Of a stretch of 60,187 nucleotides of DNA, positions 1 to 60,187 are shown one piece after another. Origin of the DNA: Pseudomonadota bacterium. GTDB lineage: Bacteria > Bdellovibrionota > Bdellovibrionia > Bdellovibrionales > Bdellovibrionaceae. The DNA lies in the NCBI GenBank assembly GCA_041178425.1, contig JBEGVH010000023.1:1-60187 (forward strand), given 5' to 3'. The notes beneath the pieces are model-generated. The model did no database searches. It saw nothing but the letters and a program-made list of their open reading frames with translations, and had not been told where the DNA came from. The stretch's first letter is position 1, and every line of letters starts with the position of its first letter. The translations under genes and the position numbers were made by a program.

Positions 1-68
1 TGCAATTAAGTACCCTTGGCCAAACCAACCGCCCCTACTGGGAGAGGTGAGCGTAAGTTCACCGCTCT

Positions 69-140
69 AAAGAAAAAGACCCCCACCGCTAACGATGGAG
101 GTCAAAATGACAAACTTAAACCCACAATTTAAGTTTCGGC
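69..140 (-). ncRNA. Putative antisense sRNA over the RBS and start of the 107-220 peptide
   Basis: Minus strand forms a perfect 9-bp stem (112-120/128-136), then an 11-bp stem with two G-U pairs (78-103) followed by a U-rich tract. Ends are approximate. Confidence 0.5.
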
Positions 141-220
141 GTTTTGTGCGAAGAGCTTTAGTGATCTTGCGCCTAGTTTTACTAGTGTGTGAGATCCTGA
201 AGCGCTTTTTCGAAGAGTAG
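107..220 (+). CDS. 37-aa basic/hydrophobic peptide MTNLNPQFKFRRFVRRALVILRLVLLVCEILKRFFEE, putative type I toxin
   Basis: Hand-translated. GGAGG at 97-101 lies 5 nt before the ATG. Shares the GGAGGTCAnnATG context and CTAGTTTTACTAG (LVLL) with the array peptides. Confidence 0.65.
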   Translation: MTNLNPQFKFRRFVRRALVILRLVLLVCEILKRFFEE

Positions 221-418
221 TATTTACATCTCAACTCTCTCGAACTCTCAAAGGTGGTACGTTTCTGAACTGTGGTCCGTTTTCGGAAGAGCTCGAAGAG
301 AAGCCTCAGGTTTACTTTTAGTAGTTAAGACGATAACCGTTCCCGACCAAGGACGAGGGCGATTCACCCTAAGAGTGGGGAGTCGTATTCAAGGAGTGCG
401 GGGCGGTTGGGGCGGCCG

Positions 419-472
419 TTTTTATAGACCTGTAAAAAATCGCCTTGCCTTTTTTACAGAGGTATAAAAAAA
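419..472. promoter_or_regulatory. Imperfect inverted repeat (operator-like) upstream of ATPase 1
   Basis: tttttatagacctgtaaaaaa ... ttttttacagaggtataaaaaaa immediately before the ATG at 479. Confidence 0.45.
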
Positions 473-478
473 TGCCTT

Positions 479-1609
479 ATGAGGTATTTGTCGCCCTTTA
501 TCAAGAATGATCTGAAAAAGAAAATGGTTTTCATTGGAGGTCCACGTCAATGTGGCAAAACCACATTGAGTTTATCTCTGTTAAAAAACGGTTACGAGGG
601 GGCCTACTTCAATTGGGATCTCTTGGCCGACCGACAAAAAATTCTTGCGGGTCAATGGACTGACCAGCAAGAGCTCTTAATATTTGATGAAATTCATAAA
701 TACAAAAAATGGCGCAATCTTATCAAGGGCTACTACGATACTGAAAAAGAGGATCATAAGTTTCTTGTTACCGGAAGTGCACGACTCGATTACTACCGCC
801 GAGGTGGCGATTCTCTTCTTGGTCGTTACCATTATTGGCGGCTCCACCCTTTTTCTCTTTTTGAGCCAAACCTAAAGTTGCCCCGCAAAGAGATCTATGA
901 GCGGCTACTCACTCTTGGCGGATTTCCGGAGCCTTTTTTAGATAACTCTGAGAGAGAGGCTCGGCGTTGGCGAGAGTCTCGTATTACAAGGGTTATTCGT
1001 GAAGATCTTCGTGATTTAGAGGCCGTTCAAGAGATTCCTTTGATGGAGCTGTTTTATCAAAACTTGCGCTCCAAAGTGGGCTCCACCCTGGCGATTTCTA
1101 CCCTTGCGCAAGAGGTGCAGATTAGTCCGGTCACTGCTAAAAAGTGGTTACGGATCTTTGAACAAATGTACTTGATCTTCACGATCAGCGGATACGATCG
1201 CCAGCTTACGCGAGCTGTTCATAAACCCATCAAGATTTATTTTTACGACACGGGTGAGGTGATTGGTGACGAGTCTCAAAAGTTAGAAAACTTAGTTGCG
1301 ACCCACCTACAGAAGAAGCTCAATTTTATCGAAGACTATGAGGGTTATCGCACAAGGCTTCACTACGCCAAAGATAAGAACCAAAGAGAAGTCGATTTTC
1401 TAGTTATGGTCGATGGAAAAATCAAAGAACTCATCGAGGTCAAACTCAATGATCAGGCAATCAGTCCAAATCTGATCAAGTTTGCCGAGATCCTAAAGCC
1501 CGAAAAAGCCATTCAGCTCGTCAAGTTTACCGAAAAAAGTTGGAGTAAAAACAGACTCACTTTAACGGATCCGATTAAACATTTTGAGTCGCTGGGCGCA
1601 AAAGTTTAG
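479..1609 (+). CDS. AAA_14/DUF4143 family ATP-binding protein
   Basis: Walker A GPRQCGKT, Walker B LIFDEIH, TGSARLD motif, C-terminal EVDF...EVK (PD-(D/E)xK-like). Confidence 0.9.
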   Translation: MRYLSPFIKNDLKKKMVFIGGPRQCGKTTLSLSLLKNGYEGAYFNWDLLADRQKILAGQWTDQQELLIFDEIHKYKKWRNLIKGYYDTEKEDHKFLVTGSARLDYYRRGGDSLLGRYHYWRLHPFSLFEPNLKLPRKEIYERLLTLGGFPEPFLDNSEREARRWRESRITRVIREDLRDLEAVQEIPLMELFYQNLRSKVGSTLAISTLAQEVQISPVTAKKWLRIFEQMYLIFTISGYDRQLTRAVHKPIKIYFYDTGEVIGDESQKLENLVATHLQKKLNFIEDYEGYRTRLHYAKDKNQREVDFLVMVDGKIKELIEVKLNDQAISPNLIKFAEILKPEKAIQLVKFTEKSWSKNRLTLTDPIKHFESLGAKV

Positions 1610-1618
1610 CCAGGAGCA

Positions 1619-1777
1619 GTGAGCGTAAGCTTACCGCTCTTAAGAAAAAGACCCCCACCGCTAACGATGGAGGTCAAAATGACAAACTTAAACCCGCAAT
1701 TTTAGTTTCGGCGTTTTGTGCGAAGAGAAGCCTCAGTTTCACTTTTAGTAGTTAAGACGATAACCGTTCCCGACCAA
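1619..1777 (+). pseudogene. Broken copy L2 of the peptide element
   Basis: Near-identical to 47-350. ATG at 1679, then AAG>TAG at 1703-1705. A 145-bp deletion lies between two cgaagag microhomologies. Confidence 0.8.
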
Positions 1778-1849
1778 AAAAGCCTCCCGTCAGGTCCAGT
1801 CTGTGCTATTTATGGTGACATAATTCGTTTTTGCATGTAAAAACGAATT

Positions 1850-2998
1850 ATGTATCCACGATTGTATAAGCGCCTAAAAAATCAGAGCTTTTTCCTGTTT
1901 GGACCGAGGGGGACGGGCAAATCAACCTGGTTAAGGGCGCAGTTTCCTGAGGCGACCTTCATCGATCTTCTGAGTGCCGAAAACTATCGTTACCTTCTGA
2001 GTAACCCTCATCGCTTGGCCTCTCTAATTCCAAAAGAATCAAAATGTGTTGTTATCGACGAAGTGCAAAAGATTCCAGAATTACTCGACGAAGTTCATAG
2101 GCTCATGGAAACCAAACAGATTCGATTTATTCTGACCGGGAGTTCGGCTCGCAAACTCAAGCGAGAAGGCGTTAACTTGCTGGCGGGGCGAGCGGTGCAA
2201 AGAACCTTCCATCCGCTCACATGTTGGGAGTTAGGAACAGATTTTTCTTTAGAGCAATCCCTGCAGCGAGGCTTATTGCCACTTGCGATTGCCGCCTCCG
2301 ACCCAAAAGACTTTTTGTCTGCTTATGTAAACACCTACCTTCGCGAAGAGGTTCAGGCGGAGGGGATTGTGCGCAATTTGTCGGCGTACGCCCACTTTTT
2401 AGAGATAGCGAGTTTTTCGCAGGCTTCTACGCTCACGATGACAAGCATTGCAAGCGATGTCGGCGTTGATGCTAAAGTCATCGCTTCATACTTTGATGTA
2501 ACAGAAGATCTTTTGTTGTCGATCAGAATTCCCGTTTTTTCGAAGCGGGCGAAGCGGCGATTGAAAAGTCATCCGAAGTTTTTCTTTTTTGATTGCGGGG
2601 TCTTTCGGGCATTGCGCCCAAAGGGGCCTCTTGATAAATCCTCCGAAATTGATGGGCCCGCTCTTGAGACTATGTTCCTTCAGCACTATCGAGCACTCGG
2701 TGAGTTTCTAAGATGGGACCAGCGTCTTCACTACTGGAAGACAGCCAATAATATTGAGGTTGATTTTGTGAGTTACGGTGAAGAGGGGCTTTTCGCTTTC
2801 GAGATCAAGCGAACGGCCCTTGTTCGCCAAGAAGACCTATCCGGCCTACGACTTTTTAAACAAGACTACCCTATGGCTAAGTGTTTTCTATTGAGTACAA
2901 GCCACGAAGAGAAAATCATTGATGATATTCAAATTATTCCGTTTGAAAAGGCGTTACAAAACCTGCCGGCTCTGATGGGGTTTGATTTAAAGATTTGA
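1850..2998 (+). CDS. AAA_14/DUF4143 family ATP-binding protein
   Basis: GPRGTGKS, VIDEVQK, TGSSARKL, EVDF...FEIK. Confidence 0.9.
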   Translation: MYPRLYKRLKNQSFFLFGPRGTGKSTWLRAQFPEATFIDLLSAENYRYLLSNPHRLASLIPKESKCVVIDEVQKIPELLDEVHRLMETKQIRFILTGSSARKLKREGVNLLAGRAVQRTFHPLTCWELGTDFSLEQSLQRGLLPLAIAASDPKDFLSAYVNTYLREEVQAEGIVRNLSAYAHFLEIASFSQASTLTMTSIASDVGVDAKVIASYFDVTEDLLLSIRIPVFSKRAKRRLKSHPKFFFFDCGVFRALRPKGPLDKSSEIDGPALETMFLQHYRALGEFLRWDQRLHYWKTANNIEVDFVSYGEEGLFAFEIKRTALVRQEDLSGLRLFKQDYPMAKCFLLSTSHEEKIIDDIQIIPFEKALQNLPALMGFDLKI

Positions 2999-3041
2999 GG
3001 TTCCTCAAAGAGTTCACGGCCATGTGATCGATTTATTCGGC

Positions 3042-3157
3042 GTGGTTCGTTTTCGGAAGAGCTCGAAAAGTGAACCGAGGGGTTAGTGACCCTTCGTTGT
3101 TCTGTTTTGTTTAGTTCGGACGATGTTCGTTCCCGACGAAGGGTCAGGGCGCTCACC
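3042..3157 (+). repeat. Diverged 3' remnant L3 of the peptide element
   Basis: gtggttcgttttcggaagagctcgaaaag matches 272-300. gacgatgttcgttcccgacgaagg...agggcgctcacc matches ~329-368. Confidence 0.7.
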
Positions 3158-3169
3158 TGAAAGCCATCT

Positions 3170-3209
3170 ATGTTACATAATCCGCAACGAGTTGCGGATT
3201 ATGTAACAT
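3170..3209. promoter_or_regulatory. Perfect 19-bp inverted repeat upstream of ATPase 3
   Basis: atgttacataatccgcaac-ga-gttgcggattatgtaacat. Confidence 0.6.
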
Positions 3210-3261
3210 TATATTGCTATAAGCTGCGGATCTTGATAGACTGAGTCATCAGGAGTGGTTC

Positions 3262-4401
3262 ATGTTTAAAAGAGCTTTGCAATTAAAGGAACTTGTACTC
3301 AAAAATAGTTATTTTCTGTTCGGGCCACGAGCAACTGGCAAAAGTTTTCTCATCGCCAGTGAACTGAAGGGTGCACTCGTTATTGATCTATTGGAAGACG
3401 CAGTCTATGATGATTTGTCACGGCGTCCAGAATCATTGGAAGAGTTGATTAAATCAACTTCGCAGCTTGTGGTCATCGATGAAATTCAGAAGTTGCCTAA
3501 GCTGATGGATGAGGTCCATCGATTGATTGAAAAAAAGAAGATTCGTTTTCTTTTGACTGGAAGTTCTGCTCGCAAATTACGACGGCAAGGGGTTAATATG
3601 CTCGGGGGGCGAGCCCGTGAGGCGCATCTGTTCCCTTTAACGTACCATGAGCTTGGCAATAAATTTAATTTATTAAAGTATCTCAATTATGGTGGCCTAC
3701 CATTAATTTATAAGTCATCTGAGCCGATCGAAGATCTCCGCGCGTATTGTAAAACGTATTTGAATGAAGAAATTAAAATTGAGGCAGCAGTTCGTAACTA
3801 TGACAGGTTTGTACGATTTCTTGAGACAATGGCTGTGAGCAATGGGCAGGAATTGAACTACGAGGGGCTTGCGTCAGATTGTGGTGTGCCAGCAAGGACT
3901 CTTGAGGGCCACATAGAAGTTCTAAAAGACACTTTGATAGCTTATGAATTACTTCCATTTACCAAGACCCTAAAAAGAAAAGCTGTCACACGATCAAAGT
4001 TTTATTTTTTCGATCCTGGAATCGCGAATTTTTTTGCACAGAAGTTGCCCATGCCCGAAGGTTCATCTGATTTAGGGACATGCTTTGAACAGTTTATTAT
4101 TAATGAAGTTCGAGCCTATCTTGATTACAGCAGAAAACTGAGCAAATTAACTTACTGGCGTTCGAGAAAGTCGGAGGTTGATCTTATCGTTGGCAAAAAA
4201 CTGGCGATAGAGATTAAATTTGGTCAGAAATTCAAGCCAGAGTACGCTGATGGTTTGATGGCCCTACGAGAAGAGGGCCTCATAGACAGGTATGTAGTTG
4301 TTGGTCGATTCCAAACAGCCGGAACTTATCAGGGCATTGATTATATGAGTTACAAAAAGTTTTTGAACGAGCTTTGGAGTGATAAGCTGGGTTTAACGTA
4401 A
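3262..4401 (+). CDS. AAA_14/DUF4143 family ATP-binding protein
   Basis: GPRATGKS, VIDEIQK, TGSSARKL, EVDL...IEIK. Confidence 0.9.
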   Translation: MFKRALQLKELVLKNSYFLFGPRATGKSFLIASELKGALVIDLLEDAVYDDLSRRPESLEELIKSTSQLVVIDEIQKLPKLMDEVHRLIEKKKIRFLLTGSSARKLRRQGVNMLGGRAREAHLFPLTYHELGNKFNLLKYLNYGGLPLIYKSSEPIEDLRAYCKTYLNEEIKIEAAVRNYDRFVRFLETMAVSNGQELNYEGLASDCGVPARTLEGHIEVLKDTLIAYELLPFTKTLKRKAVTRSKFYFFDPGIANFFAQKLPMPEGSSDLGTCFEQFIINEVRAYLDYSRKLSKLTYWRSRKSEVDLIVGKKLAIEIKFGQKFKPEYADGLMALREEGLIDRYVVVGRFQTAGTYQGIDYMSYKKFLNELWSDKLGLT

Positions 4402-4533
4402 TACAAGAGTGAGTGAGCTTTTCCGGAAACTGGCGTGAGCCGTAGTCAGCAGTCTTCAAACTCTTCCGAATATAAAATATATTTTACAATAAGTGGTTTT
4501 AATATAAACTATAGTTAATATTATGGAGAAGTT

Positions 4534-4706
4534 ATGCATATGCCAGCTAAAGCCAAGAAAGCATTGAAGGATCTTGGTCAACAAATCAGAATTGCTCGAA
4601 AAAGGCGCCTGCTAACCCGATAGACACCATAGGAATCGAGTTAATGGACGCGCGATTGCCAAAAAAAATCAAAACCAAAAAACAAGGTCTTGATAATGAT
4701 TTCTAA
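4534..4706 (+). pseudogene. Internally deleted XRE/HipB-like HTH antitoxin
   Basis: Reads MHMPAKAKKALKDLGQQIRIARKRRLLTR then stops. A C-terminal-like DTIGIELMDARLPKKIK segment follows and the HTH core is missing. Confidence 0.6.
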
Positions 4707-5188
4707 GGAATGCTTTGTTTATATTCAGCTTCCAGGCACTTTAAACACAGTCACTGCGGGAAAAGGTATTTCAAACAGTACTCAATGAGGGCGTCCACGG
4801 CCCACTTCGTGATGCAGCTCCCGATAGCTGGGGCCGATTCATTATTCAAAAAAACACCCCCCCATCGGAACACGATCCCGATCACCCCAGAAATCATGGG
4901 TTTATTCATAATGGCAACGGCTATCGACTCTCTCCGGTCTATGATTTAGTTCCAAAGGCGGAGACGGGCAGCACAAGATACCTGGCCATGCAAGTTGGCG
5001 ATCTTGGGAAAGTTTTTAATCAGCAGAATCTTTTTTCCAGAGTAGGCGATTTCGGGCTTGAGGTCGATGAAGCAAAAGCAATTTTTAAAGATACAAAGTC
5101 TAAACTACAAGGGTGGCGATCCTTTTATAAAAAATTGAATCTTTCCTCATTGGATCTAGAATATCGTGAGGGCGCTTTTAAACATTAG
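4696..5188 (+). pseudogene. Fragmented HipA-family kinase
   Basis: N-terminal MISKECFVYIQLPGTLNTVTAGK and C-terminal GYRLSPVYDLVP...YLAMQVG fragments. Most of the kinase domain is absent. Confidence 0.65.
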
Positions 5189-5276
5189 GAAAATCTGTAG
5201 CTCAAGGCCGGAAGGCCATCTCTAGGCCGAGGTCTCTTTTGATGGTTTAGCTGAAAATAGGGGTCACCATAACTAT

Positions 5277-5323
5277 ATTAGATATAATATAAATCCAATG
5301 TTATTATCGATATTATATCTAAT
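5277..5323. promoter_or_regulatory. AT-rich inverted repeat upstream of hipB-like gene (possible operator)
   Basis: attagatataata (5277-5289) / tattatatctaat (5311-5323). Confidence 0.4.
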
Positions 5324-5394
5324 CTAATATAATAACCATAGTGTTTTGCTAAATTATATGATATCTACTATAGTAATGCTTAGATTGAGGATTT

Positions 5395-5652
5395 ATGACA
5401 AAAAGAAAATTAGAACCAGAATCTCATTTAGCAAAGTTTGTTCGCAAGCATAGAAAATCATTGGGGTACAATCAGGAGCAATTTGCTTTAAGGGTGGGTG
5501 TCGGGCTTAATTTCATAAGGGACCTCGAGCAAGGGAAGATATCTGTGCGGTTGGACAAAGCAAATGAAGTCCTCGCTTTTTTTGGCTATGAATTAGTACC
5601 CCAGTTAAAAAGTCATGCCCCAATGAAAACAGACGAAGTAGACCTCAAATGA
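5395..5652 (+). CDS. HipB-like XRE HTH antitoxin (y4mF-like)
   Basis: FVRKHRKSLGYNQEQFALRVGVGLNFIRDLEQGK HTH. Overlaps the hipA start (ATGA). Confidence 0.85.
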   Translation: MTKRKLEPESHLAKFVRKHRKSLGYNQEQFALRVGVGLNFIRDLEQGKISVRLDKANEVLAFFGYELVPQLKSHAPMKTDEVDLK

Positions 5653-6995
5653 AATCAGAGAAAGTCTATTTTAAAGGGTTGCTAGCCGGAATTATATCAG
5701 AAGAGCCCACTGGTGAAATCTCCTTTCAGTATGACCCAAATTATCTTGCCGATTTATCTTTACCCCCCATCAGCGTTAGCTTGCCTAAGCAAAGCGAGCC
5801 ATTCAAGGGCGATGGTTTACCATCGTTTTTTGATGGATTGATCCCCGAGGGATGGTTATTAACTCTTGCTGCCGAACAATATAAACTAAACCCTATAAGG
5901 GATAGATTTTCGCTTTTATTGGCAACATGTCAGGATACAATTGGTGCAGTAACAATCGGTGCGGCAGCCATTCGTGAGCCCAAACATCCACAGAAATGGG
6001 ATCAGGTTGAATTAAGAATTTCCTTGAAAGAGCTCAGCAGAAAATTTGATCGTTGTTTATATTGTTACCAGCCAATCGATAATAAACAAGAATTCCTTTA
6101 CCATCGCAATTGTTCACTCGAAATATTTAATACCGAAATTCCGCCAGTCCTTGATTTTGATAATGAAAAAATTAAGGAATTGGGCTTGCAAACAATTAAC
6201 GAAAAACTTGCTGTGCCAGGAGTTCAAAAGAAAATATCTCTGTCTCTTGATGAAGAGACTGGCAAGAATGGCCAAAGAGCCTTTCGAATGACCGTTGCTA
6301 ATTTATGGGCGCGCTACATTTTAAAGCCAAAAAGTAACCCACCCCATTTGCCGGAAAATGAACACTTGAACCTTTTAATGGCGAGACAAGCCGGAATAAA
6401 AACTGCCAATTCTGGTTTGCTTCCATTAAAAAATGGACAGCTAGCATTTATTTCTGAGCGGTTTGATCGTCCCCAAAGCGGAGGTAAGAATCATATGGAA
6501 GATTTTTGCCAAATTCTTGGAAAAAGACCAGAGCAAAAATATATTGGAAGTGTAGAGCAAGTCGGCAAACAACTTAGAAATATTACTTACATCAATGCGC
6601 CAGAAGACAACATATTGAGATTATTCGAGCTCGTTGTCTTTTGTTATCTAACAGGAAACGCCGATCTTCACCTCAAAAATATATCTGTATTATGGAGTCC
6701 CATGCCATCCCTATCCCCGGCCTACGATTTATTGTGCACTGATGCTTGGATAAAAGATGATGAAGAAACAGCACTTTCGATTTCTGGTAAAAAAAATAAG
6801 CTGAATAAATTAGATTTCGAAAAATTATATTTACACTTAGGAATCAAACCAAAAGTTGCAAACAATGTGTACGCTCACATGGCAAAACAAATTCAAAACT
6901 GGCAGGAATTGATAGATGCTAGTTATTTAGAAGAAGAGTACAAAGAGAAATTCAAAGAGCTTCTCCATAATAGGGCAAAAACACTATTTTCTTAA
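5649..6995 (+). CDS. hipA: HipA-family Ser/Thr kinase toxin with N-terminal couple_hipA domain
   Basis: FFDGLIPEGW, VPGVQKK, ERFDR, HMEDFCQ, GNADLHLKNIS, LSPAYD. Confidence 0.9.
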   Translation: MKSEKVYFKGLLAGIISEEPTGEISFQYDPNYLADLSLPPISVSLPKQSEPFKGDGLPSFFDGLIPEGWLLTLAAEQYKLNPIRDRFSLLLATCQDTIGAVTIGAAAIREPKHPQKWDQVELRISLKELSRKFDRCLYCYQPIDNKQEFLYHRNCSLEIFNTEIPPVLDFDNEKIKELGLQTINEKLAVPGVQKKISLSLDEETGKNGQRAFRMTVANLWARYILKPKSNPPHLPENEHLNLLMARQAGIKTANSGLLPLKNGQLAFISERFDRPQSGGKNHMEDFCQILGKRPEQKYIGSVEQVGKQLRNITYINAPEDNILRLFELVVFCYLTGNADLHLKNISVLWSPMPSLSPAYDLLCTDAWIKDDEETALSISGKKNKLNKLDFEKLYLHLGIKPKVANNVYAHMAKQIQNWQELIDASYLEEEYKEKFKELLHNRAKTLFS

Positions 6996-7060
6996 GTTGC
7001 AACCGCCACCGAAGCCCCATGGTTCAAACGCTCCCCTCGGAGCGGTTGGGGCGGCCACCC

Positions 7061-7321
7061 CTACCGCAAATTCTTAAACGCCACTCGCAGCGACTCCTGC
7101 CAGAGGGGCATCTCTAAGCCGAGGTCTCGTTTGAGCTTTGCTTGCGACAACCGAGAGTTGAGCGGGCGTTTGGCGGGAGTGGGGTAATCGCTCGAAGGGA
7201 TGGGTTTTATGGTGTTAACCTTTAACGAGTAACCAAACTCAGGCGCCAACCGAAAAATCTCCGTCGCAAACTCATACCAAGAGCAGTAACCGCCACCGCA
7301 TACGTTATAAACTGAGCTCAT
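7061..7321 (-). pseudogene. rfbD: 3' fragment of dTDP-4-dehydrorhamnose reductase
   Basis: Only the C-terminus is present (SWYEFA...YPTPAKRPLNSRL...PLWQESL). No Rossmann domain. Confidence 0.75.
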
Positions 7322-8385
7322 GCAAACAATGTTACTTTAGATTCGACCGTTTGGATCCAAGCTCTATTATTCAAATACCAATCAATTGTGGAGGCTAGGC
7401 TCTCTTCAAAACTCTGATGATTCGGTTTGTAATTGAGCTCTTTCCTGGCTTTTGAATCATCGACCGCATATCTGAAGTCATGACCTGCACGATCCTCCAC
7501 AAAAGAAATTAGCTCCAGATAGCTTTTCCCATTGGGCCGCGGTTGCTTGGAGTCTAAAATCTTGCAGATCATTTCAATGATTTCAATATTTCGCCTTTCG
7601 GTTCCGCCGCCAAAGCAATACGATTCTCCTGGTTTGCCGCCCATCAACGCAGCCCAAATACCATCGCAGTGATCCTCAACATGAATCCAATCGCGAATAT
7701 TTAAACCTGACCCATAAACAGAGAGTGACCTCTCCCGTAAGGCACTCAAAATCATTCTGGGTATCAATTTTTCGGGCAACTGCCGCGGGCCGTAATTATT
7801 TGAACAGTGGGTAACAATTGTTGGGAGTCCAAACGTATGGAACCAGGCCTTCACCAAGTGGTCTGCGGCAGCCTTGGTGGCCGAGTAGGGTGATCGGGGT
7901 GAGTAGCTTGAAGTCTCAGAGAATGCTTGGGCGTGTTCTTCAAGTGAGCCAAACACCTCGTCGGTGGAAACTTGCAGAAAAACGAAATCATTTTTTTCTT
8001 GATCTGTGAGCTTCAGATAATAATTTTGGGCAGCTTCCAGAAGATTATGCGTGCCTAATATGTTAGTGTGTATAAACAGTTCAGGAGAGGCAATCGCTCT
8101 ATCAACGCTTGATTCAGCGGCAAAATTAAGAATAGCTTTGGGACGGTGCTGTTCAAATACTGAAGCCATCAAAGCACGATCAGCAATATCGCCCTTGATG
8201 AAGTCAAAAGAGGGGTTTCCAGTGAGGCCCTCAAAGTTTATTTCATGCCCAGCATAGGTTAGATTATCAACGACAACCATTTTAATATTTTTGCGAAAAA
8301 GAAGTCGCAAAAAAGAGCTTCCTATAAAGCCCGCAGCCCCTGTGACGATCATTGAATATTGAAAGGGTCTACTTTGAAGCCTCAT
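7318..8385 (-). CDS. rfbB: dTDP-glucose 4,6-dehydratase
   Basis: VTGAAGFIGS, AAESSVDR, VSTDEVFG, YSATK, NNYGPRQ, RDWIHVEDH. Confidence 0.92.
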   Translation of the reverse strand: MRLQSRPFQYSMIVTGAAGFIGSSFLRLLFRKNIKMVVVDNLTYAGHEINFEGLTGNPSFDFIKGDIADRALMASVFEQHRPKAILNFAAESSVDRAIASPELFIHTNILGTHNLLEAAQNYYLKLTDQEKNDFVFLQVSTDEVFGSLEEHAQAFSETSSYSPRSPYSATKAAADHLVKAWFHTFGLPTIVTHCSNNYGPRQLPEKLIPRMILSALRERSLSVYGSGLNIRDWIHVEDHCDGIWAALMGGKPGESYCFGGGTERRNIEIIEMICKILDSKQPRPNGKSYLELISFVEDRAGHDFRYAVDDSKARKELNYKPNHQSFEESLASTIDWYLNNRAWIQTVESKVTLFA

Positions 8386-8393
8386 TTTTGATT

Positions 8394-9467
8394 TTAATCT
8401 TGAATTAGCGCAAGAATTTGCTGTTGAAATTGTCGGAATGAAAACAATCGATCAACTTGCTCGTGTAGCAGCCACTTTTGTTGTTGTTGAATCTGCCCGA
8501 TTTGGCCAATCAAATCGACAATAGTTCCAATATCAGTAAAATCATTGAGAACGATAGGCCATGGCTTGGTGTAGGGCCCAAGTTTCTGGTTTGATAGTGT
8601 TTCGGCAGCACCAATCGGCCGAGCGATAACTGGCACCCCTGAAGCTAAGCTTTCAAGCGTGATCATCTCAAAACCTTCATAAAGTGAGGGAATGATCAGT
8701 ATATCGGCTTTCTGATATTCCTTTGGCATGTCGTCAAGGTTGAGATCACTAACAACAGAGGTATTCTCGAATACCTTGAATAAATCTACATTCTGCTTTC
8801 CCGCCGAAATAATGCGTAATTCCATTTCAAATCCGGATCTAGTCTCTGTTTTGATTTGGGTTTCTAATTTAGAGGCTAATTTCAACAAGGCATCCAGACC
8901 CTTTGCTGCTTCAAGTCTTCCAACAAAAAGAATTCGAAGTCTTCCATTTAAGGAATCAGGTTCGCCTGGCTGAAACCGATTCGTGTCGACGCAATTATTG
9001 ACAACAAAAATTTTTTCAGGAGCAATTTGATAAAATTGAACGAGTTCATTTTTCACTCTCTCACAAACAGCAATGATTTTTTTTGCTTTTGAAAAAGCAG
9101 AGCGTTCAAAGTATCGATATAAGAAACCCAGGCGGGCCTTTTTTAAATGCTCTGTGGCCTCAAGAAAACCAGCCATCGTTCCGTGTGCAAAGACAATCTC
9201 ATTTTGAATAAATGCGCACTGAAATCCATGGGAAATCGTTCGAAACCCTTTCCATCGGCAATAACACGAAGTTAATATGGAAAATAAAATCCACCCCAAT
9301 CTCGAATAAATTCTCGGGAAGTGGCCATTTAGCTTTCGGAGGAGCCAAAAATCTTGGGCAGAAAGAACGTCACATTTTTCAAGGCTCTCTTTCACGTAGA
9401 AAGCAACTCGTTCTACGCCCCCACTTTCAGATAAGCCATTATAAGAAATTTGGGTGAAGTGGGTCAT
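8394..9467 (-). CDS. GT4 (GT-B) glycosyltransferase
   Basis: FVGRLEAAKG, PSLYEGFEMITLESLASGVPV. Confidence 0.85.
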   Translation of the reverse strand: MTHFTQISYNGLSESGGVERVAFYVKESLEKCDVLSAQDFWLLRKLNGHFPRIYSRLGWILFSILTSCYCRWKGFRTISHGFQCAFIQNEIVFAHGTMAGFLEATEHLKKARLGFLYRYFERSAFSKAKKIIAVCERVKNELVQFYQIAPEKIFVVNNCVDTNRFQPGEPDSLNGRLRILFVGRLEAAKGLDALLKLASKLETQIKTETRSGFEMELRIISAGKQNVDLFKVFENTSVVSDLNLDDMPKEYQKADILIIPSLYEGFEMITLESLASGVPVIARPIGAAETLSNQKLGPYTKPWPIVLNDFTDIGTIVDLIGQIGQIQQQQKWLLHEQVDRLFSFRQFQQQILALIQD

Positions 9468-9469
9468 GC

Positions 9470-10729
9470 TTAAGACGCTCGAATGGCTGGGCCCAAAACA
9501 AAAATCTTGTGGGTGCGCAGCCGACTAAAAAGTAACATCGATAGAAAGATCTCAGTAGCAATCAAGGCGAGGGCTGCACCAGTCACAGCCCATTGTGCAA
9601 CAAACGCATAAATAACAAATGCATTAAAGATGGCTGCTAATATGTAGCTATTGCAGTAGGAATATTGGTGTCCGCGCGAGAGCAAAACCTGTGAGCCAAA
9701 CACTCCATTGAGACCCGCAAACAAAGGTAAAAACGCTAAGACCTGAATCAAGGGCACGGCATTGGCCTGCCCTTTACCAAACACAAAAGGTATAATATAG
9801 GGGCTGGTGACGAGAGTTCCAACGCCCATGGTAATTCCAATCATCACCATCACGGCTAAGTACTTTTGTAAGTTTTTAAGCGCATTAGCAGTGATTTCAT
9901 CTTTGAACGCTCGCTGCACCTTCGGAAATACAGCCATCGTCAGTGGAGTTTGCAGGGTGACTAACGCCGTTGTGATTCGTGTTGCTAAACTGAAATAACC
10001 AGCAGAGCTGCGATCGAGCATGAACCCTACTAAGAGAGTCCCGGTGTTATTAAAAAAGTTGGCACTGAGGTTCGCTAAGAACACATACCAGCCGTCTTTC
10101 ACAATTTTTTTTATGACTGTAAATTGTGGACGAACGAGCTGTATGTAAGGTTTTGCAGCCCACAATCCCATTCCACAGGAGAGCCCCCAGCCAAGACAAT
10201 TTAACCACATTGCTATGTTAACATCTTCAGGACTTTGCACTAGTGGGAAGATCAAAACTGTTGCTACGATTCGTGAAGTTATCTGAAAACCAGAAGTTTT
10301 GAAGCCTTGTTCGAGGCCCAGGAAGATCCATTGTGGCTGTAGAGATTGCGCGATAACAGCAACAAATCCGGCTAAGAACAACTCCGCATGATCGTGAACA
10401 AACGGCACAGCAAAATAACTGCCGAACAGCAAAACACCACAGGCAGCGACAAAAACCATTTTTGCGAAATACACCGAACCCACATACTGCCGCAAGCCAC
10501 TTAAGTCGTCACGGCGGATAGCCACTTCTCTTGTAGCGGTCAAATAAAAACCGTAATCAACCAAAATCAGGAAGTACGAAATAGCAGACTGAACGATACT
10601 CATAGTTCCAAAGGTTTCACTGCCAAGAACCCGCACTAGATACGGTAGCGACACCAGGGGAATGATGTAATTAGTAATTTGTAATATGAAGAGCGCAATA
10701 ACATTAATTGCGAGCTGTTTGTGCTTCAT
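9470..10729 (-). CDS. wzx: Wzx-type oligosaccharide flippase
   Basis: NYIIPLVSLPYLVRVLG...DYGF...ATREVA and many TM segments. Confidence 0.85.
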   Translation of the reverse strand: MKHKQLAINVIALFILQITNYIIPLVSLPYLVRVLGSETFGTMSIVQSAISYFLILVDYGFYLTATREVAIRRDDLSGLRQYVGSVYFAKMVFVAACGVLLFGSYFAVPFVHDHAELFLAGFVAVIAQSLQPQWIFLGLEQGFKTSGFQITSRIVATVLIFPLVQSPEDVNIAMWLNCLGWGLSCGMGLWAAKPYIQLVRPQFTVIKKIVKDGWYVFLANLSANFFNNTGTLLVGFMLDRSSAGYFSLATRITTALVTLQTPLTMAVFPKVQRAFKDEITANALKNLQKYLAVMVMIGITMGVGTLVTSPYIIPFVFGKGQANAVPLIQVLAFLPLFAGLNGVFGSQVLLSRGHQYSYCNSYILAAIFNAFVIYAFVAQWAVTGAALALIATEIFLSMLLFSRLRTHKIFVLGPAIRAS

Positions 10730-10763
10730 GATTCTTTTCTATTGTCTCCCTGTCCACTTGTCA

Positions 10764-11876
10764 TCAAGGGAGTTGATTGAACAGGAGCATTTTTTTAAAG
10801 AGTGCTTTAAACTTTTCAGTCCTTGCCTGATTTGAAAAATTGGCATCAAAATAGCCTATCGACTCTGGCCAAAAGAGCGTCCTGTCGTTGCCTAGAGTCT
10901 TAATTTTTTCAATAAACCCTGATGCGTCTCGACATTGCAAAATATTGGGAGGCCAAGGCTGTTCGAGGCCCCTAAGTCCAAAGGGTGTCGCGAGAAGAGT
11001 CTTTCCGTGAGCGATTGCCTCAATGGCTTTGGCGTTCATACCGGAGCCGCTCCAGATCGGAGAAACTACCGCCAGGGCATTATCGTAGTAAGTACTGGTG
11101 CTATCAACCGTTCCAACGATCTTGAGGCGAGGATGTTGCAAAGTAGGGCTCAGTTTTTCCATGCCAAAGCCAATAACAATCAAATCATTTTCGATATGAT
11201 CGAGAACATTTTTGACGAACCACTTAAGAGCCTCTTTATTCGGTTCAAAATAAGATCCGCAGAAGAGCAGATTGTTAGCGCTTTTCGAATCGGCTTCGCG
11301 CTTTTCTTTTTTCGGCGTGGCAAGTCCCAAGGGAATAATGTGCACAGTTCGCTCACCATACAGCTCGATGAGGCGCTCTTTGTCATTTACAGTGAGTGTA
11401 ATGATCTCGTCTGCATATTGAAACGCAGCAAGTTCATTGGTTTTTACTGCATGGCTAGTGATCCACCGCAACAGCGGATTTTTAATAATTTGCCCGTAGT
11501 AATCTGACTCGACATTGTGAAATTGGGTGATGATCGGTAAGAACTTTGAAGTCTTTTTAATGGTCTCCGCCAGGTGCCCCAGAACGCTATGATCGACAAA
11601 AACCAACTCAAAAGCCTCACTTTTAATCAAGCGTTGAATATTGCCTTCAAAAGTAGGGGAGTTCCCACCCCAATATCCCCCAAAGGCTAAAATTAGCCGC
11701 CAAATCTTTCCCGGAAAGCTAAACGACCAATTTGAAAGGCTGGCGATTGTTACGAGTTCGAAGTGTTCTGCAAGCAGTCGATGATTGGCTTGGGTTAATG
11801 CGACCCCGCCCCCTTTAATAGGGGTTTCCTGAGGATGGTGGGTTGAGATGAACAAACAACGGCGGTTTTTTTTCAC
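10764..11876 (-). CDS. GT4-like glycosyltransferase
   Basis: FHNVE, LFCGSYFEPN, PIWSGSGMNAKAIEA. Confidence 0.8.
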   Translation of the reverse strand: MKKNRRCLFISTHHPQETPIKGGGVALTQANHRLLAEHFELVTIASLSNWSFSFPGKIWRLILAFGGYWGGNSPTFEGNIQRLIKSEAFELVFVDHSVLGHLAETIKKTSKFLPIITQFHNVESDYYGQIIKNPLLRWITSHAVKTNELAAFQYADEIITLTVNDKERLIELYGERTVHIIPLGLATPKKEKREADSKSANNLLFCGSYFEPNKEALKWFVKNVLDHIENDLIVIGFGMEKLSPTLQHPRLKIVGTVDSTSTYYDNALAVVSPIWSGSGMNAKAIEAIAHGKTLLATPFGLRGLEQPWPPNILQCRDASGFIEKIKTLGNDRTLFWPESIGYFDANFSNQARTEKFKALFKKMLLFNQLP

Positions 11877-11963
11877 ATCTTTAGATCACGCAAAAATCAG
11901 GGCTTGTCAAAGGGGCTTCGTTTTCTTGCTTAAGTTGTTGGGCGGTGCTAGCTTGCATCAACA

Positions 11964-12845
11964 ATGACTGAGAAACCTGCGTTGGTAAGCGTAATAATTC
12001 CGACTTTTAACCGTGGCCACCTCTTAGAAGAGACGATCCCCACTTTTCTGCAGCCGGAAGTAGGTGAAATTATACTCATTGACGATGCCTCAACCGACGA
12101 TACTGAAGAGGTTGGCCATTGGCTCGTTGGCCAGTACCCTCGCATTCGATATTTTCGCAATGAGAAAAATATTAAGCAGACGGGGTCGAAGAACCGCGGC
12201 ATACAAGAAGCTCAATTTCCATATATTTATTTTGGCGACGACGATTGTTACCTCATGCCCGGTGCCATGAGTCTTCTTTTGCAGGTTTACGAAGAGCAGG
12301 GGGCTCAACTTTGTGGGGCGCGGGCCCTATTTATGCCCGCTGGCACCCAAGGAACGCCAGCTCAGTATTGGGAAGCTCATCAAAATGATTTGGTCAGTGA
12401 CCCCTCTGAAATTGTGAATCTTAATCTTCTGAAGTTTAACTTTCAGTTGGGCTGCGCCCACCCCATTGAATTTCCCGTTTTGCATGCGTGTTTTTTAATT
12501 AATACAGCAGACGCAAAAAAGGTTTCTTATCACACGGGCTATATTGGCAATTCTTTTCGAGAAGAAACCGACTACACCTTGAGGTGTAAGGATCAGGGGA
12601 TGAAGCTGGTTTATTGTTCCCAAACAGCCCAAGTCAACCTGCCTCCCGAAAGGTGCTCTGGCGGGTCGCGATCGACCAAATGGAAATACGAATACTACTC
12701 GTTCGTGAATAACTTTCATTTTCTCAAGCGCAATGAATCGATTTTGCGGGCCTTGGTGGGGCCTTCATTTAACAAATACGTTTTGCAGTGGCGCTTTTTT
12801 GGGGGGCGATTCACTGCTCTGGTGCAAAAGCTGTTTCGATTTTAG
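11964..12845 (+). CDS. GT2 glycosyltransferase
   Basis: VSVIIPTFNR, IDDASTD, FGDDD, FREETD. Confidence 0.85.
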   Translation: MTEKPALVSVIIPTFNRGHLLEETIPTFLQPEVGEIILIDDASTDDTEEVGHWLVGQYPRIRYFRNEKNIKQTGSKNRGIQEAQFPYIYFGDDDCYLMPGAMSLLLQVYEEQGAQLCGARALFMPAGTQGTPAQYWEAHQNDLVSDPSEIVNLNLLKFNFQLGCAHPIEFPVLHACFLINTADAKKVSYHTGYIGNSFREETDYTLRCKDQGMKLVYCSQTAQVNLPPERCSGGSRSTKWKYEYYSFVNNFHFLKRNESILRALVGPSFNKYVLQWRFFGGRFTALVQKLFRF

Positions 12846-13782
12846 TGGGCATGTGAGTGGTAGCACCTAAGCGTCCCCCTTGTCGTCGGCATCCATCAAC
12901 ATAGCCTTTTATTAATAGGCCAATTTGATAAAAATACCCTTTAGTAAGGGCTCGCCAGATATTGCGAAGAAAGTCTAAAAAATAAAACAAGTGGATAACC
13001 GAAGGGCGCGACTCTGGAAAGTATTTACGGAGATAGTCGATCAAGAAAAAGCGATTTCTGGTTTGATAGTAAGGAATCGGCGAGCGTTCGCCCCAGTCTT
13101 TGGGCACGGGCAGGAGCTTTCGGAGGGTAAATTCACTAAAATAAAGCACGTTGGTATGCAGACTAGCGAGCATTCCAAAAATATGATCATCGAGGGTAAT
13201 AAACAAGCGAGCATCAGGCAGCCCAATCTTCTGCACGAGAGATTTTTTAACAAACATCCCTTCGAAGCAGCCATAGTTCACAAAAGTAAACTCCTTACCG
13301 CTCATATAATTGTCCGAAAACCAGGAAAATAGGCCTAGTTTAGTCGAAAAATAACCACTCCAAAGAAAGCGTTCGCCTTCCACTGTCAATTTTGAACCAT
13401 GAATGCACTCTGAGACATGGCTATACTTTAAGCAATGCTGGAGGGCTTTAGGTAATATCACCACATCGTCATCCATCAAAAACAGCCACTCGCTGGTGTC
13501 TGCCATGGCTAGTCTTACGCCCTCATAAAATCCGCCGGCCCCGCCAATATTATCTTTCAGTCGAACGTATCGAAAGTTTTTTTGTTGATAGTAGGATGAA
13601 GATAAAACGAAGTCTTGTGTGCCGTCGGTGCTGGCATTATCGATCAATAGCACCGAATAATCGGGGTAATCGAGTTCAAATGTTGATTTTAAACAGGCTT
13701 TTAATAGCTCCAAACGATTAAAGGTCACCACAATAATGGTCACCTTTGGTTGTTTTATTGAAATAGCCTCAACATCCGTCAT
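12811..13782 (-). CDS. GT2 glycosyltransferase (GlfT1-like)
   Basis: IVVTFNR, IDNASTDGT, NIGGAGGF, LMDDD, YYQTRNR. Confidence 0.85.
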   Translation of the reverse strand: MTDVEAISIKQPKVTIIVVTFNRLELLKACLKSTFELDYPDYSVLLIDNASTDGTQDFVLSSSYYQQKNFRYVRLKDNIGGAGGFYEGVRLAMADTSEWLFLMDDDVVILPKALQHCLKYSHVSECIHGSKLTVEGERFLWSGYFSTKLGLFSWFSDNYMSGKEFTFVNYGCFEGMFVKKSLVQKIGLPDARLFITLDDHIFGMLASLHTNVLYFSEFTLRKLLPVPKDWGERSPIPYYQTRNRFFLIDYLRKYFPESRPSVIHLFYFLDFLRNIWRALTKGYFYQIGLLIKGYVDGCRRQGGRLGATTHMPTKIETAFAPEQ

Positions 13783-13884
13783 TTACACTTTACCGCGCTT
13801 TTTCGCTTTTTAGAAGGAGCTTAACAAGCCTAGCAATTCAAGTAAAGACAACTTTTGCGGGTTGCCAACAAGGTCTGATAGACT

Positions 13885-15051
13885 TTGAGCGAGTCTTCGA
13901 ATAGGTTCGAAGGCATGGAATTACAAGGTTTAAAATATTTGGTAGTCGGGGCGGGCTTTTACGGTGCAACCATCGCTGAGCGGATTGCTTCGGTGCTCAA
14001 AGAAAAGGTCTTGGTGATCGATCTTCGGGAGCATATTGGCGGGAATTCGTTTTCTTACGCAGATAAAGACACCAATATTGAGATCCATAAGTACGGAAGT
14101 CATATCTTTCACACATCGAACGAACAAGTTTGGGCCTATATTAATCGCTTCACCAGCTTCAACTCTTACCAGCATCGAGTGCTGACTCAGTATCAAAACA
14201 AAGTTTATTCGATGCCTATCAACCTGATGACCATCAATCAGTACTACGGCAAAAACCTAACCCCGGCAGAAGCAGAATCCTTCATCAAAGCAGAAATCGC
14301 CCGTGATCATATCGCTAATCCGAGAAATCTCGAAGAAAAAGCCATCTCTCTCATCGGCCGGCCCTTGTACGAAGCCTTCATCAAGGGCTATACCCAAAAG
14401 CAGTGGGAAACCCCATTAACCGAGTTACCCGAGAATATCATTACCCGCTTGCCAGTTCGCTTTAGCTACAATGATCGCTACTTTAACGACAAATATGAAG
14501 GCCTACCGGTAGATGGTTATGGTAAAATCTTCGAGCGCATGCTCGATAACCCACTCATTGAGGTGAAGCTTGGGGTTGATTATTTCGCTATTAAAGACAA
14601 GATTCCTGCTGATTGCCTCGTGATCTATACCGGGCCTATTGATCGCTATTTCAACTTCAAACACGGCAAGCTCGCCTGGCGCACCACGGACTTCGAAGAA
14701 CAACGCGTACCCGCCAACGATTATCAGGGCACGAGTGTCATGAATTATGCTGACCTTGATCAAAAATTCACGCGTATTCACGAATTTAAGCACTACCATC
14801 CAGAGCGCGAGCAATCGAAAACTGAAACGATTATTTTTAAAGAGTATTCTCGATTCGCTAAAGAAGGTGATGTTCCCTATTACCCGGTGAACACCGAGAA
14901 GGATAAGGCCATCTTGGCACAATACAAACAAGAAGTAGAGCAGACTAAGAATGTGATTTTCGGTGGGCGCTTGGGTAATTACGTGTACGTCGATATGCAC
15001 CAGGCGATTGCGATGGCGTTGAATATGTTTGAATCTAAAATTAAGCATTAA
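13885..15051 (+). CDS. glf: UDP-galactopyranose mutase (start possibly ATG 13915)
   Basis: VVGAGFYG, HIGGN, HKYGSHIFHT, YTQKQW, RIHEFKH, PYYP, GGRLG. Confidence 0.95.
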   Translation: MSESSNRFEGMELQGLKYLVVGAGFYGATIAERIASVLKEKVLVIDLREHIGGNSFSYADKDTNIEIHKYGSHIFHTSNEQVWAYINRFTSFNSYQHRVLTQYQNKVYSMPINLMTINQYYGKNLTPAEAESFIKAEIARDHIANPRNLEEKAISLIGRPLYEAFIKGYTQKQWETPLTELPENIITRLPVRFSYNDRYFNDKYEGLPVDGYGKIFERMLDNPLIEVKLGVDYFAIKDKIPADCLVIYTGPIDRYFNFKHGKLAWRTTDFEEQRVPANDYQGTSVMNYADLDQKFTRIHEFKHYHPEREQSKTETIIFKEYSRFAKEGDVPYYPVNTEKDKAILAQYKQEVEQTKNVIFGGRLGNYVYVDMHQAIAMALNMFESKIKH

Positions 15052-15080
15052 ACTGACAATTATAGGTATGTAACACGCCC

Positions 15081-16802
15081 ATGGCCCATATAACTCAAAG
15101 TATTGCAAATTTGATTGGCCCTTCACCAAAGTTATTCAGTGAAAATGTCGACGTCCTTTATCACCAGCCCACAGAGGCTAAATACGATTTAGACCTGAAA
15201 GCTTGGTTTGGGTCTGCCGGCAGTACTATAAACTTTAAAAGTTATGTCAATTCACTTTATTCTCAAAATATTTGGCCATTAAATTCCAAAGTCAAAGAAG
15301 TCTCGCTCTTTCTCAGGGGCCAAGGCAATTGCACAGTGCGGTTAATTGAGCTTAGCCGATACGATGAAACTACACTGGTTGATGCAACAGTTCAGCTGAA
15401 CAAAACTGAGGGTATGCACATTAAATTCAACCTGAAGAAAAATTGTATTTATTGGCCGATAATTGAATTTAAAACTGACGGCAATCTGACAACGCTTCAA
15501 TGGTGTGTTGAGGTTTTGGCGAGTGATTTAAGAGAAGTCAAATTTGCCATTATTTCGACAACATTTAAGAAAGAGCGCGACATCAAGGCGACAATTTCCA
15601 ATCTTGATTCGTTTTTTCTCAAAGCCTCAGAAAAACCACGGTTTTTTGTAATCGACAATGGGCAGACCCTAAACAAAGATGATTTTCCTCCAACTGTGAA
15701 TTTGATTGCCCAAGAAAACCTCGGTGGAGCAGGCGGGTTTACGAGAGGCCTGAAAGAAGCTAGTGCCTCCGGTTGTAGTCACTTTTTATTCATGGACGAT
15801 GATATCATTGTAGAGCCTGAATTATTGGCCCGAATAATTCGGCTACAGCGTATTAATAGTAACGATGTAATGCTGGCGGGGGCTATGCTAGATAGCTATT
15901 CCCCTACTGATCATTATGAATGTGGCGCCAAGGTTGCCTACGAAGGTTTCAGCCTGGTACCACAACTTCACAGAATATCACTTTGCAAACCGGAGAATTT
16001 TTTCCGAGCACTTCAAGAGCTGGAAAATATCGATTATGGTGGCTGGTGGTGTTTCTCTTTTTCGCAGACGAATTATTTCCATATTGGGGATCCTCTCCAA
16101 ATTTTTATTCGTGGAGATGACGAAGAGTTTTGTTTGCGTGGGAAGACTTTAGGGATCAACACAAGACCACTTGCGGGAGTTGGGGTTTGGCACGAGCCCT
16201 TTTATGCCAAAAATATTTCATGGATAAGATATTACCTTGTGAGGAATCGTCTTCTAATTGCCAATAAATATTCGTCAAAGCCTATCGGCCCCTACCTAAT
16301 AAAGCTGATTGCCAAGGATTTTCTGGGAGCAGTGCTTCGATATGAATATGATGCTGCCTATGCTATTTACCGAGGCCTAAAGGATTTTTTAAATATTAAT
16401 CAACTATTAGCTGCAAGTCCTGCAGACACCCACGCTGATCTAATGGCTAAAATTAAGGGCTTTTTACCCAAGCTAGAAATTTGCGAACATTCTCCAGTCC
16501 AACAAATTAAACCACCCAAGTGGCAAATCAGGCTGCGGCTGCTCATCTTGAATGGGCACTTATTGCCAATTGTAAAGAAAACCCAAATCATTAATTTGGC
16601 TGATTTTAGTTGGGCGAATATATTTTCGAGTAAGGTGAAGGTCGTTGAGGGTACGCCAGGAAAAGCAAAATCATACTCATTAAATCCGATTCTAGGAATG
16701 TATCTAATGGTACTTTTTTGCTTAACTCTGGCCCGTGCCGCAGTTAGGATTTGCGTTCAATCTAATACATTTGCGCGGAGCTTTAGGTATGCCAGCAAAT
16801 GA
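15081..16802 (+). CDS. GT2 glycosyltransferase, GlfT2-like galactofuranosyltransferase
   Basis: N-terminal beta domain, NLGGAGGFTRG, FMDDDI, YGGWWCF, FIRGDDEE, GVWHEPF. Adjacent to glf. Confidence 0.75.
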   Translation: MAHITQSIANLIGPSPKLFSENVDVLYHQPTEAKYDLDLKAWFGSAGSTINFKSYVNSLYSQNIWPLNSKVKEVSLFLRGQGNCTVRLIELSRYDETTLVDATVQLNKTEGMHIKFNLKKNCIYWPIIEFKTDGNLTTLQWCVEVLASDLREVKFAIISTTFKKERDIKATISNLDSFFLKASEKPRFFVIDNGQTLNKDDFPPTVNLIAQENLGGAGGFTRGLKEASASGCSHFLFMDDDIIVEPELLARIIRLQRINSNDVMLAGAMLDSYSPTDHYECGAKVAYEGFSLVPQLHRISLCKPENFFRALQELENIDYGGWWCFSFSQTNYFHIGDPLQIFIRGDDEEFCLRGKTLGINTRPLAGVGVWHEPFYAKNISWIRYYLVRNRLLIANKYSSKPIGPYLIKLIAKDFLGAVLRYEYDAAYAIYRGLKDFLNINQLLAASPADTHADLMAKIKGFLPKLEICEHSPVQQIKPPKWQIRLRLLILNGHLLPIVKKTQIINLADFSWANIFSSKVKVVEGTPGKAKSYSLNPILGMYLMVLFCLTLARAAVRICVQSNTFARSFRYASK

Positions 16803-16808
16803 AGTTCA

Positions 16809-17795
16809 CTAGGCTTTTTTCTTAAATGAGCGGTAGATTAATAATATAGGCCAGCCAAAAAACCGCAAAAGCTTTTCGATTTTTTCCTGAAAAATTATTA
16901 GCTGATCTATCTTACGCTCAATGCGATCCAGCCGCCACTTCAATTGGAGGTTAGCAAAGCTTTGATTTAATATTGGCCCGAGGGCGGTGGGATTTTCATT
17001 TAAGTATTTGCGTAGCCAATCATTTCGTACTGACGTGTCATAAAAACGGTGAAGGTTCATCTGGCGTGTAATTGTATTCGAGTTCTGATTTTGCTCGGAA
17101 TCAATTCGATGATGGTAAAACGCTAAGACCTCTTGAATGCAGCCAATATCATATTTTAAAAGTACTCTAACATTAAATTCCCAATCGCCAATGACAGCAA
17201 AATCTTCATTAAAAAGGCCGACCTCGGCAAGGACGGCTCTTTTAAAGAAAAACGTAAGGTTAGGTATATTATTAAGAGCAAGCTCTCGCCCCAAGTTCAC
17301 TGGGTTATGAGCTCTATAGTATGGGCCCTGGTTGATCTTTTGAATTCCCGTTTCGCTGATTACTTCATTGATAACATCCGCGTGGCAAGTTACTCCACCA
17401 TAAAAGAAATTTTTAGGGTCGATTAGGAAAGTAACTGCTTTTTCAATAATTGCTGGCAACCAAGTGTCGTCGTCATCATGAATTACAATTAGCTCACCCT
17501 CAGCAACTGATATTCCAAAATTCGAAGCCTTTTTTCTGCCGATCGATTTGGCATGGTTAAATACTTTTAGCTTAGGTATTTTTGAGGTAAATTGAGGTAT
17601 GATGCTATTCAATGCCTCCTTTGGGCCACCGTCATTTACTAAAATAACTTCAAAATTCTTGTAAGTTTGGTTTGCTATTGAGATTAGAGCGCGCTCCAGA
17701 AGTAAAGGTCGATATTGGGTGCGGACAATTACGCTTACTAATGGTTGCGGTGAAATTGGAACTTTTTTATTGGCAAGAGGATTTAATAAAAACAT
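16809..17795 (-). CDS. GT2 glycosyltransferase
   Basis: VSVIVRT, VNDGG, IHDDDD, GDWEFN. Confidence 0.85.
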   Translation of the reverse strand: MFLLNPLANKKVPISPQPLVSVIVRTQYRPLLLERALISIANQTYKNFEVILVNDGGPKEALNSIIPQFTSKIPKLKVFNHAKSIGRKKASNFGISVAEGELIVIHDDDDTWLPAIIEKAVTFLIDPKNFFYGGVTCHADVINEVISETGIQKINQGPYYRAHNPVNLGRELALNNIPNLTFFFKRAVLAEVGLFNEDFAVIGDWEFNVRVLLKYDIGCIQEVLAFYHHRIDSEQNQNSNTITRQMNLHRFYDTSVRNDWLRKYLNENPTALGPILNQSFANLQLKWRLDRIERKIDQLIIFQEKIEKLLRFFGWPILLIYRSFKKKA

Positions 17796-18012
17796 AGATG
17801 CAGTTCCTTAGACAATTAGGCTAATAGTAATTGGCTTCTCTATTCGTTGGCGAAAAGAAAATACTTAGACTGGGATTAATAGGGAAGCAAAATCCACCAT
17901 TTGGTGGGGGGGCACAGTTGAGTAGTGCTGCGAGTTAAATTCAATTCCATTTGGCTTTCAAAGCCCGAATTGCTAGCAATGCCTATAAACATGATAAAAA
18001 ATAAAGGTTCAA

Positions 18013-18987
18013 ATGCGGATTGCAATTCAACTTTTTGGGCATCTAAGGACTTTTGAGCGCTGTTATAGTGGGCTTCAGAAACATATTTTATCCAGGTATG
18101 ATTGCGACGTGTTTATTCACACATGGGACCGCTTGGATCATCTGTCGCGAACATGGCATAATTCGGCAGATACTGTTGGCGCGGCCACCGCTGTTGAATC
18201 AAGTATTCAGCAAAGGGTAATCGAATATTTTAATCCAAAAAAGTTTAAAATAGAAGCTCAAGACTTCATAGACGAGCAAGGCTACTTTGGGACACACGAC
18301 ACCGTTAAAATTGGTTTAGGAGGTATTAAGTATATGCTTTATAGTAAATACCAAGTTAACCAATTACGCCTTGAATATTCAAATGAAAGTGGCGTTGCTT
18401 ATGACTATTGCGTGATGATTCGCCCCGACATAATGCCTTTGACAGATTTAGATGTTGAAAAATTTAAACCATTTTTTGAATTTGACCCATCGACTTCAAT
18501 CCATTTTGCATTCAGTCAGTTTTCAGATCTTAGGGGTGAGCGTTTTTTCACATTCAATGGGGCTTTTGATTTGTATTACTTTGCGCGTCCTGAGATAATT
18601 TCTAAAATATGCGAATGTTACCTTCATTTTGATAGATATTATAAAGATATGCCTGCAAAAATTTTTCCGAGGCAAGTAGAAGTTCCTGAATTGGCATTCT
18701 ACGAATTCATCCTAAAAATGGGTGTTATGCCAAGAGTGATAAGAAGCTATTTCAGTATTAAGAGAAAAAATCCGTTAGATGATTTGACTTTAGCGCCTCC
18801 TATTGAGGGTTTGGAGCAAAACACCATTAGGTTAGCAGAAATACAACATTCAAATAGGCATAAAGTAGCCATTCAGACTCTTTCTTTTATTAAGCGATTA
18901 TTGCCATATAGAGTTCGTCTTTTTCTGCAAAGGTGCCTAAGATACGCGATTAGAGTTTTCAAGTTTATTGAAGCGAGAACCGTTTAA
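18013..18987 (+). CDS. Hypothetical protein, possibly glycan-related
   Basis: 324-aa ORF with IAIQLFGHLRTF, DVFIHTW and YDYCVMIRPD motifs. Coupled to the next GT2. Confidence 0.7.
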   Translation: MRIAIQLFGHLRTFERCYSGLQKHILSRYDCDVFIHTWDRLDHLSRTWHNSADTVGAATAVESSIQQRVIEYFNPKKFKIEAQDFIDEQGYFGTHDTVKIGLGGIKYMLYSKYQVNQLRLEYSNESGVAYDYCVMIRPDIMPLTDLDVEKFKPFFEFDPSTSIHFAFSQFSDLRGERFFTFNGAFDLYYFARPEIISKICECYLHFDRYYKDMPAKIFPRQVEVPELAFYEFILKMGVMPRVIRSYFSIKRKNPLDDLTLAPPIEGLEQNTIRLAEIQHSNRHKVAIQTLSFIKRLLPYRVRLFLQRCLRYAIRVFKFIEARTV

Positions 18988-20081
18988 TGCAACCAAAAAT
19001 CAGTATTATTTCGCCAGTCTATAATGTAGCACCTTACCTTGCTGAATGCATCAATTCGATTCGCCAACAAAGTTTCAGCGATTGGGAAGCAATTTTTGTT
19101 GATGACGGCTCAACCGATGGTTCACTTAAAATCTTGGAACTTGCAGCAAAAGAGGATTCTCGGATACGTTATTTCACTAAATCTAACGAGGGGCCCAATA
19201 GCGCTAGACAAGTTGGCCTAGCGAATTGCAGTGGAGATTTTGTTACATTTTTGGACGCCGATGATCTACTCCCCAAAAACGCTTTGGAACAGATGTATTT
19301 GAAAGCCTTGGCCCTAGATTTGGATATAGTAGTTGGGCAACAGTTTGTGGCCACTGAAGATACTACAACTGTTGTTGCCGACAATAGGCCTCAATATCCT
19401 ATCGAGAGGCGGTACCTTGGTATTTTTTCCTGGCAAGATACTGATTATGACACTTTATTCACATCAATTTGGTTTATGGTTTTTGGCAACAAACTGTACA
19501 AGAAGCATTTGTGGGATGGAATTAAATTCCCGCCAAAAATGAAAATGGCTGAGGATCAGATTGTGGTAAAGGAAGCAACCATGAGAGCCAAACGAATAAG
19601 TGCTATACCTGAATTCGTTTATATCTACAGAAAGCGGCCTGGGTCAGCAACGACTACTCGTAGTTCACATGCATTTGATGTTTTTCAATCCGCGGAACAT
19701 ATGTTCGAGCTTTTCAAAAGATTTGATGCATTTGAAAAATACCAACTAGCCCTATACAGATACTTTTACTTTTTATTTATTGTGCATTTGAGGGATTTTT
19801 TGAGTTATTCAAGTTGGCCAAAGTTTATATTTCAGATGCATAAAACAATTAGTGGCTGGGATTTAACCCCCGCCAAGCAATCCGACACCCAATATCCAGA
19901 AATAAGGGGAATATTGAAATTTAAAGAGAAAGGTCGAATTAATTGTTTTTATCTGCTGGCGTTTGAGTGTCTTCGAAAAGTTCGAGAGCAAGCACGTAGA
20001 TACCCTTTTTTCAGTAATAAGTTTACGATTTGGATCTATAGAATTGTGTTTCGACCAGTGCTGCGAAGTCTTTTTCGCTAA
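18987..20081 (+). CDS. GT2 glycosyltransferase
   Basis: ISIISPVYNV, VDDGSTDGS, FLDADD, AED. Confidence 0.88.
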   Translation: MQPKISIISPVYNVAPYLAECINSIRQQSFSDWEAIFVDDGSTDGSLKILELAAKEDSRIRYFTKSNEGPNSARQVGLANCSGDFVTFLDADDLLPKNALEQMYLKALALDLDIVVGQQFVATEDTTTVVADNRPQYPIERRYLGIFSWQDTDYDTLFTSIWFMVFGNKLYKKHLWDGIKFPPKMKMAEDQIVVKEATMRAKRISAIPEFVYIYRKRPGSATTTRSSHAFDVFQSAEHMFELFKRFDAFEKYQLALYRYFYFLFIVHLRDFLSYSSWPKFIFQMHKTISGWDLTPAKQSDTQYPEIRGILKFKEKGRINCFYLLAFECLRKVREQARRYPFFSNKFTIWIYRIVFRPVLRSLFR

Positions 20082-20185
20082 GCCCATAGAGTTTTTCGGC
20101 GCCCAAATCTTAAAAGGAAAGAAAAACTAATTCACTAGAGTAGTTTGTTTGCAAATGGGTTTTCTTTGGATAGGGGTGGGCGCAA

Positions 20186-21508
20186 TTAAAAGTTAAGCCC
20201 ACTAGCAAAGCTATTCGTAAAACTCCAAGGCTGGCCCTCACTTGCTGAACTGCATATGGGTGACACGGTGCTAGCGCTACCCTCTCGGCAAGGCGTGTCT
20301 CGGTCTAAACTCCAAAAGTGCACCCCTGCAATTTCATTCAGGCGGGCCCACTCAGTAACCGTGGGCACGTCAGCAAGGGCAAAGTACTCATTTGGCACGT
20401 CATTCAGCCCTATCATTGGTGTGATTTCGATATGCTCATTCGTTATACCAAAGCGTTCGGTCAGGTTTTTTGCTGCTTGAATGGCGGTTAAACCCATTTC
20501 ACATCGGCCCAGGGAATTAACTAGGCAGTTGTGGGGAGTTGGCTCACCGTAGTTCATAACCATGAGGTTAATTGTATAATTAACAATTGGAAAGTTGGCG
20601 AGGGCCATGATCACATTATAGCCAGCCGCATTGAGGTCACCAAATTGCGAGATTTTTGCAGAACCATCGCTGGATCCCCTTGTAGCCAAGGTGAAACTGA
20701 ATCGTAGGGCGGGAAAGTACCACTGGATTGCATGGACAGCTTTTACTAAATTTTCTATTTCGATTTTTGTTTGATTCGCTTCAATATCAAAGTCGATTCC
20801 AATCAAATTCTTAGTTACATATCTCTCTATAAAATCCTTCATGCCTTCTGGGGTATTGCAAGCGAAATTGCCGGCGGCCCCTCCGGTAGAAACAATATAG
20901 TTTAAATTATGAGCACTAAGTATCGGAATGTTTGCCTTTATAAAGGCGTCTGGCATCATGTCGCCCCATCTTTCATTTTCGCAAGAGCCAGTTGCAAAAG
21001 CTAAGGTTATCGCAGGCACGTTCGCTGGTAGACCACTCACTAATGGAATTGGCTTACCGCCAATAGTAATTGATACAGTGTACGTATGGCGATCTAATCC
21101 AACAGTGATATCCTTATAAGGGCTAAATATGAAATTAATTAATTTGATAGGCCTAGTTAAGTGGGCCAGGGCTGGGCCAAGGCGTTGGCTTGGGGTAATA
21201 CGCAGCTGTTTGCTGCCAAAATTTATCGCCGGCAGAACTTGCCAGGGAAATTGTATGGTTGGTTTTCCAATCTTGGCCTCTATCTTAAATCTATGCTCAT
21301 CAATAAAATTTTGGCCTAAATCACTTTTTTGGGTAGGTGCACTGATCGGCCAAGGTAAGGCTGTTACAATCGAACTAGCCAATTGGGAATGCCACTTAAG
21401 CTTTGCCCGCAGATATGGGATTAATTGGGGCGAAGCAATAGCCTCCGAAGTACCACTAAAAGTCGAAACAATAAATGCTAAAATAATCAAATGCATTTGT
21501 GTAACCAA
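20186..21508 (-). CDS. Secreted GH18 chitinase-like glycoside hydrolase
   Basis: FSPYKD, TLAFATG, VSTGGA, catalytic GIDFDIE, NLMVMNYG, TPMIGLND, HFWSLDRD. Signal-like N-terminus. Confidence 0.8.
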   Translation of the reverse strand: MVTQMHLIILAFIVSTFSGTSEAIASPQLIPYLRAKLKWHSQLASSIVTALPWPISAPTQKSDLGQNFIDEHRFKIEAKIGKPTIQFPWQVLPAINFGSKQLRITPSQRLGPALAHLTRPIKLINFIFSPYKDITVGLDRHTYTVSITIGGKPIPLVSGLPANVPAITLAFATGSCENERWGDMMPDAFIKANIPILSAHNLNYIVSTGGAAGNFACNTPEGMKDFIERYVTKNLIGIDFDIEANQTKIEIENLVKAVHAIQWYFPALRFSFTLATRGSSDGSAKISQFGDLNAAGYNVIMALANFPIVNYTINLMVMNYGEPTPHNCLVNSLGRCEMGLTAIQAAKNLTERFGITNEHIEITPMIGLNDVPNEYFALADVPTVTEWARLNEIAGVHFWSLDRDTPCREGSASTVSPICSSASEGQPWSFTNSFASGLNF

Positions 21509-21790
21509 GTTACCCCCTAGTTATAGGAAACAGAAAACTGGCCAATTCGGGCGATAGTTAGCTTAACGGCCGATACTTTAAAAAATCGCCTTAGAGAAGC
21601 ATAGTTAAGTTAATATAAAGTTACTGTGCTGATGGGCGCAATTCCAGTGGTTAATGCGCTTTGAGCGATTGCCGGCAAAGTTAAAGTTTATTTTCAATTA
21701 AACTTTAAACTTCGCGTTAAGGCCTAAGAGGCAGCCCTTCTCATCCCTCTTATAATTGCCATTTAACCCGAACACCAATAGAGTGGGGCG

Positions 21791-22123
21791 ATGAAAAATT
21801 TTAATTTGAACGCCATGGTTAAAGGTTGGTTTATTGGCAATTTCACACCCGCAGTTGTGAGAGATGATCGATTTGAGGTTGCGGTAAAATACTATCAAGC
21901 TGGTGATAAAGAATCTGCTCATCACCATAAAGTAGCTTATGAAATTACCTGCGTCGCCGAGGGCAAGGTCAGAATGAATGGGAAGGTATTTGTGGGTGGC
22001 GACATCATTTATTTGGAGCCAAATGAGGTTTCCGATTTTGAAGTACTAGAAAAAACGATCACGGTAGTAGTAAAAGCTCCTAGTGTAGCCGGAGACAAAT
22101 ACTTGGAGGGTAATAATGATTAA
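21791..22123 (+). CDS. Cupin-domain protein
   Basis: KGWFIGNF, HHHKVAYE metal-binding motif, VVVKAPS. Confidence 0.8.
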   Translation: MKNFNLNAMVKGWFIGNFTPAVVRDDRFEVAVKYYQAGDKESAHHHKVAYEITCVAEGKVRMNGKVFVGGDIIYLEPNEVSDFEVLEKTITVVVKAPSVAGDKYLEGNND

Positions 22124-22880
22124 TATTGTAATTCCAATGGCTGGCAGAGGTAGCCGATTTGCAAAGGTTGGATACGAAGTGCCTAAACCTTTAATACCAG
22201 TTGGCGAAAGGGCGATGATAGAACTAGTCATAGCGAACTTGCGACCAAGCCAACCACACAGATTTATCTTCATTGCGCAAAATGAACACATTATCACTTA
22301 TGAATTAGGGCACAAGTTGCGAAAGTGGGCTGGTGAAAATAGTATTTTAATAGGGATTGATGGTGTTACGGAGGGTGCTGCGTGCACAGTCCTGACAGCA
22401 AAAGAACATATAAATAATGAAAGTCATTTAATGATTGCGAATAGCGACCAGTGGATTGAGTTTGATATTGATTCCTATCTCAAGTCTTTCGAAAGGTCCA
22501 TTGATGGCTTGATTATGACTATGAAAGCGAATGATCCGAAGTGGTCATTCATTAAATATGAAAATAATCGAGTAGCTGATGTTGTTGAAAAAAAAGTAAT
22601 CTCCGATGAAGCAACTGTTGGGATTTATAATTTTAGGCATGGTCGAGATTTTGTTAACGCCGCCGAAAGAATGATTGCAAAAAATTTAAGAGTTAATAAT
22701 GAATTTTATGTGGCACCAGCTTACAATCAACTAATTAAGGAAGGTCATCAAATTGGATTTTACAACATTGGCTCCGAGCTTGACGGCATGTATGGCCTCG
22801 GAACTCCAGAAGATCTAAACAAATTTAATGAACTTGTTGCGCTGCGAAGGTTGGCTTTATATGAAAAGCTTACCAATTGA
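22116..22880 (+). CDS. BcbE-like sugar nucleotidyltransferase/GT-A protein
   Basis: IPMAGRGSRF, PKPLI, TEGAACT, ANSDQ, NEFYVAP, GLGTPEDL. Confidence 0.85.
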   Translation: MINIVIPMAGRGSRFAKVGYEVPKPLIPVGERAMIELVIANLRPSQPHRFIFIAQNEHIITYELGHKLRKWAGENSILIGIDGVTEGAACTVLTAKEHINNESHLMIANSDQWIEFDIDSYLKSFERSIDGLIMTMKANDPKWSFIKYENNRVADVVEKKVISDEATVGIYNFRHGRDFVNAAERMIAKNLRVNNEFYVAPAYNQLIKEGHQIGFYNIGSELDGMYGLGTPEDLNKFNELVALRRLALYEKLTN

Positions 22881-23505
22881 AATCCTAGCCCACAGAGGTT
22901 ATTGGCTAAATCCATCAGAAAAGAATACAAGTATTGCGTTTAGGCGCGCTATAGATGCTGGATTTGGGATTGAAACGGATTTTCGAGATTTTAATGAGCA
23001 ACTTTTTTTAGCTCATAATGTTTGTGATAATAGAATTCCTGCTGATAATTTTTTTGATTTAGTAAGGGATCGAAAGTTAAAAATTGCCATAAATATTAAA
23101 TCTTGTGGCCTGGTAGAACTGTTGAAGCCTTACCTGGAAAGTATTAACTGTTTTATTTTTGATTGTAGCATTCCCGATTTGATGTCGTATATTCAATGTG
23201 GGGTGCCTGTTTTTTGGCGATTAAGTGAATACGAGAAAGTTGAGCCTGCGATTTTACCTAAAATTGCAGGCTTTTGGGTTGATCAGTTTCACAAAACTTG
23301 GTTCTCGGAATCTGATCTTGATGCCCTGTTGGGCTATCAAAAACAAATTTGTATAGTTTCGCCTGAGTTGCATGGAAGATCCCATTTGGAGTGTTGGCAT
23401 ATGCTAAAGGATTTTCTGAAGAAAAAGGAAGATTCCTCGCCTCAAATTATAATTTGTACTGATTTGCCCGCGCAATGCAGGGAGTATTTTAATGAAGCAA
23501 ATTAA
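22861..23505 (+). CDS. GDPD-like phosphodiesterase fold protein
   Basis: ILAHRG, EKNT, GIETD, VSPELH, ICTD. ATG 22861 is preferred over 22828. Confidence 0.75.
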   Translation: MKSLPIEILAHRGYWLNPSEKNTSIAFRRAIDAGFGIETDFRDFNEQLFLAHNVCDNRIPADNFFDLVRDRKLKIAINIKSCGLVELLKPYLESINCFIFDCSIPDLMSYIQCGVPVFWRLSEYEKVEPAILPKIAGFWVDQFHKTWFSESDLDALLGYQKQICIVSPELHGRSHLECWHMLKDFLKKKEDSSPQIIICTDLPAQCREYFNEAN

Positions 23506-24121
23506 AGCGTTGTTATTTGACATGGATGGTGTGCTAATTGATGCTAAAGATTGGCATTACGAGGCCCTAAATAAGGCACTAGGGCTTTTTGGGCATCAAA
23601 TATCTAGGTATGATCACTTGGTGACATTTGATGGCTTGCCAACCAAGAAAAAATTAGAAATGCTGACCAAAGAGCGTGGTTTTCCGCCGGGCCTGCATAA
23701 GTTTGTGAATAAATTAAAGCAAGAATATACGATTGAGCTAATTCATAAATTTTGTAAGCCCGTATTTGCACATCAATATGCCCTATCCCACCTGAAACGA
23801 AAAGGTTTTAAAATAGCTGTATGCTCGAACTCCATCAGACAAACAATTGATCTGATGATGCAGAAGTCTAATTTGAATAATTTTATTGATTTAATTGTGT
23901 CAAATGAAGACGTAAAGAATCCAAAGCCGAATCCAGAAATTTATTTGCAGGCGATGAATTATTTTGGTGTTGCCCCAACCGAGAGTTTAATTTTTGAAGA
24001 TAATCAGCATGGCATTGAAGCTGCAAATAAGAGTGGTGGATATTTGTTTAAGGTCGGCACGCCGAAGGATATTGAGTTTCATAGTATACTAAAAAAAATT
24101 GAGGAAATTGAGGGTCTTTAA
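23492..24121 (+). CDS. HAD-family phosphatase
   Basis: FDMDGVL, CSNS, KPNPEIY, FED. Confidence 0.88.
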   Translation: MKQIKALLFDMDGVLIDAKDWHYEALNKALGLFGHQISRYDHLVTFDGLPTKKKLEMLTKERGFPPGLHKFVNKLKQEYTIELIHKFCKPVFAHQYALSHLKRKGFKIAVCSNSIRQTIDLMMQKSNLNNFIDLIVSNEDVKNPKPNPEIYLQAMNYFGVAPTESLIFEDNQHGIEAANKSGGYLFKVGTPKDIEFHSILKKIEEIEGL

Positions 24122-24123
24122 AG

Positions 24124-24864
24124 ATGATTAATATTTTGGTTCCTTTGGCGGGCAAGTCGCGATTTTTCTCGGAAGCAAAAGATGGTTTTCCAAAGCCTCT
24201 TGTTGAGATTCTTGGTATGCCGATGGTTCAACATTCACTTAACGCCCTCAGCACCTCATTTAGTGGGGCCAATTTTATCTTTGTTCTAGCAAAAGATGAT
24301 TGTGAACGTTACCATTTAGATAAGACTATAGATTTGATTTTGGGGAAAAAATCTAGTTTTTATCTGCAAGACGGGCAAACTGCTGGTGCTGCATGTTCGT
24401 GTCTTCTGGCCATTGATGAGATAGATAATGATAAGCCTTTGGTTGTTTGTAATCCTGATCAGAAAATTGATATTGATCTAACACTAGCTATCGAGCATTT
24501 TATTAATACAAAGTGTGATGCTGGGGTAATCACTTTCAATGCCGTTCATCCACAGTGGTCTTATGTTAGGATTGGTGCTGACGGCGTTGTGTGTGAGGCT
24601 GCCGAAAAAAATCCGATTTCTAAAAATGCTATTGCGGGCTTCTATTACTTTCGTAAAGGCTCGAGTTTCGTGCGAGCCACCCAAACGATGATTCTCAAAG
24701 ATGCACGAGTGAATCAAAGTTTTTATATTGCGCCCTGTTTGAATGAATTAATTTTAGATGGGGCACTGATAAGCAACTACCCAATTCCCGCAGAGCTTTA
24801 TCACTCGTTTTATTCGTATGATAAAATTAAAGAGTTTGAGGCTATTGCAAATAAACGGGTATGA
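24124..24864 (+). CDS. Second BcbE-like sugar nucleotidyltransferase/GT-A protein
   Basis: VPLAGKSRF, PKPLV, TAGAACS, CNPDQ, FYIAP. Confidence 0.82.
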   Translation: MINILVPLAGKSRFFSEAKDGFPKPLVEILGMPMVQHSLNALSTSFSGANFIFVLAKDDCERYHLDKTIDLILGKKSSFYLQDGQTAGAACSCLLAIDEIDNDKPLVVCNPDQKIDIDLTLAIEHFINTKCDAGVITFNAVHPQWSYVRIGADGVVCEAAEKNPISKNAIAGFYYFRKGSSFVRATQTMILKDARVNQSFYIAPCLNELILDGALISNYPIPAELYHSFYSYDKIKEFEAIANKRV

Positions 24865-25253
24865 AGAACTAGAAACATTGATTGGCTGATGATCTTTCCT
24901 AAAAGAAAGTGCGCCTCAAATATTACAGGCTGGTATTTAGTGCGCCACCGTTAGTCGACCAACTGGCTGAGAATAAGTCAGATGTGCTTAGATGTTAAAT
25001 CTCAGTCACCACCCGATAGAACTGAATCGATTTAAGCAGCAGTCTTTTGTTCCATCGGTTATGCCATAGACTCTCTAAATGCCTGAAGTAGAGTTCTTCC
25101 TTTAGATAGCCATCGTGTGGTCGGCGTTCATTATACTTCCCCTAATAGCTATCTAAATTATTCCGAAATTCCTCTGTAGATTTATACCAATTTTCCATGA
25201 AGTCTTTGGCAAAGAACTCAACCTTGAGGATTCTGGGGAACCTCGCTAAGAAG

Positions 25254-26204
25254 CTATTGGGCCATGGGCTTGTCGGATGTATTTAGGCTACTAATGCCGG
25301 CCCACTCGTCCTCTTGGTTATGGAGCAGTATAGCTTGCAAAGCGGCTAACAAATTATCACGTATTTCGTCTCTCTCTAATGCCAGTTCAATGTTGGCTCG
25401 CAGAAAATCCACCTTATTTCCCGTATCAAATCTTCTCGCCCGCATGGGTAGGGCCCATAGGCCCTCATGCCTCGCTAGTAGTTCGATCGAATCGGTCAGC
25501 TGGATTTCACCATTCTTTGTTGGTTTTGCCTCAGCTAAAAAATTGAAAATGGTTGGGGTAAATACGTAACGGCCAGGCAGGGCGTAATTGCTTGGAGCTT
25601 CTTCGGGTTTGGGTTTTTCGACGAGGCCTGTAACTTTGACCCCGCTGGCATTAAATGATCCATCAAAAGCAATAACACCATACTTTTCAGTATCGGCTCT
25701 GGGCACTTCCATCACTGTAATAGCAGAGGTTCCTGTTTGGGCGTATTTCTCGATAAGATGGGCTGTGGGGTTAGTAGAGGGGTCTTTTGAAATGGTAATT
25801 TCATCACCCAACATTACTACGAAGGGTTCGGTACCAACTACGGGGCGAGCGCAGAGAACGGCGTGGCCGAGGCCTAAGGCAACCTTTTGGCGCACGGAAA
25901 TGAAATTAGCGGCTTCGCGAATAGGTTGAAAGGTTTTTAGCAGGTTGGTTTTGCCATCAGCGGTTAATTTAGTTTCGAGTTCGAAGGTGATATCGAAGTA
26001 ATCTTCAATGGAAGTTTTACCGCGTCCCTGAATAAGCACGATGTCTTTGATGCCGGCTTGGAGTGCTTCTTCCACCACATATTGAATGGCCGGTTTGTCG
26101 ACGATGGGGAGCATTTCTTTTGGAATTGTTTTGGTGACTGGTAAAAAACGTGTCCCAAGACCGGCAACGGGAATAACGGCTTTTCTAACGGGTTTCAGAC
26201 TCAT
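25254..26204 (-). CDS. galU: UTP-glucose-1-phosphate uridylyltransferase
   Basis: KAVIPVAGLGTRFLP, PKEMLP, LGLGHAV, VEKP, GEIQLTD. Start at MSLKPVRK. Confidence 0.93.
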   Translation of the reverse strand: MSLKPVRKAVIPVAGLGTRFLPVTKTIPKEMLPIVDKPAIQYVVEEALQAGIKDIVLIQGRGKTSIEDYFDITFELETKLTADGKTNLLKTFQPIREAANFISVRQKVALGLGHAVLCARPVVGTEPFVVMLGDEITISKDPSTNPTAHLIEKYAQTGTSAITVMEVPRADTEKYGVIAFDGSFNASGVKVTGLVEKPKPEEAPSNYALPGRYVFTPTIFNFLAEAKPTKNGEIQLTDSIELLARHEGLWALPMRARRFDTGNKVDFLRANIELALERDEIRDNLLAALQAILLHNQEDEWAGISSLNTSDKPMAQ

Positions 26205-26446
26205 AAAAAATATCCTCTGAGGCAGTGTTTTGCAAGAGCTGCTATTTAAAGCTAGGTCCATTAAAAAGGCAAATATTGTTGGCAGAGGCAGTTCCTGGGA
26301 CTTTCTTTCGCACCGCGCGTTTGAGAACCTCTAGCCTAGGCCATAGCAAGATTGATGCAATTCAAAGGGTGCATGGCTCGCAATATAGCTTTGACGTTTA
26401 GTTAATGATGTTTTTCATATGGCTTTTGAGTTTGGAGGGAGATGCA

Positions 26447-28393
26447 ATGAAGACTGATTTCACAAAAAGATTGCCCAACTTGGTTTTGAAAACCGGGACA
26501 CCTTCAGTTTTGTTGCTATTGACCCTAATAATTTTTCGTTCGCTTAACGATTCGGTAAATATACCGACCTTCCACCTAGACGGCGCATTCCAAACCGCGA
26601 GTGGTTTGTTTAGGCTAAATGCGGGGCAATTCCCAGGGCGCGATTTTTTACCCTACCTCGGCATTGGACCAATTTTTTCGATTTATCCCGTTTTTAAATT
26701 AGCGGGGGCAAATCTAGCGGCAAGTGTTTTTTCGGCCAAATTTACGACGTTGGTTTTTGGTTGGTTTGCAATCTCGGTACTTTGGCAGCTCATTTTTCAG
26801 CCTCGCAATCGAAACTCATCGTTGATTGCAGGTGGCTATATTTTCTTTGCGCCTTTTTTAATAGGTCTATTGGCCTTTGCTACCCAACCCGGCAACTCTC
26901 TCAAGCCCATCCGGTCTGTTATACCGTACCTCGTGGCGGGGGCATCAATGTATATAAATAAGCGTTACCAGAACCCGCTTCGGCCTATTCTTTTGGGGTT
27001 TATAATCGGCGCCGCGCTGCTTTGGTCGAACGACTTTGCTATCCCCACGGCCACCCTATTTTTAGTTTTTTTTGTTGGGTACTTTTACTTCGTTGATAAA
27101 ACGACTTGGAAAAAGAGTATTAGCTGGCTTTTGCTGACTACAATTTTAAGTTGGATTCTAATGATTACATTGGCAACAGCTGGCCACCCAATGGAGTTAC
27201 TCAAGTATAATTTTATAGATGTAGCAAGAGCTCAATGGTGGTATTTCGGGCCCTACGCGCCGGCATCTCGCATATTTGAGTTTGGGCATTTGCTAAAACT
27301 AGTATCGCCAGAGACCTACTTTCCCTTATGTGTTCTAATCATAAGTGCATTGGTCGCCATTAAGACAAAAACGACCGAATATTTTTTGCTGGCTGGGATT
27401 GGGTTGGTTTTGTTCTTTGGTGGCGTGCTGCCTTCCGTGGGGGGGCATCTAGGGGATTACTTTGGCGCGTTTAATTTTTGGGGGGTGGCTACTGCCATAG
27501 TCGCTTGTCTTAAAGGCATAGAGTATTTATTGATCAAAGATTTGGTCCCTAAAATTCGTAACCTCGATCGATTCAAAAGAGGCTTAATAACGTGTCTATT
27601 TTGCTATTTGCTTCTAGGGGTGATTGGCGAAATTTATAGATATGAGAAGAAAGTAAGTATTGCCAAGTATGATACCTCTCGTTTCTACGTTAAAGAACTT
27701 GGGGGCTACCTCAACAACAAATGGGTTGATTACATTAACTATGCCCGTGAGAACAAGCACGGCAAGGTTATAGAAGAGTATTGGGGCCTTTTTAGTGCCT
27801 TAAACAGCAGTCTGCCTGCCTGGCCGGTCGATTCGGTCATTCATGCACTAGGGAATACTCGCGAGCCTGCTAAGGTCGCTATAAATGTTGCCGATGTCGT
27901 TGTCACAACTCGATTTGTAGCTGCCCGAGATGCCCAGCCTTGGAGTCTGAGTCAGAATTTTTGGTTTTATGAGGAACTACTGGCCAAGTGGGTACCAATT
28001 TTTATCTCCCCCACGACCGTGGTTTGGCAAAAAGGCCAAGGGGCGTCCAAAGCCACGGCTGTCAAATGCAATGTTTTAGGAGGTAAAAATAGTTTGGAGC
28101 TGCAGGCAGGGGATGAGGGATTTTATATGGTGAAATTTAATTACAGTACCTCGGGCGAGGGTCGTTACCTCTTGATGTTTAGGAATAATATTTCTTTCGC
28201 CGCTGATGCCGACGGTTACGTTTCTCTGCCTCCGGAGCCGTCGACGACAACAATTCCTGTTCTAATAACCAAGGCTTCAGGAAAAGTTCTCGATTCCAAA
28301 ATTATAGGTGGCGCCGAGATTAATTTTACTATTGAATCCTGTGTGGCAGAGAAGTTGGCTTTTGATAACGCTGAGGTTATTCCCCGCAAATAG
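26447..28393 (+). CDS. Multi-pass membrane protein, possible GT-C-like glycosyltransferase
   Basis: Many TM segments plus a soluble C-terminal domain. GGAGGG precedes ATG 26447. Function inferred from context. Confidence 0.7.
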   Translation: MKTDFTKRLPNLVLKTGTPSVLLLLTLIIFRSLNDSVNIPTFHLDGAFQTASGLFRLNAGQFPGRDFLPYLGIGPIFSIYPVFKLAGANLAASVFSAKFTTLVFGWFAISVLWQLIFQPRNRNSSLIAGGYIFFAPFLIGLLAFATQPGNSLKPIRSVIPYLVAGASMYINKRYQNPLRPILLGFIIGAALLWSNDFAIPTATLFLVFFVGYFYFVDKTTWKKSISWLLLTTILSWILMITLATAGHPMELLKYNFIDVARAQWWYFGPYAPASRIFEFGHLLKLVSPETYFPLCVLIISALVAIKTKTTEYFLLAGIGLVLFFGGVLPSVGGHLGDYFGAFNFWGVATAIVACLKGIEYLLIKDLVPKIRNLDRFKRGLITCLFCYLLLGVIGEIYRYEKKVSIAKYDTSRFYVKELGGYLNNKWVDYINYARENKHGKVIEEYWGLFSALNSSLPAWPVDSVIHALGNTREPAKVAINVADVVVTTRFVAARDAQPWSLSQNFWFYEELLAKWVPIFISPTTVVWQKGQGASKATAVKCNVLGGKNSLELQAGDEGFYMVKFNYSTSGEGRYLLMFRNNISFAADADGYVSLPPEPSTTTIPVLITKASGKVLDSKIIGGAEINFTIESCVAEKLAFDNAEVIPRK

Positions 28394-28546
28394 GTTTACA
28401 ATTGATAATATTTTCCAGTCGAAAAGGTCATAACTGCTTGAAATTATTTAGAGTATTCAAGAGTATGGCCTAGCTAGAGCGGGGCAATTGGCAATGGGTG
28501 CTACCTGTGGTAACACCTCAAGAATCTAATTCAAGGAGTTCTCTAA

Positions 28547-29548
28547 ATGAAGACCTACTCGTGCTTTCTTTCGGTTGTGCTTGTCGTGCGAAATAGTGAA
28601 GCCTTGCTCCGACCGATGTTGGCGGAGGTCGGGCAGCTCGTTGAGCCACTTGTGCAAGATTATGAAATTGTGGTTGTTGATAATGCATCTACAGACGCGA
28701 GTGTTGAAGTTCTGAAAGACCTGACTAAAGAAAACGGGCTTCCTAACTTGCAGATCTATGCCCTAACCAAAGAAGTGGATACCGATACGGCCTCGTGGGT
28801 TGGGTTAGAGAACGCGTTGGGTGATTTGGTCGTAGTGCTGGATCCATTTCGAGATTCGATCAGGCTGCTGCCAACCATGCTCGATTCTTCGGCCTCTGGC
28901 CGAGACGTTGTCTTTGCTAAGAATACGATTCAGGAACAAAATGGACTGATGTATAATTTATGTCAGTCGCTTTTCAATGTCTTGTATCGATGGGCTAGTG
29001 GTCTGAATTTGGCAGCAGAGGCGCCCCAGTATCGAATAGTGAGCCGAAGGGTAATTAATTATATTTTACAGCACTCAATGCCAGCCTTGGCTTACAAATA
29101 CTTGCCTGCTACCGGAGGCTTTTCGAAACAATACATTCAGTATGAGTTTGTGGCCGATACTAAAAAGGAAAAAAACTTGTTTGATTCGATCGAGCGTGGA
29201 ATCAAGCTGTTGGTTTCGACCACGAGAGGGCCAATGCGAATCGTCACTGGCCTCTCTTTGTTTGGTGCGATCTCTAACCTTTGCTATTCGGTTTATGTTT
29301 TGGGTGTAGCTTTTTTTAAGACCAACATAGCTCCCGGGTGGGTGACCCTTTCACTCCAGCAATCAGGAATGTTTTTTTTAATTTCTATGGTTTTGCTGGT
29401 CCTCGGTGAATACATTCTGCATATGAGCAGTCTAACAAATGAGGCTCCGCCCTATTATGTTGGCCAAGAGTTCACCAGCGCGGTAGTTAGACGCAGAAAG
29501 AAGCTTAACATTGAAGTTGTGGGGCAACCTGAGCAGACTCAAAAATAA
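28547..29548 (+). CDS. GtrB/ArnC-like GT2 with two C-terminal TM helices
   Basis: YEIVVVDNASTD, C-terminal TM pair ending LGEYI. Confidence 0.8.
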   Translation: MKTYSCFLSVVLVVRNSEALLRPMLAEVGQLVEPLVQDYEIVVVDNASTDASVEVLKDLTKENGLPNLQIYALTKEVDTDTASWVGLENALGDLVVVLDPFRDSIRLLPTMLDSSASGRDVVFAKNTIQEQNGLMYNLCQSLFNVLYRWASGLNLAAEAPQYRIVSRRVINYILQHSMPALAYKYLPATGGFSKQYIQYEFVADTKKEKNLFDSIERGIKLLVSTTRGPMRIVTGLSLFGAISNLCYSVYVLGVAFFKTNIAPGWVTLSLQQSGMFFLISMVLLVLGEYILHMSSLTNEAPPYYVGQEFTSAVVRRRKKLNIEVVGQPEQTQK

Positions 29549-30673
29549 TTGGGGTGCAATTTGAAAACAGCGGTCGTTATCGGTGGGGGTTTTTACGGAA
29601 CTGCCATTGCGCTCTACCTCAAAGAAAAGCGCGGCTTTAGTTCGGTAACCGTTTTGGAGCAAGAATCAGAACTCTTGCAGCGAGCCTCCTACCATAATCA
29701 AGCGAGAGTCCATAATGGCTATCATTATCCTCGAAGTTTTACGACAGCTTTTAGAAGTCGAATTAACCTTCCTAGGTTTGTAGAAGAATATGGTTTTGCG
29801 ATAAAAAAAGACTTTACCAAGCTGTATGCAATCGCGAGAAGAAACTCTAAAGTGACCGCTAAACAATTTGTGCGCTTTTGTCATGAAATTGGAGCAAATA
29901 TTGAATCAGCACCCAATGAATTCAGGGATCTTTTTGATAGCCGTTTGATCGAAGATGTCTTTTTAGTCGAAGAGTTTGCTTTTGATTCAAAAAAGTTGGC
30001 CCAATATTTTCAGCAACAGCTGGCGGCGAATGAAATTGGTCTTCAACTAAACTCAGTGGTGACTGCCATCAACAAAGATGGAGAGGGCCTGCGTTTGTTG
30101 TACCAAAAAAAAGAGGGGCTGCCGCAAGCGATTCATGCGGATTTTGTCTTTAATTGCACCTATAGTGGCTTGAACCATTTGGGGGGCGAGTTCAGGAATC
30201 TAAAAACGGGCATGAAACACGAGATCACCGAAATGGGTTTGGTGAAAGTCCCTTCGATTTTAGAAAATGTTGGGGTGACAGTGATGGATGGCCCATTTTT
30301 CTCGATGATGCCTTTTCCGGCGAGGCGACTTCATACAGTTTCCCATGTGAGGTACACTCCGCATTTGTCGTGGATCGACGATTCTTCGATCAATCCCTAT
30401 CAAAAGCTTTTGGCCTATCAGCGAGAAAGCCGAGTGGATCGGATGCTGCGAGATATTCGCCGCTATATGCCCGGCGCGGAAGGGTGTGAACATGTCGATT
30501 CGCTTTTTGAAGTGAAGACTATTTTGATGAAGAATGAAGGCGACGATGGGCGACCAATTTTATTTGAAAAGTCACTTGACCTCCCAGGATTATACTCAAT
30601 CTTAGGTGGAAAGATTGACAATATATATGATGTCCTTGAGAAATTAGACTCAGAAACTCTTGTTAATAATTAA
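29549..30673 (+). CDS. FAD-dependent oxidoreductase (DAO-like)
   Basis: VIGGGFYG, NQARVHNGYHYPRS, MDGPFFS, GGKID. Confidence 0.82.
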   Translation: MGCNLKTAVVIGGGFYGTAIALYLKEKRGFSSVTVLEQESELLQRASYHNQARVHNGYHYPRSFTTAFRSRINLPRFVEEYGFAIKKDFTKLYAIARRNSKVTAKQFVRFCHEIGANIESAPNEFRDLFDSRLIEDVFLVEEFAFDSKKLAQYFQQQLAANEIGLQLNSVVTAINKDGEGLRLLYQKKEGLPQAIHADFVFNCTYSGLNHLGGEFRNLKTGMKHEITEMGLVKVPSILENVGVTVMDGPFFSMMPFPARRLHTVSHVRYTPHLSWIDDSSINPYQKLLAYQRESRVDRMLRDIRRYMPGAEGCEHVDSLFEVKTILMKNEGDDGRPILFEKSLDLPGLYSILGGKIDNIYDVLEKLDSETLVNN

Positions 30674-30692
30674 AACAATTGGAGAGAGCTTG

Positions 30693-31484
30693 ATGAAAGC
30701 ACTGATTGGATACTCCGGCTACGTTGGCTCAACTTTATTGAGACAAACAACCTTTGACGAACTTTATCGCTCCACTAATATTCAGGAAATTACAGGCAAG
30801 GAATTTGAACTTGTTGTTTGTGCGGGTGCTCCTGCTCAAAAGTGGTTAGCAAATAAAGAACCCGAATCGGATCGCCAAAAAATAGATGGTTTAATTGGGA
30901 TTTTGAAAACGGTGAAGGCTAAGAAGTTTGTCCTTATTAGTACCGTCGATGTTTTCAAGAGCCCTATTGCAGTGGTCGAAACGACGGAAGTTGATGTTGA
31001 TGGTTTGCACCCTTATGGTTTTAACCGTAGACGCCTTGAAAAATTTGTCGAAGAAAATTTTGCAGAGCACCTCATCGTGCGTTTGCCTGGTTTGGTCGGC
31101 CCGGGCCTACGTAAGAACGTCATTTTCGATTTTTTGAATAATAATAATCTCCACGCCATAGATTCACGGGGGGTTTTTCAATTTTATCCGATGGTGAATT
31201 TATGGGCCGATATTAACAAAGCCTTGGAGAACTGCCTGCAATTGGTTCACCTGACCTCTGAACCTATCAGTGTGGGAGCCATTGCCAAAGATGGCTTTGG
31301 GTTTGTCTTTGATCAAGCGCTCGGTGGCAACCCTGCTGTTTATGACTTTCAAACTAATTATGCCGAAATGTTTGGTGGAAAATCCAAATATCAGTATTCC
31401 CAGAAAGAAACACTCTTGGCTATTCGTGCCTATGCCCAATCAGAACCTAATACGATAAAAAAAGAATTGGCGTCCGGCCTATGA
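30693..31484 (+). CDS. NAD-dependent epimerase/dehydratase
   Basis: ALIGYSGYVGS, LISTVDV, YGFNR, VRLPGL. ATG 30693. Confidence 0.82.
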   Translation: MKALIGYSGYVGSTLLRQTTFDELYRSTNIQEITGKEFELVVCAGAPAQKWLANKEPESDRQKIDGLIGILKTVKAKKFVLISTVDVFKSPIAVVETTEVDVDGLHPYGFNRRRLEKFVEENFAEHLIVRLPGLVGPGLRKNVIFDFLNNNNLHAIDSRGVFQFYPMVNLWADINKALENCLQLVHLTSEPISVGAIAKDGFGFVFDQALGGNPAVYDFQTNYAEMFGGKSKYQYSQKETLLAIRAYAQSEPNTIKKELASGL

Positions 31485-32305
31485 GAATATCAATTTCAAA
31501 TATCGCTTGGGACACAAATGAAGATGAGATTGTAGCCCAATTGCTGCAAACTGAAGGCATCGACGCAATCGACATCGCGCCAGGTAAATATTTTCCGAAC
31601 CCACGCGAAGCGAGTGATTCTGAAATCCTTAAGGTGAAAAACTGGTGGGCCTCGCAAAAGATTGAGATTGTTGGTATGCAAGCCCTTTTGTTTGGAACTT
31701 CTGGACTTAATATTTTTGGTTCCGATGAATCTCGTGAGCTTATGCTGCTGCATCTTGAATCCATTTGCAGAATAGGTGGACTTTTGGGTGCAACAAAGCT
31801 GGTGTTTGGTTCCCCTAAAAACAGAGATCGCTCTGGCTTAAGCGAGGATCAAACACTGACATTGGCATGCTCTTTTTTTGCCAAGCTGGGTAATATTGCC
31901 CATAAGCATGGAGTGGTCATGTGTCTCGAACCCAACCCTCCTTGTTATGGCGCTAACTTTATGACCACATCAGAAGAGACCGCGAAAATAGTGACGCTGG
32001 TTAATCACCCCGCAATTCGCATGCAACTAGACACGGGTGCTATAGCGATTAACCAAGAGCACATTCAGACGGTGGTTTCCCAGTTTAAATCTTTTATCGG
32101 CCATATTCATATTAGTGAGCCCAATCTCATTCCAATTGGCGATGCTCAGACCAATCATCACGAATATGGTTTAGCTCTTAGGCAAGAATTAGGGGAACGC
32201 ATTGCTACAATTGAGATGGTGGCCCCCAAAAATGAACCTCACCCCCTTGCCATCCGGCGCGCTCTTGGGATTGTGAAAACAAATTATGGTGGAGGTGATT
32301 TGTGA
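31481..32305 (+). CDS. Sugar-phosphate isomerase/epimerase (xylose isomerase-like TIM barrel)
   Basis: ISNIAW, VFGSPKNR, LEPNP, LDTG, HIHISEP, TIEM. Confidence 0.82.
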   Translation: MRISISNIAWDTNEDEIVAQLLQTEGIDAIDIAPGKYFPNPREASDSEILKVKNWWASQKIEIVGMQALLFGTSGLNIFGSDESRELMLLHLESICRIGGLLGATKLVFGSPKNRDRSGLSEDQTLTLACSFFAKLGNIAHKHGVVMCLEPNPPCYGANFMTTSEETAKIVTLVNHPAIRMQLDTGAIAINQEHIQTVVSQFKSFIGHIHISEPNLIPIGDAQTNHHEYGLALRQELGERIATIEMVAPKNEPHPLAIRRALGIVKTNYGGGDL

Positions 32306-33099
32306 TAGTTGAAATACCTGCTAAATGGGAAGTTCCTTCGTTTGAAATTAAGTATTGGGAAGGGAAAACCACCTCCTATTGTGTGGTTGTGCCGGTTATT
32401 AATGAGGGGGCGCGCCTTGGTCGCCTTTTGGCGCGAATGAAGGCCCTCGATATTGCCGGCAAGGCTGATATTATAATCGTGGATGGTGGTACCACCGATG
32501 GCTCCCTAGAAGCCGAGATTCTGAGGAATATGGCTGTTAGAGGTCTGATCCTAAAGACGGGGCCTGGCAAACTCAGTGCGCAACTTCGATGTGCTTATGC
32601 CTTTGCCTTACTACAAGGTTATGAGGGAATCGTTACCATTGATGGTAACGACAAAGATGATCCAAGCACGATTCCAATTTTTCTAGCGAAACTGACTGAG
32701 GGGGTTGATTTTGTGCAAGCCTCTCGATTCCTGCCAGGAGGGGTAGCGGAAAACACCCCCGCTCTTCGCGATTTCGCTATCCGGTTTATTCATGCACCGG
32801 CATTGCGATTGGCATCTGGCTTTCCTTGGACCGATACGACTCAGGGCTATAGGGCCTACAGTCGAAAGATGCTAATGGATGCGCGAGTGCACCCATTCAG
32901 GAATATATTTATGAAGTATGAACTCTTGGCCTATCTCTCCAAACAAGTGCCAAGGTTGGGTTTTCGCTGCCTTGAGGTGGCAACTGGGAGAAAATATCCC
33001 AAGAACGAGGCCGTACCTACAAAGATAAAGGGATTGCGAGGCAACTTCGAATTGCTGATGACACTGATGAAGGCATGCTTCGGCGACTACGATGTGTAG
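32302..33099 (+). CDS. DPM1-like polyprenol-phosphate glycosyltransferase (GT2)
   Basis: VPVINEG, VDGGTTDGS, IDGNDKD, QASRF, TDTTQGYRAYS. Confidence 0.82.
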   Translation: MIVEIPAKWEVPSFEIKYWEGKTTSYCVVVPVINEGARLGRLLARMKALDIAGKADIIIVDGGTTDGSLEAEILRNMAVRGLILKTGPGKLSAQLRCAYAFALLQGYEGIVTIDGNDKDDPSTIPIFLAKLTEGVDFVQASRFLPGGVAENTPALRDFAIRFIHAPALRLASGFPWTDTTQGYRAYSRKMLMDARVHPFRNIFMKYELLAYLSKQVPRLGFRCLEVATGRKYPKNEAVPTKIKGLRGNFELLMTLMKACFGDYDV

Positions 33100-33131
33100 C
33101 TGCTAATTTACGATAGGGCTCTAGACAAGGA

Positions 33132-34385
33132 CTACGTATTTCTAAATCGTGAGAAAGCATTTAAAGATTTGTATGAATAAAATACTGGCACGCTTTTGCC
33201 AATCAAGAGACAGGCAAAAAATGTGAAAGGTAATTCCCAAACAAAATAATTGATATGGGTATGAATAAATGAATGAGCTTTAGCCAGAACAAGCCAGCTC
33301 ATGGAAGCCATAAAGGCTAAGCACGAAGGATAAAAATAGGTTTTATAGATTGGCTTGGCGTATCTGAGACTCAGAACGCCAGCCATTAAAGTCGCTAAGA
33401 TTAGAAATAAATAGGGCATCCTTAAGTAAAGACCGAGAGTCTCGAGGTAGCCCGCTTCTATGCTCTGGTGATAAATTGGGTCAATGTTTGCCAGCATTTG
33501 GGAATTGCTTCCTGAACCGATTCTTTTCAAAATGGTCGTTTGAATAACTTCCATGGCCGATTGATTGTTCTGAGATTTTACAACAGCAATCCAGGCAGCA
33601 AAACAAAGACTAAAGCCGCTGAGTTGAATTAGGACAGTTAATAGAGACTCGCGGAGAAACTGTTTGGTGGTAAGGAGGCCTTTTTTCATTTCTAAAAGAT
33701 AGAAAGCCACTGGCATCAAGAAGAGACAAGTGATGTATTCAAAACCGATGGCCATTCTAAGGATTGATATGAAGCCTAGGGTAAAACGTCTGGCCGGTCC
33801 CTTTAGTTTAAATAAGGCAACTATTAGGCAAAGCCAAACCCAGGAAAGCCAATAAAGATTGCCGCCAAATTTTTGCCATGTTTGGGTGTAGAACGAAATA
33901 AGAACAAATAGTACAGCCCCTAAAAAACTCTCTTGAGCCATTAGGGCCGCAAGTAAAATCAATAAGCCCGAGTTTAAAACTGCTACGAGAATTTTTTGAT
34001 CGTGAGGTGAAGTTTCAAAAAAAGTATAAATTGCACCAGAGATAAATCCATTCAGGCTGACCTGGTTCAGGTAAGGTTCGTATTTGCAGGCAAGGCCACG
34101 TTCAAAGGCCGCGTGAGCACTTAGATTGCTGGCGGCATTCGCGGTAGCACTATCCGTCCAGGAGCAGCGGCCTAAAAAGGGTGGCTGAAAAAAAACTTTC
34201 TTTTTCTCTCTGATCTGCTCAAGCGATCCAATGACCAAAGCCTCGGAGTCGTCCTGAAAATAGTAGAACTTTGAAGTTGATAAATTCAAATTGAGGCCAA
34301 AAGTGAATAAAAGAAATAAAATGAAAAACTGATTTTTTTTTAAATAACTAAGGGGCTTTGAGATTAGCTTAGTAACAGATTGCAT
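33132..34385 (-). CDS. Multi-pass membrane protein, possible GtrC/GT-C-like
   Basis: Multiple TM segments. QDDSE in the first loop, GFEYIT, SWLVLAKAHSFIH. Confidence 0.7.
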   Translation of the reverse strand: MQSVTKLISKPLSYLKKNQFFILFLLFTFGLNLNLSTSKFYYFQDDSEALVIGSLEQIREKKKVFFQPPFLGRCSWTDSATANAASNLSAHAAFERGLACKYEPYLNQVSLNGFISGAIYTFFETSPHDQKILVAVLNSGLLILLAALMAQESFLGAVLFVLISFYTQTWQKFGGNLYWLSWVWLCLIVALFKLKGPARRFTLGFISILRMAIGFEYITCLFLMPVAFYLLEMKKGLLTTKQFLRESLLTVLIQLSGFSLCFAAWIAVVKSQNNQSAMEVIQTTILKRIGSGSNSQMLANIDPIYHQSIEAGYLETLGLYLRMPYLFLILATLMAGVLSLRYAKPIYKTYFYPSCLAFMASMSWLVLAKAHSFIHTHINYFVWELPFTFFACLLIGKSVPVFYSYKSLNAFSRFRNT

Positions 34386-34405
34386 GATTTCCTTTGGCTG
34401 AAAAA

Positions 34406-35137
34406 CTAGAGCCTTTCATAGGCGGCAATAACTTCCGTTGGTTTGCCGTCGGCTTCAACTTTTCCATGGTGAAGCCACAATGCCCTCGAACACATTTTTT
34501 CGATCATCCCCAAATCATGGCTCACGATCACCATTCCCTTGGAGCGGTTGAGGAGGCTGTTCATTCTCTCTTGCGCTTTATGGGCAAAGTGGGCATCGCC
34601 GGCACTGAGCATTTCGTCGAAGAGCAGGATCTCGGGCTCGATCGAAGTGGCAATGGCAAAAGCGAGTCTTACCGCCATACCAGAGGAGTAGTATTTTACG
34701 GGCACATTAATAAAATCACCGAGTTCACAAAAATCAATAATGGCTTGTTCGTTTTGCTCGATCTGTTCCTTCGAGAATCCCAGCATATAACCATTAAGGT
34801 ATATGTTTTCTTTGCCTGAGAACTCCGGGTTAAATCCCGCCGAGATTTCGATGAGAGGTTGAATAGTGCCATTCAAAGTTACTTTGCCGAGCGTGGGTTT
34901 GAGAATGCCTGAGATAACTTTCAGAAGTGTGCTCTTGCCTGCCCCATTGCCACCAATAATGCCCACCCGTTCGCCCTGCTTGACATCAAAGCTAATGTTG
35001 TTGAGGGCGTTGAAAGTCGATTTTTTCTCTTGGGTGTATTGTCTTTTATGGAAAAGGTTAACGAGGGCTTCTTTGAGCGTGCGCGTCTGATCATGATAGA
35101 GTTCATAGGTAAGTGTGACATTTTCAACTTTAATCAT
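34406..35137 (-). CDS. wzt: Polysaccharide ABC exporter ATPase
   Basis: GGNGAGKS, YSSGM, LLFDE, VSHD. No C-terminal carbohydrate-binding extension. Confidence 0.9.
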   Translation of the reverse strand: MIKVENVTLTYELYHDQTRTLKEALVNLFHKRQYTQEKKSTFNALNNISFDVKQGERVGIIGGNGAGKSTLLKVISGILKPTLGKVTLNGTIQPLIEISAGFNPEFSGKENIYLNGYMLGFSKEQIEQNEQAIIDFCELGDFINVPVKYYSSGMAVRLAFAIATSIEPEILLFDEMLSAGDAHFAHKAQERMNSLLNRSKGMVIVSHDLGMIEKMCSRALWLHHGKVEADGKPTEVIAAYERL

Positions 35138-35139
35138 GA

Positions 35140-35937
35140 TTACAACCTAAAGACGATACGGTTTTCATTGCGCTTTAACACCCAAAACCCAAACAAAAAC
35201 ACCACCACCGAGCCAATCCCCAGCACGGCATAGTTCACCGGGCCCGCCAGTTGGCCTGAGTAAAAGGGCTCACGAAAGCACTTTACCACATGAAAGAACG
35301 GGTTGAGTTTCATCAGGGCTTGGTATTTTTCGGGAACAAGATCAAGACTGTATAAAATGGGCGTTGCAAAAAAAGCGGCCTGGGTGAGGATCGGCGTAAT
35401 ATGAATAAAGTCTCTAAAAAACACCGTGGTCACTGAGAGAAAAGCCGCAATCCCAAAGTTCATCAGAATCACAAAAAAGATCACCATGGGCACGCTCAAC
35501 AAACTCCAAGAGAGCTCGAGCTGCCCGAATAACAACCCCAAGATCAAGAGGGCGGTGATGCTAAACATAAAGTTCACGGCCTCAAAGAGTATCGCATTAA
35601 AGATAAAGATCGATTTGGGGAGGTAGATTTTTTTTATGTACTGCTCGTTGGCGAGCATAATGGTGGTGGAACCGTTCGTTGTGACCGAAATTAAGTTAAA
35701 GATCGCCGAGCCTGTAAACATGTAGATAAAGTAATTGGGGGTTGATCCACGCGAGAGCATATAGAACACAAAACCCACCACAATGTAGTTTAAGATGGGA
35801 TTCAGGAGCGACCAAAAGAACCCAAGAAGAGAACGACGATACCGTAAGAGCAAGGTCGACTTCACAAAACTGTGAGTCACCCATCGATAGCGATAGAGCT
35901 CCTTGATTTCATCAATAATGCTGCCTAGAAATTGCAC
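35140..35937 (-). CDS. wzm: Polysaccharide ABC exporter permease
   Basis: RYRRSLLGFFWSLLNP, FFRD, FFATPILY, LNP. Confidence 0.9.
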   Translation of the reverse strand: MQFLGSIIDEIKELYRYRWVTHSFVKSTLLLRYRRSLLGFFWSLLNPILNYIVVGFVFYMLSRGSTPNYFIYMFTGSAIFNLISVTTNGSTTIMLANEQYIKKIYLPKSIFIFNAILFEAVNFMFSITALLILGLLFGQLELSWSLLSVPMVIFFVILMNFGIAAFLSVTTVFFRDFIHITPILTQAAFFATPILYSLDLVPEKYQALMKLNPFFHVVKCFREPFYSGQLAGPVNYAVLGIGSVVVFLFGFWVLKRNENRIVFRL

Positions 35938-36272
35938 AAATCCTCTACTTTGTAGAAAGCTTCAAGTGGTCAAATAGTTCTAAGATTAATAAGGCTTAGC
36001 CAAAAATTTTCAACAAGTTTTCTTCGGGGGGGGAGGGGGGCCTGAAAGGAACTTGAGCGTACCACGGGGGTTAGGGAGCAAGTTTTAGCTTTTGGCCGCT
36101 GAGTTGGGAGGGCAGGGCCTCGGTGTCTGCTGGCGAGAAGTGGCCGAACCGCCCTTGGCCTCTCCATGAAAGGCCCCAAAGGGTTTTAAGCCCTATCCGT
36201 TGAGCATCAGGGAACAATAACCAGTGATTTACAAAATCATCCGTTAACGTACCGATTCCACAAACGTGCGAT

Positions 36273-36389
36273 TCAAAAAAGCTGGATCGTTAGCTCATAG
36301 ATCCTAAGGGCTAGTAAAACTAGACTTAAGAGAGCTTGAGCCAGTGTCAAAATATGTCGAATCAGAATTTGGGTTCTCTGATTTTTCAT
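36273..36389 (-). CDS. 38-aa hydrophobic peptide MKNQRTQILIRHILTLAQALLSLVLLALRIYELTIQLF, putative type I toxin
   Basis: Hand-translated. GGAGG lies 5 nt before the ATG. Frame and length are conserved in three units. Confidence 0.75.
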   Translation of the reverse strand: MKNQRTQILIRHILTLAQALLSLVLLALRIYELTIQLF

Positions 36390-36431
36390 AATGACCTCCA
36401 TTTTTTGTAGAATGGGGGTCGTTTCTTTTTT
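36360..36431 (+). ncRNA. Putative antisense antitoxin sRNA, unit 1
   Basis: Hairpin aatcaga/tctgatt plus terminator-like gacctccatt/aatgggggtc and a U-tract. Antisense to the RBS and first codons. 5' end unknown. Confidence 0.55.
36393..36431 (+). terminator. Intrinsic terminator-like hairpin (also 36867-36904 and 37375-37412)
   Basis: 10-bp GC-rich stem with one G-U pair on the + strand, followed by gtttctttttt. Confidence 0.7.
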
Positions 36432-36746
36432 GAGGCCTCAGGCGGTTCAGCCAAGAAGTTGCTATAGCAATATTCGAGTGCCAGTGAGAGTAAGTTATGT
36501 TGGAGATGGGGGACGATGATCGGATGTGTGTCCGGCAGACCTGCCAGTGGCGATCTTGTGGTGAATCGCTCGATTGAATCAGTCAGTCAGGCGGTATGGG
36601 TCTAACACCACAAGTGGCCGAACCGCCCTCGGCCTCTCCATGAAAGGCCCCAAAGGGTTTTAAGCCCTATCCTTTGAGCATCGAGGAACAATAATCAGTG
36701 ATTTACAAAATCATCCGTTAACGTACCGATTCCACAAACGTGCTAT

Positions 36747-36863
36747 TCAAAAAAGATGGATCGTTAGCTCATAGATCCTAAGGGCTAGTAAAACTAGACT
36801 TAAGAGAGCTTGAGCGATCGTCAAAATATGTCGAATCAGAATTAGGTTTCTCTGATTTTTCAT
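36747..36863 (-). CDS. 38-aa hydrophobic peptide MKNQRNLILIRHILTIAQALLSLVLLALRIYELTIHLF, putative type I toxin
   Basis: Unit 2 copy with the same RBS and no indels in the ORF. Confidence 0.75.
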   Translation of the reverse strand: MKNQRNLILIRHILTIAQALLSLVLLALRIYELTIHLF

Positions 36864-36904
36864 AATGACCTCCATTTTCGTAGAATGGGGGTCGTTTCTT
36901 TTTT
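36834..36904 (+). ncRNA. Putative antisense antitoxin sRNA, unit 2
   Basis: Same two hairpins with different loop sequences. Confidence 0.55.
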
Positions 36905-37254
36905 GAGGCCTCAGGCGGTTCAGCCGAGAGTTGCTATAGCAATATTCGAGTGCCAGTGAGACTGTGTTATGTTGGATATCGGGTTCGATGGTCGGATTTA
37001 TATCCGGTAGACTAGCCAGTGGCGATCTTGTGGTGAATCGCTCGATTGAATCAGTCAGTCAGGCGGTATGGGTCTAACACCACAAGTGGCCAAACCGCCC
37101 TCAGCCTCTCCATGAAAGGCCCCAAAGGGTTTTAAGCCCTATCCGTTGGGCGGTGGGTAGGGAACTTCCAAAGAGAAGCTCCTACCCATCGAGGAACAAA
37201 AACACTTGATTTGCAAAATCATCCGTTAACGTACCGGTTCCACAAACGTGCGAT

Positions 37255-37371
37255 TCAAAAAAGCTGGATCGTTAGCTCATAGATCTTAAGGGCTAGCAAA
37301 ACTAGACCTAAGAGCGCTTGAGCCAGTGTCAAAATATGTCGAATCAAAAGTACCTGCTTTTGATTTTTCAT
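37255..37371 (-). CDS. 38-aa hydrophobic peptide MKNQKQVLLIRHILTLAQALLGLVLLALKIYELTIQLF, putative type I toxin
   Basis: Unit 3 copy with synonymous (GCT>GCG, TTA>TTG) and conservative (R>K, I>L) changes. Confidence 0.75.
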   Translation of the reverse strand: MKNQKQVLLIRHILTLAQALLGLVLLALKIYELTIQLF

Positions 37372-37412
37372 AATGACCTCCATTTTTGTAGAATGGGGGT
37401 CGTTTCTTTTTT
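37342..37412 (+). ncRNA. Putative antisense antitoxin sRNA, unit 3
   Basis: Hairpin aatcaaaag/cttttgatt with a compensatory change, plus the terminator. Confidence 0.55.
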
Positions 37413-37668
37413 GAGGCCTCAGGCGGTTCAGCCAAGGTGAGGCTATAGCAATATTCGAGTGCCAGTGAGAGTAAGTTATGTTGGAGATGGGGCACGATGA
37501 TCGGATGTGTGTCCGGCAGACCTACCAGTGGCGATCTTGTTGTGCATTGCTCGGTTCAATCAATCACTCAGTATGGGTCTTAAAACCAAAAGTGGCCGAA
37601 CCGCCCTTTGCCTCTCCATGAAAGGGTGGGCATCATCCGTTAACGTACCGATTCTACAAACGTGCTAT

Positions 37669-37725
37669 TCAACAAAGATGGTGAATAAGCTCATAGATCT
37701 GCAGTGCCAGCAAAACTAGCCTTAA
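37669..37725 (-). pseudogene. 3' half of a fourth peptide copy (LRLVLLALQIYELIHHLC*)
   Basis: Homologous C-terminal half. The 5' half and start codon are missing. Confidence 0.7.
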
Positions 37726-37768
37726 GTTTGCTCAGGCAATGTTTAGAGGCTTGGGGAGCAAAAGGCCC

Positions 37769-37847
37769 ATAAAGTCCGCAGGATATGCGGAGATTATGGG
37801 TTGATTGTGCGGACTTTATCATCTACAATCTCCGTATAGATTGCGGA
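37769..37847. promoter_or_regulatory. Operator-like palindromes upstream of the Fic gene
   Basis: TCCGCA-N5-TGCGGA (37775-37791), TCCGTA-N5-TGCGGA (37831-37847) and a 12-bp IR at 37769-37780/37808-37819. Confidence 0.6.
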
Positions 37848-37855
37848 GAATATTA

Positions 37856-38974
37856 ATGGCTTCGAAGAGATATATTCACGAGTTACAGGGTTGGCCTCAA
37901 TTTGAATGGGATCAACAGAAAGTATCAACCAAACTAGCGGCCGTGCGCCATGCTCAGGGGCGTCTGATCGGTCGCATGGAGGGGCTTGGGTTTCTTTTAC
38001 AAGGCGAAGCAGTTCTCCATTCGATGACAGAAGAGATCGTGAAATCCAGTGAAATTGAGGGCGAAAATCTGAATCGGCACCAGGTGAGATCATCAATTGC
38101 TCGAAAACTTGGTATCGATGCGGGTGGGCTTGTCACAGTTCCGCGACCCATCGATGGTGTTGTTGAGATGATGATCGATGCGACACAAAAATTTTCAAAG
38201 CCTCTAACGCACGATAGGCTCTTTGGTTGGCACTCCGCACTCTTTCCTACAGGCCGAAGTGGAATGCTGAAAATTCGCGTGGGCAGTTGGCGCGACGATA
38301 AGAATGGACCCATGCAAGTTGTTTCTGGCGCAATCGGAAAAGAGAGAGTTCATTTTGTAGCTCCAGCGGCCAACAGGCTTGGCCAAGAGATGAAGAAGTT
38401 TTTAAAATGGTTCAATGGGCAAGAGGCGAATCTCGATTTGGTCTTGAGAGCGGCGATTGCCCACTTGTATTTTGTAACGATTCACCCATTTGAAGATGGA
38501 AATGGGAGAATCGCTCGAGCCATCACCGAAATGGCTTTGGCAAGATCTGAAAACACCCCCCTTCGATTCTACAGTCTGTCTTCCCAGATTATGGCTGAAC
38601 GGAATGCCTACTATAATGTTTTAGAGGCCACTCAAAGAGGTGAGCTTGAGATCACGGCCTGGATGCTTTGGTTCTTGGGGAGTCTTGATAGAGCCATACA
38701 TGGCGCCGAGACGATGCTTGCAGCTGTGCTTGCCAAAGCGAAATTTTGGGAAAAGCGTGGCAACGAAAAGTTCAACGATCGACAGAGGCAGATACTCAAT
38801 CAACTGCTCGATGGCTTTGAGGGAAAACTGACATCGTCGAAGTGGGCCAAGCTTGGAAAATGTTCGCAAGACACGGCTTCGAGGGATATTGATGATCTTA
38901 TCAAGCGTAAGATATTAAAAAAGAACCCCGAGGGTGGTCGAAGCACAAGTTATTCACTACAGCTTGAGGAGTGA
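37856..38974 (+). CDS. Fic family protein (DUF4172 N-terminus, C-terminal HTH)
   Basis: HPFEDGNGRIAR, SSEIEGE inhibitory-type motif, CSQDTASRDI. ATG 37856. Confidence 0.92.
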   Translation: MASKRYIHELQGWPQFEWDQQKVSTKLAAVRHAQGRLIGRMEGLGFLLQGEAVLHSMTEEIVKSSEIEGENLNRHQVRSSIARKLGIDAGGLVTVPRPIDGVVEMMIDATQKFSKPLTHDRLFGWHSALFPTGRSGMLKIRVGSWRDDKNGPMQVVSGAIGKERVHFVAPAANRLGQEMKKFLKWFNGQEANLDLVLRAAIAHLYFVTIHPFEDGNGRIARAITEMALARSENTPLRFYSLSSQIMAERNAYYNVLEATQRGELEITAWMLWFLGSLDRAIHGAETMLAAVLAKAKFWEKRGNEKFNDRQRQILNQLLDGFEGKLTSSKWAKLGKCSQDTASRDIDDLIKRKILKKNPEGGRSTSYSLQLEE

Positions 38975-39437
38975 GTCGGCCCAAAAGGTGTGGTCGAACT
39001 CCGTTTGAGGTTAAAAGAAAAAGACCGATACTTCTCTCATCGAGAAGAATCGCCGATAGCCTCATGCTCTTTGTATCTGCAACTGGAATGACGTACTGGC
39101 CTTCATCCAGAACAATCTCGCTTTCATTTCTTGCGAAAATTTCTAGAACGTTCGGATACACCTCAGCCACTGGCCTCGAGAAACGGTAATATCTTGGGGA
39201 TCCCTCGGTCGCTTCTTTCACTTTGTAACCACCGGTTTTTACATAAGTTGCTATTCTGGAGTTCAATTCATCAGAGGCATTCGTTAAAATGACGAGATCA
39301 ATGTCTTTGGTAGGTCTGAAGTCTAACTCTTGTTCCTCCATTAGAACGGAAGCAGCACTTCCGCCGATAATGGCGAATTGATCTTCGAGACCAGACATAA
39401 AACTGCAAAAATGATCAAAGCCATGAGGTTTTGCCAA
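38901..39437 (-). pseudogene. Nucleotidyltransferase (AbiEii-like toxin), probably C-terminally truncated near 39035
   Basis: IIGGSA...RPTKDIDL motif. Family-like sequence ends at LSAILLDE, then the frame runs into the Fic 3' end. Confidence 0.6.
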
Positions 39438-40463
39438 TTACATGCCCTCCATTTTAATGTCGTGTTCATTAAGCATTTCCTGTAATGAAATTTGCACTCG
39501 ATCGTCCAAATCATTTCTTAATGAAAAGTAAAGTTCTATTGGATTCAGGTTTTCCCTAATAGAAAAGAGTTTTGGGTCTTCTTTCCAGACCTCCATCTTT
39601 ACCTTTTGGTTCCCAACGTGAAGTTGATCCCTTTGTTTAAGCTTTTTGAAGACCTTACTCGTTACAGCTATCGTTTTCTTGTTCGGCGCGGCTAGGTTAG
39701 AAAAATTAGAAAGCGCAGATTCTCCAGCCAAGACATAATCATCCTGTGAAAGGGGTAGATTCTCAATTTCAACGATTCCAAATAGTTTCCCATGAGGGAT
39801 TTTAGCGACCCTTTCCCAGAGCTGTTGTTTGGAAGCAAATCGATATTCTTTGTTGGGCCCAAGGCCCTTAATGGTCAATAGGTCTGCATCGACCAGGCTT
39901 CTAATGGCTTCAGAAAATTTAGTCCGAGAGACACCGCAGCTATCTTTCAACTCATCGAACAGACTTCCCTGCGAAAAAGCCTCAGGAACCTGATCAGTAA
40001 GATAACCACCGATGATCTTCAACGCGAATCCCTTAAGTTCAAGTTGTGCATCCTTAAGCCCTAGCCGCTTGTTTATGGGCGCCGCCATCATTTTGCCAAT
40101 GTCACCCTTCAATCCGATCTCGGGAATGAAAATGGTTTTATCTCTGTAAATGAATGGAATCTTTTCTCTTACCAGCAATGGTCGGAATTTTGGATTAACG
40201 TCATCGGCATTGAGAACTGGGATCGCTCTTTCGCGAAGCCTACGAATAAGTCGCAGAGGATTCATGATTTGCTCAAAGGTAAGCTTTCGCTTTGGCGTAA
40301 GAAGGAGTAATTCATATTGCTCTGGGTCGCCCACACCAAATTGGCAGAGGGTAAAGGCTTGGGTAACATAGATCGGCACCCCTGGAAGCATAAGCCCCTT
40401 AAGTTGGATTTGTTGACCTAAGGCCCCTTTTAAAAACTCTAAAGCTTGGTTATGTTTTGTCAT
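39438..40463 (-). CDS. Winged-helix/AbiEi-like antitoxin-type protein
   Basis: Central wHTH-like segment, LAGESALSNFSNL, NPIELYFSL...DDRVQ. Abuts the NTase gene. Confidence 0.65.
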   Translation of the reverse strand: MTKHNQALEFLKGALGQQIQLKGLMLPGVPIYVTQAFTLCQFGVGDPEQYELLLLTPKRKLTFEQIMNPLRLIRRLRERAIPVLNADDVNPKFRPLLVREKIPFIYRDKTIFIPEIGLKGDIGKMMAAPINKRLGLKDAQLELKGFALKIIGGYLTDQVPEAFSQGSLFDELKDSCGVSRTKFSEAIRSLVDADLLTIKGLGPNKEYRFASKQQLWERVAKIPHGKLFGIVEIENLPLSQDDYVLAGESALSNFSNLAAPNKKTIAVTSKVFKKLKQRDQLHVGNQKVKMEVWKEDPKLFSIRENLNPIELYFSLRNDLDDRVQISLQEMLNEHDIKMEGM

Positions 40464-40617
40464 ACGATATAGTTGATATTAATCAATCATTTACATATTA
40501 TCAAATGATTTACAGATTTTCTAGTTTAATCATAGATATTACGTAAATAGTTGGATCTAATCACTTTATTGCAATAAAATCTCATATTAGTATTGCAGCC
40601 CAATCAAACAAAAACTC

Positions 40618-40646
40618 CCTCCATTTTTAGTAGAATGGGGGTCGTT
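40618..40646. repeat. Orphan copy of the array RBS/terminator hairpin
   Basis: cctccatttttagtagaatgggggtcgtt matches 36395-36423 at 28/29 nt. Confidence 0.85.
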
Positions 40647-40654
40647 GTTTCGGG

Positions 40655-41416
40655 TCAGAGCCGCACCCTCAACGCTTTGAAGGCGTACCACGCAAAACAG
40701 TAGAGCGACTTAGCGAGTGGCAACTTGAGAACATGGCGGTACAAGTGCCAACGATCAAGAGCGGAGCGCTTTTTGTCGCCAGAGCGTGACTGCGGAAGAA
40801 CCCGATACTGGGCAAGGTTCTCATCGAGCCCGTGCGCTACGGGAACTTCTTTGAGGAGATCCAGCCAAAGAATAAAGTCCTCATGAGGAATATCTTTTTT
40901 GAACGGATGGCGTTTAAGAAGGGCACTTTCAACCATAACAGTCAGGCAACCAATCACATTTTCTTTCAGAAGATCGTCGTAGCAAATCTGAGAAGGCACT
41001 CGCCGAATCACTTGGAGCTCTTGGCCCGCGGCCGACATTTGTTGGTAACTGTGGCAGGAAAAAGTGCTTTGGTTTATTTGCATAAACTGAAGTTGTTTTT
41101 TAAGTTTTTCTGGTCTCCACAAATCATCGGAGTCCAAGAAGGCCATGTAGGCGCCCGAAGCTTTTGCGATACCCTGATTGCGATTGTTGGCAACGCCCTG
41201 ATGCTCAGGAGATTCTAACACCTTAATGCGCTGATCGCGCGCAGCCCACTCGCGAGCGATGAGGAGGCTTCGGTCTGAGCTCTTCGCATCCATCATAAGG
41301 AGCAGTTCCCAATGCGAATATGTTTGGGCCAACACCGATTCAATCGTTGCACTGAGAAAGTCCTGCGCATTATAAACGGGAGTAATCACTGAAATAAGTG
41401 GTTGTTGTTCTGCCAT
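40655..41416 (-). CDS. GT2 glycosyltransferase (TuaG-like)
   Basis: ISVITPVYN, AFLDSDDLW, KLKKQ, IGCLTV, HEDFILW. Confidence 0.88.
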   Translation of the reverse strand: MAEQQPLISVITPVYNAQDFLSATIESVLAQTYSHWELLLMMDAKSSDRSLLIAREWAARDQRIKVLESPEHQGVANNRNQGIAKASGAYMAFLDSDDLWRPEKLKKQLQFMQINQSTFSCHSYQQMSAAGQELQVIRRVPSQICYDDLLKENVIGCLTVMVESALLKRHPFKKDIPHEDFILWLDLLKEVPVAHGLDENLAQYRVLPQSRSGDKKRSALDRWHLYRHVLKLPLAKSLYCFAWYAFKALRVRL

Positions 41417-41419
41417 GAA

Positions 41420-42364
41420 TTACCTCTCGCCGAGCCAGCCCTTTTTAACAATCCAAACAGCCACCGAACCTGCCACGACTGCCATCAATATCAGAGTGAG
41501 TGGGTAGCCGTAAGCGCTTTTAAGTTCGGGCATAAATTCAAAGTTCATTCCGTAAATGCCAGCGATCAGATTCAAAGGCAAAAAAATCACCGAGAACACC
41601 GTCAGGATGCGCATCACCTCATTGGTGCGGTGGCTTTGCAATGAAAGGTGAAGATTCATCAGCTGATGAGTTGTCTCTAAAAGATCTTCGCAGTAGAACA
41701 GCAAATCTTCGGTGGTATCGCGAATCTCTTGCATCCAAGGCGTTGCCTCCTGAGTGGCAAAGCTCACTTTGGTCCAGCCATCGCTAATCATTCTCACCAT
41801 GCGCTTGATGATAAACACGCGGGATTTCAAAAAATACGCAGAACGAATCAACTCCGTGCTCGAGGTTTGTTGGAGAAATACCTGGTTTTCCATTTTAGAA
41901 AGTTGTTCCAATCCCAGATCAAGGGGTGGATTGAACGTATTGAGTCCTCGCGAGATCAGTTCAAAAAACAACTGCTGCAATTGAAGGGGTCGCTTAAGCT
42001 CCACCGTGCTTCCCAGGGCGCCCTTGGCTCCAAGCGATTCAATAAGGCCATTAATAAAACTCAATTCAGTTCGATGAATACTAATGATGTGTTGGGGCCC
42101 CAAGAAAAGAGCTACCTTGCGTGTGAGCTCTTGCACGGTGTCGGATTCAAGACCTGAATGCTCATCAAAAACCCTAAGAATAAAAAACCAATGATTATCA
42201 ATACGCTCCACCTTGGGAAGGTGAGAGGGATCTAGGCAATCATCCACCGAACTTGGGTGCAAACCAAACTGCCTCGCAACCTCTGCGAGCTCCTCACGGG
42301 AGGGGTTGATGAGATCTATCCATATGAGGCCTTCAGAATCTTTAATTACCGATCGTGTCGACAT
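41420..42364 (-). CDS. corA: CorA-family Mg2+/Co2+ transporter
   Basis: WIDLINP, NEVMRILT, GIYGMNF, MPEL. Confidence 0.9.
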   Translation of the reverse strand: MSTRSVIKDSEGLIWIDLINPSREELAEVARQFGLHPSSVDDCLDPSHLPKVERIDNHWFFILRVFDEHSGLESDTVQELTRKVALFLGPQHIISIHRTELSFINGLIESLGAKGALGSTVELKRPLQLQQLFFELISRGLNTFNPPLDLGLEQLSKMENQVFLQQTSSTELIRSAYFLKSRVFIIKRMVRMISDGWTKVSFATQEATPWMQEIRDTTEDLLFYCEDLLETTHQLMNLHLSLQSHRTNEVMRILTVFSVIFLPLNLIAGIYGMNFEFMPELKSAYGYPLTLILMAVVAGSVAVWIVKKGWLGER

Positions 42365-42464
42365 AGGTCGAGGATTGCAGTCTTTGATCAGGAAGTAAAC
42401 CCAGTTCGCTCTAAAACCATAAATTTTATTTGTCTATTCGAGCGAGATCCCGTTACCTAGAATT

Positions 42465-43268
42465 ATGCAAGACATTCATTATCGACTCGCCATTCTAGCC
42501 AAAGCCGTCAATCATAAAAATCTCTCATCGGCAGCCGACCACGTTGGCCTGAGCCAACCCCAGCTCTCACGAGTGATCGGCAAGCTCGAAGAGGAAATGA
42601 AAGTTGTATTACTTGATCGTACGGTTCGCAGAAAATCGGGTTGGACCCCCGCGGCTATTCAATTGGCCGAGGTGTTTTTGCAAAATGAGCTTCAGCTGCA
42701 AAATTCTATTCAAAGAATCATGGGCAAGCAGGTGTTCGCCACGCTGAAGGTGGGTGTGCTCGAGGGTCTGGCTACTCTCGCCATGACCTATGTTCACTCA
42801 CTGTTTGATGAACTCGATCTAAAAGAAGTGCATCTTGATATTTTTGAGGTGAGCGAAATTGAATCGCGTTTTGAATCAGGCGAACTCGATTTGATGTTTT
42901 CTTTTAAAGCTCCTGGTCGCCAAAAATACCGCCATGTGCTCGAGGTGGGTTACCAATCCATGAAAGCGATCAACTGCGACAGCCCTTTTTTGGTGTATAG
43001 CCCCTACGAATATGCTCAACAGCGTTCCAAGGGAAAGAAAACATCGAAAAAAGTTTTTATTAGCAACTCGCTTTTTGTGAGAAAACGCTGGCTCGAAACC
43101 TATCAAGGAAGTGGCTCCTTGCCCTCGAAAATTCTCTTAAAGCCGAGTGAGGGCAAATTCCCTCTCTACGTGGTGGGCTCCGATCTATTAAGCCCACAGG
43201 TATGGGAAAAGGTGTTGGCCGTTCCGCGCTCCGAAGAAATGCTCAACGCGCACTTGTTCGAAGATTAA
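42465..43268 (+). CDS. LysR-family transcriptional regulator
   Basis: NLSSAADHVGLSQPQLSRVIGKLEEE HTH. Confidence 0.85.
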   Translation: MQDIHYRLAILAKAVNHKNLSSAADHVGLSQPQLSRVIGKLEEEMKVVLLDRTVRRKSGWTPAAIQLAEVFLQNELQLQNSIQRIMGKQVFATLKVGVLEGLATLAMTYVHSLFDELDLKEVHLDIFEVSEIESRFESGELDLMFSFKAPGRQKYRHVLEVGYQSMKAINCDSPFLVYSPYEYAQQRSKGKKTSKKVFISNSLFVRKRWLETYQGSGSLPSKILLKPSEGKFPLYVVGSDLLSPQVWEKVLAVPRSEEMLNAHLFED

Positions 43269-43289
43269 ATCTCAGTTAAATCTATTGGC

Positions 43290-44336
43290 ATGATGTATTT
43301 ACGCAGTTTTGGAAGTGATAATCATGCCACCGTTCACCCGCGCCTTTTGCAAGCGTTGAGCGAGGTCAATCAGAATCAAGTTCCCAGCTATGGAACCGAC
43401 CACTGGTCCGAGGAAGCCAATCGCGCCTTCAAAAAAGAATTCGGAGAGCAGGCCGAGAGTTTTTTGGTTTTCAATGGTACGGCCGCCAATGTTCTTTGTT
43501 TGCGTGCCATGGTCACCAATTATCAATCGGTGTTTTGCGCCGATATCAGCCATGTATTTCGAGACGAGTGCAGCGCCCCCGAGGTGATGGCTGGGGTTAA
43601 GCTCCTCCCAATTCCCTCAATCAATGGAAAACTCACCGTGCCCGAGCTTGAAAATGCGTGGATGCGCCGAGGGGATCAGCATTTTTCCCAAACCCAGGGA
43701 ATCACCCTCACTCAACCCACCGAGGTGGGAACGGTTTACTCGATGGCCGAACTCAAAGAGATTATCGATTGGGCTAAACAAAAAAAGTTGAAAGTGCATA
43801 TTGATGGCGCACGCCTAGCCAATGCCGCCGTGGCACTCAGTAAAACATTCAAAGAGTTCACCACCGATTTAGGGGTGGATCTCGTCTCCTTTGGTGGTTC
43901 TAAAAATGGGCTTATGCTGGGAGAGGCCGTGGTTTTTATAAATCCCGCTTTGGCCCATGACTTTCGTTACATTCGTAAGCAAAGCATGCAACTGCCATCA
44001 AAGTCTCGTTATTTAGCTGCGCAGTTTCTCGCTTATCTTCAAGGGGGCCTTTGGAAAGAAATTGCCGGCTCCGCCATGGCCCGCGCCCAAGAGTTAAAGG
44101 CCGCTGTTCAAGGAATTCCGGAGGTTGAGATTCAATACACCGCCGATTCCAACGCGGTCTTCGCCAAAATTCCACGGTCTTGGGTGAAACACTTGCGGGA
44201 AAAGTACTTCTTTTACGTTTGGGATGAAAAAACCGTGGTCTGTCGTTGGATGACGAGCTGGGACACCACCCCCGATGATGTAAGGGGCTTTGCCGCTGAG
44301 CTTCGGGCCCTCGGTGACGGAGAGCGCGCCCTCTAG
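43290..44336 (+). CDS. ltaE: Low-specificity L-threonine aldolase
   Basis: SFGSDN, NGTAAN, TQPTEVG, HIDGAR, SFGGSKNG. Confidence 0.88.
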   Translation: MMYLRSFGSDNHATVHPRLLQALSEVNQNQVPSYGTDHWSEEANRAFKKEFGEQAESFLVFNGTAANVLCLRAMVTNYQSVFCADISHVFRDECSAPEVMAGVKLLPIPSINGKLTVPELENAWMRRGDQHFSQTQGITLTQPTEVGTVYSMAELKEIIDWAKQKKLKVHIDGARLANAAVALSKTFKEFTTDLGVDLVSFGGSKNGLMLGEAVVFINPALAHDFRYIRKQSMQLPSKSRYLAAQFLAYLQGGLWKEIAGSAMARAQELKAAVQGIPEVEIQYTADSNAVFAKIPRSWVKHLREKYFFYVWDEKTVVCRWMTSWDTTPDDVRGFAAELRALGDGERAL

Positions 44337-44467
44337 GCCGCTCTCTTGAAAAATAGTCAAAGGGGGGGAGGGATGGGTGCGCTGCGCTCGCCTTAGAATC
44401 GCCCTGAGGGGAGGCTCGCGACTTAGCGGTTGTCTCCGAGACTAGATGCCTGTATTCCTTGCGCATT

Positions 44468-47041
44468 ATGCAAAAAGCCCCATCTGTTTCGTCTCATAAA
44501 AAAGTAGAGCTCTTATTACCTGTAGGAACCAAAGAAATGGCTTTGGCGGCCATTCACAATGGAGCCGATGCGATCTTCATGGGGGTTCCTGGTTTTAATG
44601 CTCGCGGCCGCAGTCACGATTTTCAAATCCATGAACTGCGCGAGATCATCGAACTCTGTCATCTCTTTGATGTGAAAGTAAACTTGGCGTTTAACATCGT
44701 GATTTTTCAAGAGGAGCTCTCGTCGGCCGTGGCAGTGCTTGAAAACATTTTGCCGCTCAAACCCGACGCCTTTATTGTTCAAGATTTAGGTCTCGCACGC
44801 CTCATTCGAACCATGGCTCCTCATCAACGCATTCATGCCTCCACTCAAATGACGGTGACGAACTACGAGGCTATCTCATTACTTGAAGATCTCGATATCA
44901 AACGTTTTGTGGTTGGTCGTGAAAACTCGATCGACGAAATTAAAAAGATCCGCGAAAACACCGATCGCGAAATCGAAACCTTTGTGCATGGTGCCCTTTG
45001 CGTGAGTTACTCAGGCCAGTGCTTTACCTCGGAGAGTATTGGCGGGCGTTCGGCGAATCGTGGCCAATGCGCGCAGAGCTGTCGTTTTTCCTACGAACTT
45101 CATGTGGATGGTGTGCAAAAAGACCTTGGAAACAAAAAGTATTTAGTGTCGCCACAAGATCTTTGCGGCATCGACGAAGTGCCCTCCTTGATCGAGGGGG
45201 GCGTGGATTGCTTTAAGGTGGAAGGGCGACTTAAAACGCCAGATTATGTCGCCACGGCGGCGCGCTCCTATCGCCAAGCCATCGATGAAGTCGAGCGTGG
45301 GTCATCGCTGAGCACTGAGCAATTAGCGGAGGCCAAAAAATCCATGGCCACCACCTACTCACGGGGCTTCTTTAGCGGTTGGCTCCGCGGTGTGAATCAT
45401 CAAAAATTAGTGCCAGCGCAATTCAGTGCTCATCGTGGGCACTTTATTGGAACCATCATCGATGTTTATCGGCACACCATGACGCTCGCGGTGAGCGATC
45501 CGCTCGCTTACGAAAAACTCGTTCCTGGAGATGGCCTTTTGTGGGCTAAGAGCGGCAATGAGCAAGGGAGTTTTATTTACGCGATTGATCGGCTGCCTAA
45601 GAACCGTTTGCGCATAGAATTTGCGCGCGACATGGTCATCCCCTCCCATTTTGATGGGGCGTTGGTGTACCAGAATCACGATAAAGAACTAAAAAAACAA
45701 ATCGGCCAATCCGTCGAAGACAAAACAAAAAAGAAACGCCTCGATCTTTCCGTCTCTGTTCGCTTGGTCGAGGGAGAGCCCCTCGTGGCCATAATTTCCG
45801 ATGGCACTTATTCCGTGGAGGGTAAAACGGCGGTGACGGCCGCCCCCGCTCAAAACCGTGGGGTGAGTGACGAGCTTCTTCAAGAAGAGTTCGGATCACT
45901 CACCGGATCTTTGTTTAAACTCAATGAGTTTAAAGTTGAACGCAGCGGTGAAGCAGCGCTTTTCTTGCCACACAAAGAAATCAAAAATCTTCGCCAATCG
46001 CTCGTCGCCGCTCTTACTGAGCGTCGCCAACAAGCGGTTCAGGCCCTCGACGAGGGCGGTCAGCGCCTTAGCCTCGAGGAGGTAGATTCTTGGATTCACT
46101 CCAACAAGGGCGCTGAATCGACTTCCAATCCTTCGAGTCCGCGCCTCAATATCATTTTAAGAGACAAAGGGCAGGTCGAAGATTTTGTGGAGGCCGCGCG
46201 CGCTCAACGCATTGATCTTTCGGTGATCGATACGGTCACTCTTGATTTTGAATTTGGCCGCCATTACCAAGCCAGCGTTGAGGCTCTTCGCGCTGTCGGT
46301 GTTAAGGTGGGTCTTGCCACCACCCGTATTCTGAAACCGAACGAGTATCGTAATCTCAAAGCGCTCGCAGAACTTAAGCCCGATAGCATTTTGGTGCGAA
46401 ATCTCGGGGCGCTTCAATACCTCACCACTCATTATCCCAAGGCGATCGACTACCGCGGTGATTTTAGCTTGAACGTCACTAATCATCTCACGGCAGCTTA
46501 TTTGCTTGGTAAGGGATTGTCGTCGCTTTGTTTGAGCTATGATCTTAATCATTCGCAGGTGAGTGCGGTTCTTGACAATGCGCGGGCCTCACAAATGGAA
46601 GTCACTGTTTATCAATACATGCCAAGCTTTCACATGGAGCATTGTGTGTTCGCAGGCTTCTTGAGTGAAGGCACGAGCTACAAAGATTGCGGTAAACCGT
46701 GTGAAAAGCACGAAGTACGAATGAAAGATCAATTTCAAAATTGGCACCAAATCAAAGCCGATCAAGAGTGTCGCAACACCATGTTTAACTCTCGCGCGAT
46801 CTCTGCGGGTCGATTTGTTGACGGTTGGTCGGAGCTGGGTTTGGGGTTCGTTCGTTACGAAGCTCTCAAAGAGCGTGGCGAAGAATTGATTCTTAAGTTA
46901 GTGGCTCACATTGACCTCCTTCAAAAGAAGGCTAGTTTTCAAGACCTCGTTGAGCAATTAGGAGCCACTGAGTCTTATGGACTTTCTGAAGGGCAGTTTG
47001 GTCGCGATCGCGAATATCAGAGCCGAAAGAAGCAGGTGTAG
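44468..47041 (+). CDS. U32 peptidase-family protein (RlhA-like with C-terminal extension)
   Basis: GADAIF, HASTQM, FVHGALCVSYSGQC, SANRGQCAQSCR, KVEGRLK, MEHCVF. Confidence 0.88.
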   Translation: MQKAPSVSSHKKVELLLPVGTKEMALAAIHNGADAIFMGVPGFNARGRSHDFQIHELREIIELCHLFDVKVNLAFNIVIFQEELSSAVAVLENILPLKPDAFIVQDLGLARLIRTMAPHQRIHASTQMTVTNYEAISLLEDLDIKRFVVGRENSIDEIKKIRENTDREIETFVHGALCVSYSGQCFTSESIGGRSANRGQCAQSCRFSYELHVDGVQKDLGNKKYLVSPQDLCGIDEVPSLIEGGVDCFKVEGRLKTPDYVATAARSYRQAIDEVERGSSLSTEQLAEAKKSMATTYSRGFFSGWLRGVNHQKLVPAQFSAHRGHFIGTIIDVYRHTMTLAVSDPLAYEKLVPGDGLLWAKSGNEQGSFIYAIDRLPKNRLRIEFARDMVIPSHFDGALVYQNHDKELKKQIGQSVEDKTKKKRLDLSVSVRLVEGEPLVAIISDGTYSVEGKTAVTAAPAQNRGVSDELLQEEFGSLTGSLFKLNEFKVERSGEAALFLPHKEIKNLRQSLVAALTERRQQAVQALDEGGQRLSLEEVDSWIHSNKGAESTSNPSSPRLNIILRDKGQVEDFVEAARAQRIDLSVIDTVTLDFEFGRHYQASVEALRAVGVKVGLATTRILKPNEYRNLKALAELKPDSILVRNLGALQYLTTHYPKAIDYRGDFSLNVTNHLTAAYLLGKGLSSLCLSYDLNHSQVSAVLDNARASQMEVTVYQYMPSFHMEHCVFAGFLSEGTSYKDCGKPCEKHEVRMKDQFQNWHQIKADQECRNTMFNSRAISAGRFVDGWSELGLGFVRYEALKERGEELILKLVAHIDLLQKKASFQDLVEQLGATESYGLSEGQFGRDREYQSRKKQV

Positions 47042-47042
47042 C

Positions 47043-48266
47043 ATGAGTGAAACTCAGAGCATGATTCAGTGCCCGGCCACAATCCCCACCATAACACTGG
47101 GTCGTGATTTAACCAAGCACCTCAAGCGCGGCCATCGCTGGGCCTTTGCAGGTGCCTTTGATAACAATGCCAAGATGAAATCGGGTCTGTGCTTTTTAAA
47201 GTACAGAGAGGAACTCCTCGGGCTTGGCATCTGTCAGGGCGATACCCAACTGCGTTTTCGCATGCTTTGCTTGGCTGATGAGTTAGCTTTTAAAAAAAAT
47301 AATCCCCAAAAAACTCTCGAACTGTGGGCTGAGATCCAATGGCAAAGAGCTTTGCGCCTGCGCGAGAATTTTGATCATCAACACACCAACTCCTTTCGCC
47401 TCATTAATGGTGAAGGCGATGGTTTTGCCGGATTGATTGTGGATATCTATGGGGATACGGCGGTTATCAAGCATGATCACCCATTGATGGAAACGATCTG
47501 GAACAAAAACGTGATTGCCCGAAAAATTATTCAGGCCTTTCCGCAAATTCAGTGTGTGTATTTAAAGCGCCGAAACGATGATGACGTGAAAGGTGAGAAT
47601 ATTGTGGGTGAACTCGCCGAAGAGACCATTTTTAAAGAGAATGGTCTTTTGTTTGCGTCGAACATTCGCGATGCTGCGAAGACAGGATTTTTTCTCGATC
47701 AGCGCGATAATCGGCTGTATTTGAAATCCTTTGCAAAAAATAAATCTGTGCTCAATCTTTTTAGTTACACGGGCGGATTCTCGCTCTTTACGGCGGCCGG
47801 CGGAGCGAGTTCTGTAACGAGCGTCGATATTGCCAAGGTCGCTATTGCAGCGGTTAACCGCAATTTTGAAATCAACCAACTCAAAACAAAAACTGAAAAC
47901 ATTGCTACCGATGCGTTTGCCTATGTTGAAGAGCAAATCCAAGCTAAAACTAAATTTGATTTAGTCATCACCGATCCGCCCAGCTTTGCTCCGAATGAAA
48001 AATCGGTGCCTCAAGCCACGGCGGCTTACACTAAAATTTTTGCCGATTCTTTAAAGCTCGTGCAAAACAATGGGCTCTTTGCGGCAAGCTCTTGCTCAAG
48101 TCATATTTCGACGGCCGCCTTTTTTGAGATCACCAAAGAGGCCTTCTCCAAGGCGCGCAGACGCGGCACGCTGGTTCACGTGGGAGCACAACCGAGCGAT
48201 CACCCTTTTCCTCTGGCTATGGAAGAACTGCGCTACCTTAAGTTTGCTTTGTTTCGGATAGATTAG
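47043..48266 (+). CDS. RlmI-like class I SAM rRNA methyltransferase
   Basis: GHRW, RLINGEGD, KTGFFLDQRDNR, LNLFSYTGGF, DPPSF, SSCS. Confidence 0.87.
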   Translation: MSETQSMIQCPATIPTITLGRDLTKHLKRGHRWAFAGAFDNNAKMKSGLCFLKYREELLGLGICQGDTQLRFRMLCLADELAFKKNNPQKTLELWAEIQWQRALRLRENFDHQHTNSFRLINGEGDGFAGLIVDIYGDTAVIKHDHPLMETIWNKNVIARKIIQAFPQIQCVYLKRRNDDDVKGENIVGELAEETIFKENGLLFASNIRDAAKTGFFLDQRDNRLYLKSFAKNKSVLNLFSYTGGFSLFTAAGGASSVTSVDIAKVAIAAVNRNFEINQLKTKTENIATDAFAYVEEQIQAKTKFDLVITDPPSFAPNEKSVPQATAAYTKIFADSLKLVQNNGLFAASSCSSHISTAAFFEITKEAFSKARRRGTLVHVGAQPSDHPFPLAMEELRYLKFALFRID

Positions 48267-48320
48267 GTATTGAAGGGAGTTTTGGGACCTTGGGCGAGCT
48301 TCAAGACTTCCTTTCGGAGG

Positions 48321-48366
48321 CATGAGTAGTTTAATATTGACTTTAAAGAACTCATGAGTAGTTTAA
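48321..48366 (+). promoter_or_regulatory. Sigma70-like promoter overlapped by a 14-bp direct repeat
   Basis: catgagtagtttaa at 48321 and 48353. TTGACT (48337)-N16-TAGTTT (48359) lies just before the start codon. Confidence 0.55.
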
Positions 48367-48367
48367 A

Positions 48368-49528
48368 GTGTATATGAAACTACTCAGGTACCTAAAACCA
48401 GCCATTGAGCAAGCTCTGAATAAAAAAATGGTCTTCATCGGAGGGCCTCGACAGGTTGGCAAGACCACCCTTTCGCTCGATTTTATACGCTCAAAATCGA
48501 TAAGGGATTCCGGCTATTTAAATTGGGATCGAGTATCAGATAAAACCCTTATTCTAAAAGACCAGTTTCCTCTTGATTCAAAAACAATAATTTTTGATGA
48601 AATCCACAAATATAAAAATTGGCGAAATTTGCTTAAAGGTCTTTACGATAAATACCATGAAGATCACAAATTTATCGTCACGGGTTCCGCGCGCCTCGAT
48701 TATTTTCGAAAGGGCGGAGACTCACTGTTGGGTCGTTACAGGTATTTCCGTCTTCATCCATTTTCAATAACTGAATACAAAGTAAAGCCGAATCTCAAAG
48801 ACCTCACGGATCTAATGAACTTTAGTGGTTTTCCAGAGAGTTTATTTTCTAAAAATGAAGATGAGCATCGTATTTGGCAACGAGAAAGAACTTTACGAAT
48901 TATTCAAGAGGACCTTCGAGATCTCGAAAATGTAAAAGAAATTTCACAACTCTTAATGCTGTCAGAGTTTTTGCCTGAAAGAGTTGGATCACCTTTGTCC
49001 TTGAAGGCGTTGTCTGAGGATTTGGGTGTCTCTCAACCAACAGTGGCGCGTTGGATTCAGATTCTTTCAAATCTTTATTTTTGTTATACGATTGCGCCCT
49101 TCGGTAGCCCTAAGATTCGAGCGGTGAAAAAGCTTGCGAAGCTCTATCTCTGGGATTGGTCGGCCGTACCTGGGGGCGGTTTTCGTTTTGAAAATTTGGT
49201 TGCGGGACATTTGCTTCGATATTGCCATTATATCGAAGATACCCAAGGTCATGTGATGGAACTTCGGTATCTGAGAGATACTGATCAACGTGAAATAGAC
49301 TTTGTCGTTTTGAAAAACAAACAACCTGTTTTTGCCGTAGAGTGCAAGTCGGGCGAACGTTCACTGAGCCCCCATATTGCCTACTTTAGAGAAAGAACTA
49401 AGATTCCGCGTTTCTATCAAGTTCATCTTGGAGAGCGCGACTATGGGAGTGACGCGACCGGAAGGGTGATGCCCTTCATTAAGTTTTATCAATTATTAGG
49501 CCAAGAGTTGGGTATCAAAGCCCTTTAA
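48368..49528 (+). CDS. AAA_14/DUF4143 family ATP-binding protein
   Basis: GGPRQVGKTT, FDEIHK, TGSARLD, GGDSLLGRY, EIDF...VECK. Paralogue of 479-1609. Confidence 0.9.
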   Translation: MYMKLLRYLKPAIEQALNKKMVFIGGPRQVGKTTLSLDFIRSKSIRDSGYLNWDRVSDKTLILKDQFPLDSKTIIFDEIHKYKNWRNLLKGLYDKYHEDHKFIVTGSARLDYFRKGGDSLLGRYRYFRLHPFSITEYKVKPNLKDLTDLMNFSGFPESLFSKNEDEHRIWQRERTLRIIQEDLRDLENVKEISQLLMLSEFLPERVGSPLSLKALSEDLGVSQPTVARWIQILSNLYFCYTIAPFGSPKIRAVKKLAKLYLWDWSAVPGGGFRFENLVAGHLLRYCHYIEDTQGHVMELRYLRDTDQREIDFVVLKNKQPVFAVECKSGERSLSPHIAYFRERTKIPRFYQVHLGERDYGSDATGRVMPFIKFYQLLGQELGIKAL

Positions 49529-50131
49529 TTAAGGCTTTTCCGTTACTAAAAGACCCTTTAGTTCCTCGAGAGCGCGAAAGCGGTGTTGAAAGCCCAAGGC
49601 GCTATCGATCAGTTCGAGGTCGGCAATGGTTTTGTCGTAACCCTCTGGATAAAAGCAGCGTTTAGTGGCGCGATCGTGCATAAACTCATCGTTGCGCAAA
49701 TCGAGAGTGCCCTTCATGGAGCCCGAACAAGTAAGAATTGATTCATTGTCACGCGCCTTTGTGCCAAGGGCTACCGCCAAAGCGCACACAAACTCGGCTT
49801 CAATACTAAAGTTATTGGCCTTGCTCGCGGTGAGCTCTCGCAGCAGGCCTAAGCCTCCAAGTTCCATGATCGGCTTTAAGAGGGCGCCCGGAAAACCCAT
49901 CAGGCTCGGAATCGTTAACCCCACGTCATCCACTAACAGGGGCCGAAGCGCTGTGAGCGTGCAAGCCACCTTGAGTTTTTCAAGAACGACCTCTTCGGGT
50001 TTAATCGATTGAGTCTCGGGAATAGACAACTCCACCGGTAAAATCTGCACACCGTGCTTGCTAAAAAAATCCTGAAAGTGTTGCGCCTTGCTTTGGGAGG
50101 TGGTGCTAAAATACAAACGATTGATCGTCAT
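49529..50131 (-). CDS. Ham1/ITPase-like nucleotide pyrophosphatase (divergent)
   Basis: IPETQS, VDDVGL, GFPG, FYPEGYDKTIA, QHRFRA. Confidence 0.75.
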   Translation of the reverse strand: MTINRLYFSTTSQSKAQHFQDFFSKHGVQILPVELSIPETQSIKPEEVVLEKLKVACTLTALRPLLVDDVGLTIPSLMGFPGALLKPIMELGGLGLLRELTASKANNFSIEAEFVCALAVALGTKARDNESILTCSGSMKGTLDLRNDEFMHDRATKRCFYPEGYDKTIADLELIDSALGFQHRFRALEELKGLLVTEKP

Positions 50132-50136
50132 TCCGC

Positions 50137-51018
50137 TTACCGCCCATTAAACATAATGAAGCGATCACGATGTTCGGCAGGAATTTTTGCATCAAGAATT
50201 TTTTTGGCCTCGTGATCCCCATAGCGAGAAGAAATATGGATTAAAACAATTTTTTCAGCTTCGATCTTCGGAAGCACAGCAATTAACTCATCCAGGTGAA
50301 TATGACCCCATTCTCGCGCTTGCTCAGTAGTTTTACGGTCATCAATATACGTGGTTTCAATGAGTAGATACTTTGAATGGGTAATCCAGTCGTGTTCCCA
50401 TAGAAACTCGAGCTTGGTGTCTCCAGAAAAGGTCATCAGAGGAATTTCCTCAATTTCATCAACGGCAATTCCTTTAGTTTTCAACTCAACCAGTTGTTGT
50501 TTGTGAAGGCCGGCGTACTCGGCTTTGAGATGCTTTTTGGTTTCAAATAAGGTGTAGCCACGAGCAGGCACTCGATGATGGGCCTTGAAGGCCTTAATAA
50601 AAAACTGCTGATTCAGTAAAATAGGAGTATTGATCGGCATCGGAACGAATTCAAACTTATAAGAGTGTTTTTCGATGTCTTGCCAAAGAGAAATTATTTG
50701 GCTCAGGGGCTCAATTAATTCGTCGGGCATATAGTACTTGGCCACTTTTTGATTATTCAAATTTTTTTGTGAAATAATATAAGGAATCGCGGCTGCGTGA
50801 TCCATATGGCCGTGGGTAATAAAAAAGGTGTCAGCGCCCAATTGAAACGGAAACGGAAAACCGGCATCAAAACAAATCTTCAGTTCAGGAATGTACAAGG
50901 AGGTACGCACCCCCGCCAATGAAACTCCCACCAATTCGCAAGGCCCCAGGGAAAGGGCACCCGGCGTGGGGGCCGTTGTTAAGCGAGGCTTGTTATTAAT
51001 TATGGTTGAGTCTGCCAC
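50137..51018 (-). CDS. Metallo-beta-lactamase fold hydrolase, TM-type tRNase Z-like
   Basis: GVSLAG, THGHMDH, HHRVP, HLKAEYAGL arm, SGDT, GHIH, LIHISSRY. Confidence 0.75.
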   Translation of the reverse strand: MADSTIINNKPRLTTAPTPGALSLGPCELVGVSLAGVRTSLYIPELKICFDAGFPFPFQLGADTFFITHGHMDHAAAIPYIISQKNLNNQKVAKYYMPDELIEPLSQIISLWQDIEKHSYKFEFVPMPINTPILLNQQFFIKAFKAHHRVPARGYTLFETKKHLKAEYAGLHKQQLVELKTKGIAVDEIEEIPLMTFSGDTKLEFLWEHDWITHSKYLLIETTYIDDRKTTEQAREWGHIHLDELIAVLPKIEAEKIVLIHISSRYGDHEAKKILDAKIPAEHRDRFIMFNGR

Positions 51019-51025
51019 AGCACCC

Positions 51026-52351
51026 TTACTGTTTATTAGCCATTAGGCGTTCGATATCTTTGATTTCTTTAGGGACTAAAGAGGTCATGTTTTCACAGCC
51101 ATCTTTTGTGACACGTAAATTATCCTCAATACGAATTCCAATTCCGCGATAGCGTTCGGGAGCCCGATGGTCATTGGCTGGAATATACAAGCCCGGCTCA
51201 ATGGTAAAACACATATTCTCTTCGATCACGCGAGGCTGACCCTTAATAAAGTATAAACCAGCATCGTGAACATCCATTCCTAACCAGTGGCCAATGCCAT
51301 GGGGGTAGTAACGTTTATGTTCGAGGGCTTGAATAATATCCGCTTTGCGACCCTCTAGGAGCCCAAGCTCCAACATGGCATCGGTGAGCATCGAAGTGCC
51401 TGTTTCTTGTAGTTCTTTGAACGTAAGGCCAGGTTGAATCATTTCGATGATCTGTTTTTGAACTTTCAAAACGGCTTCATAGATATGGGCCTGTTCGTCG
51501 GTAAAACGGCCTGTTACAGGAAAAGTTCGCGTGATATCGCCAGTGTAGTAATTGTACTCAGCGCCGGCGTCGATCAAAAGTAATTCACCGGCTTTGCAGG
51601 CTTGATCATTAAACACATAGTGGAGAGTTGTTGCATTGTTACCGCTGGCCACAATGGCACCGTAACCTTCGCGAGCGGCGCCACGTTTCATCATTTGATA
51701 GAGAATAAAACCATTGATCTCACGCTCGTTCATTCCGGGCCGTACATACTGCATAGTCTCCATATGAACTTCAGCGCTTATTTGGCAAGCGTGACGGAGA
51801 TTATTGAGTTCGTTGTCGGACTTGATCAAACGCTGTTCGCCAAGTAACTCTTCAGCATCGTAGACCGGAAGGAGTCCCATGCCAGTGCGGCCTTGCGCCT
51901 TTGATGTGCGTAGCAAAATATTTTGCATCTTCTCATCGACTTCACGGTTGAGATATTGGCGGTAATAGAGCTTCTCCATACCTTTTAAAAGCTCAACTGT
52001 GCGCGCTTCGAATTCATCAATCGGATAGCAGGCATCAATCTTAAAGAGTGACGACGTTGCTTCTGGACCAAAGCGAAAGCCATCCCAGGTTTCGCGTTCA
52101 GAATCTTTTTTTCGAACAAACATAACCGTTTCGGGGGTCATTCCGGGGCGAAATACCAAAATAGATTCTGGTTCTTCAAAGCCCGTTAGGTAATAAAGAG
52201 AACTGCTCTGCCGAAAATGGTGGTGCACGTCGTGATTGCGAATGGATTCGAGCGGAGAAGAAAGTATCAGAGCGCCTCCGCCCATTTTGCGAGCTAAGGC
52301 TCTACGTCTTTGCACAAAAATTTCTACTGATTCAGTGGGTGTTCGCGACAT
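51026..52351 (-). CDS. pepP: Xaa-Pro aminopeptidase
   Basis: YYLTGFEEP, LIDAG, GDITRTFP, HGIGHWLGMDVHD, TIEPGLY, GIRIED. Confidence 0.93.
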   Translation of the reverse strand: MSRTPTESVEIFVQRRRALARKMGGGALILSSPLESIRNHDVHHHFRQSSSLYYLTGFEEPESILVFRPGMTPETVMFVRKKDSERETWDGFRFGPEATSSLFKIDACYPIDEFEARTVELLKGMEKLYYRQYLNREVDEKMQNILLRTSKAQGRTGMGLLPVYDAEELLGEQRLIKSDNELNNLRHACQISAEVHMETMQYVRPGMNEREINGFILYQMMKRGAAREGYGAIVASGNNATTLHYVFNDQACKAGELLLIDAGAEYNYYTGDITRTFPVTGRFTDEQAHIYEAVLKVQKQIIEMIQPGLTFKELQETGTSMLTDAMLELGLLEGRKADIIQALEHKRYYPHGIGHWLGMDVHDAGLYFIKGQPRVIEENMCFTIEPGLYIPANDHRAPERYRGIGIRIEDNLRVTKDGCENMTSLVPKEIKDIERLMANKQ

Positions 52352-52387
52352 TGTTAGGCTCCGAATTGACTAAGTCGAAAATTATTT

Positions 52388-53410
52388 TTAAATGCCAAGC
52401 TTGGTAGACAGTTTTTTAACCGCCTGTATTCCTATTTCTTGGCCTTTTCGGATCATGTCACGACGGGCTCCAAAATCCAACACAGAAAACGCTGCACTCG
52501 AAGTATCGACCACAAAATCTATGGTTCCCGTGGTTTTTAATAATTGATATTGCTGAAAGGCCCACAAAACCTGGGATTCCGTTGAAAAGGAAGAATCTAA
52601 ATAATCTTTGGTTGAGCTCATAGGGTTGATCAAAACAATGTAGTTAGCCCCTTTTTGCCGAAGGGTGTCTGCCGCGAGTTTTAAATCAACGGCTCCGACA
52701 TTATTAAGGAATGGTTTCGAAAAGGGTGGGGTCGCTAAGCAGTAAGGAATCGATTTAGAAAGATCACCCTTTTTCATCCAAAAGTATTGTTTCTTTTTGA
52801 TGTCGAAGGTGAGGCATTCAAAAGGAATGCGGTTTTGCTCAAATGTCGATCGGCCGAAGGCCTGATTAAGAAAAGGTTGGAGTTCAGAGATCGATGCCGT
52901 CTCGATTTGATTGCGTAAGATTGATTTTTTTAAAACTGATTCTTCGGTCAGTTTCATCATTTGCCACTCCACCTCGCTCGATTGCCCATTGATAGAGTAG
53001 AGCGCGGCAGGCAGACTGCCCCATTCAAAGCCTACCATCGCCTGAACGGGAACGCGGGCCTTGTGAAACTCTTCAAGGATACCCACCGCCAGAAAACTTC
53101 GAAGAAAGCCCGGGCCAATGATCAAGCCAATCTTAGGAGTTTTAGGAATAGGGCGCGGAGTGGGCGCCAGTTCGACGGGAGTCGGTTGTTCTGTCTTAGC
53201 GGAGTCTTCAACAAGGGGTGGGTTGTCGCGCGTGTCTTCGGTGTCGTCGTCAGGAAGGCTCGTATCTTTGGAGTTAACTTTACCAGGGGTTGCGGGGCCC
53301 GTTGTTTTTTTGTCGGAGGCGCCAGGCGAGATGGTCTCGCGATTGGTTTGAATCGATTGGCAACCGAGGGTGAGGGTCATCCAAAGAACCGAAAGAATTT
53401 TTAGGCCCAT
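52388..53410 (-). CDS. Lipoprotein with a degenerate patatin-like domain
   Basis: Lipobox LTLGC after ATG 53410, Pro/Thr-rich linker, KIGLIIGPG...VGILEEF...VGFEWGS. Confidence 0.7.
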   Translation of the reverse strand: MGLKILSVLWMTLTLGCQSIQTNRETISPGASDKKTTGPATPGKVNSKDTSLPDDDTEDTRDNPPLVEDSAKTEQPTPVELAPTPRPIPKTPKIGLIIGPGFLRSFLAVGILEEFHKARVPVQAMVGFEWGSLPAALYSINGQSSEVEWQMMKLTEESVLKKSILRNQIETASISELQPFLNQAFGRSTFEQNRIPFECLTFDIKKKQYFWMKKGDLSKSIPYCLATPPFSKPFLNNVGAVDLKLAADTLRQKGANYIVLINPMSSTKDYLDSSFSTESQVLWAFQQYQLLKTTGTIDFVVDTSSAAFSVLDFGARRDMIRKGQEIGIQAVKKLSTKLGI

Positions 53411-53435
53411 CGGTAAATTGAATTGGATGTGTGGG

Positions 53436-54215
53436 TTAGCGAGTTTTTGCGAATAGAAAAAATTCTTTATTGCCATCTTTGCCCTCAATACTCGATGAAA
53501 AATAGTCATCGACTTTCAAACCAGAGCGTTCACAGCACTCCAGGATCTTGGCCTTTACTATATCGTAAGATCGAGGGTCTTTGACAACGCCATTTTTATT
53601 CAGAGCACGAGAATCCAACTCAAATTGAGGTTTAACTAGAAAGAGAATACATCCTTGAGGCCCTAAAAAGGCTGTCAGGTGCGGTAAAATCGCGGTGATA
53701 GAGATAAATGAAAGATCGCCCACGATGAGGTCAAAGGGTGTTTGTAAGGCCGGAATTGACGCGCGGTAATCGGGAAGATTTTTTGCGTTGATTCCCTCGA
53801 CGTGAGAAAAGTTTTTTTGTTTATTTAGGGCTTCGGCTAGCTGGCCGTGTCCCACGTCGATTCCAACAACGTTGCTAGCGCCGCCTTGAAGGCAGCAATC
53901 AGAAAAACCTCCCGTCGAAACTCCCACGTCGAGAACTCGAAGGCCCTGCACTGGCAGATGGATGTGAGCTAAGGCTCCCTCAAGTTTTAAGCCGCCTCTA
54001 GAAACATACCGATTACCTGGCCCTTCGAGCACACGAACCCAATCCGTTGGCGTCTCCTCGCTGATCTTTTGGCTTGGCTTGGTCACGGTATGCCAATTGG
54101 AGGTTTGATTTTGAAAGACCTGTACTTGGCCTTGTTCAATCAGGGTTGCAGCATGAGTACGAGAATTGGCCAGTCCTCGGTTGCTTAACCATTGATCCAT
54201 TCGAAGGGTACTCAT
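53436..54215 (-). CDS. tlyA: TlyA-family rRNA 2'-O-methyltransferase
   Basis: S4-like start, YVSRGGLKL, LDVGVSTGGF, DLSFIS, LVKPQFE, GNKEF. Confidence 0.92.
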   Translation of the reverse strand: MSTLRMDQWLSNRGLANSRTHAATLIEQGQVQVFQNQTSNWHTVTKPSQKISEETPTDWVRVLEGPGNRYVSRGGLKLEGALAHIHLPVQGLRVLDVGVSTGGFSDCCLQGGASNVVGIDVGHGQLAEALNKQKNFSHVEGINAKNLPDYRASIPALQTPFDLIVGDLSFISITAILPHLTAFLGPQGCILFLVKPQFELDSRALNKNGVVKDPRSYDIVKAKILECCERSGLKVDDYFSSSIEGKDGNKEFFLFAKTR

Positions 54216-54248
54216 GAGAAGGTTTCACTTTCCATGAAGGCTTCTTTT

Positions 54249-55115
54249 TTAGTGAGTTCTGCGTGCATTGTATTCAATGAGCTGAATGAGAGGGGTTGAC
54301 GCCCTGTCAAGAAATCGGATTTGTTCTTCGGCTCTTTTAGAAATAGTCTCGAGCCATTCTTTGGTCTTCGTTGTGCCAATGTGGCAAGCCACATTTTTGG
54401 CATCCTTAACTTGGGGATCAAAATCCAGAAGGTCATCTTTTAGCTGAAATGCCAAACCCAAATGAGAGCCAAATTGAATAAGTCGTGCTGAATCTTCTTG
54501 TGAGCAGCGAGCAATGATAGCCACGCCCTCCGTCACCGAGCGAATCAAGGCACCTGTTTTCAGTTGATGAATCAATTCAGCCGTTTCAATTTTAAGGGTG
54601 CTCATATCAGCCGCAAGATCCATCGCCTGGCCGCCAACCATCCCTTCAGCACCAGCGGCAAGGGCTAGTGTTTGAACTAGTTTGACTCCAATTTCGGGAG
54701 TGTCGAGATAATACTTTCCGATGATGGCAAAGGCCTCAGTGAGCAGGGCGTCTCCAGCCAACAGAGCGGTTGCTTCGCCAAAGACCACGTGATTGGTTGG
54801 TTTACCACGCCGAAGGCTATCGTTATCCATGGATGGAAGGTCATCGTGAATCAGTGAATAGGTGTGAATACATTCTACTGCCGCAAGCCAGGGGAGAAGC
54901 CTTTGAGTCGGAAGATTCATTGCCCCGCCAAGTAAGAGGCCTATTGATGGACGAAAGCGCTTACCGCCAGAAAAGAGCGAGTACTTAATTGCCTCGATTA
55001 ACTGAAAATGACCCTTGTTTTCGTTTTCACCGCCGTGCTTAAGAATTTGATCGAAGTGCAGGTGAAAAAACTCCTCAAGGGCTCGCAGTTGTTCAGTGGG
55101 TAAGCTCAGTTCCAT
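54249..55115 (-). CDS. ispA: Farnesyl/geranylgeranyl diphosphate synthase
   Basis: GGKRFRP, SLIHDDLPSMDND, GGQAMD, KTGAL, FQLKDDLLD. Confidence 0.92.
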   Translation of the reverse strand: MELSLPTEQLRALEEFFHLHFDQILKHGGENENKGHFQLIEAIKYSLFSGGKRFRPSIGLLLGGAMNLPTQRLLPWLAAVECIHTYSLIHDDLPSMDNDSLRRGKPTNHVVFGEATALLAGDALLTEAFAIIGKYYLDTPEIGVKLVQTLALAAGAEGMVGGQAMDLAADMSTLKIETAELIHQLKTGALIRSVTEGVAIIARCSQEDSARLIQFGSHLGLAFQLKDDLLDFDPQVKDAKNVACHIGTTKTKEWLETISKRAEEQIRFLDRASTPLIQLIEYNARRTH

Positions 55116-55117
55116 TC

Positions 55118-55342
55118 TTAGGCTTCCTCAGCGGTGAATGGCTTGGTGACAGGCTGTTTATTGGCGTCGATTTCGACGAGTAAACGAATTTTGTTTTCAG
55201 CTTCAGTGAGCTGAGTTTGGCACTCGCGAGTGAGGCCAACGCCCTCTTCGAAGAGCTTCAAGGATTGTTCTAGCGGAAGATCGCCTTTCTCCATTTTTTG
55301 AACGATTTCTTCGAGGCGTGTTAGCTTTTTTTCAAAATCCAT
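55118..55342 (-). CDS. xseB: Exodeoxyribonuclease VII small subunit
   Basis: FEKKLTRLEEIVQKMEKGDLPLEQSLKLFEEG. Confidence 0.93.
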   Translation of the reverse strand: MDFEKKLTRLEEIVQKMEKGDLPLEQSLKLFEEGVGLTRECQTQLTEAENKIRLLVEIDANKQPVTKPFTAEEA

Positions 55343-55384
55343 AGGATCTCCTGTTTATTAAAATAAAAAGTTTTTTTAAAATTT

Positions 55385-56743
55385 TCAAAGCACCTTTGCG
55401 TTAATTTTTCCGTCGGTAACCTGGAGTTCTATTTGGTCTCCCGATTGAACCTGCTTTGTTGATTTAACAAGTTCGCCATTTTTTGTAACGAGCGAGTATC
55501 CACGATCAACGACCTTCAGCGGGCTCAAGCTATCAAGAAGGCCCATGGTTCTCTCTAGGCGGAAGCGCTTTTGAGTCAGAGTTTTGTCGGCCAACATTCG
55601 AAGTCGCAAAGACTGAGCTTCAAGGCGAGCCCGTTTTTGTTGAAGCAGATGTTCGGGGGTTCCCATGCGATTATGGAGGAGAAGAATTCGATCTCCCAGT
55701 CGCTGAAGGTGTCTTTGGATTGAAAGATTCAGTCGCGAGCTTAAATCATCATTTCGCTGAATTAAATCCTGAATGCGTCGTTGGGGGTCGACGAGTCGGT
55801 GGTGAAGGGTGACTAATTTTTGTTTATTGGTCTTCAAGAACCGATCTGTGGCAAACAAAAGCATACGACGAAGCGTTAGAACTCGACTCATGACTTCTTC
55901 AGCACTTTTGATAACTAACTCAGCGGCAGCCGAAGGAGTTGGTGCCCGCACATCGGCGACAAAGTCAGAAATTGTAAAATCAATTTCGTGGCCAACGGCC
56001 GAGATCACAGGAATTGGGCTTTGCGCAATGAGTCGAGCTAGACCTTCGTCATTGAAGCACCACATATCTTCGATCGAACCGCCCCCTCGCCCAATAATAA
56101 CCACCTCAACATTGGGTAATTGAAGAGCTTTTTGAAAGGCTTCGCGCAAGGCAGGGGCCGCAGCCTCTCCCTGAACCAGAGTGGGCACAATGGTCACGTC
56201 GATACCGCGGGCTCGTCGCTGCAATATATTAAGGATATCTCGTATGGCGGCTCCGGTGGGTGATGTCACAATCGCTATATGTCGCGGAAGGTTTGGCAGC
56301 GGGCGTTTGCGGCTAGATTCAAATAAACCCTCGCGCTTTAGTTTCTCTTTGAGTTGTTCAAAAGCCTTTTGCAAAGCACCGGCGCCTACGGGTTCCATGG
56401 TGTCGCAGGTAATTTGATACTCCCCGCGAGGTTCAAAAACCGTTACTTTTCCGCGAATTAAAACTTCGAGGCCATCGTGGGGGCGAAATCGTAGTTTCGA
56501 ATTATAGCCACGAAACATAACGGCACGTATTTGGGAATTGGCATCTTTAAGGCTAAAATAAAAGTGACCGGAGGTATGTGCCTTAAAATTGCTCAATTCT
56601 CCTTTGACCCATACTTGCGTGAACCGACTTTCAATTTGCCCGCGAATCATTCGATTCAAGGTTTCAACGCTGAGAACTTGAGGTTCATTAACAGGCTGTG
56701 AAGCGGATTCAATATTTAAGTTGGAGTTTGCATCGTTCGACAT
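55385..56743 (-). CDS. xseA: Exodeoxyribonuclease VII large subunit
   Basis: GELSN, SGHFYFSLKD, TSPTGAAIRD, RGGGSIED, SAVGHE, APTPSAAAE. Start at MSND. Confidence 0.94.
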   Translation of the reverse strand: MSNDANSNLNIESASQPVNEPQVLSVETLNRMIRGQIESRFTQVWVKGELSNFKAHTSGHFYFSLKDANSQIRAVMFRGYNSKLRFRPHDGLEVLIRGKVTVFEPRGEYQITCDTMEPVGAGALQKAFEQLKEKLKREGLFESSRKRPLPNLPRHIAIVTSPTGAAIRDILNILQRRARGIDVTIVPTLVQGEAAAPALREAFQKALQLPNVEVVIIGRGGGSIEDMWCFNDEGLARLIAQSPIPVISAVGHEIDFTISDFVADVRAPTPSAAAELVIKSAEEVMSRVLTLRRMLLFATDRFLKTNKQKLVTLHHRLVDPQRRIQDLIQRNDDLSSRLNLSIQRHLQRLGDRILLLHNRMGTPEHLLQQKRARLEAQSLRLRMLADKTLTQKRFRLERTMGLLDSLSPLKVVDRGYSLVTKNGELVKSTKQVQSGDQIELQVTDGKINAKVL

Positions 56744-56986
56744 AGGCGCAAAGTAGCCATCACGGTGAGCATAAGTCAAACCCGCTTGCCCAGGGTGCAG
56801 AAAAAATTTCTTTGCACCGCAATGCTTTTTTTTGTAATGATGGAGACAGGCCTTAATCATCTTAGTTTCAACTTCTATGGCGAACACTTTCTTGTGTTTG
56901 ATTCTAGGGGCTTGCTTCGCAAGGAAATTGACTGACCGGGGCGCGAACTCTCTAACAATTTAAGACTCAAAATAGGGAATTTTCGA

Positions 56987-57520
56987 ATGGCTGAAAATAA
57001 TCAAGATTACAATCGCGGTGGTTTTATTACCTTTATTTTTACGATGGTATTCGTGCTGTCATTCTTTGTTTACCTTGTAACGATTCACCCTGGTGTTGAT
57101 ATGGGTGAAAAAGTTCGAGAGATCGAAGCAACAAAAGCAGAGGCTCCTAAGCTTATCGATATCGCAACAGTCAAAGAACCTTGGGTTGAGAGCGCTGATG
57201 TTGCCGCTTACGGCGCCAGTGTTTTCAAAACAAACTGCGCCATGTGTCACGGCGACAAGGGATTGGGTGATGGCCCTGCCGGAGCAGCTCTAATGCCTAA
57301 GCCTCGTAATCTCGTAGAAGGAAAATGGAAACAGGGCGGAGATTCTGTGGCTCTCTACGGCACTTTAACAACAGGTATTCCTGGAAGTTCGATGGCTGGT
57401 TATGCCCACTTCAAACCAGCTGATCGCTGGGCACTTGTGCAATTTATTCGTTCGATCACTCAAAACAAGGTGGCCGATGATGCAGCTAAACTAAAAGAGT
57501 TTGCAGCCACGGCAAAGTAA
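56987..57520 (+). CDS. Membrane-anchored c-type cytochrome
   Basis: N-terminal TM helix, CAMCH heme motif, GIPGSSM. Confidence 0.88.
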   Translation: MAENNQDYNRGGFITFIFTMVFVLSFFVYLVTIHPGVDMGEKVREIEATKAEAPKLIDIATVKEPWVESADVAAYGASVFKTNCAMCHGDKGLGDGPAGAALMPKPRNLVEGKWKQGGDSVALYGTLTTGIPGSSMAGYAHFKPADRWALVQFIRSITQNKVADDAAKLKEFAATAK

Positions 57521-57546
57521 GCTTCTTTTTTCAGGGGGAACGAGTT

Positions 57547-58374
57547 TTGTTTAGATCAAGGCTCTTTATCGCATCACTAACTGTGCTTATGGGTTGGCAA
57601 GCTTTTGCTAAGCTCACGGAGCCAATCGGCAAAAGTGTATCTGAGCCGGTACCTGAGTTAAAAGATGTTGGCATTGATCATCAAATTGGTAAAAATCTCC
57701 CTCTTGATCTGGAGTTTAAAAACGAAGAAGGTCAGACAGTTAAGTTAGGCCAGTTTTTAGCACCCGGTAAGCCACTCATTATTAGTCCTGTCTATTTTGG
57801 TTGTCAGAGTCTTTGTAACTATCATTTGAACGGTCTCACAGAAGGCCTCAAAGGGCTCGATTGGAATGCGGGCGAAAAATTTGAGGTGCTCGCGATTAGT
57901 TTTGATGATCGCGAGGGCCCAGCTCTCGCAAAGGCCAAAAAAGAAAGTTATATGACTTTTTATGATCGCCCCAAAGCAACAGGCGGCTGGCACTTTCTCA
58001 CGGGCGATATCAAGGCCATTGGTGCACTCACTTCGGCCGTTGGTTTTAAGTATAAATGGAATGAAGATTTAGGCGAGTGGGCGCACGCTTCGGCGGCGAT
58101 TATCGTTTCTCCCGAAGGTAAAATTACCCGTTATCTCCCCGGGGTTTATTTTAAACCTCAAGACATCAAATTGGCACTCAATGAATCCGTTGATGGAAAG
58201 TTGGGAACTTTTGTCGATCGAATGGTTCTTTTTTGTTTTAGATACGATGAACATCAAAGCAAATACTCTCCTGTTGTGACTAACATCATGAAGTTGGGTG
58301 GGGGTTTGATGATATTGATGTTGGCGGTCTGGCTGATTCCATTTTGGCTAAGATCGCGGCGTCAATTAGCATAG
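57547..58374 (+). CDS. SCO family copper chaperone
   Basis: YFGCQSLC, WHFLTG, WAH. Lies in the oxidase operon. Confidence 0.88.
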   Translation: MFRSRLFIASLTVLMGWQAFAKLTEPIGKSVSEPVPELKDVGIDHQIGKNLPLDLEFKNEEGQTVKLGQFLAPGKPLIISPVYFGCQSLCNYHLNGLTEGLKGLDWNAGEKFEVLAISFDDREGPALAKAKKESYMTFYDRPKATGGWHFLTGDIKAIGALTSAVGFKYKWNEDLGEWAHASAAIIVSPEGKITRYLPGVYFKPQDIKLALNESVDGKLGTFVDRMVLFCFRYDEHQSKYSPVVTNIMKLGGGLMILMLAVWLIPFWLRSRRQLA

Positions 58375-58399
58375 TATAATTAGGTCAACCTTTTATAGA

Positions 58400-59359
58400 G
58401 TGGGGTGGAATTTCATGTGGTGGTTATCAATAGCTAATGCGAGCTCATCATTCGCACCAACGGCCGCGACGAAAATCGCAGAAGACTGGGACAGTCTTTA
58501 TATGTTCTTATTGGTGACGAGCTTAATTGCTTGCGTACTCATAATCGCAGGAATGATTTATTTCGTTACCAAGTATCGTCGTAAAACCGACAACGATAAA
58601 ACTCCTTATATTTCACACAACACAATGTTGGAATTTCTCTGGAGCTTTATTCCACTGGTTTTGTTTATGATCATGTTTGCTTGGGGATGGTCGATTTATC
58701 ACGACATGCGAAGTGCCCCTGCTGACGCCAAAGAGGTTCATGTTTACGGTCAACAATGGCTTTGGCAGTTCGAATATAAAAACGGTAAAAAGCTCAATAA
58801 CGAGATGGTTGTTCCTGTTGGTGAACCTATCAAGTTGATCATGACCTCTAAAGACGTTCTTCATAGCTTTTACATACCTAGCTTTCGAATTAAGCAAGAC
58901 GTGGTTCCTGGTCGCTACACGACCCTTTGGTTCCAGGCCGAAAAAATGGGCGAGTTTCACATTTTCTGTACTGAATACTGTGGAATTGAGCACTCGGGAA
59001 TGCTAGCAAAAGTAAAAGTGGTTGAGCCTGCTGAGTACGAAAAATGGTTGGCTGAAAACGATCAGTTAGCTGGTAGCCCAGGTGCCAAAATTTACAACGA
59101 TAAAGGGTGTGTGGCTTGCCATAGCCTTGATGGGTCTCCCAAAGTCGGTCCTAGCTTTAAGGGACTGTATGGACGCAAAAATGTGTTCGAAGAAGGTGGT
59201 GAACTGGTTGCTGATGAAAACTATATTCGCGAATCGATCGTGAATCCAACAGCAAAAACAGTTAAGGGTTACCCCAAAGGCGCAATGCCTAGCTTTCAAG
59301 GTCAATTCTCTGAAGAAGACCTAACGGCGATCATTGAGTTTATTAAGAGTCAGAAATAA
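58400..59359 (+). CDS. coxB: Cytochrome c oxidase subunit II with fused cytochrome c
   Basis: DVLHSF, CuA motif [13 protein letters not shown]-terminal CVACH. Confidence 0.93.
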
Positions 59360-59373
59360 GAGGTAGAGCTAAT

Positions 59374-60187
59374 ATGGCAACGCACGCAAGTACTGGAAAA
59401 AATTATATCAATGAGTTTGCAGGCATTAAGTCGTGGCTTACGTCTCTTGATCACAAGAGAATTGGCCTCATGTATGCCATCTGTGTGGCTGTGTTCTTTC
59501 TCGTGGGTGGGATCTGTGCCCTCCTTCTAAGAACAGAATTATTCAGTCCTGGATCAACGATCATGGAGGCGCAAACCTACAACCAAGTGATGACCTACCA
59601 CGGGGCCGTCATGGTTTTCATGGTTATTATTCCTGGGATTCCAGCGATTCTAGGGAATTTCTTTCTTCCTATCCACATTGGTGCAAAAGACGTGGCGTTC
59701 CCACGACTTAATCTTATGAGCTGGTATGTATTTATGGCAGGAGCAATCTTAGCCGTATCAACCATGTTCACATCTAAGATCGACACTGGTTGGACGTTCT
59801 ACACTCCTTATAGCATCAAAACGAGCACAGCGACTGTAACAATGGTTGTGGCTGCGTTCATTATGGGGATGTCGTCGATCCTTACGGGGCTTAATTTCAT
59901 TGCGACGGTTCATACCCTTCGTGCTCCTGGAATGACAATGAAGAGAATCCCTCTCTTTGTGTGGGCGATTTACTCAACGAGTATTCTTCAGGTTCTCGCC
60001 ACTCCTGTTTTGGGTATTACATTACTCTTGTTGGTGGCTGAAAGAACTTTGGGAATTGGAATTTTTGATGCGTCTCTTGGTGGCGATCCGGTGTTGTTCC
60101 AGCACTTTTTCTGGTTCTACTCGCACCCTGCGGTTTATATCATGATCTTGCCTGCCATGGGTATTATCAGTGAAATCATCACAACCT
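59374..60187 (+). CDS. coxA: Cytochrome c oxidase subunit I (partial, runs off the window), A2-type
   Basis: Hand-translated: [42 protein letters not shown]. Confidence 0.93.

Follow-up and report, generated by a model that had tools for sequence, protein, structure and literature searches.

Putative type I toxin-antitoxin modules with a FliA-type antisense promoter motif inside the peptide gene in Bdellovibrionales

Introduction

Type I toxin-antitoxin modules are typified by a small hydrophobic or amphipathic protein of under ~70 aa, an antisense gene with its own promoter and terminator, and an mRNA with Shine-Dalgarno (SD) sequestration and/or 5'-3' long-distance pairing, features which in the locus described here are found in the encoded peptide, at the level of sequence motifs and in the predicted mRNA, respectively. 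The closest described system in layout is AapA/IsoA of Helicobacter pylori, which, in the consulted sections of PMC6733600 and PMC8594479, comprises multi-copy chromosomal modules with module-specific repression, an antisense RNA lying within the mRNA span and overlapping the ORF start, an antisense promoter inside the ORF, and an mRNA with a 5'-3' long-distance helix and SD-masking hairpins, all of which have observed or predicted counterparts here. It differs in that no sequence or Rfam match links the two, and, as far as these sections describe it, AapA has 30 aa (38 aa here), IsoA has 80 nt (~60 or ~95 nt here) and the antisense promoter has a TANNNT-type -10 box, whereas a FliA-type promoter motif is present here. 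Hok/Sok shares an untranslatable full-length mRNA with paired ends, but Sok is encoded 5' of the toxin ORF and acts via the mok leader ORF (consulted part of PMC9841398), whereas the RNA predicted here covers the SD, AUG and first codons of the peptide itself; neither a Hok family match nor a tblastn match to the present family in plasmids or phages was found. Ibs/Sib likewise occurs as tandem repeats in one intergenic region and encodes a small hydrophobic peptide, and differs in that Sib spans the entire ORF, whereas the predicted RNA here covers only 6-7 codons (PMC8594479 and PMC2887945, in part). None of the Ibs peptide models and no Sib family of Rfam was matched. The Ibs peptide is also much shorter than the 38-aa peptide. 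TisB and DinQ resemble the latter as amphipathic single helices, with language-model look-alike scores of 0.82 which are a lead only, and the TisB model matched one of 54 family members at E 0.047, short of any cut-off; their antitoxins are encoded 5', without mRNA overlap (PMC8594479, in part).

The modules described here resemble AapA/IsoA in layout and hok/Sok in their closed mRNA, and are members of neither. A preliminary description of this DNA had likened them to both Sib and IsoA, of which the AapA/IsoA-like geometry holds, but the peptide matches no Ibs or AapA model. Fozo 2010, in the part consulted, gives 0 type I loci for B. bacteriovorus HD100, neither the T1TAdb article text nor the supplements covered mention the genus, and neither FliA nor RpoN occurs in PMC11951105. 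In the literature covered, mostly search listings and the opening lines of abstracts of openly accessible papers, no type I system in the group or phylum, no FliA-driven antitoxin and no earlier paper on the peptide family was found.

Each unit is best explained, with a probability of about 0.6, as a type I toxin-antitoxin module with toehold-style recognition, in which a FliA-driven antisense antitoxin of ~60 nt would control a putatively membrane-damaging peptide. The parts of this reading that have support in the sequence are the ORF family, purifying selection, a covarying hairpin (hairpin 1), a plus-strand terminator, an end-to-end mRNA helix and the promoter motif.

Locus layout, peptide and family

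The window, which is the whole 60,187-nt stretch of DNA analysed here (contig JBEGVH010000023.1), carries an array of three units in tandem, each 474-508 nt long, and a fourth, degenerate one. Each intact unit encodes a 38-aa peptide on the minus strand, namely the amphipathic P0001 (36273..36389), with a GGAGG-type SD 4 nt before its ATG, P0002 (36747..36863) and P0003 (37255..37371). The degenerate unit (37590..37770, minus strand) retains the 3' half and has an internal stop in its ORF, and neither a FliA motif nor an SD/terminator hairpin was found in it. The spacer of ~130 nt between units (36480-36610) is conserved across the three units and contains many repeated CAAT/CGAT-like words, which are possible upstream activator sites. 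A Fic/DUF4172 gene (37805-38974, plus strand) directly adjoins the array, and Fic genes also flank the homologues L039 and L048.

Homologous loci were fetched for a subset of the matches described below, yielding 126 distinct ORFs, of which 111 with SD and ATG were used and 15 dropped. A set of 143 was obtained by adding 32 of 62 later ORFs after removal of duplicates; some of the 32 are close kin of three first-set loci and hence not fully independent. The set divides into a short class (18 of 143, including the units of the window) and a long class (125 of 143). The hydrophobic moment exceeds that of the peptide's own shuffles in 143/143 homologues, 135 of the 143 contain a 19-residue window with a mean hydropathy of at least 1.6, and the peptides are strongly cationic (mean net charge +5.4), while a pN/pS of 0.25 over 21 disjoint pairs indicates purifying selection on the peptide; the pairs and homologues in these counts are phylogenetically related. 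The peptide is modelled as a single long helix (pLDDT 85), a cleavable leader is not apparent among its 38 residues, and it is predicted to damage membranes.

The host genome contains 10 SD-led copies on four contigs, one of them with a read-through tail, as well as remnants. Another intact member of 37 aa lies in the window itself (107-220, plus strand; flanks 1-430), whose FliA motif is stronger and which has an end-to-end helix of its own, and near-identical copies of it are found in the same genome (G000 C9:11268-11381 and C32:1323-1490), the C32 copy having a read-through tail. An orphan 29-nt copy of the SD/terminator hairpin without an ORF (40618-40646) follows a glycosyltransferase gene and precedes an AbiEii-like pair (39438-40463 and 38901-39437; Pfam E 0.005, below cut-off). 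In the homologue L019 (783-1565) a transposase-like ORF takes the place of the 5' part and ends just within the peptide gene, apparently through an insertion by which the start and hairpin 1 were lost.

Of 151 genomes of the same taxonomic family, 73 were matched by a 16-row profile, often in several copies. A 54-row profile gave matches in 30 of 44 genomes of a single genus and in 23 of 251 genomes across the phylum, all 23 of them in the window's own order. A DNA pattern applied to all GTDB species returned 24 loci, 24/24 in Bdellovibrio-group organisms; three viral pattern matches are not family members. A profile search of a 5.8-billion-protein collection gave 188 clusters at E 0.001 or better, and the 10 clusters checked were without a name or annotated 'hypothetical protein'. 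For the 54 members no Pfam or NCBIfam family exceeded its cut-off, Rfam gave a single chance-level match (E 0.63) in the window region and none at the gathering score in eight homologous loci, and PDB gave no sequence match under E 3.5 and no fold match. Copies are arranged in tandem or scattered among unrelated genes, pseudogenes are present, the neighbours are unrelated housekeeping and unknown genes, and neither a conserved gene context nor a transporter was found in the 82 of 123 neighbouring frames that were scanned. As judged from these searches, the family is an undescribed one from the Bdellovibrionales (Bdellovibrio-type predatory bacteria).

FliA-type promoter motif within the peptide gene

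The attack-phase FliA (sigma-28) consensus of Bdellovibrio is TTAAG-N16-CCGATA, found at 92 of 140 attack-phase promoters, where TTGAG and TCGA variants exist and the mapped +1 lies mostly 14 nt (13-15) past the first -10 base, as read by eye from Table S2 (Karunker et al., PMC3627812, in the parts consulted); the attack-phase role of FliA is confirmed in the consulted text of PMC12622784. The host genome encodes both FliA and RpoN. A motif of this type, TTGAG-N16-TCGAAT, whose -10 core corresponds to the invariant Arg codon in reverse, lies on the plus strand inside ORF 1 (36336..36362), with counterparts in unit 2 (36810..36836) and unit 3 (37318..37344); the -10 box of the window, TCGAAT, is a weak match. 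The motif shares its consensus, 16-nt spacer and +1 distance with the B. bacteriovorus FliA regulon and its attack-phase small RNAs (APsRNAs); the eight APsRNAs listed are, however, intergenic and by eye none is like the present family, and neither an antisense RNA nor a toxin is reported in the consulted part of that paper (PMC3627812).

The invariant Arg is encoded by CGN in 111/111 homologues, though the host uses AGR for 26% of its Arg codons, a T precedes this codon in 99%, and codons +6 and +7 end in T (90%) and A (87%), so that more than the protein constrains the codon use of the ORF. In antisense orientation, the biased codons read TTTAG or TTGAG, 16 nt and NCGAAA/T. A weight matrix built from 55 own-genome sites exceeds the 99th background percentile in 102 of 111 homologues (mean 46 and maximum 59 after recoding) and in 32/32 added ORFs, but the use of CGA to seed the matrix makes the -10 score partly circular, and in most homologues CGA is also base-paired in the stem of the mRNA, so that the -35 box alone is the fair test. 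At least four of its five positions match in 95 of 143 homologues, against 17.6 (maximum 25) after synonymous recoding, with a sharp register. At the expected start, a pyrimidine-purine step occurs at +13/+14 in 118 of 143, compared with 17-34 at in-phase offsets and up to 68 at out-of-phase offsets; a second peak is found at +12 (59) and +18 (68). The step arises from the chemically unrelated residues Y, Q, C, H, R and W, and recoding cannot test the initiator, as it leaves the step nearly unchanged (117 versus 118). Both signals persist in 32 representatives under 65% identity (-35 box in 17/32, pyrimidine-purine in 28/32). The locus accordingly shows, at the level of motifs, boxes 16 nt apart and a +1 ~14 nt after the -10 start, in a genome with FliA. 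No convincing sigma-70 promoter was found on either strand. The conserved CTA-GTT codons were also considered as a promoter, and are fitted best by a local mRNA hairpin (61/74).

Predicted antisense RNA and terminator

From the motif, +1 is predicted to lie in the loop of hairpin 1, near 36371, 36845 and 37352. The putative antisense RNAs on the plus strand would extend over 36371..36431 (61 nt, start at G36371 +/-1), 36845..36904 (60 nt, start at 36844 or 36845) and 37352..37412 (61 nt, start at the purine at +13). Each consists of a G/U-rich, nearly unpaired 5' tail of 19-20 nt and one terminator hairpin, the weakly structured tail of antisense RNA 1 (~19 nt) being complementary to codons 1-7. 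Sok is likewise a single hairpin with a free 5' tail that initiates pairing at a target loop.

The hairpin at 36390-36423, 36864-36896 and 37372-37404 appears to have a dual use, as a terminator with G-U pairs on the plus strand and as a weaker SD-masking hairpin with A-C mismatches on the mRNA. The GC-rich stems followed by U-tracts that had been described earlier are confirmed, the U-tracts ending near 36431, 36904 and 37412, and a plus-strand-specific G-U pair is indeed present, except that the stem has three G-U pairs and not one. Segments of 77-78 nt on the plus strand have z-scores of -4.6 to -6.3 with 0/200 shuffles as stable, and fold 9-12 kcal/mol worse on the minus strand. In the short class the antisense strand of this hairpin folds better in 17/17 loci, one U-G pair is retained in 17/17, and this invariant pair leaves an A-C mismatch in the SD stem of the mRNA. 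The long class has a predicted RNA of ~90-105 nt with a separate terminator, which is whole only in the antisense RNA because it overlaps the predicted mRNA start; a strict rule of hairpin plus U-tract finds a terminator in only 80 of 111 loci of both classes together. The plus-strand terminator is well supported by these sequence features, and they also support the earlier proposal of an antisense RNA in cis that ends at the U-tract and faces a small hydrophobic ORF, in a type I-like layout.

For the homologue L152, 24 RNA runs are listed, all available as contigs only, and four of them were compared with the locus. In one run a single long contig spans the locus, and the contigs of the other three start at 504, 513 and 574, either level with the terminator or past it, none covering the ORF or the predicted RNA. 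The long-class terminator of L152 (476-515) has A- and T-tracts on both sides, and the low-depth contigs of two studies stop at 504 and 513, which hints weakly that read-through into the peptide gene is blocked there as well.

It is very unlikely that there is no working antisense RNA and that the hairpins are mRNA structure, with the internal promoter acting in transcriptional interference only or being a by-product of codons and stem. Both hairpins do fold on the mRNA, masking SD and AUG, and no short RNA appears in the four L152 runs, which as contigs are uninformative on this point, but the protein does not explain the -35 box, the G-U pair is invariant with the U-tract next to it on the antisense side, and the separate long-class terminator would be broken on the mRNA.

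Hairpin 1

Hairpin 1 is present in every unit as previously proposed, with its core at 36360-36383, 36834-36857 and 37342-37365 in units 1, 2 and 3. The compensatory change is confirmed, as the pair G36365-C36378 of unit 1 is A-U in unit 3, and it is synonymous on both sides (Gln4 and Leu9 unchanged), a point missed in the preliminary description. The loop is also among the most variable parts, as 10 of the 18 positions that vary among the three ORFs fall within hairpin 1 (ORF offsets 11-24), and these account for the amino-acid changes at codons 5-8. Covariation was assessed at seven stem positions, anchored solely on the ATG and the invariant Arg, and 422 of 777 cells are Watson-Crick pairs, against 311 +/- 10 when the arms are shuffled among sequences and 166-310 when they are slid; four of the seven pairs change on both sides among the 17 short-class loci. 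Hairpin 1 is real.

Hairpin 1 alone is silent on which RNA carries it, since it folds equally well on the mRNA strand, where four further pairs mask the AUG. In the mRNA (minus strand; 36353..36390, 36827-36864 and 37335-37372) it would comprise the covarying stem, the AUG-pairing extension and an accessible loop of 6-8 nt. The alternative is the antisense RNA of ~72 nt with two hairpins that was proposed earlier, starting near 36360 and recognizing the mRNA by loop-loop contact. That segment folds well, its hairpin 1 covaries, and a second FliA-like site lies 32 nt upstream in 64 of 143 homologues versus 44.8 (maximum 54) after recoding, but the upstream site is without the CGA core in the window and no sigma-70 match precedes 36360. 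A TANNNT box that would start the RNA further upstream is found in at most 19 of 143 at any tested offset, no higher than the recoded maxima, and the main motif and initiator set +1 in the loop, so that the 5' arm of hairpin 1 would be missing from the antisense RNA, and it would be in the mRNA that the compensatory pair acts. In the lower stem, three positions have G-U pairs that favour the mRNA (62, 89 and 50 of 143) and two have pairs favouring the antisense strand (40 and 21), and folding energies are better on the mRNA strand in the long class (74 versus 31 of 124) but slightly better on the antisense strand in the short class (11 versus 6 of 17), a split that makes polarity alone only suggestive. 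Taken together, hairpin 1 probably belongs to the mRNA, and the two-hairpin RNA of ~70 nt is unlikely.

Fold and promoter of the mRNA

The predicted full-length mRNA 1 (36138..36455, minus strand, ~318 nt) has a 14-bp helix joining its ends (36440-36453 with 36141-36154), in which a G-U pair works on the minus strand only. The predicted mRNA 2 (36612..36928, minus strand) has the same end-to-end helix, and the predicted mRNA 3 (37084..37436, minus strand) has an extra 3' UTR hairpin of ~36 nt (37150-37190), in the place of which a different hairpin is found in two copies on contig C9. These mRNAs fold at z -5 to -6, and in 114 of 138 homologues the end-to-end duplex is more stable than in shuffles by 5 kcal/mol. 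The SD is masked locally, whereas in AapA/IsoA, as the consulted accounts describe it, masking is by a 3' anti-SD; trimming of the 3' end in silico left the SD masked here, its unpaired probability in unit 1 staying at 0.17 over seven trims under equilibrium folding.

In the consensus of sigma-54 promoters, GG and GC are exactly 10 nt apart. About 75 nt upstream of the ATG, GG-N10-GC is present in 80 of 113 long-class loci (neighbouring spacings 2, 17 and 4) and in 4 of 16 short-class loci, and the long-class element resembles a sigma-54 promoter overlapping the antisense terminator tail. The candidate mRNA promoter of the window has sigma-54-like -24/-12 boxes (36467..36483, minus strand) 2 nt wider apart than is usual in the host; canonical spacing was rejected for these copies, as they have 12 nt and host upstream regions favour 10, and their expression may be weak. 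Every own-genome copy inspected (G000 C31, C9 and C32; L021, L022, L023, L012 and L014) has a spacing of 8, 9 or 12 nt, as if the boxes had been detuned.

Copy specificity

Variable recognition sequences serve as specificity domains in Sib, as may the loops here. The first nucleotides of the predicted antisense RNA read precisely the loop of the mRNA, which is open (unpaired probability ~0.9). Among nine own-genome copies the cognate duplex is best, or closely tied, in 8/9 at 8 nt and 9/9 at 12 nt. Within genomes, the first 8 nt differ by 35% between close pairs, 0/32 pairs being identical, compared with 19% in the adjacent untranscribed 8 nt and 13% in the ORF core. This divergence could also reflect relaxed constraint on a loop, in favour of which it is as high between genomes (41%) as within them. 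The earlier proposal of loop-based cognate specificity stands in so far as the loop sequences are copy-specific; units 1 and 2, however, differ at only one of the first 8 nt, with a cognate/non-cognate difference of only 3.8-6.5 kcal/mol, and full 3x3 specificity is therefore doubtful. Copy specificity is plausible on these sequence comparisons.

Proposed mechanism and alternative roles

In the favoured type I reading, the mRNA of ~320 nt would fold with SD and AUG masked, and an antisense RNA would be made from the FliA attack-phase promoter motif within the peptide gene, starting in the loop of hairpin 1. Its free G/U-rich 5' end would pair with the open C/A-rich loop of the mRNA, and pairing would then unzip over AUG and SD, blocking translation, probably followed by RNase III cleavage by analogy with hok/Sok (PMC9841398, in part). 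Changes in the first ~8 nt would insulate the copies from each other. As FliA is attack-phase-specific, the supply of antitoxin would fall after prey entry; the route from there to a translatable mRNA is a gap in the model.

A more elaborate version, possible if somewhat doubtful, has the antitoxin made by FliA and the mRNA by sigma-54 from the promoter overlapping the antitoxin terminator, so that prey entry would disarm the antitoxin and free a membrane-active peptide in the bdelloplast, to act on predator or prey. It would then be the promoter, not the protein, that sets the invariant Arg, the Ala/Thr-Lys/Gln pair and the residue four positions ahead of this Arg.

The same RNA switch might instead serve a peptide that is a life-cycle factor rather than a selfish toxin, silenced in attack phase by the FliA-driven RNA, for example a peptide acting on membranes inside the prey, or a means by which the predator is depolarised for dormancy or exit. 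The contrast in promoter type (a FliA motif on the RNA side and, in the long class, a sigma-54 spacing peak on the mRNA side), the confinement of the family to one predatory order, the strongly cationic and amphipathic peptide and a weak PSM-delta match (1 of 54 members, E 0.01) agree with such a role. It is nevertheless rather unlikely, as the family occurs in no more than 73 of the 151 genomes and, within one genus, in 30 of 44, has neither conserved neighbours, a transporter nor an evident cleavable leader, and shows variable copy number, pseudogenes and copy-specific 5' ends, which suit selfish modules better.

Significance

The family would supply more than 140 natural orthogonal antisense/target pairs and would show clearly how a promoter can shape the protein sequence in which it is hidden. 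An RNA run of a cultured strain contains a homologous locus, so tests are feasible. A FliA-driven antitoxin would tie a toxin-antitoxin switch to a developmental sigma factor, and, if FliA-driven, the modules would have a directly testable role in the switch between attack and growth.
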